Translations under genes and position numbers: made by a program | Notes under the pieces: model-generated | Database searches by the model: none | The model's input: the letters and a program-made list of their open reading frames with translations, nothing else | Told to the model about the DNA's origin: nothing | NCBI GenBank assembly: GCA_016207165.1 | Contig: JACQQD010000010.1 | Span: 1 to 29,020, forward strand | Source: Candidatus Micrarchaeota archaeon | GTDB lineage: Archaea > Micrarchaeota > Micrarchaeia > Norongarragalinales > Norongarragalinaceae | Reading direction: 5' to 3' | DNA length: 29,020 nucleotides | In this document: positions 1 to 29,020 of the stretch, one piece after another | Layout of the letters: the number at the start of each line of letters is the position of its first letter | Numbering within the stretch: position 1 is the first letter of the stretch

Positions 1-2
1 CC

Positions 3-698
3 ACTGTACGTACCCGTCAAACGACCATCCGGCACAGTACCATTCACAAGGTTACCAGCATCCAACGCCGTCAAAGACGAACCGTTACCAATGAAGGCAC
101 GCGTCAACGTAGGCCCAGTAAAGTTGGTAGTACCATTATAGGCAACGCCCACCAGGATACCGTTTCTCAACGTGAAAGAGGGCGTGCTGATTTCAGCGCC
201 GGTGCCCGCGTTTTCCACGATGTTAAGCACAGCGCCACCACCGGTGGCCGCGGACGTCTTGTTAAGGGTTACGAGGGATTCGTTCAACGCGCTCTGCACG
301 CCGAACACGCGTTCGGAGGTGCGGGCAAACGGAGCGGCACCCAATCGCATGCGGGGCGTCAAAACTTCGTTGGAGACGTTGATTTCAAGCCACAGGCTTT
401 CCGAGAAGTTCACGTTGGCCAGGGATGCGTTGTCGCCCAAGAGCACGTCGAAAAGGCCGTTGACTACAGTATAATTGTTGGCGCCAATGCGGTTTTCCGT
501 CCAGACGGGCGTGCTTCCCACGGACGCATTAAACAAGGAGAAGTTCAGGGAACGCGAACCGGAAATGACGGAACCCGTGGAATTGAGGAGCTTGCCTTGG
601 AGGGGAACGAGAATCGGGGGATTGGCGGCGGCCACCAGGCTCACGAACATCAACGCAAAAACGGCCAAGAAAACCGGGTTCACAAAGCGACTCGACAT
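3..698 (-). CDS. Secreted fibre/adhesin-like protein, N-terminal part (runs off left edge; absent from ORF track)
   Basis: Manual translation from ATG 698 (SD GAGGGG): MSSRFVNPVFLAVFALMFVSLVAAANPPILVPLQGKLLNSTG...VWTE...VVNGLFDVLLG...LWLEINV..EVLTPRMRLGAAPFA...GNGSSLTALDAGNLVNGTVPDGRL. Signal peptide plus the QGxL/NGLF/PRxxLxxxPFA domain typical of tail-fibre-like proteins. Confidence 0.8.
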   Translation of the reverse strand, partial: MSSRFVNPVFLAVFALMFVSLVAAANPPILVPLQGKLLNSTGSVISGSRSLNFSLFNASVGSTPVWTENRIGANNYTVVNGLFDVLLGDNASLANVNFSESLWLEINVSNEVLTPRMRLGAAPFARTSERVFGVQSALNESLVTLNKTSAATGGGAVLNIVENAGTGAEISTPSFTLRNGILVGVAYNGTTNFTGPTLTRAFIGNGSSLTALDAGNLVNGTVPDGRLTGTYS

Positions 699-751
699 AT
701 TATCCCCTCAACCAACGTGTAAAAACTATTTTTGAAAGGGAATTGAACCAG

Positions 752-762
752 GCTTTATAAGC
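752..762 (-). promoter_or_regulatory. TATA-like box for the fibre-like gene
   Basis: Minus strand reads CTTATAAAG about 55 nt upstream of ATG 698, in an AT-rich gap. Confidence 0.45.
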
Positions 763-812
763 TTGAGTAAAGTTTTTTTTACAAAAAGTAAAGAATCAAT
801 TACACGAGGCGG

Positions 813-1334
813 TTAGGTGACGGAGATTTCGCTCTTCTTTTTGCCGCCTTTCTTTTGGAAAAGCACTTCCAGGATGCCGTTCTTGTAGGAGGCTTTCGCC
901 GATTTTTCGACGGTGCCTTCCGGAAGGTGGACGTCTTTGGTAAACGCGCGTTCGGCATCGCCGACATCGATGTGCAGCACGCCTTTTTCCGAGTTCATGT
1001 GGATGTCTTTCTTTTCGACGCCGGGCAGTTCCACGACCACGCGCACTTCGTGGGCGGCGTTAACCACGTCGACCAAGGGCTCGCGCTCGTTTTTGATTTT
1101 GCCTTGCTGGACGTTGCCGAATTGCTCGACGTGGGGTTTGCCGTCGGGTCCCACGCGCATGGAAAAGCCGTACACCAAGGGCTTTCCGGGCTCTAAACGT
1201 TGCTTGTGCAACTCGTCCATCTGCTTACGCATGGACTCGAAGACGGACCCAAAGTCCGCGTCCAGCGACTCGAACAAATCCTCGAAACCAAACGGGTCGT
1301 CGTCGGAAAACATTCGCCGTCGTTTCTTCACCAT
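813..1334 (-). CDS. hsp20: Archaeal small heat-shock protein Hsp20
   Basis: VYGFSMRVGPDGKP..EQFGN, REPLVDV, ELPGVEK and ASYKNGILEV alpha-crystallin motifs; SD GGTGAG. Confidence 0.95.
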   Translation of the reverse strand: MVKKRRRMFSDDDPFGFEDLFESLDADFGSVFESMRKQMDELHKQRLEPGKPLVYGFSMRVGPDGKPHVEQFGNVQQGKIKNEREPLVDVVNAAHEVRVVVELPGVEKKDIHMNSEKGVLHIDVGDAERAFTKDVHLPEGTVEKSAKASYKNGILEVLFQKKGGKKKSEISVT

Positions 1335-1392
1335 GCACTCACCAAAACAGGTTATGCCGCCAAAACCATTTAACGTTTTGGACGGGAAAATG

Positions 1393-1460
1393 AAGATCAG
1401 CCGCTATCAGCATCCTCATCGGGCTTGCGCCCTAGGTGGTTGTTCGCGGTCATCACGAAC
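1393..1460 (-). ncRNA. C/D-box 2'-O-methylation guide sRNA (predicted 23S A-loop and 16S 5'-region targets)
   Basis: Minus strand: GTGATGA (C, 1456-1450), CCGCGAACAACCA, CCTA (D'), GGGC-GCAA-GCCC hairpin, GATGA (C'), GGATGCTGATAGCGG, CTGA (D, 1400-1397). TTTAAAG TATA about 25 nt upstream. Confidence 0.85.
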
Positions 1461-1480
1461 AAAGCATTGGCCGCACGCGG

Positions 1481-1488
1481 CTTTAAAC
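1481..1488 (-). promoter_or_regulatory. TATA box for the C/D sRNA
   Basis: GTTTAAAG on the minus strand, about 25 nt upstream of the C box and preceded by an A-rich BRE-like run. Confidence 0.55.
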
Positions 1489-3423
1489 TCACCGTTTTTT
1501 TCGAGCGGACCGCAGAAAATAGGATTCCAGGTGCGGGCTAAGCTTTTTTTTCTGGAAGGGGTGCCGGGGCGAAAAACGGTTCAACTTGGACAAGAGGCTG
1601 GCTTCTTTTTTGCGGAACTCCGACAAAAGTTTCCTGGCCTGGGCGGGGTTCTTGCCGGCCAACGCCTCGCCGATGCGCTCCTGGGATTTGACGCGTTCGG
1701 CGTTCAGTTCGGCAATCAGCGCGTTGTGTTGGTCAAAGCGTTTGGCCTTGGAGAAAAGAGTTCCGCCGCGGGCATACCCTTCGACGGGTGCGACGTAGTC
1801 GCGGCCCGACCAAAACAATCCGGAAAGAACCAACAGGGAGAAAACCACGTAAAGCGCGGGAACGGTTTCAAAAAGAACCGGCACGGACGCGGCATGCATC
1901 CACCCCAACGTCAAAAGACCGGCGACCAACATGAAAAAACCGGCGACGGCCTGCGCCGCCTTTTTCACGGCCCACGGCCCCGCCAATTGTTCAACGAGCA
2001 ACGACGCCAAAAAGCGAAGCTCTTGGAGGCTGCGGAACACCGGCCACACCAGAAAGGGGAGGACCAACAGCACGCGGGAGGCCTCCACGGGCAAACCCAG
2101 GAACGCAGGCAGAGTGAGTTGGTCTCCAAACGCGGCCGCCACGTACAGAACGACGCCCACGGCCACGACGTACAACAGCAACCGGTTCAAGGACGACCAG
2201 AAAAGGTCTTGAAAGGCTTTCACGCGCGGCGACGTCAAGTGCTCGAGTTTCTCCTCGATTCGGCCCGACCGGGCGGGCAAAGAGGAAAACCATCGGGACA
2301 GGATGGGTCGGCTGTCAAACAACAAGGGCGTCAAGAGCGCCGACGCGATGCACAACGCCACGGAGACTCCCAACGCATCCGGCCAGAAGCCTTGCGCGGC
2401 GAAACCCAGAAGCAAGGCGAACTCGCCTAAAGGAAACAACAACACGCCGACAGTCGCCGAAACCGTTGGACTGAAGCCCAACGCGCGCGCCATCACGCCG
2501 AACACGAAGACTTTGGCCAACACGTACGCGGCAAACAGGCCCACGAAAAGCGGCCAAATGGAATCCGGAAACGACGCCAAAGCGCCGACGCCGACGAAGA
2601 AAAAAACGTAGAAAAGTTCGCGGAACGAATGAAAACGCTCTCGGAAAAACGCGGCCGCCGGCGTGCACGCCAACGCAAAACCCGCGAAGTACGCGCCCAA
2701 CCAAGAAAACAACCCCAGTTGGCTGAAAGCCGAAGCGGAAACAACGCCGACGGCCAAGGCAAACGCCACCAGTCCAATGGCGTGGTCCTGGGCGTTCCAG
2801 GCACTGGAAAGCCACGAAGAGACCCGACGCACCAGCCAGAACAACGCCAAGAACAACAACACGGCATACGCGGAGTCCCACGCCACGCCTCCGTTCACGG
2901 AGACGGCGGCCACGAAAACCAGCAACGCCAACGCGGCGACGTCTTCAAAGACCAGGGCGTCGGACGCCAGCCGCGCGTGCGGCCAATGGCTCAAACCGAA
3001 GCGTCCCATGAACTGCCAGGCCATCACCGTCGACGTGGCCGACAAAAAGCCGCCGGCCACCAGGGACACGACCAGAGGAAAACCCAACAAGGACGAGACG
3101 GCAAACCCGGCGGCAAAAACCGCCGCCATTTCAAACAAAGAAAGAACGGCGGCCGGCATTCCCGACTTTTTGAAGGCGTTCAAATCCAACGCCAAACCCA
3201 AGTAAAACAAAAGAGCCAACACGCCCAATTCCAACACGAACGAGGACAGCGGTTGGCCCGGCACCAACACGTTCAACCCAAATGCCCCCAGAACCAAGCC
3301 CGCGGCCAAGTACCCCAACGCGGAAGTGAAGCCCAAGCGCGAAAAAATGCCGCCGAGCACCAGCGCAAAAACGGCGACACCGCCCAGCCACACCACCGGC
3401 ACCACGGACGCGTCCAGAACCAT
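1489..3423 (-). CDS. CPA2-family cation:proton antiporter with extended C-terminus
   Basis: GYLAAGLVLG, ELGVLALLFYLGL, LSATST, LVFED, GAYFAG, FFFVGVG and PLGEFAL motifs; very hydrophobic. Confidence 0.9.
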   Translation of the reverse strand: MVLDASVVPVVWLGGVAVFALVLGGIFSRLGFTSALGYLAAGLVLGAFGLNVLVPGQPLSSFVLELGVLALLFYLGLALDLNAFKKSGMPAAVLSLFEMAAVFAAGFAVSSLLGFPLVVSLVAGGFLSATSTVMAWQFMGRFGLSHWPHARLASDALVFEDVAALALLVFVAAVSVNGGVAWDSAYAVLLFLALFWLVRRVSSWLSSAWNAQDHAIGLVAFALAVGVVSASAFSQLGLFSWLGAYFAGFALACTPAAAFFRERFHSFRELFYVFFFVGVGALASFPDSIWPLFVGLFAAYVLAKVFVFGVMARALGFSPTVSATVGVLLFPLGEFALLLGFAAQGFWPDALGVSVALCIASALLTPLLFDSRPILSRWFSSLPARSGRIEEKLEHLTSPRVKAFQDLFWSSLNRLLLYVVAVGVVLYVAAAFGDQLTLPAFLGLPVEASRVLLVLPFLVWPVFRSLQELRFLASLLVEQLAGPWAVKKAAQAVAGFFMLVAGLLTLGWMHAASVPVLFETVPALYVVFSLLVLSGLFWSGRDYVAPVEGYARGGTLFSKAKRFDQHNALIAELNAERVKSQERIGEALAGKNPAQARKLLSEFRKKEASLLSKLNRFSPRHPFQKKKLSPHLESYFLRSARKKR

Positions 3424-3476
3424 ACGCCAAGAAACCCGTCGTGAAATAAAAAGCCGTCGAACTGGACTGGCGTTGG

Positions 3477-4319
3477 TTACACCGTCAGCGTCAAGCCGTC
3501 AAACCCGATTTGAAACGACGCGGAATCATGCGCCTTGGACAACGCGTCGTGCGGGCCTGCCGCGTGGCTCACGTGCAACGCCACCGTTTTCTTGGCGCCC
3601 GCCTGTCGACCCAACGCCTTGGCTTGCGGAATCAGTAAGTGGTTGAGTTTTTTCCTGGAAAACTCGGATTCAAACTCGGCGTCCGTTAAATGCAAAACCG
3701 CGAAACGCATGGCGGTCCTAAACTGGTCCCTGGATTCAAGCCACCCATCCGTCAGCAGCAAATCAACGCCTTCAAGCGCAGCCAGAGTGGACGGCAACAC
3801 GTTGGCGCGCGTGTCCGTCAACACGCCGACTTTTCTGCCCTCGGCTTCCACCAGAAAGCCTTGCGTCTCAATGGAGTGATCCACCTCCAGCGGCGTAATT
3901 TTGAACGGCCCCACTTGAAACGAAACACCGAATTTGGTCTCCTTCAACTGAAACGTCTTGAAGTCCTGGAGGTAGCCGTACGCGGCATCCGAAAACAAAT
4001 GCTTCAACGCGGCTGGCCGCGCAAACAAGGGAACACTTTTTCCCGAAAACGAGAATTCGCCTAACCCCGCCACGTGGTCGAAGTGCTCGTGGCTCAACAA
4101 GACGGCGTCAAAGTCTTTCGGCGCTAAACCCCGCTCCAACAACGCCGAACGCAAGTCCGGCGACGCGTCCACCAAGACGCGCGTGCTTTCGGACTCCACA
4201 ATCAAGCCGAAGCGCCTGCGCTCGAAACCATTTTCTCTGGCCCACGAACACACGGGACAAAAACAGCCCAACTTGGGCGTGCCCCGCGTGTCGCCAGAAC
4301 CCAACACCGTAATTTTCAT
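3477..4319 (-). CDS. PhnP-like MBL-fold metallo-hydrolase
   Basis: Start moved to MKITVLGSG (ATG 4319); GTPxxGCxCxxC, DASPDLR, SHEHFDH, DH, TD, HL and HVSH motifs. Confidence 0.9.
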   Translation of the reverse strand: MKITVLGSGDTRGTPKLGCFCPVCSWARENGFERRRFGLIVESESTRVLVDASPDLRSALLERGLAPKDFDAVLLSHEHFDHVAGLGEFSFSGKSVPLFARPAALKHLFSDAAYGYLQDFKTFQLKETKFGVSFQVGPFKITPLEVDHSIETQGFLVEAEGRKVGVLTDTRANVLPSTLAALEGVDLLLTDGWLESRDQFRTAMRFAVLHLTDAEFESEFSRKKLNHLLIPQAKALGRQAGAKKTVALHVSHAAGPHDALSKAHDSASFQIGFDGLTLTV

Positions 4320-4356
4320 TTTTTTCACGTGCCAAAAGCAAGCCAACAATCGTTAA

Positions 4357-4394
4357 GGAGCTTGTCGATGTGGGCGGCAGCCCCCATCGACTCC
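4357..4394. repeat. GC-rich palindromic hairpin (member 1 of local hairpin family)
   Basis: gtcgatg-t-gggc-ggca-gccc-c-catcgac flanked by ggag/ctcc. Confidence 0.75.
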
Positions 4395-4401
4395 GCTCAA
4401 A

Positions 4402-4517
4402 ACGAGCCCGAGGGGATTCGGCACCGGGACCACAGGGGGCTCCGCCCCCTATAGTCCTACGCTTCCCCGAACCCCCCGACTTGCGGGCGAACTGAACTAC
4501 GAGCCCGAGGGGATTCG
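4402..4517 (-). mobile_element. Miniature insertion/att scar in the tRNA-Arg 3' end (19-bp direct repeat, 97-bp period, internal hairpin)
   Basis: acgagcccgaggggattcg at 4402-4420 and 4499-4517; 14-bp stem at 4427-4457 between them. Confidence 0.7.
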
Positions 4518-4606
4518 AACCCCCGGCCTACTCCTGTGCCCTCGCGGTCCGGAAACCCTTTCCGCATTAGGACGGAGCCGCTCTATCCAGGCTGAGCTAC
4601 GGGCCC
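4500..4606 (-). tRNA. tRNA-Arg(CCT) with 32-nt intron at 37/38 (4536-4567)
   Basis: GGGCCCG TA GCTC AGCCTGGATA GAGC G GCTCC GT CCT A [intron] A GGAGT AGGCC GGGGG TTCGAAT CCCCT CGGGCTC G. BHB motif: GTCC/GGGC helix with TAA and ACA bulges. Confidence 0.93.
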
Positions 4607-4630
4607 AATGCAAAAAACGTGTACACCGTA

Positions 4631-4640
4631 AATTATAATT
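4631..4640. promoter_or_regulatory. Palindromic, probably bidirectional TATA box (tRNA-Arg and ORFan A)
   Basis: Perfect palindrome AATTATAATT, about 25 nt from both the tRNA 5' end (4606, minus) and GTG 4664 (plus). Confidence 0.6.
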
Positions 4641-4663
4641 GGTGGTCAAAGGAAAAAAACAGC

Positions 4664-5164
4664 GTGGAACTGGAACGCCTGCAAGAAGCCGGATTGGTTT
4701 CCAAGGAAAAAATGAGGTCGTACCGAAAGCCCGATGTATACGACGGCAACCTCGTGGAGAAAGAAGAGCACCGCGTCTACGCGGTTCCATTGTCTGAAAT
4801 TCTGGGAGAAAACGTGCCGGGCCGCGCGTACGTGGCCGTGCGCGAACTTTGGTTTTCCGACCCGAAGCGGCCCCGAATCGTGCGCCACGTCTTGGGCGTC
4901 GTCCACCCTGGCGACCTGCCCGTCCTGGCCGCGCGAACTCTCTCCCGCAAAACGCAGGCCGTCTACGCGGAGGAGCGCTGGCAGGAACACATTGAAGGTC
5001 GGCTGGAAGAACTGGAAAAAGGGCCGTTTGAGAAACCGCTTCCATTTCACGCGTTCACAGAAGAAGGCCGGCAGAAAGCGGAGGAGGCGTTGCGATACGC
5101 CACCGGCAAGAAATACATTTATTGGACGCCTCCAAACCATCCCCCAACCAGGAAAGAAAGTTGA
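4664..5164 (+). CDS. Hypothetical protein (ORFan A)
   Basis: E/K-rich ORF; GTG 4664 lies behind AAGGA and about 25 nt after the TATA box (track start 4619 is upstream of the TATA box). Confidence 0.6.
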   Translation: MELERLQEAGLVSKEKMRSYRKPDVYDGNLVEKEEHRVYAVPLSEILGENVPGRAYVAVRELWFSDPKRPRIVRHVLGVVHPGDLPVLAARTLSRKTQAVYAEERWQEHIEGRLEELEKGPFEKPLPFHAFTEEGRQKAEEALRYATGKKYIYWTPPNHPPTRKES

Positions 5165-5171
5165 ACTTGAA

Positions 5172-5327
5172 ATGGTCATCGAGGCACTCAAGGAAAAGCA
5201 GTGGATTTACCACCGTTTCCAAAACATGATGACGGAGATTCAAGACCAAATCCACTTCGTTTCCGACCCCGAACTGCCCGGACACATGATCCCGGTGCTC
5301 GTGAGGAAAAAAACAGCGTGGAACTAA
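5172..5327 (+). CDS. Small hypothetical protein (ORFan B)
   Basis: MVIEALKEKQWIYHRFQNMM...TAWN; host-like codons; starts 7 nt after the ORFan A stop. Confidence 0.4.
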   Translation: MVIEALKEKQWIYHRFQNMMTEIQDQIHFVSDPELPGHMIPVLVRKKTAWN

Positions 5328-5530
5328 TCGGCTTGGACGCGAAACGAACCCGAAAAAGCGTGCCGGCCACGCAAATCATGGGCATCGTGCCCTTGGAAAC
5401 AATTCCAAGCGGTCATCGAATGGAAAATGGGGTGTGGAATCCTCAAAAAATGCAGCTGGCCGTACACAGAATTGCGGACACAGAATTTGGGGAACGCATC
5501 CGAATGAGAATTCTGGGCTCCCAGGCCTAA
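5318..5530 (+). CDS. Small hypothetical protein (ORFan C)
   Basis: GTG start behind GAGGA, inside a 22-bp repeat of the ORFan A start region; MELIGLDAKR...GSQA. Confidence 0.45.
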   Translation: MELIGLDAKRTRKSVPATQIMGIVPLETIPSGHRMENGVWNPQKMQLAVHRIADTEFGERIRMRILGSQA

Positions 5531-5607
5531 GCCCGATTTTTAAGGGCTTCCAATTCAGACAGCAAGTTCCACACCAGCGTTCGGGCATGCATGGGCAGGT
5601 TGACGTC
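5527..5607 (-). pseudogene. Displaced duplicate 3' end (26 codons plus stop) of the UPF0147 gene
   Basis: Encodes DVNLPMHARTLVWNLLSELEALKNRA*, identical to the peptide from 5660-5740 but with 16 synonymous codon differences. Confidence 0.9.
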
Positions 5608-5659
5608 GGTCGCCCCAGGGGGAAGCGTCCCCCTTGGCCCGCCCTGGGCCTCGACCCCC
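5608..5659. repeat. Structured GC-rich spacer between the two UPF0147 3' ends
   Basis: GGTCG/CGACC outer pair, AGGGGGA-AGCG-TCCCCCT (5617-5634) and GGCCC-GCCCT-GGGCC (5636-5650). Confidence 0.75.
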
Positions 5660-5914
5660 TCACGCCCTGTTTTTCAGGGCCTCAAGCTCGCTGAGCAAAT
5701 TCCAAACAAGAGTTCGAGCGTGCATGGGCAGGTTTACGTCGTTGGAGACTTCGTCCAAGGCGTACACGGCGGCCGAGATTTTCGTGGAAAAGTCGTCCGA
5801 GCTTTGGAGTCGGGCTTTGGCGTCCGCCATTTTGGTGCGGACGTTGCGCGGCACCGAGTTGTCGTCGATAAGCATGTCCAAAAGCGGATACATTTTCTCG
5901 AGTCGTTCACTCAT
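5660..5914 (-). CDS. UPF0147 family protein
   Basis: DxSVPRNVR and LDEVSNDVNLPMHARTLVWN signature; ATG 5914 preferred as start. Confidence 0.92.
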   Translation of the reverse strand: MSERLEKMYPLLDMLIDDNSVPRNVRTKMADAKARLQSSDDFSTKISAAVYALDEVSNDVNLPMHARTLVWNLLSELEALKNRA

Positions 5915-6085
5915 GCCAATCACGGAAAAGCGTTCACGCGTCGCGGGAAAGCCACAGCGCCAACGGGTTTACTACGTTTGGGAAGTGGCACGCTTATAAA
6001 CGTATTTTTCGGATTTTCCGCGAAAAGCGTTAAATAGCGTCTCCCGCTTTAATGCATTCCTGATTTTTCGGGTGGGGAAAAGCGC

Positions 6086-7609
6086 ATGGAAAGCCAGTCG
6101 GCAACGTCTCGGGAAAGCGAACTTTTGGCCGTGGCCGAGTCGCAACAAGTCCTCATCGAACCCGACGCGTTCCAGGAACTCGTCGCCTTGGAGAACGCCG
6201 AGGGGCTTCTGAACCAGGCCGCGTCAGTCATCAAAGGCCGCGGCCAGTACGTGGTATCCCACGTCTTGGTCGCCGACTTGGTGGCTTCGCTTCAAACCCA
6301 AAAAAAGGCGTTGCCCGTCACCGTCGAAGCCTCCACGCGCTTTGACGCCCCGGCCAAGAGGATGGAGGCCCGCATCCGCATTTTCAAGGACCGGGAAGTG
6401 ACGAACAAAAGCCGGTGTACGGGGACGCTGGATGACTTTGTGGCGCATTTCAACAACCGATTCACGCAAATGAAGGGCATTCTTCGGGGCCGGCGCACCG
6501 AGTACACGTTCGTGGAAACCATCCAGAAGGCCGCGGCGTTTACCGCGAAAGAGAAAATCCGCGTCGTCGGCATGGTCTACCAGAAAAAGACGACGAAAAA
6601 CGGGCACGTCCTCATCGAATTGGAGGATGACACGCATGCCATGCCTTGCCTGGTGTCCGCCAACAGTCCTCTTTTTGCCGAAGCCCAGGGACTCTTGGAG
6701 GACGAAGTCGTGGCGTTGGATGGGTTTTTGTCCAAGGAACTCTTCATCGTCGACCGCATCGTCTGGCCGGACGTGCCCATCCGCGAAAAAAAACGGGGGG
6801 ACAACGACGTGGCCATCGGTTTTCTCTCCGACCTGCACGTCGGCAGCAAGTATTTTTTGCAGAACGAGTTTTACAAGTTACTCGAGTTTCTCAACGGTAA
6901 AGGAACCACCGAAGAACAGGAAGTCGCCGGCAAAATCAAGTACTTGTTCATCGCCGGCGACTTGGTTGACGGCATCGGCGTGTACCCCACCCAGGAAAAC
7001 CAGTTGGTCACCAAAGACATTTACGAGCAGTACCGCCAGTTCGTGGCCCTCATCAAGCAGATCCCCGAGCACATCCACGTCATCATCGGACCCGGCAACC
7101 ACGACGCCGTGCGAACGGCGGAACCCCAGCCCCAATTGTTTGACGAGTTCGCCATGGACCTGCTTGACCAGTCCAACGTCCACCTCGTCGGCAACCCGGC
7201 GTGGTTTGAAGTGGAGGGGTTCAAGGTCCTCATGTACCACGGCACATCCCTGGATTCGCTCATCTCCAGTTTGAACGCCAAGGACGGCTACAACCACCCC
7301 GAGAAAATGGGCATCGAATTGCTCAAGCGCCGCCACCTCGCGCCGACGTACGGCGACAAGCCCTTGGTGCCGGAGCACCAGGACTACATGGTGGTCTCCG
7401 ACGCGCCGGACATTTTCCACTTCGGCCACGTGCACAAGAACGGCTACGCGGACTACCGCGGCACCTTCGTGATTAACGCCGGCACGTGGCAGGACACCAC
7501 CGATTTCCAGAAGCGCATCGGCCACCAGCCCACGCCCTGCCGCTTCCCCGTGTACTTCTTGAAGACGGGCAGCCTGCAGGTGCTGCACTTTGGAGGATTC
7601 GCGCCGTGA
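6086..7609 (+). CDS. polB: DNA polymerase D small (proofreading) subunit DP1
   Basis: OB fold plus calcineurin-like motifs SDLHVGS, GDLVDG, PGNHD, YHG, RRHLAP, GHVH, NAGTWQ. Confidence 0.97.
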   Translation: MESQSATSRESELLAVAESQQVLIEPDAFQELVALENAEGLLNQAASVIKGRGQYVVSHVLVADLVASLQTQKKALPVTVEASTRFDAPAKRMEARIRIFKDREVTNKSRCTGTLDDFVAHFNNRFTQMKGILRGRRTEYTFVETIQKAAAFTAKEKIRVVGMVYQKKTTKNGHVLIELEDDTHAMPCLVSANSPLFAEAQGLLEDEVVALDGFLSKELFIVDRIVWPDVPIREKKRGDNDVAIGFLSDLHVGSKYFLQNEFYKLLEFLNGKGTTEEQEVAGKIKYLFIAGDLVDGIGVYPTQENQLVTKDIYEQYRQFVALIKQIPEHIHVIIGPGNHDAVRTAEPQPQLFDEFAMDLLDQSNVHLVGNPAWFEVEGFKVLMYHGTSLDSLISSLNAKDGYNHPEKMGIELLKRRHLAPTYGDKPLVPEHQDYMVVSDAPDIFHFGHVHKNGYADYRGTFVINAGTWQDTTDFQKRIGHQPTPCRFPVYFLKTGSLQVLHFGGFAP

Positions 7610-8553
7610 CGCAGAACGTGGACGTCATCGTCCTGGCCAACAAGATCCTCAAGAAATTCAAGTTCCAGTCCGTCGAGTACCTCGGGCCCAGCAAGAACTT
7701 CGTTTTCCTGTGCATGGACCGCCAAGGCAAGAAATACGTGTTCAAGACGTTCCACATCCACGAAAACCGCCAAGAAGAAGACCTCAAGAAAGCCTGGCGC
7801 GAAATCGCGTTCCACCACTACGCCGGAGCCAAATTGCGGCTTCCCGCCATGCTGGCCTGCGAGTACGCCTCCGGGGAACTCGGCGTACACCTCCTCACCG
7901 AGTTCAAAGTCATGAATCCGCTGAACGCCAAAAACCTCACCGACCCCCGCGTCCAGGAAGCCGTGGACAAGCTTTTCTGGCTGCACGCCATCCGCGTCAG
8001 CTCCCTGAACCCCGGCCTTCGCGCCCGCATCGAAGAGGAAGACCTCAAGAACAACGACTGGCTGGTCTCGGAAGCCGACTTTTTGGCGGAAAACCAGTGG
8101 ATGAACGCCAGGACGCTCAAGACGATTCACGCCATGGCGAAAAACATCCGCGACAGTCCGTTGTTGGCGCAAAGCAAGAAAGTCCTCTGCCACGGCGACG
8201 CGCGCATCGACAACGCGTACGTCGACGAAAACCAGAAACTCCAGTTCCGTGACTTCGAGCACGCCAACATCAACTCGCCGCTTCTGGACGCCGCCTCCTT
8301 TTACTACAGCATCTACCGCACCAGCCTTGCCGGCGTTTTTCGGGAGGCGTTTCGGACGCGTTTTTTGGCCGAGTACCCCGACACCAAACCGCGAGACGTT
8401 GACGCCGCATTCAGTTACTTCGTCGTCCACCGCCTCATGGCCTGGATCAAGCACAACACCACCTTCAGCAAGAAATCCGGCGAGAAAACCCGCAAGAAAA
8501 ACATCCAGGACGCCGTGGCGCTCTTAGAAGATTTCCTTGGGAAGAACGCATGA
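7606..8553 (+). CDS. APH/choline-kinase-like phosphotransferase
   Basis: GTG 7606 with SD GGAGG; YVFK, WREI, LCHGDARIDN and RDFEHA motifs; 4-nt overlaps with both DP1 (GTGA) and DP2 (ATGA). Confidence 0.85.
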   Translation: MTQNVDVIVLANKILKKFKFQSVEYLGPSKNFVFLCMDRQGKKYVFKTFHIHENRQEEDLKKAWREIAFHHYAGAKLRLPAMLACEYASGELGVHLLTEFKVMNPLNAKNLTDPRVQEAVDKLFWLHAIRVSSLNPGLRARIEEEDLKNNDWLVSEADFLAENQWMNARTLKTIHAMAKNIRDSPLLAQSKKVLCHGDARIDNAYVDENQKLQFRDFEHANINSPLLDAASFYYSIYRTSLAGVFREAFRTRFLAEYPDTKPRDVDAAFSYFVVHRLMAWIKHNTTFSKKSGEKTRKKNIQDAVALLEDFLGKNA

Positions 8554-11500
8554 ACGTCTCCGATTCGTATCGACGCTATTTTGACGGCATGCAAACGCAA
8601 ACCCAAGCCGCGTACGACCTCGCCCAGCGCGCACGCGAACAAGGATTGGACCCCAGCCGAAACGTTGAAATCCCGTTGGCTCAAGACGTTTCCGCCCGCG
8701 TGGAAGGACTCGTCGGCCCCAAAGGCATCGCCGAAGTCATCCGAGGCCTGGGAAGCGACCGCGAAACGGCGTGTTTTCAGGTTGCCGCCGACATCTTGAA
8801 CGGAAAATTCGGGGGCGAAACCCAGCAAGAACGCGTCGAACAAGCGGTGCGCACCGGCTTGGCTTTGTTTACCGAAGGCGTGGTCAGCGCACCCATCGAA
8901 GGCATCTCCAAAGTCACCATCGAGCAAAACCCGGATGCGTCGAAGTACGTCGCCGTCTACTTTGCCGGCCCCATTCGCGGAGCCGGCGGCACTGGACAAG
9001 CGTTTGCATTGATTCTCGCGGACTTTTGCCGCAACCACTTCAAACTCGCCGAGTACCGGCCCACCGACGACCAAGTCGAACGATACGTCGAAGAAGTCAA
9101 CTTGTACGCCATCCGCACGCGAGCCGGCCAATACGTGCCCACCGAAGACGAAGTCCGCCACGTGGTGCAATCGTGCCCCGTCTGCATCCACGGCGAGCCC
9201 ACGGAGCAATACGAAGTCAACACGTACCGCAACATTTCCGGAGTCCAAACCAACCGCGTGCGAAGCGGCGTCTGTCTGGTCATCGGCGAAGGCATTTGCC
9301 TGAAGGCCGCCAAAATCCTCAAGATCACCGGAAAACACGAATTGAACTGGACGTGGGTGGAGCGCCTCATCAAAGTCGCCAAAAAAACCGAGACCACGGA
9401 AATCAAGCCCGTGTCCAAGTACATGGATGACATCGTCGCCGGACGACCCATTTTCTCGTTTCCCATGAAGGTCGGCGGATTCCGCCTCCGCTACGGCCGC
9501 ACCCGCTTTACCGGCATCCAGTCCAAAGCCATCCACCCCGCCTGCATGGAGATTCTCGACGCGTTTCCCGCGTTCGGCACCCAAGTCAAAACCGAGCGGC
9601 CGGGAAAAGGCTGCGTGGTCACGCCCTGCGAAACCATCGAAGGCCCCACCGTACTGCTTGAAAACGGGGAAGTGCGCGTCCTGAACTCCGCCCAGGAAGC
9701 GCTCTCCGTCAAAAGCCGCGTCAAGAAAATATTGTACCTGGGCGACATGCTGGTGTGCTTCGGCGATTTCCTCAAATCCAACCACGCCTTGGTTCCCGGA
9801 GCGTTTGTCGATGAAGAATACCAGCTCATGCTGGAAGCCCAAGGCATTCAAACCACCGTCGCCGAGCTTTCAACGCTTTCGTTTGCGCAAGCCCTGGAAC
9901 TCTCCAAGAAAACCGGCTTGCCTCTGGCGCCCAAACACTCGTTTTACTGGCAAAGCCTCTCCACGGAACAAGCCAAGACCCTGCGAGACTGGATCAAAAA
10001 GAAAGGCAAACTCGTCAAAGAGTGGTTCGACGTCAAATACGCCGGCATCACCGACGCCGAACACAAAAACCTCTTGGAAGACTTGGGCGTACCCCACAAA
10101 TGGCAGGGCGGAGAAATCGTGTTTGACGCCGACGTCGCTTCAAGCCTGTGGATGCAGTTGGGCGTCATGAAGCCCGCGGAGCCGGACGTCAACCGTCCCG
10201 TCATCCAGTACGTCAACAAGCTCTCCGACGTGCCCGTCCGCGACAAGGCCGGACTGTTTTTGGGCACCAGCATGGGCCGCCCCGAAAAAAGCCGGGAACG
10301 CAAAATGCAGCCGCCCGTCCACGTCCTGTTTCCCGTGGGCCTTTTGGGCGGAAAAATGCGGGACATCATGAAAGCCCAACACAAGTCCGGCGAATTGGAC
10401 TTGCAAATCCGCTACTGCACCGCCTGCCACCGAAAAACCTGGCAAACCACTTGCCCGCAATGCAAAAACCCGGTGCCCGCCGTCCGCCAATGCCTTACCT
10501 GCGGCCAATACACCGCCAAAACCACGTGCGCCTGCGGGGGCAACACGACCGGACATTCCCGCCAACGCCTGGCATTTGACGACGCCATTGGTTCCGCAAC
10601 CAAAACCGTCCAATACAAGCCCGACCAACTCAAAGGCGTCATCGGCCTGATCTCCGCAGACAAGACTCCCGAACAGCTTGCCAAAGGCGTTCTGCGCGCC
10701 AAGTACGGCCTGAGCGTCTTTCGCGACGGCACGTGCCGCGTCGACGCCACCGAAGTGCCCATCACCCACTTCGTTCCCCGCGAAACCGGGTTGAACGTCA
10801 GCCAATGCAAAAAACTGGGGTACAAAAGCGACATCCACGGAAAACCCCTGGAACGCGACGACCAAACCCTGGAATTATTCGCCCAAGACGTCATTTTGTC
10901 CGAGGCTTCGGCGGACTACCTCCTGAAAATCGCGCAATTCATCGACGACGAACTGGTCTACCTCTACGGCAAGACGCCGTACTACCGCGCCTTGCAACCC
11001 AAAGACCTCGTCGGCCACCAAGTCATCTGCATCGCGCCGCACACCTCCGCCGGCATCACCGCCCGCATCATCGGATTCAGCCAAGTCCACGCCATCCTGG
11101 CGCACCCCTACATCCACTGCGCCTGCCGCCGCAACGCCGACGGCGACGAACTCGGCTTCTTGCTTTTAATGGACGGACTCCTGAATTTTTCCAAGGCGTT
11201 TTTGCCGGAAACCCGGGGAGGAAGAATGGACGCGCCCCTGGTCTTGACCACGCAACTGAACCCCTTGGAAGTCGACGACGAAGTGCACGCCATGGACCGC
11301 GCGCCCAAATACCCACTGGAATTGTATGACGCCGCCCGCAACATGGCGAACCCCTCCGAAGTCCACGTCGACCTCATCAAGGACCACCTCGGCGACGCCT
11401 CGGCCCTGGAAGGCATCGCGTACACGCACGAAGCCGCCATGTCCGGACCCTACCAGTCAACCTACGTCAAATTCAAGAACATGCAGCACAAAGTCCAAGA

Positions 11501-11876
11501 CGAACTGCAACTCATGCAGCGCATCGCCGCCGTGGACGCCGCCGCTGCGGCGGAACGCATCATTTTGAACCACTTCCTCCCGGACCTCTACGGCAACCTC
11601 CGCTCGTTCTCGCGCCAGACGTTCCGCTGCGTGGACTGCACCGCCAAATACCGCCGCGTGCCCCTCGTCGGGAAATGCCGGCAATGCGGCGGAAAACTGC
11701 TTTTGACCATCAACAAGGGCGGCATCGAGAAATACCTCCAACTCTCCAAGAAAATGGCGGAAGACTACAACCTGCCCAACTACCTCAAACAACGGTTGGC
11801 CCTCATCGAAAAAGAAATCAAATCCATTTTCCACGACGAAAAAGTCCAACAGTTTTCCCTAAACGAGTACCTCTAA
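8550..11876 (+). CDS. polC: DNA polymerase D large subunit DP2 (no intein)
   Basis: TEGVVSAPIEG, FAGPIRGAGGT, GGFRLRYGR, MGRPEK, zinc fingers, RRNADGDE catalytic motif, RGGRMDAPL and C-terminal PIP-like QFSLNEYL. Confidence 0.98.
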   Translation: MNVSDSYRRYFDGMQTQTQAAYDLAQRAREQGLDPSRNVEIPLAQDVSARVEGLVGPKGIAEVIRGLGSDRETACFQVAADILNGKFGGETQQERVEQAVRTGLALFTEGVVSAPIEGISKVTIEQNPDASKYVAVYFAGPIRGAGGTGQAFALILADFCRNHFKLAEYRPTDDQVERYVEEVNLYAIRTRAGQYVPTEDEVRHVVQSCPVCIHGEPTEQYEVNTYRNISGVQTNRVRSGVCLVIGEGICLKAAKILKITGKHELNWTWVERLIKVAKKTETTEIKPVSKYMDDIVAGRPIFSFPMKVGGFRLRYGRTRFTGIQSKAIHPACMEILDAFPAFGTQVKTERPGKGCVVTPCETIEGPTVLLENGEVRVLNSAQEALSVKSRVKKILYLGDMLVCFGDFLKSNHALVPGAFVDEEYQLMLEAQGIQTTVAELSTLSFAQALELSKKTGLPLAPKHSFYWQSLSTEQAKTLRDWIKKKGKLVKEWFDVKYAGITDAEHKNLLEDLGVPHKWQGGEIVFDADVASSLWMQLGVMKPAEPDVNRPVIQYVNKLSDVPVRDKAGLFLGTSMGRPEKSRERKMQPPVHVLFPVGLLGGKMRDIMKAQHKSGELDLQIRYCTACHRKTWQTTCPQCKNPVPAVRQCLTCGQYTAKTTCACGGNTTGHSRQRLAFDDAIGSATKTVQYKPDQLKGVIGLISADKTPEQLAKGVLRAKYGLSVFRDGTCRVDATEVPITHFVPRETGLNVSQCKKLGYKSDIHGKPLERDDQTLELFAQDVILSEASADYLLKIAQFIDDELVYLYGKTPYYRALQPKDLVGHQVICIAPHTSAGITARIIGFSQVHAILAHPYIHCACRRNADGDELGFLLLMDGLLNFSKAFLPETRGGRMDAPLVLTTQLNPLEVDDEVHAMDRAPKYPLELYDAARNMANPSEVHVDLIKDHLGDASALEGIAYTHEAAMSGPYQSTYVKFKNMQHKVQDELQLMQRIAAVDAAAAAERIILNHFLPDLYGNLRSFSRQTFRCVDCTAKYRRVPLVGKCRQCGGKLLLTINKGGIEKYLQLSKKMAEDYNLPNYLKQRLALIEKEIKSIFHDEKVQQFSLNEYL

Positions 11877-11912
11877 ACCGAGACCTTCCAGCCGTTCGCG
11901 GTAAACCGAAGC

Positions 11913-14900
11913 CTAAGGCTTCCGCTTGACGTGGCCTTTCGACCACTCACGGGTCTCGTACCAAAAACGCGCCACGGCAAAACCCACCAGGACCCCAAAA
12001 ACAACCAAGTAAAACGAGTAATCCGGTTGGCTGGGCACCACGTCGGGTTGCGGCTCGGATTTGGGTTGCTCTTCCTGAACCACTACCGACTCCGACGACG
12101 AGCCCCCACCGGACTGCGTGGATTCCGCCGGCGGCAAGACCAACTCAAAATCGTACGACGTCTTCAAAATCCCGGCGGTCCGCGTCCCAACTCCAGACAC
12201 GTCAATGCGCACGGAATGGTTGCCCACCGCTTCCTTTGGAGGATGCCATTCAATGGAAAACGACGTGTTGCTAATCGGCCCCACCAAGTCCGGCGGGTGC
12301 ACGGTATACCAGTCCTCGGGAACACCTGACACCGTCACGTTCACGCGCCGCAAATACCCCGTGTAATACGAAGAAATCACGACGTCCGACCGGCTTGACG
12401 CGCCGGGCTTTACCTCCAAGTCCTTGGGCACGTTATGGATGACGAAGACGTCCTTGCCGGAACCGCCGCCACCCCCGCCTCCTCCACCGCCGCCACCGGA
12501 ACCACCAGACCCGCCGGAACCGCCGCCACCTCCTCCACCGCCGCCACCGGAACCACCGGCCGCCGAGGGGGCACTGGAGCCCCCGGATGACCCGCCGCTG
12601 GAGCACGCCTGCGTCTGCGTTTCTGCAACTCCCAGGCACGTGCGCGTGCGGGACTGGGAGCCGCTGGAACACGCGGAGAACGAGGAAAAGCTGTTGGTGC
12701 ACGCCGCCACCGTCACGTGGTTGACGGCGTTCTGGGCGGACACGGAGGCATTGACGTTGTTGGCGGCATCCACGGAGACCACCACGTACCGGTACGTGGT
12801 GCCCGCCGACAAAACGCCTTGGTCTATGTAGAACAACGCCGACACGTTGGCTACAACCAAAGTCATGCCAGCCACGTCCACGGCATTGGTGTCCAAGGAA
12901 CGGTAAACCGAATAGTTCACGGCGCGCTCGGTTTGGCCCAAAACATCCAGCGTCACGTTGGACCAGGACACGTTGACGGACCCGTCCACCCCGTTTTCCC
13001 CGGACGCCGCCGCAGTGACCCTCGGCAAAACCGTGTCGCTGGCCCACGCCGACCGGGAATCCGACGCATTGGAATTCTCGGCGGCGTCCACGGCTCTGAC
13101 CACGTATTCATAAAACGTCCCAGAAACCGCGGACGCATCCGAGTGGTTCAATCCGGAAGTCGAAGCGATGATGGAGCCGTTGCGCACCACGTCGTACCGG
13201 CCAAAACGCGTCTCGTCAGTGGACGCCGACCAGTTCAAGAAAACAAATCCCGACGCGTTGGGCGTCACGGAAAGCACGGGCTTGGCGGGAAGCGTGAAAT
13301 CCAAAGTCACATTCACCGAGGCGTTAAACGCCGCGTTGGAGGCGTTATCCTGAGCCGAGACGTTGACGGTGTAATTGCCTTCCGAAAGGGACAGAACCCC
13401 CAACGAAAACGAGTAGTTGACTCCGGATTGCGTGGCGTTGGAAACATACCTCACCGTACCGGAACCGTTCTGCAGGCGAAGAGTCGCGTTCAAGAAGTCC
13501 GCCAAAACGTCGGAGGCATTCACGGAGACATCAAGCGAAGTGGAAGCGTTGACGAACAACCGCGAAGGCGAGACGGCGGTAACGCTGGGCGCCTGCGTAT
13601 CCAAAAAGACGCGAAGCAGCGATGAATTCAGGTAATGGCCTGCGGAATCGTTTACTTGAATCCAGGCATCATGTTGGCCGTTGGCCAGACTCGTGGCATT
13701 GGCCGTGCAACGCGTGCCGGACCGCGTCATCAGCGTGGACGTGGCGTTGCGCCAAAGCACGCAGGAATCCGGGTTGGTTTCCGTGAAAGTCAGGTTGTAA
13801 TCAATCCAATTGCGGGACGCGTAAGACCCGTTCAGGGGCGTGGGAGCGACAAACGCCAGGGCAGAGGGAATCGTGGCGTCGACAGTGAAGTTGATGAAAC
13901 CCGTGGAATTGAGGCGGCCGGACGAGTCATTGACGTAACCCGTCACGTTGTGCACCCCCTCGGAAAAAGCCACATTAAGCAGGCAGAACGACGGTCCCGC
14001 GGAGACGGATTGGTTCACGCCGTCCACGTCCAGGACGCAAGAATCCGGAAGCGTCTCGACGTAGGACAAGTTGACGGTGAACGTGCTTAAAGCCAGAAAC
14101 GAGTTGTTCGACGCGTTGACCACCACGCGCTGAGGAGCGGAGGCGTCAAACGCCGTGGAAAAAAACGCGGAACCCGTGTTGTTGAAGGCGTCCGAGATGT
14201 AAACGCGGAAATTCGTCGAGGATTCGCCTTGCTGCGTGACATTGTACTGGCAATGCCGAAAGCCGACGGTCATGGAAAAGTTGGTCGTGGAGCCGTTGGA
14301 CCACTCCAACACACAGGAGGACGCGTTGGCGTCGTCGACAAACGACACGTTGACCAACGCGTAGTTCACGGCCACAATGGAGTTGTTCGCCGGCGACAAG
14401 AGCGTGAGGCTTCGGGGCGCCACATCCGAAAAAAACGCGTTGATTGCCGCCAAGGCGTCCACCCGGTAAAAAAGTTGGTTGAGCCGCGTGTCGTTGACGG
14501 CCACGCCGGTCCGGTTCATCAAATCCCGCACGTAAAACGGCGAAGCGTGCGAGCCGTTGGCCGCCTGCGCGAATTGCTGCAAAAGCGCTGCCACGCCGGA
14601 GACGTGGGGCGTGGCCATGGAGGTCCCGGAAAGCGTGGCCGTCGAGTTTCCCGAGTACGCCGCCGTCACCGGGTTTCCCGGAGCCAATAGAAGACGATTC
14701 GTCCACGCATTGGAAAAAAAAGCCACAAAATCCGTGTCATTGACGGCACCCACCGCGGACGCATTGGAGGAACACGCCGGCTGGGCGATGCCGCCGGTGT
14801 TGCCGGCGTTGCCGGACGCCGCGGCCACCACCAAACCCTTGGAGGCGGCGCGCACCACCGCGGCGCCGGTGGTCGTCGAATCGCAGTAAGACGATTGCAA

Positions 14901-16028
14901 TACGCTGGTGCCCAAACTCAGCGACAACGCCGTCACGTTGTACAACGCCTTGTTGGTGGTGCACCAATCCATGCCCGCCGCCACGGTGGAAAGCGTTCCG
15001 GAGCCTTGGGCGTCCAACACCTTGACGGCCAACAATTTGGCGTCCGGAGCCACGCCCCGAACCGACCCGTTGCCGGCCGCGGTGCTGGCCACGTGCGTGC
15101 CGTGAAAGTTGTCGTCCAACGGGTTCACGTCGTCGTTGACGAAATCGTATCCGCCGATGACCTTGCCGCAATTCCAAGACACGTCGGCATTGGTGGAGCC
15201 GTTGTTGACCAAGTCGATGGTGAACCCGTAGCCCGTCGTGGAAGAATCCGATACCAGCCGCACGACGATGGTGTCTCCAGCCACGGAAGGACTCCAAAAA
15301 TTGGTTTTCAACCCAGAGTACTGGGCCAACAAATTGCCTTGCGCGTCCTCCACGTTGACCACGTCGAACACGTTCTCCGTCGACACGTTGACGAAGTGAA
15401 CGGCGATGCGGCCAAACGTGCCGTACCCAGACGCCGTGGAATTGATGGTGAACGCGGCGTTGGCGTTGTTCGCGTAGTTGTGGTCGGATTCCAATGAATG
15501 CGATCGGTTGGCGTTGGCCAACGCGGATTGGACTGGGGCCGAACAGGCACCCAAGCTTTCGTGACGATAATCAATCCCGGTATCCAGCACGCAAATGGTT
15601 TGGTTGCGTCCCGTGAGGTTGACGCCGTTGATCTGGCGGTTCCACACGTCGTCGGCGTTGATTTGAGGAATGGTCGTGGACGTAAAGGCGTGCACCGGCT
15701 GGTCCCACACAATGGATTCCACCCAAGGATTGGACGAAAGCGCCGTCAAACCGTCTGCGGTGACGTTCACGGCCACCGCTGGAATCGAAGAAAACCGGTG
15801 CTTGACTTGGATGTCTTCTGCGGCCTCGAGAGTTTTAACGGAATCCAGGGCTCGGGCTTGAAGGGCCAACGGGTCTTTTTCGGTTGGGGATTCGCGGGCC
15901 ACGACAATGACGTCCACCACGCCGTTTTCGCCCAACTCTTTCCAGACGACCGGCTCCACGTACGCGGCGAAAACCAGCGAGGAAAAGGCCACTAGCCACA
16001 AGCCGGCGACAGCGATGCGGTGGGACAT
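11913..16028 (-). CDS. Membrane-anchored S8 subtilase with CUB-like insert and Ig/FnIII repeats
   Basis: Signal peptide, I9-like prodomain, LDTG/HGTHVA/GTSMATPHV catalytic triad, beta-sandwich repeats, G/S linker, C-terminal TM with basic tail. Confidence 0.93.
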   Translation of the reverse strand: MSHRIAVAGLWLVAFSSLVFAAYVEPVVWKELGENGVVDVIVVARESPTEKDPLALQARALDSVKTLEAAEDIQVKHRFSSIPAVAVNVTADGLTALSSNPWVESIVWDQPVHAFTSTTIPQINADDVWNRQINGVNLTGRNQTICVLDTGIDYRHESLGACSAPVQSALANANRSHSLESDHNYANNANAAFTINSTASGYGTFGRIAVHFVNVSTENVFDVVNVEDAQGNLLAQYSGLKTNFWSPSVAGDTIVVRLVSDSSTTGYGFTIDLVNNGSTNADVSWNCGKVIGGYDFVNDDVNPLDDNFHGTHVASTAAGNGSVRGVAPDAKLLAVKVLDAQGSGTLSTVAAGMDWCTTNKALYNVTALSLSLGTSVLQSSYCDSTTTGAAVVRAASKGLVVAAASGNAGNTGGIAQPACSSNASAVGAVNDTDFVAFFSNAWTNRLLLAPGNPVTAAYSGNSTATLSGTSMATPHVSGVAALLQQFAQAANGSHASPFYVRDLMNRTGVAVNDTRLNQLFYRVDALAAINAFFSDVAPRSLTLLSPANNSIVAVNYALVNVSFVDDANASSCVLEWSNGSTTNFSMTVGFRHCQYNVTQQGESSTNFRVYISDAFNNTGSAFFSTAFDASAPQRVVVNASNNSFLALSTFTVNLSYVETLPDSCVLDVDGVNQSVSAGPSFCLLNVAFSEGVHNVTGYVNDSSGRLNSTGFINFTVDATIPSALAFVAPTPLNGSYASRNWIDYNLTFTETNPDSCVLWRNATSTLMTRSGTRCTANATSLANGQHDAWIQVNDSAGHYLNSSLLRVFLDTQAPSVTAVSPSRLFVNASTSLDVSVNASDVLADFLNATLRLQNGSGTVRYVSNATQSGVNYSFSLGVLSLSEGNYTVNVSAQDNASNAAFNASVNVTLDFTLPAKPVLSVTPNASGFVFLNWSASTDETRFGRYDVVRNGSIIASTSGLNHSDASAVSGTFYEYVVRAVDAAENSNASDSRSAWASDTVLPRVTAAASGENGVDGSVNVSWSNVTLDVLGQTERAVNYSVYRSLDTNAVDVAGMTLVVANVSALFYIDQGVLSAGTTYRYVVVSVDAANNVNASVSAQNAVNHVTVAACTNSFSSFSACSSGSQSRTRTCLGVAETQTQACSSGGSSGGSSAPSAAGGSGGGGGGGGGGSGGSGGSGGGGGGGGGGGGSGKDVFVIHNVPKDLEVKPGASSRSDVVISSYYTGYLRRVNVTVSGVPEDWYTVHPPDLVGPISNTSFSIEWHPPKEAVGNHSVRIDVSGVGTRTAGILKTSYDFELVLPPAESTQSGGGSSSESVVVQEEQPKSEPQPDVVPSQPDYSFYLVVFGVLVGFAVARFWYETREWSKGHVKRKP
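12455..12600 (-). repeat. Gly/Ser low-complexity linker inside the subtilase
   Basis: Degenerate GGN triplet runs encoding SSGGSSGG...GGGGGGSG. Confidence 0.8.
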
Positions 16029-16081
16029 CGAGACTAAAAACGCGGTTTGGACAATTATAGGTTTTGGCCCAAGACGGTTTC

Positions 16082-18463
16082 CTAGGTTCGGCGGGTAAAC
16101 CAGTACGCCACGCCGCCCACCAGCAAAACCAGGATGGCCAAAGCCGGAAGAGTAAAGTCAAATCCGCCGGAAACCACGTCCGGCGTGGCCGTGGGAATCT
16201 CTTCCTGGGAAGGCGCGGAATCCACGGCGGAGGCCTGGATGCTTTTGGCCAAAATCGCCGGCGGGGAAACAGACTGGATTTCCTCGGGTTCAAGCGTTCG
16301 ATCCAGGGTCACCGACACGTCAGCGGATTGACCGGGTTTTACTTCGTCAAACAACCACACCACGACCGCGCTACCCAACTCCATGCGCTCCGGGACCGGG
16401 TCAAACACCAGTTCAGGGTACAGCGCCGGGTCGGAACCCCGGTACGTCACGGAATCCGGTAATTTGTACTTCAGCGTCAAATCCTTGAAGGATACGGCTT
16501 CGCGGTTCTCCAGCTGGATGACGACCTGCGAACGCGTCACACCGTCAAGAATCACCGGTTCAACGGCTTGCCGGACGAAAAGCTCGAAATCCGCCGGCTG
16601 GCCTTCTTGGCTTTCCAGGGGTTCTTCCACAACCACCGGCACGGGTGCCTGGAAAACCGGTTGGGCGGTTGGAACTGGAGGAATCGGTGGAGGCACTGGA
16701 GACACCGCAACCGTCGGTGTCGCGCCGGCGGAAGCCGGAGGTGAAAAAGGAGTCGGCGTGGGCGTTGCCGTGGACCCACTTCCCTGATACAGGGAAGGCG
16801 TGTCAAAGGTCTGGTCCGCCGACGCGTTGCAGGCATTAAGCGACGTACAACTGACCGCCGAATAATGGTACGTCGTGCCCGGAGACAGCGAGGAAAGCGA
16901 AAGGGAGTGGACGGTGGCAAACGCCGTCTGCACCGCGGACAACCCGTACGCGTTGGACACGCCGTAGTTCAGGGTGGCGTTGGTTAACTCGCCGGAAGAC
17001 CACGAAACCGTGGCGGCCATGGAAGAGATTCCGCTGGCGCCCACCGCCAAAGTCCCTGGAAAAAGGATGTTGACTTGACGGGTTTGGGAAAAATTCCAAG
17101 ACGCACGGTACGTGCTGAGGCCATTGGGGGAAACCACGTGCACCGTATACGGATTGTAGTTGGATTCGTTGACGCCAAAACTTTGAGAACCGTTCTGGAA
17201 GTACTCCGTCACGTTCTGCACCGTAAACCCGGTGGCGTTCGTCGTCACGCTGTGGTTCGCGGTGGCGGAGCCCGCGGAAGAAAGGTTGGCGGTAAAGCCC
17301 AAAAGCGCGCCGGCGGCGTTGGTGGCGTTGACGTACACCGTCCAATTCACCGTGAGGTTGCTGTTGCCGTTGTCAAAGTCTAGGCTTGACTTGTTGAACG
17401 CCACCTGATGCAAGGTCACCGCGGATCGTTCCTGCAAGCTGAAGTCCCGGTACGCCGACGCGTAGTTGCCGGACACCGTGGCGTTGGAAACCAGAATCGA
17501 CTGGTTGGCGCCTCGAAAAAGGAAACCGAATTGCGTGTTGTTGAACACGGACCCGAAATGCACGCGGTCGCTCGTGGAGTTGGCGATGGTCACGCCGTTG
17601 GAGTTGTTGTAAATCGAGTTCGACGTGACGATGGACGCGTTGGAAAATCCAAGCTGGATGCCTGAAAAATCGGCGTTGGACAAGCCATTGTGATGGATCA
17701 CGTTGTCGTGAATCTGCAGGCCATTGGAACTGGTGGACTCGACTCCACTGCGGGAATGGTAGGACACGTTAGAGTACGAGAGATTCGTGTTGCTGGCGTT
17801 CTCCACCAAAACGCCGTTGACCTGGTTGTACACCGTAACGAAGTACAGCACCACGTTGAGGCTTGACTGGGGCCCGATGCCGGAATCCGTGTTGTTGAAG
17901 GACCGCACATTGGAAACCCGCGCGTCAATGACTCCGCCGTCAAAGTCGATGCCGTCATCCCCCGAAAAAGAGACGTTGGAATCCGTTACGTTCACACGCC
18001 GCGAATTGGAGTAAGACAGCCCGTCTTGAACGGAGTACGACAAATTGGAGTACGAGACGTTCGTGTCGTTGGACCACTGGCTCAAAATGGCGTTGGTGTT
18101 GTTGAAATACGTCACGTTGAACGCCGTCGCATTGGACACGCCGTTGAAAAACGTGCCGGCGTCGAAATCCCGAATCGACCCGTTCATGACCGTGACGTTG
18201 TTCGCGCTGGTGCTCATCAGCACGCCGGAGGTCTGCAACGTCCGGTTGCCGCTCAATTGGAATCCCTGCAAGTCCAACGCGATGTTGCTGGCGCTAATGA
18301 CCATGCACGTGGACCCATTGAAGTTCAGGTTCTGCGTCAAGCGGTACACGTCCGCGGCAGCCAGGTTCTGGCAAGCGGCAATGTTCGTGACGGCCCACGG
18401 CATTCCGGAGAAAAGCAAAACAAGTAAAAGGGCTGTTAAGTGACGGGGAAAACGGGCGGACAT
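16082..18463 (-). CDS. Surface protein: parallel beta-helix, FnIII, P/T linker, shared C-terminal Ig-like domain and TM
   Basis: Signal peptide; N-rich repeats with GI/NN motifs; LSPGTTYHY FnIII motif; many NxS/T sequons; TM ending YWFTRRT. Confidence 0.88.
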   Translation of the reverse strand: MSARFPRHLTALLLVLLFSGMPWAVTNIAACQNLAAADVYRLTQNLNFNGSTCMVISASNIALDLQGFQLSGNRTLQTSGVLMSTSANNVTVMNGSIRDFDAGTFFNGVSNATAFNVTYFNNTNAILSQWSNDTNVSYSNLSYSVQDGLSYSNSRRVNVTDSNVSFSGDDGIDFDGGVIDARVSNVRSFNNTDSGIGPQSSLNVVLYFVTVYNQVNGVLVENASNTNLSYSNVSYHSRSGVESTSSNGLQIHDNVIHHNGLSNADFSGIQLGFSNASIVTSNSIYNNSNGVTIANSTSDRVHFGSVFNNTQFGFLFRGANQSILVSNATVSGNYASAYRDFSLQERSAVTLHQVAFNKSSLDFDNGNSNLTVNWTVYVNATNAAGALLGFTANLSSAGSATANHSVTTNATGFTVQNVTEYFQNGSQSFGVNESNYNPYTVHVVSPNGLSTYRASWNFSQTRQVNILFPGTLAVGASGISSMAATVSWSSGELTNATLNYGVSNAYGLSAVQTAFATVHSLSLSSLSPGTTYHYSAVSCTSLNACNASADQTFDTPSLYQGSGSTATPTPTPFSPPASAGATPTVAVSPVPPPIPPVPTAQPVFQAPVPVVVEEPLESQEGQPADFELFVRQAVEPVILDGVTRSQVVIQLENREAVSFKDLTLKYKLPDSVTYRGSDPALYPELVFDPVPERMELGSAVVVWLFDEVKPGQSADVSVTLDRTLEPEEIQSVSPPAILAKSIQASAVDSAPSQEEIPTATPDVVSGGFDFTLPALAILVLLVGGVAYWFTRRT

Positions 18464-18502
18464 GAAAAAACCATGCCCTCAAAACTTTTATACCTACCAG
18501 GG

Positions 18503-19147
18503 TCAAAGCCCGCCGGACGATTGCCGCGTGAACCAGTACACGCCCCCGCCGATCAACAGCAACAAAACGCCTAGAATCGGGAGGGTCAAATCGGAGCCTG
18601 AATCCGCTGGAGTGGGTCCGGAAGCCGACCCGGAACCCGGCGCCCCGGCGGCTTTGGAAAGCACTTTCGGCGGCTCGTAGTCGTTGAGCACTTGCTCGTC
18701 AAGCTTCTTCTCCACCGTGTAACTGACTTGTTTTTCCTCACCGGCCTGGACCTCGTCAAACAGCCACGTCACCACCACGCTGCCCTTCTCAAAGGAAGTG
18801 GGCGGAATGTTGAAGTTGAACAAGTCTTCGGGGCGCTGGGCCACGGAATCCGGCACGCGCTCCTTGACCAAAACATCTTTGAGGTCCACGTTGCCGGTGT
18901 TCTTGACGTGCAACGTGATGGTCGAGTAATGCTTGACGGTTTTCACGCCAGCCACGATTTCCTCGACTTCGTACACGTTCAGCTCGCGGGTGATGTCGAT
19001 GGAGTCCTTTCCGGCTTCGCACACCAAAGGTTGCAAGGTTTTTGTGAACACTTCCCTCTCCGAAGACACCAAAGTCTCGGAGGCCGAAGCCGTAGCTACG
19101 AAAAACGCCGCCACCACCAAAAACGCGAAGACCCCGGAATGCCTCAT
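18503..19147 (-). CDS. Small membrane-anchored protein consisting of the shared C-terminal Ig-like (DUF11-like) domain
   Basis: Start moved to MRHSGVFAFLVVAAFF (ATGA overlap with upstream gene); KNTGN..L..V..KERVP motif; TM ending YWFTRQS. Confidence 0.85.
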   Translation of the reverse strand: MRHSGVFAFLVVAAFFVATASASETLVSSEREVFTKTLQPLVCEAGKDSIDITRELNVYEVEEIVAGVKTVKHYSTITLHVKNTGNVDLKDVLVKERVPDSVAQRPEDLFNFNIPPTSFEKGSVVVTWLFDEVQAGEEKQVSYTVEKKLDEQVLNDYEPPKVLSKAAGAPGSGSASGPTPADSGSDLTLPILGVLLLLIGGGVYWFTRQSSGGL

Positions 19148-22100
19148 TTCATTTTCCTCCGAAGCCATCCCTTCCAGTACGCCACCGCCAACCCCATCCA
19201 CACCGCCGCCAAGACCACGGCAATCAGCACGAAGTCCACGCGGGCCCCCTTGACTTGCACGGGTTGGTTGGCTTGCACGTAGGGCGCCGAAAAGTCAAAC
19301 ACCGTCACGGATTTCCCTTTCACCACGTACTGAACGCGCCTTTCTTCCTGGGGCAGAAGCGTGCCCAACAACCACACGGCCTCGGATTGCAGTTGATAGG
19401 AAGGCGGCGTGTCAAACTGGATGCGGGCGCCATCGCTGCGAACCACTTCCGGAAACACTTCACGCAATTCCACGGCGTCCACGGCATTCTTGCCGGTGTT
19501 GACCATGGAAAGAATGACCCGCGTCTCATCCCTCAAAACGCCGTCCTCTTCGATTTGGTAGACTTCCACTTCACGCGTGGTGACCAAGACCACGTCTTCC
19601 TCGCGGTCGCACACCAAAACGGGTTGCGGCGGTGCCTCTTCTACGCGCGAGGTCACGGCGGAACCAAACGGCACCGACACCGTCCGGCCGATTTGAGCTT
19701 CCAAGCTCTCCGGAACGCTGGGGGGAGCCACCGTGGGTTCAACAAAAGGCGTGGGAACGGGTTCGGGAGCCACCGTGGGCGAGGGCTCAGGCGTCGGACT
19801 GGGTGCGGCGGGTTGCGGAGTGGGTGACGGTGAGGGTTCCGGTGTTGGCGCGGGGGTAGGCGTCGGGCTTGCGCCGCCACCACCACCGGTACTCTGCGAC
19901 TGCAACTGGAAAGACGCCGCCGTCGAATTGCCTGCATTGCCGTTGACGTCCGTGCAACGGGTAAACCAAGTATGCGTGCCCACGGCAACCGATACGTTGC
20001 TGGCTATGCTTGTAGCCGTGGCGTTTCTAACGGTAGTATTCACACCCACGTTCACGCTATCCAGGAACAGCTGACAGGAATACGTGTCGCCCACCACGTC
20101 GGTGGCGTTGAAGGTAAACCCGGAGACGGAAGTAACGGAACCCAACGGCGAAATCAACGTCATGGCCGGCGACGCGTTGTCAATGGAAACCGTGCGATTT
20201 GCCCCCGCGAAACCGGCTGAGCCAGCCCGGTCCACGCACTGCACGTTCCAAGCGAACACCCCGTCCACCGGAAACGTGTAATTAATCGTATTGTTCGTGG
20301 CGTTCACCATGGTCGTCGTATTCAACTGCCTGGCCGCAAAACCCGACTCATTCGTCCACAAACTGCAGTTCGTGTACGTCGCGTTCTCCAAGTCCGATGG
20401 CACGAACTGGAACGACATGTTCCGCGACGTGTTCACGTGCGAGTCCGGCGGAAACGTCAACGACACCGCCGGAGGGCCGTTCAACACGAAAAGAAGCGTG
20501 AAGGACTGCGTGACGTTGGCCACCGAGGAACCCCACGCGTTGGCGTTCAGGTTCGTCTTGTTCACGGTGAAGTTGTACGCGGACACGTTGTTCAAAAACG
20601 CCTGGGTCTGGAAGTACTCGGTGAGCGTCTGGGGACCGATGCGGCCGTTTCCGGCCGTCAACTGCAAAAGGTTGGTTGGACTGGTGGTATTGAGGTTCGT
20701 GGTGTTGCTGATGTTCACGTTGACGTTGGCATACGGGTCCAAGTCCGAATCATTGACCTGCACGTCCACGTACCACCGGACCGTCAAGTTGCTTTGCGCG
20801 TCCTGGAAGGCCGTCAAGGACTTGTTGAACGACACGTTGAGCAGCGTCAACTGCGAGGACTGGTTCAGGCGCGTGTGGTTGTTGGCGGAGCCTACGATGG
20901 TGACGTTGGTGGCGTTGACGTTGAGCGAATTGTTCACCACCGAAATGGCGCCCAACACGCCAGGGTCGGTGCCCGTGTTGTTGATGACGCCGCCCACGAT
21001 GACGTTGTTCGAAGCGTTGTTGAAATTGTAGCCGTCGCCGGAAAAATCCTGGACCGTGTTGTTGATGAAATAATTATCGCGGGCATTCGTCGTCGCGGTG
21101 ACTCCGATGACCCCACCGCCGATGGCATAGGAAAAATTGTTGTTGGAGGCGGTGTTGTTGAAGGAATTCGTGTTGATGGACAGTCCGCCCAAGGAAACGC
21201 GGTACACCGTGTTGCCCTCCACGGTGTTGTTCGTCGCGTTGTTTCTCAACTCGATGCCTTGCTCAAAGCGCAGGGTGTTAATGCCTATCCACGTGAACGA
21301 GGAATTATCGACGCGCACGCCCCGCGTGCTGGCATTCTCGATGACGTTGTAGGAAACGTTGGCGTTTCGGGTCTGCCCGTCCAATAGCACCATGTGGCAG
21401 GCCGTGCAGTTGAAGAACCGGTTGTTGTAAATTGTGTCGTTCGTCGTGTTGGACAACCAGATGCCGGCCACGGCATACGTGAAAGACACGTTGTTCAATT
21501 CAATCCAATTGAATCCATTGGAGCCGGAAATGCGGATGCCGGAGCCGTTCGTCACGATGTTGTTTCGCACGTACGAGCGGCTGGACAAGTCAATGAGCTG
21601 GATGCTGGAACCGGTGTGGTTGAAAATCGTGTTGTTCTGGATGGTCGTGTTCTGGATGGGGCCTTGGATGTTGATGCTTTCAAAACTGGTAAATGAAATC
21701 GTGTTGTTCCGGATGGTGTTGTTGTGCCCGGTGTCATTGCTCCCGGAGCCGGTGTTTGAAATTCCCCGCGTTGCGTTGAAAATCGTGTTGGATTCCACGC
21801 GGGAAAAGTTCTCGTTGACGGCCAACGACACGCCGCCGTCGTTGGTGATGTTCTGGATGGAGTTGTTGGACGCGTTGTTGTAGAGCCCGCTGCCAAAGGT
21901 GATGGCCCACGTGGACAAGTTGTAAATCGTGTTGTTCTGTACGAAACCCAAAAAGGAGCCGGTCAGACGAATTCCGGTGCTTGAAAAGTTATACAGGGTG
22001 TTGTTGAACACGTACGTCCGATTCAAGTTGACGCCGGCGGCGTCACCCACGATGCCTGAGTTTGATGTGTTCAAGACGGTGTTGTTCGTGACGTTGATGT

Positions 22101-22650
22101 CTTGGCTGTCTTGAACGTAGATGGCGATGTCCGTCATGTTGTACAACAAGTTGCTGTAAATCTGGCTGGAGTCCACGTTGGAGAAGTGGATGCCGGTGTT
22201 GTTGTTGGCGAAAATCGTGTTGTTCAACACGTTGCTGGAATTGGAGTTGGGGTCGGCTTGGAAGGAAAAATCGATGCCGTGCTGGGTGTTGTTGTGGATG
22301 GTGTTGTTGCGGATGGTCACGTTGCTGACCGTCTGGGTCTGAATACCGGTGGAAAAGTTCTGGATGCGGCAGTCCCGGATGGTCACGTTGTTGCGGCCGA
22401 ACAGGATAATGCCGTTGTTGCCAGCCGAGCGGTCACCGCTGATGGTCGTTCCATAGCAGAAGAGTTCCACGTTCGAGCCGGTGACATTCAGGCAGTCGTT
22501 CCCGGCGACGAAGAGGTTGGCCGTGACGTTGTACACGTCGTTTCCGGCCAAATCGCCGCACGCCGCCACGTTGGTCAACGCATGCGTTCCGGGGAACCAC
22601 AGGATCGCCAAAAGCAAAGCTGAAAGCATCCCTCGTGCGACGTAATCCAT
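19144..22650 (-). CDS. Large surface protein: long parallel beta-helix, Ig-like domains, P/T linker, shared C-terminal domain and TM
   Basis: Many NNTI.N...GI repeats, dense NxS/T sequons, signal peptide, TM ending YWKGWLRRKMK. Confidence 0.9.
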   Translation of the reverse strand: MDYVARGMLSALLLAILWFPGTHALTNVAACGDLAGNDVYNVTANLFVAGNDCLNVTGSNVELFCYGTTISGDRSAGNNGIILFGRNNVTIRDCRIQNFSTGIQTQTVSNVTIRNNTIHNNTQHGIDFSFQADPNSNSSNVLNNTIFANNNTGIHFSNVDSSQIYSNLLYNMTDIAIYVQDSQDINVTNNTVLNTSNSGIVGDAAGVNLNRTYVFNNTLYNFSSTGIRLTGSFLGFVQNNTIYNLSTWAITFGSGLYNNASNNSIQNITNDGGVSLAVNENFSRVESNTIFNATRGISNTGSGSNDTGHNNTIRNNTISFTSFESINIQGPIQNTTIQNNTIFNHTGSSIQLIDLSSRSYVRNNIVTNGSGIRISGSNGFNWIELNNVSFTYAVAGIWLSNTTNDTIYNNRFFNCTACHMVLLDGQTRNANVSYNVIENASTRGVRVDNSSFTWIGINTLRFEQGIELRNNATNNTVEGNTVYRVSLGGLSINTNSFNNTASNNNFSYAIGGGVIGVTATTNARDNYFINNTVQDFSGDGYNFNNASNNVIVGGVINNTGTDPGVLGAISVVNNSLNVNATNVTIVGSANNHTRLNQSSQLTLLNVSFNKSLTAFQDAQSNLTVRWYVDVQVNDSDLDPYANVNVNISNTTNLNTTSPTNLLQLTAGNGRIGPQTLTEYFQTQAFLNNVSAYNFTVNKTNLNANAWGSSVANVTQSFTLLFVLNGPPAVSLTFPPDSHVNTSRNMSFQFVPSDLENATYTNCSLWTNESGFAARQLNTTTMVNATNNTINYTFPVDGVFAWNVQCVDRAGSAGFAGANRTVSIDNASPAMTLISPLGSVTSVSGFTFNATDVVGDTYSCQLFLDSVNVGVNTTVRNATATSIASNVSVAVGTHTWFTRCTDVNGNAGNSTAASFQLQSQSTGGGGGASPTPTPAPTPEPSPSPTPQPAAPSPTPEPSPTVAPEPVPTPFVEPTVAPPSVPESLEAQIGRTVSVPFGSAVTSRVEEAPPQPVLVCDREEDVVLVTTREVEVYQIEEDGVLRDETRVILSMVNTGKNAVDAVELREVFPEVVRSDGARIQFDTPPSYQLQSEAVWLLGTLLPQEERRVQYVVKGKSVTVFDFSAPYVQANQPVQVKGARVDFVLIAVVLAAVWMGLAVAYWKGWLRRKMK

Positions 22651-22715
22651 GGGTGTCCCAAAAACAACGGTTCAAACGTATTTAAACCGCGTGCACGGGC
22701 ACACGGATGGTTGGC

Positions 22716-23405
22716 TTACGCCGAGGCTTCCAGCTTCTTTTTGACTTCGTTTAACGACAAGGGCGTAACGACCAGGGGGATGCCCTCGCTTTCCGCGATC
22801 TTGACCGCCAATTTGTCCACCTTTTCCGGCTCGATTTGATGCAGAATCACCATGGCCGGCTTGATGGGCGCCAACCGCACGGCCACCATGGGGCTTCGGC
22901 CCGTAGACGTGCCGGTAAACAACAAGGCGCGCTGGCTGGTGGTGCTGTAAATCCGCACAAAAGACTCGTACGGCAGCTCCAGGATGATTTTAATGGAGTC
23001 CAAGATGGTGCATCCATACAACGCCATGTCCTCGACTTTCCGGGGACACGCCACGCACAAACCCTTGATGGAGTCAATGAGTTCCTTGGCTTGAACGGCC
23101 TTGGTAAAGTCAATGGGTTCGAAGAACTTCTGTTCCGGCTCGGCCTCCTTGAACCGCTTGATGAGCTCGCCACCGGCTTTCAAGTCAATCTGGAACAATG
23201 CGTCCACAAAACGTTTGATCACGCCAATGCCCGGGCTTTTGCGGCGGTTGGACTCGTAATCGCTGATGGTGGACGGCGAAATACCCAAGTATTGACTTAG
23301 ATCGCTTTGAGACACCCCGAAGACTTCCCGCCACTTCTTCATGGCGTTTCCGGGATCCGAGGAAAGCGCGATTTCACCAGCGATTTTGACTTTCAGTTGC
23401 TCCAT
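22716..23405 (-). CDS. Conserved archaeal XRE-HTH transcriptional regulator (COG1709-like)
   Basis: KIAGEI..S..PG..MKKWRE.F..SQ..L...LGISPSTISDYE.NRRKSPG; GTSTGRSPMVA; LAVKIAE.EGIPL. Confidence 0.88.
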   Translation of the reverse strand: MEQLKVKIAGEIALSSDPGNAMKKWREVFGVSQSDLSQYLGISPSTISDYESNRRKSPGIGVIKRFVDALFQIDLKAGGELIKRFKEAEPEQKFFEPIDFTKAVQAKELIDSIKGLCVACPRKVEDMALYGCTILDSIKIILELPYESFVRIYSTTSQRALLFTGTSTGRSPMVAVRLAPIKPAMVILHQIEPEKVDKLAVKIAESEGIPLVVTPLSLNEVKKKLEASA

Positions 23406-23484
23406 GTTTTCCCACCTGTCCTCGGTCTAAAGGCCCCGCTCCAAATAAAAACATTTCGAAGTGACGAAGAGGTCATCGGCAAAT

Positions 23485-23536
23485 GTCTAGCTTTAGATAG
23501 TTTTATATATAGCTAGTTTTAAAGAAACCTAGATAA
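23485..23536 (+). promoter_or_regulatory. AT-rich promoter with TATA box and repeated CTAG/TAGATA operator-like boxes
   Basis: gtctagctttagatagttttatatatagctagttttaaagaaacctagataag; TTTATATA about 30 nt before ATG 23540. Confidence 0.55.
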
Positions 23537-23539
23537 GAA

Positions 23540-23698
23540 ATGGTGTTGTTCTTCCACCTGCCAGCCAGCATCGAGCGCAAATTCCGCGAAAAAGCCATGC
23601 AAAAATACGGCTACAGCAAAGGCGCGCTCAAGAAAGCCATGGAAGACGCGATTGAAGACTGGCTCGCCAAAAACACGGAAGCAACACCCCCAGAATAG
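23540..23698 (+). CDS. Ribbon-helix-helix protein, 52 aa (below ORF-track cutoff)
   Basis: MVLFFHLPASIERKFREKAMQKYGYSKGALKKAMEDAIEDWLAKNTEATPPE; typical archaeal RHH pattern (E..FR....K.G..KGAL..A.E.AI..W). Confidence 0.8.
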   Translation: MVLFFHLPASIERKFREKAMQKYGYSKGALKKAMEDAIEDWLAKNTEATPPE

Positions 23699-23712
23699 GT
23701 GAAAAAAAGAAA

Positions 23713-25263
23713 ATGAAAACCATCGTACCCGATACCGGCGTCCTGATTGACGGCCGCATCAGCCAACTCCTGGAAAAGGAGAAAAACCTCAAGCTCATCG
23801 TACCCGAAGCGGTAGTCGCGGAACTGGAGTTCCAGGCCAACGCTGGCCGCGAAATCGGCTTCGCCGGACTCTCGGAACTCAAGAAACTCTCGCAACTAGC
23901 CAAAGAAAAGCAAATCGACATCGAGTTCCTCGGCGAGCGGCCCACCGCCTTCCAGATTGAACGCGCACGTTTCGGCGAAATTGACGCGAACATCCGGAAA
24001 TTGGCTCGCGAACACAACGCCACGCTCATGACCACCGACAAGGTGCAGACCCGCGTGGCGGAAGCCGAAGGCATTTCCGTACAATACCTACAACCCGTGC
24101 ACACCCAAGCCAAACTCCCTCTGGAAACGTTTTTCACCAAGGACACCCTGTCGGTGCACCTCAAGGAAAACGCGTTGCCGAAAGCCAAGCGCGGCAAACC
24201 CGGCGACTTCCAACTCGTCCAAATCCAGGACCAGCCCATCACCCGAAAAGACATCGAGGGGCTGATGAAGGAATCCGTGGAATTCTGCAAGCAACACGAA
24301 CGCAGCTTCATCGAAATCGACAAGAAAGGCGCCACCGTCATGCAAGTCAAAGACTTCCGCGTTACCTACACCCGCCCACCGGTATCCGAAGCCTTTGAAG
24401 TCACCATCGTGCGGCCCATCACCAAACTCTTCTTGGACGACTACACACTCTCGGAAACACTCCGCGAACGCCTGGACGGCAAAGCCGAAGGCGTCCTCAT
24501 TGCAGGTCCCCCGGGCTCCGGCAAGTCCACGTTTGCCACCGCCCTGGCAGAACACTACAACTCCCAAAAAAAAATCGTCAAGACCATGGAGTCCCCCCGC
24601 GACCTGCAAGTCAGCCAAGACATCACCCAATACGCGCCAGTTGAAGGCAAATTCGAGGACACCGCCGACATCCTGCTCTTGGTCCGGCCGGACTACACCA
24701 TTTACGACGAAGTCCGCAAACCCGACGACTTCCGCGTCTTTGCCGACTTGCGATTGTCCGGCATCGGCATGGTCGGCGTCGTCCACGCCGCCCAACCCAT
24801 CGACGCCATCCAGCGCTTCATCGGCAAAATCGAGCTCGGCATGATCCCCCAAGTCATCGACACCATCTGCTTCATCGAAAAAGGCATCGTCGCCAAAACG
24901 TATTCGCTTCGCTTCGTCGTGCGCCCCCCGCACGGCATGGGCGACCCCGACTTGGCGCGGCCCGTCATTGAAGTCTCCGACCTGGAAACCAAATCATTGG
25001 AGTACGAAATCTACAAGTTCGGCGACGAAGTCGTCGTGTTTCCAGTCAAAAACGCCAAGCCGCTTCCCAAAGTCGACGAAGGAAAAGTCGCCAAAACCCT
25101 GCAACGCGTCATCAAAGGGCCGTTTGAGTTTGAAGTCGCCGGCTCCAAGATTTTGTTGTTCGTTCCCGAGCGGGGCATGAGCGCCATCATCGGCAAAAAA
25201 GGCAAAAACATCTTACAACTGGAACGCCAACTCGGACTGAAAGTCGACGTGAGAGCCAAATAG
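23713..25263 (+). CDS. PINA-type ATPase (PIN domain, VirB11/PilT-like ATPase, KH domain)
   Basis: VPDTGVLIDG, ELEFQAN.GRE.G, GPPGSGKST, TMESPRDL, YDEVR, GVVHA and IIGKKG KH motif; SD AGGTGA. Confidence 0.95.
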   Translation: MKTIVPDTGVLIDGRISQLLEKEKNLKLIVPEAVVAELEFQANAGREIGFAGLSELKKLSQLAKEKQIDIEFLGERPTAFQIERARFGEIDANIRKLAREHNATLMTTDKVQTRVAEAEGISVQYLQPVHTQAKLPLETFFTKDTLSVHLKENALPKAKRGKPGDFQLVQIQDQPITRKDIEGLMKESVEFCKQHERSFIEIDKKGATVMQVKDFRVTYTRPPVSEAFEVTIVRPITKLFLDDYTLSETLRERLDGKAEGVLIAGPPGSGKSTFATALAEHYNSQKKIVKTMESPRDLQVSQDITQYAPVEGKFEDTADILLLVRPDYTIYDEVRKPDDFRVFADLRLSGIGMVGVVHAAQPIDAIQRFIGKIELGMIPQVIDTICFIEKGIVAKTYSLRFVVRPPHGMGDPDLARPVIEVSDLETKSLEYEIYKFGDEVVVFPVKNAKPLPKVDEGKVAKTLQRVIKGPFEFEVAGSKILLFVPERGMSAIIGKKGKNILQLERQLGLKVDVRAK

Positions 25264-25272
25264 GTGATTCGC

Positions 25273-25383
25273 GTGAACTCCGATTTGAAGCGAAAGACAA
25301 AGAAATTCCTTGAAGAACTGGAACGCCGAAGCCGACGCGCCAAAGACCACCCGGAAAACATGATTGCACTTGACCAACTTTGA
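25273..25383 (+). CDS. Small basic hypothetical protein, 36 aa (antitoxin-like C-terminus)
   Basis: SD AGGTGA then GTG; MNSDLKRKTKKFLEELERRSRRAKDHPENMIALDQL; fills the gap between PINA and the next gene. Confidence 0.5.
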   Translation: MNSDLKRKTKKFLEELERRSRRAKDHPENMIALDQL

Positions 25384-25393
25384 CGGGTAAGCC

Positions 25394-25585
25394 ATGCCAA
25401 GAGAAGACTACCAAATATACATGGGCGAAAAAGAAGGCTGGAAACAAGTCGCCAGCGCATTAGGCATGACGGAAGACGAACTCTGGCTTGCGGTCCGAAC
25501 CAAGAAAATCAAGGCCGTCGAATCCCACGAACGCGTCTACATCATTCCGCCAGACGAAGAACTTCGGTTGACCGGAAGAATCTAG
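25394..25585 (+). CDS. Small HTH protein, excisionase/MerR-like
   Basis: VASALGMTEDELWLAVRTKKIKAV....VYII resembles the HTH_17/Xis pattern. Confidence 0.55.
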   Translation: MPREDYQIYMGEKEGWKQVASALGMTEDELWLAVRTKKIKAVESHERVYIIPPDEELRLTGRI

Positions 25586-25605
25586 CCAACAACCAAACGA
25601 CCACT

Positions 25606-26235
25606 TCACTGAAACAAGACCGCCCTTGCCGGCGCGGCCTCCCGTCCCTTGAGCTTCAACGGCAAACACACCAAAAAATATCTCCCGGGTTTGGCCTCCT
25701 TCAACCTCAACCCCTCGATAATGGCCACGCCTTCGTCCAGCAACGCGTGGTGCGTGGGGTGGTTCCCGGACTTGTACTTGTCAACACTCAACCCGTCCAC
25801 CCCCACCGCTTTGATGCCTTGCTTGGAGAGCCAAGCCGCGGCATCCGGAGAAACGGAAACGAAGTCCTCGCGCCACTTCGATTCCAACGAGTTGCGCGTC
25901 CGGAACAAAACGACGTCGCCTTTTTTCACGCCGGCACGTTGAACGGTTTCCAACGTCACCGCGGGCGCGTCCTTGGAGGCGTCAACGACCAACGCCTCGC
26001 CCACGAACGTGGAAAGCGGCAAATCATCCAGTCCCAAAGCACCCAACTTGAAGTGCATGGGCGCGTCCACGTGCGTGCCGGTGTGCGCGCCAAACGAGAT
26101 GCGCGTGACGAACGACGAGTTCTCCGGCAATTTCTTGGCCCACTCGAATTTCGGCACCGGGTCACCCTGGTACACCGGCATGTCTTCGGAAATCGACATG
26201 GACACGTCAATCATCTTAGAGTACGGAAACACCAT
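25606..26235 (-). CDS. Cyclase-family metal hydrolase (KynB-like)
   Basis: PVYQGDP, HTGTHVDAP.H, VGVD.LSVD, H..LL, IIEGL, LPLKL...EAAPARA. Confidence 0.93.
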   Translation of the reverse strand: MVFPYSKMIDVSMSISEDMPVYQGDPVPKFEWAKKLPENSSFVTRISFGAHTGTHVDAPMHFKLGALGLDDLPLSTFVGEALVVDASKDAPAVTLETVQRAGVKKGDVVLFRTRNSLESKWREDFVSVSPDAAAWLSKQGIKAVGVDGLSVDKYKSGNHPTHHALLDEGVAIIEGLRLKEAKPGRYFLVCLPLKLKGREAAPARAVLFQ

Positions 26236-26263
26236 GCACCCAACACCTCAAACCAACAACCCG

Positions 26264-27040
26264 TCACCAAAGTTCCACGTCTTTGGGATCCACCAACCAC
26301 GAAAAGAAATCCGGATTCTCCAAATACAACGCGTACGCGTAACCCTTCTCCAACGCTTCGGCAATCTCTGCGTTGACCATGCGGTTAAACTCCGGCGCAC
26401 GAATTCGTTCAAGCTCCGGCAAGTTCTTGAAGCTAGGGTTCTTTTTTTCCCCGGTCGTCGTCACGTAGTACGCGCCGCCCCTTCGTTGAATGTACGGCTC
26501 GTACACGCTCTTGAACGTCCGCTCGACAATGTTGTCCATCACCACGGGCGCTTGGCCTTTGTTCACGGTGATGTGCCCGTAATCCGGCGGCATGATGGCC
26601 TTCTCACCAGCCCGGCACTCAACCAAAAAACAGCGCTCAATCTCCAAGGTACCCGCCGGACTTGACTTGCGTTTTTGCAAAAGATAGTGCGCCGTTCCGT
26701 GCAGGACTTCGTACAATTCCGGATAGCTCAACGGGGGACGAACGGAATCCGGGTGGTAATGACCCAGCGTCTTGTTGTACTCGCTTCCCAGCATGACAGA
26801 CGGAACGACCGTAATGTCGTAACGCAGGGAACGGTCCGCAAACAAAGACCGGTCGTCCGGCTTGCCGGCCTCGCGGTACATGAAATACGTGCCCTGGCCA
26901 ACCTTTAACCCGTCGGCATCCAAAAGCACCGGCCGCATCTGCTTGACGGTCCGAATATCCGGCCCCAATTCCTGACCCTCAATGGACAAACGAAAATCAC
27001 TGGAAAGTTCCGTCAACAAACCCGCGTTCCTGATTTTCAT
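26264..27040 (-). CDS. pgi: Cupin-type glucose-6-phosphate isomerase family protein
   Basis: YFMYR, LRYDITV, EYNKTLGHYH, PELYEVL.G.A.YLLQ, PPDYGH.TVN, GGAYY. Confidence 0.88.
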   Translation of the reverse strand: MKIRNAGLLTELSSDFRLSIEGQELGPDIRTVKQMRPVLLDADGLKVGQGTYFMYREAGKPDDRSLFADRSLRYDITVVPSVMLGSEYNKTLGHYHPDSVRPPLSYPELYEVLHGTAHYLLQKRKSSPAGTLEIERCFLVECRAGEKAIMPPDYGHITVNKGQAPVVMDNIVERTFKSVYEPYIQRRGGAYYVTTTGEKKNPSFKNLPELERIRAPEFNRMVNAEIAEALEKGYAYALYLENPDFFSWLVDPKDVELW

Positions 27041-27076
27041 GGCCTACTCATTTTGGCAACGACAAATAAAACATGA

Positions 27077-27148
27077 AGCCCCGGGAGAGAATCGAACTCC
27101 CGACCCCCTGTTTACAAAACAGGTGCTCTGCCACTGAGCTACCGGGGC
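27077..27148 (-). tRNA. tRNA-Thr(TGT), no intron, CCA not encoded
   Basis: GCCCCGG TA GCTC AGTGGCA GAGC A CCTGT TT TGT AA ACAGG GGGTC GGGAG TTCGATT CTCTC CCGGGGC T. Confidence 0.97.
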
Positions 27149-27229
27149 ACCAAAAAAGAGGTCAACAGTATTTACCTGAAAGCGTATTTATTCCGTCCCA
27201 ACCAGGAACAAAACAGGTGAATGCCACTC

Positions 27230-27529
27230 ATGCAAACGTTCGTGTTCCAAGCCGATGACGCCAAGGAACTCAAGAAAGTACTGGAAGCAGACACGTTGGG
27301 CGAGCATTCCTTCACGCGGCTGGGCTACGTGCTGCGCGAAGGCAAAGCCTACGGAGTGCCTGGATACGTGCTTTACTTCAAAACCGACTCACCCGACCGC
27401 TACAAAACACAGCTTGACGCCGTTCCGAACTGCAAGGAGCTTGGCGGCGACGCGAAACGAAAAGTCGTGGACGGCATCGAAGGCGAGGAAGACAACGCCG
27501 CCGCCGGCTTTGGAACCGTATTCGGCTGA
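27230..27529 (+). CDS. Conserved archaeal hypothetical protein
   Basis: SD AGGTGA 9 nt before ATG 27230; SFxRxGYxLREG motif and C-terminal EE..AA.GFG..FG. Confidence 0.8.
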   Translation: MQTFVFQADDAKELKKVLEADTLGEHSFTRLGYVLREGKAYGVPGYVLYFKTDSPDRYKTQLDAVPNCKELGGDAKRKVVDGIEGEEDNAAAGFGTVFG

Positions 27530-27573
27530 ACCAATAAAACAAGATTTAACTATGCCGCCCGCGTGAACAGTTC

Positions 27574-28524
27574 ATGCGCACCCTGCTCGTTCAAAACGCC
27601 GCGGTCACGTCCGTCACCCAGTACGACCGATTGGCTCCGTTTGTCACCGACCAAAAAGCGCGTCTCTGGATCGACATTTCCGACCCCAAGAAAGAAGACC
27701 TCGAATTCCTGGAAAAAACGTTGGGAGTTCACCCATTGGTGCTGGAAGACGTGTCCAACCAACGCCAACGACCCAAAATGGAGCCCTACGACAACTGCTT
27801 GTACCTGGTACTGAAGACCGTGGACCCCCAAAACGGCAAAGCCTCCGCACAACTGAACCTCTTGCTTTCCAACAACTACCTCGTCACCATCCACCACGGC
27901 CCCATGGGCTTTTTGGACGGCATCTGGCAGAGAACCGAAAAAACGCCGGCCAACCTCGCCCGCGGCCCCGACTTCACGTTGTACACCCTATTGGACACGT
28001 TCGTCGACAACTTGGCGCCCGCCGTCACCGAATTCGACTTGCAAATCGACTCCATCGAGGAAAAAGTCTTCAAGGACCCAAACCCGGCCGTCATCGCCAA
28101 ACTCTTCGGCCTCAAACGCAAGATTTTCTACACCCGCCGCGCCGTCGCACCGCTTCGCGACGTGCTGACGTCGCTTTCCCGCCACGACACGCCGTTTGTC
28201 AACAAGAAAAACACGGTGTACTTCCGCGACGTGTACGACCACACGGTGCGCATCACCGAATCTTTGGACAACGCCCGCGAAATTCTGACGGCCGCCGTGG
28301 AAGTCTACGTGTCCAGCATTTCCAACAACCTCAACACCGTCATGAAAAGACTGACGGCCATCACGGCCATCATCATGGTGCCCAGCCTGGTGGCCGGCGT
28401 GTACGGAATGAATTTCGGCAACATCACGGATTACGCGTTTGGCGAAACCAAATTCGTTTTTTTGGCCATGGCCGCCTCCGTCTTCCTGCTGGGCGGATAC
28501 TTCCGGTGGAGAGGCTGGCTCTAA
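27574..28524 (+). CDS. corA: CorA Mg2+/Co2+ transporter
   Basis: WIDI, HPL.LED, QRPK.E.Y, YFRDVYDH, N.VMK.LT, YGMNF and two C-terminal TMs. Confidence 0.96.
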   Translation: MRTLLVQNAAVTSVTQYDRLAPFVTDQKARLWIDISDPKKEDLEFLEKTLGVHPLVLEDVSNQRQRPKMEPYDNCLYLVLKTVDPQNGKASAQLNLLLSNNYLVTIHHGPMGFLDGIWQRTEKTPANLARGPDFTLYTLLDTFVDNLAPAVTEFDLQIDSIEEKVFKDPNPAVIAKLFGLKRKIFYTRRAVAPLRDVLTSLSRHDTPFVNKKNTVYFRDVYDHTVRITESLDNAREILTAAVEVYVSSISNNLNTVMKRLTAITAIIMVPSLVAGVYGMNFGNITDYAFGETKFVFLAMAASVFLLGGYFRWRGWL

Positions 28525-28536
28525 GCCGTAAAACCA

Positions 28537-28543
28537 TTTATTA
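28537..28543 (+). promoter_or_regulatory. TATA box for the second C/D sRNA
   Basis: TTTATTA preceded by AAAA, about 27 nt upstream of the C box. Confidence 0.55.
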
Positions 28544-28565
28544 GCGTCCTCCGCCAAAGACCGCA

Positions 28566-28646
28566 TTGCATGATGAAGCATATGAGTGACGAGTCTTGCG
28601 CAAAGGATCGCGCAACACGATGACGAAGATCTTGAGTGCTGAAATT
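28566..28646 (+). ncRNA. C/D-box guide sRNA, predicted Cm34 guide for tRNA-Met(CAU) and tRNA-Leu(CAA)
   Basis: ATGATGA (C, 28570-28576), AGCATATGAGTG, ACGA (D'), TTGCGC/GCGCAA hairpin, GATGA (C'), CGAAGATCTTGAGTG, CTGA (D, 28639-28642), then a short T run. Confidence 0.88.
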
Positions 28647-28669
28647 GAATTTTAGAGAGGGAGCAACAC

Positions 28670-29020
28670 GTGATTGACGCCGACTTGAGGATTCGGGAAA
28701 TCATTCCGGAAACCCACGACGTCAAGACGTTGCGCTTTGACTTGGAAGGCCGAGAACTCGAGTTTTTGCCGGGCCAATTCTCTTCCATACAAGTCGACAC
28801 GCCGGAAGGTATACAATTCCGGTCGTTTTCCATCGCGTCCTCTCCATTGTAAAAATACCACGTCGACTTGACCATCAATCGGTACGACGACAGTTCCGCC
28901 GCGAAAGCGCTTCACGCCTTGAACGTCGGCGACTCAATTCACGTCAAGGCGCCGTTTGGAAAATTCGTTTTCAGCGAAACCGACGAGAACGTGGCCATGA
29001 TTGCCGGCGGCAACGGCATC
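28670..29020 (+). pseudogene. FNR-like FAD/NAD(P)-binding oxidoreductase interrupted by in-frame TAA (28850-28852); runs off right edge
   Basis: ETHDVKT, F.PGQF, RSFSIASSP, stop, then in the same frame L.VGD...VKAPFGKF and MIAGGNGI. Confidence 0.8.

Follow-up and report, generated by a model that had tools for sequence, protein, structure and literature searches.

How can two genes of one contig each possess their 3′ end twice, on either side of a short hairpin-forming spacer, and both remain intact? The question is raised by the minus-strand tRNA-Arg and UPF0147 genes in the stretch of DNA analysed here (the window), a complete 29,020-bp contig (C10) of a Micrarchaeota genome of 1.27 Mb in 12 contigs (G000; 56% GC, 90% complete). 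DPANN archaea have tiny, densely packed genomes with few recognisable mobile elements. An earlier note on this DNA had proposed two insertions of like architecture at the two genes, and this stands, with an exact 19-nt duplicate at tRNA-Arg and a 78-nt, 77% identical duplicate at UPF0147. We find that both spacers are members of one structured repeat family with a core of ~55 nt and a variable right arm. The elements are best read as mobile, non-autonomous and mobilised in trans.

The window sequence is reproduced by independent Logan contigs from four runs of a single study, all of them groundwater metagenomes, and one Logan contig covers positions 5101-6000 with zero differences. The Logan contigs of these four runs break at the element cores, hold no empty-site joint or circular junction, and are uninformative on polymorphism and excision. 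The nearest named relatives of the UPF0147 gene likewise belong to groundwater Micrarchaeota assemblies. For comparison we used the close relatives G001, G002 and G009, of which G002 shares the genus of G000, together with the UPF0147 loci of a metagenome relative (L134/L135). A Rfam scan of the whole window returned two tRNAs as the sole matches at the gathering score, and the element cores have no Rfam family.

The intact tRNA-Arg gene lies at 4500-4606 on the minus strand, contains a 39-nt intron and matches Rfam RF00005 over its full length (45.5 bits). It was missed by ARAGORN; its anticodon, CCU, was read by eye, and orthologues occur in G001, G002 and L134. The 3′ end of this gene is the functional copy of the duplicated segment. 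The displaced copy at 4402-4420 (minus strand) is an exact 19-nt direct repeat of 4499-4517 and reaches from the T-loop to one base beyond the discriminator; the native T-tract comes next on the minus strand. Between the two sits the first element copy (4421-4498, plus strand; subfamily sp1; model R1 65.3 bits, E 9.4e-9), in which a filler of 2-4 nt precedes the structured core (4423-4480), and a right arm or linker takes up the rest as far as 4498. Across 65 nt it is 97% identical to a copy at G000:C9:68428-68491.

The UPF0147 locus repeats this plan. The intact gene occupies 5660-5923 on the minus strand (PF03685, E 2.7e-23), with its functional end at 5664-5741, and a displaced copy of the last 26 codons, with a TAG stop of its own, occupies 5527-5608 (minus strand); the repeat pair, 5531-5608 against 5664-5741, is 78 nt long and 77% identical. 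The second element copy lies at 5606-5663 (plus strand; subfamily sp2; model R1 58 bits), has a two-hairpin core, and is 100% identical across 56 nt to a copy at G000:C11:80506-80561. Its final bases provide the TGA stop of the functional UPF0147 gene. Read-through or frameshifting into the displaced end was considered and rejected; counted by hand, the stop of the gene and the displaced copy are in different frames.

The earlier note had remarked on the similarity of the two spacers, and a family to which both belong was recovered by three methods. Blastn with the spacers found copies on seven other contigs of G000, up to 97-100% identical, so that unrelated loci hold near-identical copies. 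An nhmmer profile yielded 20 family copies in this genome (the window copies at E 5.8e-11 and 1.2e-7), and a covariance model, which scored the window copies at 65.3 and 58 bits, gave 18 matches at E<=0.01. We counted 21 copies in G001, 16 in G002 and 12 in G009. The model scan matched 15 of 61 relatives, and in a phylum-wide sample 4 of 151 genomes; multi-copy genomes are confined to the genus of the window and one or two neighbouring genera. The family is specific to one small Micrarchaeota lineage. Neither window core matched anything in phage and plasmid collections.

Family alignments separate two subfamilies, sp1 and sp2, that have the ~55 nt core in common; the sp2 core folds into two hairpins with an outer stem that closes both. 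The main stem covaries, with 93.4% of cells paired against 78.9% in shuffles (0 of 500 as high) and no more than 65% after sliding the partners, a signal that comprises few independent covariation events because most double changes separate sp1 from sp2. The ends of the element are conserved across copies and are not ragged scars. There are no terminal inverted repeats: the hairpin is internal, the left and right ends are unrelated, and the inverted repeats found are all internal. At 60-100 nt the element is too short for an ORF and holds no gene. With 20 copies, of which 16 lie between flanking duplicates, and with stem pairing that beats 500 of 500 shuffles, the hairpins do not show the uniqueness, random placement and shuffle-like stems by which the earlier note would have been refuted. 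A third hairpin, at 4357-4394, had been grouped with the two spacers. It does fold stably (z -4.26), but it has no nhmmer or model match to the family, so the set of three was wrong. A 10-mer that the spacers share in opposite orientation (4459-4468 and 5619-5628) is in excess, present twice against 0.08 expected; in the alignment it falls in the loop of one copy and in the 3′ segment of the other, and the two occurrences are not homologous.

Whether the copies lie between duplicated gene or tRNA 3′ ends was a check proposed in the earlier note, and most of them do lie between duplicated ends. Flanking direct duplicates with a score of at least 17 accompany 16 of the 20 copies in G000, against 14 of 400 random windows, and 26 of 31 copies in G001, G002 and G009. 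The duplicates range from 17 to 110 nt, vary in length, and correspond to the 3′ ends of tRNAs or to the 3′ or 5′ ends of protein genes, with >35 different tRNA and protein-gene targets in the four genomes. Many pairs are perfect (38/38, 47/47 and 29/29, for example). Since such an element sits between two copies of a gene end, the target gene stays intact.

The order of the parts is fixed. With the core in one orientation, it runs from the displaced copy through a filler of 0-8 nt, the core and a variable right arm to the intact gene, and the fillers vary at both junctions. The plus-oriented core has the intact gene on its right at 19/19 clear tRNA loci and 17/17 scored protein loci. Coding signal in the left flank is strong at only 5 of 39 loci and does not run into the displaced copy, with L060 ambiguous. 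Reading frames were set from the gene body alone, by a model of codon usage that had been trained on long ORFs; the longest ORF is an unsuitable guide, since it misleads about the frame in a genome this rich in GC.

At tRNA genes the inner junction is in the T-loop or T-stem at 19/19 clear loci, and 15-17 of the 19 displaced tRNA ends show an insertion of 1-2 nt within the T-loop or next to it. A core lies within 200 nt 3′ of 7 of the 36 tRNAs called by ARAGORN in G000, and two more element loci in that genome resemble uncalled tRNAs. At protein genes, several 3′ duplicates stop precisely at the stop codon, as at C9:68441, and the 5′ duplicates begin 0-13 nt ahead of the start codon. At the start of the ATPase-D gene, the displaced start codon opens a 41-codon frame that passes through the core and stops three bases past the real start codon. 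The first picture of the family was thus incomplete: targets at gene 5′ ends, synonymous duplicates, the polarity and the T-loop junction were all absent from it.

Relatives have orthologous sites without the element. In G002 and in L134/L135, the tRNA-Arg and UPF0147 genes converge a few bases apart, without duplicate and without core. G001 and G002 lack the element both at the ATPase-D start, which in G009 is struck at another codon, and at the C9:68441 site. The duplicated segment is present in a single copy at these empty sites (in G001, G002 or L134), for UPF0147 (78 nt), the ATPase-D start (58 nt) and C9:68441 (51 nt); the tRNA duplicates are shorter, at 19-27 nt. The UPF0147 gene of G001 has also been hit by an sp2 core, with its junction 4-5 nt off that of G000. 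Among 60 UPF0147 loci from other genomes and metagenomes, 2 have an end duplication and 1 of these has a family core; this occupied locus probably corresponds to G001. The other, a distant locus (L153), shows this type of end duplication around an unrelated insert of 220 nt that contains a small ORF. The proposal of a trans-mobilised miniature family is supported by its multiple copies, its restriction to one lineage, the empty sites, the independent hits on one gene at different junctions, the lack of genes and the absence of a recombinase beside any copy.

The imperfect duplicates differ in an unusual way. In 17 protein-linked pairs, 127 base differences produce 17 amino-acid changes, all of them conservative; frameshifts would shorten a block and be invisible as such, since the pair alignments are ungapped by construction. 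The UPF0147 pair in G000 has 18 base differences that change 15 codons and 0 amino acids, and the pair in G001 also has 18, with at most one amino-acid change. The end of the gene exists in two codon versions, which include Ser TCT versus AGC, and these occur in both genomes with their positions swapped, while each pair keeps the residues of its own genome (V..R in G000, I..K in G001). The inner 20-29 nt of these pairs are almost identical and the outer part is saturated. Synonymous sites of UPF0147 are saturated even among genomes of the same genus, so the native copy is not distinguishable. The C-terminal motif is kept throughout the phylum, which makes a match at the protein level less surprising, if still surprising. 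In a duplicate of G002 (L082), 11 differences within 32 bases follow a stretch of 68 identical ones. At L085 of G009 the working copy, read by eye, has a different C-terminal tail. The UPF0147 and ATPase-D cores are 100% identical to each other, but their duplicates are 77% and 86% identical; the divergence of the duplicates is therefore no clock of insertion. For the diverged pairs, whose differences are almost only synonymous or conservative, a simple target duplication that then decayed neutrally is excluded.

We give nearly even credence to an insertion that duplicates a long stretch of the target end, with the diverged pairs arising when one copy is later exchanged for a foreign allele. 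We favour it because many pairs are perfect, dozens of targets are hit, the junction fillers vary, and independent insertions have struck at different junctions. The element would be copied into the extreme ends of tRNA and protein genes, and each insertion would leave 17-110 nt of the target end in two direct copies, by which the gene survives. The duplication may arise through staggered breaks and fill-in, or alternatively through template switching, into a copy that forms a hairpin and out again. Pairs without differences would then mark young insertions. Where a pair matches only in protein, one copy may later have been swapped by homologous recombination for the functional allele of another lineage, and such an exchange could use the conserved core as a portable stretch of homology. 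This exchange step we purely infer. A replacement end brought by the element itself fits the synonymous differences, the duplicates bounded by start or stop codons, the divergence that keeps no clock and the T-loop insertions at least as well.

We know of no enzyme that makes staggers of 17-110 nt. The Y1_Tnp profile (PF01797) had no match in the 90%-complete G000 and did match in control genomes, and profiles for TnpB and SSV-type integrases had no matches in G000. The window holds no PF00589 integrase, as the earlier note had said, and no recombinase was found adjoining any copy. The three tyrosine recombinases (PF00589) of G000 are on contigs other than that of the window and far from typical copies. 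Two are Zn-ribbon paralogues; the third is the neighbour of tRNA-Met and marks one end of what is likely an 11.7-kb island. One family core (G000:C1:164694-164767) adjoins 15 nt that repeat the tRNA-Met 3′ end, 11.7 kb from the tRNA-Met itself, and the geometry there is unlike that of all other copies.

That replacement end would be delivered by a miniature integrative cassette, an account that we consider possible and rather doubtful as a whole. Here the core, its right arm and its own copy of the target end would form one unit that recombines within the homologous segment, either att-like through a tyrosine recombinase acting in trans or Campbell-type through host recombination; the end borne by the cassette would become the working gene end, and the end of the host would be displaced. 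Much of the fine structure described above is what such a route would leave. Differences are synonymous or conservative only and stops are retained, blocks of identity lie beside the inner junction with divergence farther out (G002 L082, UPF0147), the duplicates finish at functional gene ends, and the working copy at G009 L085 has a different tail as judged by eye. The orientation is fixed, the tRNA junction is always at the T-loop, which is a classic crossover region of integrases, and G000 does have three tyrosine recombinases. The difficulty is that >35 targets would each need a matching cassette, with no evident way for a cassette to gain the end of a new target. Many duplicates are perfect, double-stranded recombination would have to work on a very small circle of 100-200 bp, and two cores that share a target but come from different genomes resemble each other less than two that sit at separate targets of a single genome. 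The recombinases do not point to a partner either: the earlier note had proposed a test for co-occurrence with tyrosine recombinases or HUH/Rep nucleases, and the Zn-ribbon integrase family is present in 31 of 61 relatives, many of them element-free, and is absent from the element-bearing G020 (71% complete), and no Y1/HUH gene was found in G000. On the synonymous pattern, the polarity and the T-loop junction, the cassette does better than the duplication model; it fails on the number of targets.

It is very unlikely that the core is an immobile structural signal of the host, such as a terminator, a processing site or a small RNA behind genes, with the duplications produced by local slippage. 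The stem covaries, the right arm reads T-rich behind 3′ ends, and some copies stand behind the same tRNAs in three genomes, all as a host signal might. However, most relatives have empty orthologous sites (end duplication in 2 of 60 UPF0147 loci, with G002 empty), gene 5′ ends, gene 3′ ends and tRNAs are all occupied, the number of copies is specific to the lineage, nearly identical copies stand at unrelated loci, and there is no Rfam family.

We attach slightly less weight again to an RNA-level element akin to the archaeal bulge-helix-bulge introns that spreads in transcripts and returns to DNA. The host lineage is rich in tRNA introns, and a 14-nt stretch of the tRNA-Arg intron resembles the left end of the core, by eye only. 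But the core lies inside 0 of 36 tRNAs, all cores being 3′ of the gene, RVT_1 had no match in G000, and protein-gene targets and long DNA duplications are unexpected from splicing chemistry. Two related candidates were also dropped. The right arms of sp1 end A-rich beside A-rich target boundaries, as in target-primed retrotransposition; sp2 copies are without this feature, and no RVT_1 gene was found. A diversity-generating retroelement was rejected, as the differences are synonymous and not adenine-specific and no reverse transcriptase of family RVT_1 was found.

The earlier note's other proposal, that the spacers are scars of a larger element that exits through the hairpin as a nick or origin site, is scarcely credible: the tRNA-Met 3′ repeat with its core (G000:C1:164694-164767) and an integrase gene beside that tRNA would suit it, but the geometry of that locus is unlike all other copies, no larger core-bearing element, no Y1/HUH nuclease and no phage or plasmid match was found, and the ends of the element are conserved.

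A trans-mobilised element that inserts with a long duplication of the gene end, our preferred reading, has partial counterparts among known mobile DNA. Like MITEs, Correia elements and REP/BIME sequences, the family is short, structured, gene-less, multi-copy and lineage-specific, and presumably mobilised in trans. Unlike MITEs, it has neither terminal inverted repeats nor a short target duplication of fixed length, and it is placed at gene ends, which it rebuilds. It differs from REP/BIME in that no RAYT gene (Y1, PF01797) was found in G000, and from casposons in that no Cas1-family (PF01867) match was found there. IS1634-type elements make long, variable duplications and use a DDE transposase. 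Integrative elements that replace gene ends, with tRNA-targeting integrases or, as for e14 and phage 21, at icd, are similar in the displaced pseudo-end, the synonymous differences, the fixed orientation and the T-loop junction at tRNAs. Unlike them, our family has no integrase or other gene, spans 100-200 bp and has dozens of targets rather than one. In the portion of Sugahara et al. 2012 (PMC3293823) drawn on here, an archaeal tRNA gene stands beside a displaced tRNA fragment, and the mobile element is 1.8 kb long and encodes a recombinase; ours is a hairpin mini-element that also has protein-gene targets.

The element does not fit any described mobile DNA type, and a full-text literature search covering main texts returned no description of such elements in Micrarchaeota or DPANN. 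It may represent a new class of mobile DNA, which we regard as possible at a modest level of belief: gene-less and in need of no transposase of its own, copied towards T-loops and gene ends by template switching or a novel enzyme, and rebuilding the gene end. As the cores lie at the ends of essential genes, they would in this new class act as portable homology for gene-end swaps between related lineages. If true, this would account for pairs that agree only in protein, and it could explain fragments and inserts gained by archaeal tRNA genes. The polarity, the T-loop junction and the duplicates matching only at the protein level are outside the standard models of transposition and integration. 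The family appears to enter a packed genome without killing genes, landing on the terminal bases of a gene or tRNA, at either end, and leaving a full working copy. Its mechanism, if found, would be an added mode of DNA mobility and could bear on the fragmentation of archaeal tRNA genes. In practice, assemblies break at the elements, and annotation pipelines will misread the pseudo gene ends that these produce.

An insertion with long, variable target duplication was reportedly described by Nobusato et al. 2000. According to the portion of Furuta et al. 2010 (PMC2853133) drawn on here, insertions with long target duplication carry kilobase-sized restriction-modification cargo in bacteria, and no archaeal case passed the screen. 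They have no mobility gene and have variable direct repeats of >30 bp that are single-copy in insert-free genomes and often extend over the 3′ end of a gene or over a tRNA (PMC2853133). Judged by that portion, this insertion of bacterial restriction-modification genes is the nearest described phenomenon to the family of the window. The two have in common the absence of a mobility gene, the long variable repeats and the single copy at empty sites. Our family is set apart by a 55-80 nt non-coding, multi-copy hairpin as cargo, by its fixed polarity and T-loop junction, and by duplicates that are near-synonymous.

The hairpin at window positions 4357-4394 is stable, with a 12-bp stem and a z-score of -4.26, and it sits just downstream from the displaced tRNA end, on the upstream side of a gene for a metallo-beta-lactamase-fold protein. 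The earlier note had counted it as the third hairpin of a set of mini-elements; we find that it falls outside the element family.

A 920-bp stretch of the window (4607-5530) separates tRNA-Arg from the displaced UPF0147 end. The relatives G001, G002, G009, G020, and G007 have no counterpart of this segment, and the tRNA-Arg gene is inverted in the window compared with these same five genomes. The segment contains two ORFs (4619-5164 and 5201-5530), neither of which has a Pfam match. Within it, a 22-nt exact direct repeat (4650-4671 and 5304-5325, spaced 654 nt apart) encodes an identical short peptide segment, close to the beginning of each of two ORFs. This repeat may be a further end duplication flanking an insert.

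At L005:311-436 (G000:C11:80460-80585, in the window's own genome), a 41-codon frame begins at the displaced start of an ATPase subunit-D-like gene and runs through the core, the ~55-nt structured hairpin part of the element. Since this frame ends three bases past the real start codon, the sequence suggests coupled translation. Bases resembling a ribosome-binding site, in part supplied by the element, precede the real start and form a putative site. At L085 (G009:C107), the right arm, the variable stretch between core and intact gene, encodes a short tail that ends the working gene copy. This tail is unlike the one behind the displaced copy, and the insertion has therefore altered the last residues of the protein.

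Two cores, either in tandem or inverted, are present at several tRNA and gene ends (L001, G000:C6:20984-21125; L055; L062; L077), and these pairs are nested or repeated insertions at a single site. At G000:C1:152884-164767 (L021, L016), tRNA-Met is followed by the gene for a 372-aa tyrosine recombinase, and 15 nt of the 3′ end of this tRNA are repeated 11.7 kb away, where the repeat directly abuts a core resembling the sp2 subfamily with an enlarged loop. The geometry at this locus differs from that of the other copies. The locus is probably an integrated island whose end adjoins a core.

A metagenome contig from a distant UPF0147 lineage (L153:422-735) carries a 220-nt insert with a small hydrophobic ORF. 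Behind this insert, the last ~28 codons of the UPF0147 gene recur in a second copy, in which changes are mostly synonymous and three are conservative. This duplication is the same in kind as those at the element copies, around an unrelated cargo.

What the first reader, a model, noticed from the sequence alone, without database searches (positions are those of the whole stretch)
5527..5740. UPF0147 3' end present twice, synonymously recoded: a 133-bp gene-repairing micro-insertion
Seen: the last 26 codons occur at 5660-5740 (in the gene) and at 5527-5607 (orphan). The peptide is identical, yet 16 of 26 codons and the stop differ, including Ser AGC vs TCT, with no amino-acid change. Only a 52-bp hairpin spacer separates them. 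The orphan copy uses host-like codons (GTC, GCC, ACG, GAA, TTG) and its TAG overlaps the TAA of the convergent neighbour; the in-gene copy uses GTA, GCT, ACT, CTT. Known: integrative elements can carry a replacement 3' end for their target gene (e14 and phage 21 at icd). Inference: the functional gene now ends in foreign DNA, UPF0147 is an integration target, and the element here is only 133 bp.
Basis: partly seen in the sequence, partly recalled or inferred. Interest (0 to 1): 0.85.

Follow-up and report, generated by a model that had tools for sequence, protein, structure and literature searches.

The report
Tiny hairpin cassettes that duplicate gene ends
The 52-base "spacer" between the two copies of this gene's tail is one member of a family of small hairpin DNA elements that sit at many gene ends in a few groundwater Micrarchaeota, each flanked by a spare, silently recoded copy of that gene end, which looks like a new kind of miniature mobile element.

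Summary
The last 26 codons of UPF0147 (minus strand) occur at 5663-5740 (in the gene) and 5530-5607 (orphan): same peptide, 16 of 26 codons and the stop differ, 52 bp between them.

The interpretation needs widening. The 52-bp spacer (5608-5659) is a dispersed repeat I call E: a G-rich 5' box plus a long imperfect hairpin. Counts at E<=0.01: 14 A-type copies in this 1.27-Mb genome, 23 and 10 in two congeners, 20 in another genus of the family. It was found almost nowhere else.

Most copies are flanked by a direct duplication (15-100 nt) of the end of the adjacent gene. These ends are tRNA 3' ends and protein 3' or 5' ends. The intact gene always lies on E's 5' side and the orphan abuts E's 3' end. 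In 17 coding pairs, 71 differing codons are synonymous and 8 are not.

Sites differ between species. UPF0147 is filled in G000 and G001 and empty in G002 and two metagenome contigs. One public contig spans both copies.

Best reading (about 0.45): integrase-less miniature integrative cassettes, each carrying a replacement gene end. The main rival (about 0.3) is insertion with a long, variable target duplication. No mobilising enzyme was identified.

The parts
5660..5914 (-). UPF0147 gene (84 aa from the ATG at 5914; the open frame reaches a GTG at 5923)
   Evidence: Pfam PF03685, 82.3 bits. Orthologues were found in 41 of 41 related genomes.
5663..5740 (-). D1: the in-gene copy of the last 26 codons. 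Its stop TGA (5660-5662) coincides with the TGA that precedes the GGGGG box in other copies of E.
   Evidence: Codon usage is atypical for this genome.
5608..5659 (-). E element, A-type: 5' box GGGGGTCGAGGC, a small hairpin GGCCC/GGGCC, and a main hairpin GGGGG-ACGCTT-CCCCC with a foot ending GGGGCGACC.
   Evidence: Covariance model R1 scores it 69.7 bits. An identical 52-nt copy lies on contig C11. Covariation is shown.
5527..5607 (-). D2: orphan copy of the same 26 codons plus stop TAG. It abuts the 3' end of E with no gap.
   Evidence: Codon usage is host-typical. No start codon gives an ORF of 25 aa or more in this frame.
4500..4606 (-). Intron-containing tRNA gene. It carries the second micro-insertion of the same style in this window.
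   Evidence: Rfam tRNA, 45.5 bits, with 39 nt in place of the 7-nt anticodon loop. ARAGORN missed it.
4427..4498 (-). E element, B-type (core 4427-4477), with its left part agttcagttcgcccgcaagtc. It lies between the tRNA and the orphan copy of the tRNA's 3' end.
   Evidence: Relatives are on C9, C8 and C6.
4402..4420 (-). Orphan copy of the 3' terminal 19 nt of the tRNA
   Evidence: A 19-nt direct repeat at 100% identity with spacing 97 (family D5).

Best explanation
Window 5608-5659 is one copy of E, a small non-coding mobile element family of a Micrarchaeota clade. The unit that entered UPF0147 is a 133-bp cassette: a replacement copy of the last 26 codons, a stop codon supplied by the element, and the E hairpin module.

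I propose that such cassettes are miniature integrative elements without an integrase. In the free or donor form, the fixed 3' end of E is joined to a copy of a gene end. Recombination between that copy and the resident gene takes place in the first bases next to E's 3' end. It places the cassette inside the gene, so the gene now ends in the cassette's copy (D1). The resident end is pushed downstream as an orphan (D2).

Because the cassette brings a complete gene end (tRNA 3' end, protein 3' end with stop, or protein 5' end with start), the host gene stays intact. Both copies have a history as working gene ends. This would explain why they differ almost only at silent sites.

A recombinase acting in trans would do the chemistry. 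The genome encodes three tyrosine recombinases and one serine recombinase on apparent integrated elements.

Shown: the repeat family, the flanking duplications and their geometry, the silent-site pattern, and the presence/absence differences between species.
Inferred: the cassette as the moving unit, the crossover next to E's 3' end, and the enzyme.
For: 1. Repeat family.
- The covariance model R1 finds 14 copies at E<=0.01 in G000, 23 in G001, 10 in G002 and 20 in G009. It finds 1-3 in seven other genomes and none in 50 of 61 genomes searched.
- The copy at UPF0147 is identical over 52 nt to one on contig C11.
- Six of 13 hairpin pairs show changes on both sides, and 91.5% of cells are paired against 79.1% in shuffles.

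2. Geometry.
- In G000, 11 of 14 A-type copies have a second local match to the 70 nt right of E.
- By eye, 3 of 4 B-type copies and 1 of 2 C-type copies do too.
- Across 30 loci of eight genomes, 18 have a flank duplication scoring 13 or more. Displaced-flank controls scored 12 or less. In 17 of these 18, D2 starts 0-5 nt after E.
- The intact gene always lies on E's 5' side.

3. The duplication ends at the functional boundary of the gene: the stop codon, the start codon or the tRNA 3' end. This holds even in pairs that are otherwise identical.

4. Silent-site pattern: 71 synonymous against 8 non-synonymous differing codons, and 0 of 2000 simulations match. The UPF0147 orphans of G000 and G001 differ at 24 of 78 bases yet differ in only three residues. 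They cannot have drifted as dead DNA for long.

5. Same codon in two species.
- G000 and G001 carry the unit within 3 nt of each other, but with different left junctions (GCG|TGAGGGGG against GCC TAA G|TTGAGGGGG).
- G002 and L095/L096 are closer to G001 (gene body 16.7% against 27% divergence) and are empty.
- Within each genome the first 21 bases of the two copies differ by 1-2. Between genomes they differ by 3-7, as an att core would.

6. Codon usage: the orphan is host-typical and the in-gene copy is in the lowest 1%.

7. Insertions of G002 and G009 are empty sites in G000.

8. Tyrosine recombinases are present. One sits in an 11.7-kb island flanked by a 15-nt repeat of the tRNA-Met 3' end, which shows that this kind of integration operates in this genome.
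Against: - No free, circular or plasmid- or virus-borne form of any cassette was seen. The pattern had 0 matches in viral contigs, and no joint skipping the 133 bp appeared in the contigs of four runs. Contigs drop rare variants, so the second point is weak.
- Nearly every copy sits at a different gene. A cassette with its own gene end must therefore have arisen many times, and I have no shown route for that.
- The two G000 copies with identical E (UPF0147 and the V-ATPase-D-like gene) have different gene ends and both have diverged duplicates. So E and its gene end do not look like one co-evolving unit.
- The integrase family found is also present in many genomes without E, so there is no specific association.
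- Distances do not separate element copies from host copies.
- In many pairs the differences pile up at the gene-end side while the part next to E is identical. A simple single crossover between two diverged copies does not predict this.
Confidence: 0.45

Rival explanations
1. Insertion with a long and variable target duplication. E alone is the mobile unit. An unidentified machinery joins E's fixed 3' end at one nick and its variably truncated 5' side at a second nick 15-100 nt away on the other strand. Fill-in then duplicates the target, so the two copies are identical at birth. Only insertions whose duplication reaches the gene end survive. Later differences come from replacement of one copy by alleles from related lineages through homologous recombination.
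For: - Nearly all sites are different and species-specific, which is easy if the duplication is made at insertion.
- Several pairs are identical over 18-49 nt.
- The duplication length varies from 15 to 100 nt.
- The right junction is constant. The left side varies from 2 to over 100 nt, with short shared bases at the junction such as T, TGA or ATTTGA.
- Insertion with long, variable target duplication and no mobility gene is a described class in bacteria. Its repeats can overlap gene 3' ends (PMC2853133, passages read).
Against: - The duplications stop exactly at stop codons, start codons or tRNA ends, even in the youngest-looking pairs. An enzyme cannot sense these three kinds of boundary.
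- Orphans up to 24% diverged carry almost no amino-acid change. This needs recombination with very diverged DNA inside an 80-nt stretch whose longest identical run is 14 nt.
- The same codon is used in G000 and G001 while closer relatives are empty.
- No reverse transcriptase, Y1 transposase or TnpB was found in G000, which is 90% complete.
Confidence: 0.3
2. Remnant of a once large integrase-bearing element (prophage or plasmid) that integrated in UPF0147 and was later deleted down to 133 bp.
For: The anatomy matches e14 at icd (PMC13626634, passages read). An 11.7-kb integrated element at tRNA-Met exists in the same genome.
Against: - At least 20 copies in G000, and dozens in relatives, have the same small size and the same module. 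Independent deletions would not converge like this.
- None of 56 UPF0147 loci holds a larger element at the site.
- Pairs of E a few kb apart enclose ordinary genes.
Confidence: 0.05
3. RNA-guided homing. E is the scaffold of a small RNA whose guide is the roughly 20 nt of gene sequence next to E's 3' end. A nuclease or recombinase uses it to find the matching gene, which keeps that stretch identical to the gene.
For: In G000 and G001 the bases next to E's 3' end are almost identical between the two copies. They co-vary between genomes while the rest is saturated. A TnpB gene lies next to UPF0147 in G002.
Against: - No TnpB was found in G000.
- There was no Rfam match for E.
- Several pairs have no identical stretch next to E (L062, L046, L074).
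- The in-gene copy would be a self-target.
- No RNA data are on record for this stretch.
Confidence: 0.05
4. Artefact or plain tandem duplication. Either the assembly joined two strains, or a slippage duplication drifted apart.
For: The genome is a metagenome assembly, and contigs of three of four runs break in the spacer.
Against: - One contig of run X4 spans 5101-6164 without a difference.
- The same architecture occurs in G001, and the same style at dozens of loci in four genomes.
- Drift after a duplication would not leave 71 synonymous codon differences against 8 non-synonymous.
Confidence: 0.02

Closest known systems
e14 (and phage 21) at the icd gene of E. coli: an integrative element that carries a replacement 3' end of its target gene
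   Same: The gene continues into an element-borne copy of its own 3' end. The original end is left as a pseudogene fragment on the far side. Excision recombines the two copies, and the differences between them show up as synonymous changes (PMC13626634, passages read).
   Different: e14 is 15 kb, carries its own recombination genes and has one target. Here the unit is 70-200 bp with no gene. It belongs to a multi-copy family with many targets, including 5' ends of genes.
[quoted passage not shown]
   Same: Inserts without mobility genes are flanked by direct repeats of tens to hundreds of bp. These repeats align with a single copy in an empty-site genome, and some overlap the 3' end of a gene (PMC2853133, passages read).
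   Different: Those inserts are kb-sized gene cassettes in bacteria, each unique. There is no shared hairpin module, no rule that the repeat ends at the gene boundary, and no reported silent-site divergence.
CIMEs, cis-mobilizable elements of streptococci: elements flanked by att sites but lacking integrase
   Same: The idea of an integrase-less unit bounded by attachment-site repeats at a gene's 3' end and moved by an integrase supplied in trans. This is from recall plus the search listing only; I read no text.
   Different: CIMEs are kb-sized decay products of conjugative elements at one target. They are not 50-nt hairpin modules at dozens of targets.
Small hairpin repeats of prokaryotes: REP/REPIN with RAYT transposases, IS200/IS605-derived palindromic elements, MITEs
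   Same: Short, non-coding, multi-copy, GC-rich hairpins at gene boundaries that depend on an enzyme in trans. This is from recall; the titles were seen only as a search listing.
   Different: Those elements make no target duplication, or a short fixed one. E is flanked by 15-100 nt duplications of gene ends. No Y1 transposase was found, and E has no terminal inverted repeats.
Archaeal integrative elements at tRNA genes (pNOB8/SSV types; the Caldiarchaeum tRNA-Thr element)
   Same: They integrate into tRNA genes and leave a partial tRNA copy (PMC3293823, abstract read). The 11.7-kb tRNA-Met island of this genome is of this kind.
   Different: Those elements are 1.8 kb or larger and encode their recombinase.

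Membership tests
UPF0147 (Pfam PF03685), for the gene itself | Match to the family profile above the curated cut-off | tested here: met
   82.3 bits against a cut-off of 23.6, residues 6-82 of 87.
Gene-end-replacing integrative element (e14/icd type) | The target gene stays intact because the inserted DNA supplies its end; the resident end is left as a fragment in direct repeat | tested here: met
Gene-end-replacing integrative element (e14/icd type) | The element encodes its own integrase or excisionase | tested here: not met
   The 133-bp unit has no room for a gene. Nothing larger sits at this site in 56 loci.
Gene-end-replacing integrative element (e14/icd type) | Excision and reintegration through a circular form | tested here: inconclusive
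   No joint skipping the unit appeared in contigs of 4 runs, but contigs cannot show rare forms. Raw reads were not available.
[quoted passage not shown] | Direct repeats longer than about 30 bp flank the insert and align to one copy in an empty-site genome; no mobility gene in the insert | tested here: met
   The repeat is 78-81 nt. Empty sites are in G002 and L095/L096. Other sites are shown.
[quoted passage not shown] | The two repeats are (near-)identical, being made from one target at insertion | tested here: not met
   At UPF0147 they are 77% identical with only silent differences. Some other sites do meet this feature.
MITE | Terminal inverted repeats at both ends and a short target duplication of fixed length | tested here: not met
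   E has one internal hairpin and no matching termini. The duplications vary from 15 to 100 nt.
REP/REPIN or IS200/IS605-derived hairpin element | A cognate Y1 (HUH) transposase or TnpB in the genome; insertion without target duplication | tested here: not met
   PF01797 and PF07282 had no match in G000, which is 90% complete. tblastn with the TnpB of G002 gave no match. Duplications are present.
Integron-type cassette (attC hairpin site) | A folded imperfect hairpin with conserved structure and variable sequence, used by a dedicated tyrosine recombinase at a platform site | tested here: inconclusive
   The hairpin with covariation is met. No platform or array was seen. Tyrosine recombinases are present but not linked to E.
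Retroelement insertion by target-primed reverse transcription | A reverse transcriptase in the genome or element | tested here: not met
   PF00078 had no match in G000. The anatomy (fixed 3' junction, variable 5' side, variable duplication) does resemble it.

The most novel reading that the evidence does not exclude
E cassettes are a previously undescribed class of mobile DNA in DPANN archaea. Each is a 50-nt hairpin module joined to a portable copy of a gene end, and it integrates inside essential genes (tRNAs, TFIIB-like, V-ATPase-D-like, UPF0147) without harming them. By doing so, the cassettes shuttle diverged alleles of gene ends between species. The hairpin would be recognised by shape, as integron attC sites are, and the gene-end copy would programme the target. 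That would make this a naturally re-targetable integration system with no protein gene of its own.
Probability: 0.3. Interest if true: 0.9.

Novelty: new variant of a known kind. Interest (0 to 1): 0.8.

Why it matters
A family of 50-200-bp elements that land inside genes and carry or create a spare gene end would be a new way for selfish DNA to live in very small, gene-dense genomes at no cost to the host.

It would also be a hidden route for allele exchange at gene ends between species.

There are practical consequences as well:
- Orphan tRNA and gene fragments in such genomes are footprints of these elements, not assembly noise.
- The elements break short-read assemblies.
- 5'-end insertions put a short upstream reading frame in front of the gene.

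If targeting is set by the attached gene-end copy, the system would be of interest as a programmable integration module.

Tried and rejected
- Folding the spacer alone gave z = -0.85, so it is not informative.
- Rfam gave no family for E, only the tRNA.
- I looked for an autonomous element between pairs of E a few kb apart in G001 and G009. They enclose ordinary genes such as PEP-utilising enzymes and an HTH protein.
- Candidate enzymes in G000:
  - No TnpB, no Y1 transposase and no reverse transcriptase.
  - One serine recombinase, which lies inside the tRNA-Met island.
  - The integrase family of contigs C3 and C5 is present in 27 of 61 genomes, including many without E. It therefore shows no specific link.
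- Polarity tests to tell which copy is foreign:
  - Distances among the five to seven UPF0147 ends are saturated.
  - Using G000 as outgroup for six insertions of other genomes gave 8, 11 and 7, which is uninformative (one search found too few matches).
- The exact E pattern had 0 matches in viral contigs.
- In the contigs of four runs from one study, no joint skips the 133 bp and no variant letters were listed. Contigs cannot show rare forms, so this says nothing about excision.
- The metagenome scan for UPF0147 gave 27 loci, none with E.
- Supplementary files of papers were not consulted.
- Literature searches found no description of hairpin repeats flanked by gene-end duplications in Micrarchaeota or other archaea. 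This holds only for the open-access library and those word combinations.
Full report
**The observation**

On the minus strand, 5660-5923 is an open frame that matches Pfam UPF0147 (82.3 bits).
- Its last 26 codons (5663-5740) and the stretch 5530-5607 encode the same peptide, DVNLPMHARTLVWNLLSELEALKNRA.
- The two copies differ at 19 of 78 bases, in 16 of 26 codons. The stops are TGA and TAG.
- Start-to-start spacing is 133 bp, and 52 bp (5608-5659) lie between the copies.
- The orphan's TAG overlaps the TAA of the plus-strand frame 5201-5530.
- A contig of public run X4 covers 5101-6164 with no difference. Contigs of the three other runs break inside the 52 bp. All four runs are from one groundwater study and may include the source sample.
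- A congener, G001, has a second partial UPF0147 match just downstream of its gene, with the same layout.

**The spacer is a repeat family**

A search of the whole genome (1.27 Mb, 12 contigs, 90% complete) for the central GGGGG-N-CCCCC hairpin showed that the 52 bp recur.
- An identical copy lies on contig C11, with relatives on C8, C9, C6 and C12.
- I call the module E. It has a 5' box (GGGGGYGAGGC in the A-type), a small hairpin, and a long imperfect hairpin whose foot ends the element (GGGGCGACC or GGGGCTTAC).
- Two further types share the central hairpin: B (GGGGGTTCGGGG...GTGGTCC) and C (GGGGGTGGG...GGTGGTC).
- In ten A-type copies the hairpin I drew is paired in 91.5% of cells, against 79.1% after shuffling. 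Six of 13 pairs changed on both sides. I derived this structure from these same sequences, so the slid-partner control flatters it.

A covariance model built on the ten copies (R1) was searched against 61 genomes at E<=0.01.

| Genome | Relation | A-type copies |
|---|---|---|
| G000 | this genome | 14 |
| G001 | congener | 23 |
| G002 | congener | 10 |
| G009 | another genus of the family | 20 |
| seven other genomes | same family or order | 1-3 each |
| 50 other genomes | same family or order | 0 |

- An exact pattern for the A-type found 13 places among one genome each of 185,579 species. All are in records titled Candidatus Micrarchaeota MAG from groundwater, from three isolates.
- The same pattern found none in viral contigs.

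**Every copy sits at a gene end and is flanked by a duplicate of that end**

Reading each copy with E forward, the layout is: intact gene with its end (D1), a variable left part, E, then a second copy of the same gene end (D2) starting 0-6 nt after E's last base, then the native flank.

Examples in G000:

| Site | Gene end duplicated | Duplicate length and differences |
|---|---|---|
| Window | UPF0147 3' end | 78 nt, 19 differences |
| Window | 3' end of the intron-containing tRNA at 4500-4606 | 19 nt |
| Contig C8 | 3' ends of tRNA-Ser, tRNA-Arg and tRNA-Pro | lengths not tallied here |
| Contig C11 | 5' half of tRNA-Glu | length not tallied here |
| Contig C11 | 5' end of a gene starting MAKENVKPTRMELLN (V-ATPase subunit D by my recall of the motif, not tested) | 15 codons compared, 4 silent codon differences |
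| Contig C6 | 5' end of a gene starting MIVVHYGEL | 29 nt |
| Contig C5 | 3' end of a gene ending NRYRELKNALDLKVSI (TFIIB-like by recall) | length not tallied here |
| Contigs C3, C6, C8, C9 | four more protein 3' ends | lengths not tallied here |

Counts:
- 11 of 14 A-type copies of G000 have a second local match to the 70 nt right of E.
- By eye, 3 of 4 B-type copies and 1 of 2 C-type copies are also clear.
- In 30 loci from eight genomes, 18 have a flank duplication scoring 13 or more. The same left flank compared with DNA 400 nt further on scored 12 or less.
- The 12 without a duplication include copies at contig ends, nested copies, and three copies whose 3' end abuts the 3' end of a convergent tRNA (tRNA-Met, tRNA-Leu, tRNA-Trp).

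The duplicate always runs from an internal point to the functional boundary of the gene:
- To the last sense codon or the stop. The stops differ in most pairs I read by eye.
- To the start codon, give or take a few bases.
- To the tRNA 3' end.

E is preceded by TTGA or TAGGA in many A-type copies. In the window the TGA of that motif is the stop codon of UPF0147. In G001 the gene has its own TAA, followed by GTTGA and the box.

**The two copies differ almost only at silent sites**
- For 17 of 19 coding pairs a reading frame could be assigned from the adjoining long ORF.
- They show 71 synonymous and 8 non-synonymous differing codons. The same numbers of random substitutions give 14.5 and 63.2, and 0 of 2000 simulations had 8 or fewer non-synonymous.
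- One of the 8 lies upstream of the real start (L059). The two unassigned pairs are silent when read by eye.
- The orphans therefore have not spent much of the divergence time as dead DNA. Either the two copies diverged as working gene ends in different lineages and were brought together recently, or something keeps orphans under selection.
- In many pairs the part next to E is identical and the differences sit at the gene-end side. I cannot fully explain this.

**Mobility**

Three insertions of G002 and G009 map to uninterrupted sites in G000 (L059, L071, L070).

The UPF0147 site:
- It is filled in G000 and G001.
- It is empty in G002 and in two metagenome contigs (L095, L096). Their proteins resemble those of G001 and G002.
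- Gene-body divergence is 16.7% between G001 and G002 and 27-30% to G000. The filled state therefore does not follow the tree. It needs two gains at the same codon, or one old gain and precise loss.
- An old gain is hard to square with orphans that differ at 24 of 78 bases but at only three residues.
- The left junctions differ between G000 and G001, and the duplicate starts 3 nt earlier in G001. This fits two separate events.
- Within each genome the first 21 bases of the two copies differ by 2 (G000) and 1 (G001). Between genomes they differ by 3-7. The remaining 57 bases differ by 13-19 in every comparison.

**Which copy is foreign?**
- By the codon table of 503 long ORFs of G000, the orphan scores -27.2, at the 35th percentile. 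The expectation is -26.3 with sd 2.8.
- The in-gene copy scores -33.4, at the 1st percentile. It uses GTA, GCT, ACT and AGG.
- At the V-ATPase-D-like site the contrast is reversed, on 4 codons only.
- The G001 orphan is slightly nearer to the empty-site alleles (15 and 17 differences) than its in-gene copy is (22 and 18). This is weak.

**Enzymes**
- G000 has three tyrosine recombinases and one serine recombinase.
- No Y1 transposase, TnpB or reverse transcriptase was found. The genome is 90% complete.
- One integrase lies in an 11.7-kb island bounded by a 15-nt repeat of the tRNA-Met 3' end. The island also holds the serine recombinase, HTH proteins and ORFs without Pfam matches.
- An inverted A-type E abuts the island's right repeat from outside.
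- The integrase family of contigs C3 and C5 is patchily spread through the order. It occurs in many genomes without E.
- No enzyme is tied to E.

**How it most likely works**

I favour (0.45) a miniature integrative cassette: E joined at its fixed 3' end to a portable gene end, recombining with the resident gene next to that end through a recombinase supplied in trans. This accounts for:
- the intact genes and the exact gene-boundary ends;
- the silent-site divergence;
- the near-identical stretch next to E that co-varies with the host;
- the repeated use of one codon of UPF0147;
- the codon-usage contrast.

It does not account for:
- how so many different gene ends were acquired;
- why two copies with identical E carry different, diverged duplicates;
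- why differences pile up at the gene-end side.

The main rival (0.3) is that E alone moves and the duplication is made at insertion. Insertion with long, variable target duplication is described for restriction-modification units in bacteria (PMC2853133).
- It explains the many targets, the identical young pairs and the variable left side.
- It does not explain the boundary rule or the silent divergence without extra steps.

A decayed large element, RNA-guided homing, and artefact are minor options.

**Comparison with what is known**

In anatomy this is closest to e14 at icd (PMC13626634) and to insertion with long target duplication (PMC2853133). In size and copy number it is like REP or MITE-type repeats. 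It fails defining features of each; the details are in the membership table. The six literature searches I ran found no report of such elements. That covers the open-access library only.

**Verdict**

It is one instance of a lineage-specific family of tiny elements that duplicate or replace gene ends. The descriptive result is solid. The mechanism is open.

Noticed in passing
window 4402-4606: A second micro-insertion of the same style. An intron-containing tRNA (Rfam 45.5 bits; missed by ARAGORN) is followed by a B-type E and an orphan copy of the tRNA's last 19 nt.
   Followed up: yes
window 4613-5526: About 0.9 kb lies between the orphan and the tRNA, with open frames in three phases (4619-5164, 4734-5327, 5201-5530). 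There is no Pfam match, and the 4619-5164 product has no homologue in 30 related genomes. A perfect 22-nt direct repeat lies at 4650-4671 and 5304-5325 (spacing 654). This may be another insertion inside a small gene, or a broken lineage-specific gene.
   Followed up: partly
window 4400-5530 compared with L003, L004, L095: In G001, G002 and two metagenome contigs the tRNA is convergent with UPF0147 and directly follows its stop, with the metallo-beta-lactamase-fold gene next. In this window the tRNA has the opposite orientation and is separated from UPF0147 by the 0.9-kb segment, so the locus was rearranged.
   Followed up: partly
G000 contig C1:153001-164696 (locus L135): An 11.7-kb integrated element at tRNA-Met, bounded by a 15-nt direct repeat. 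It carries a tyrosine integrase, a serine recombinase with a C-terminal HTH, HTH regulators and ORFs without Pfam matches. An inverted E abuts its right repeat.
   Followed up: partly
G000 C11:~80440-80625, C6:~128360-128520; loci L057, L059, L064, L074, L090: In 7 of 7 insertions at gene 5' ends, the orphan start opens a 31-47-codon frame. This frame runs through antisense E and stops between 11 nt before and 11 nt after the first base of the real start codon (for example ATGA or TGAATG). It may be translational coupling, or just the first AT-rich stretch after a GC-rich element.
   Followed up: partly
L004:175-1308 (G002): A TnpB-like gene (377 aa, by recall of its motifs; no profile search was run) lies directly upstream of UPF0147 in G002. 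tblastn with its product found no homologue in G000.
   Followed up: partly
G000 C3:~109342, C1:~164790-164850; C8:~6420-6450, C1:~179700: Further small repeated modules occur near E copies and tRNAs. One contains ...CCAGTTTCACG.TC.TCCTGACCCTCCC next to a GC hairpin. Another is a hairpin GCAAGTCC-N3-4-GGACTTGC. A longer A-type E carries an extra hairpin GCGATGTTGCC...GGCAACATCGC.
   Followed up: no
G000, whole genome: ARAGORN in intron mode reports 35 tRNA genes, 21 of them with an intron. Several of those calls have implausibly long introns and are unreliable. At least one real tRNA was missed.
   Followed up: no
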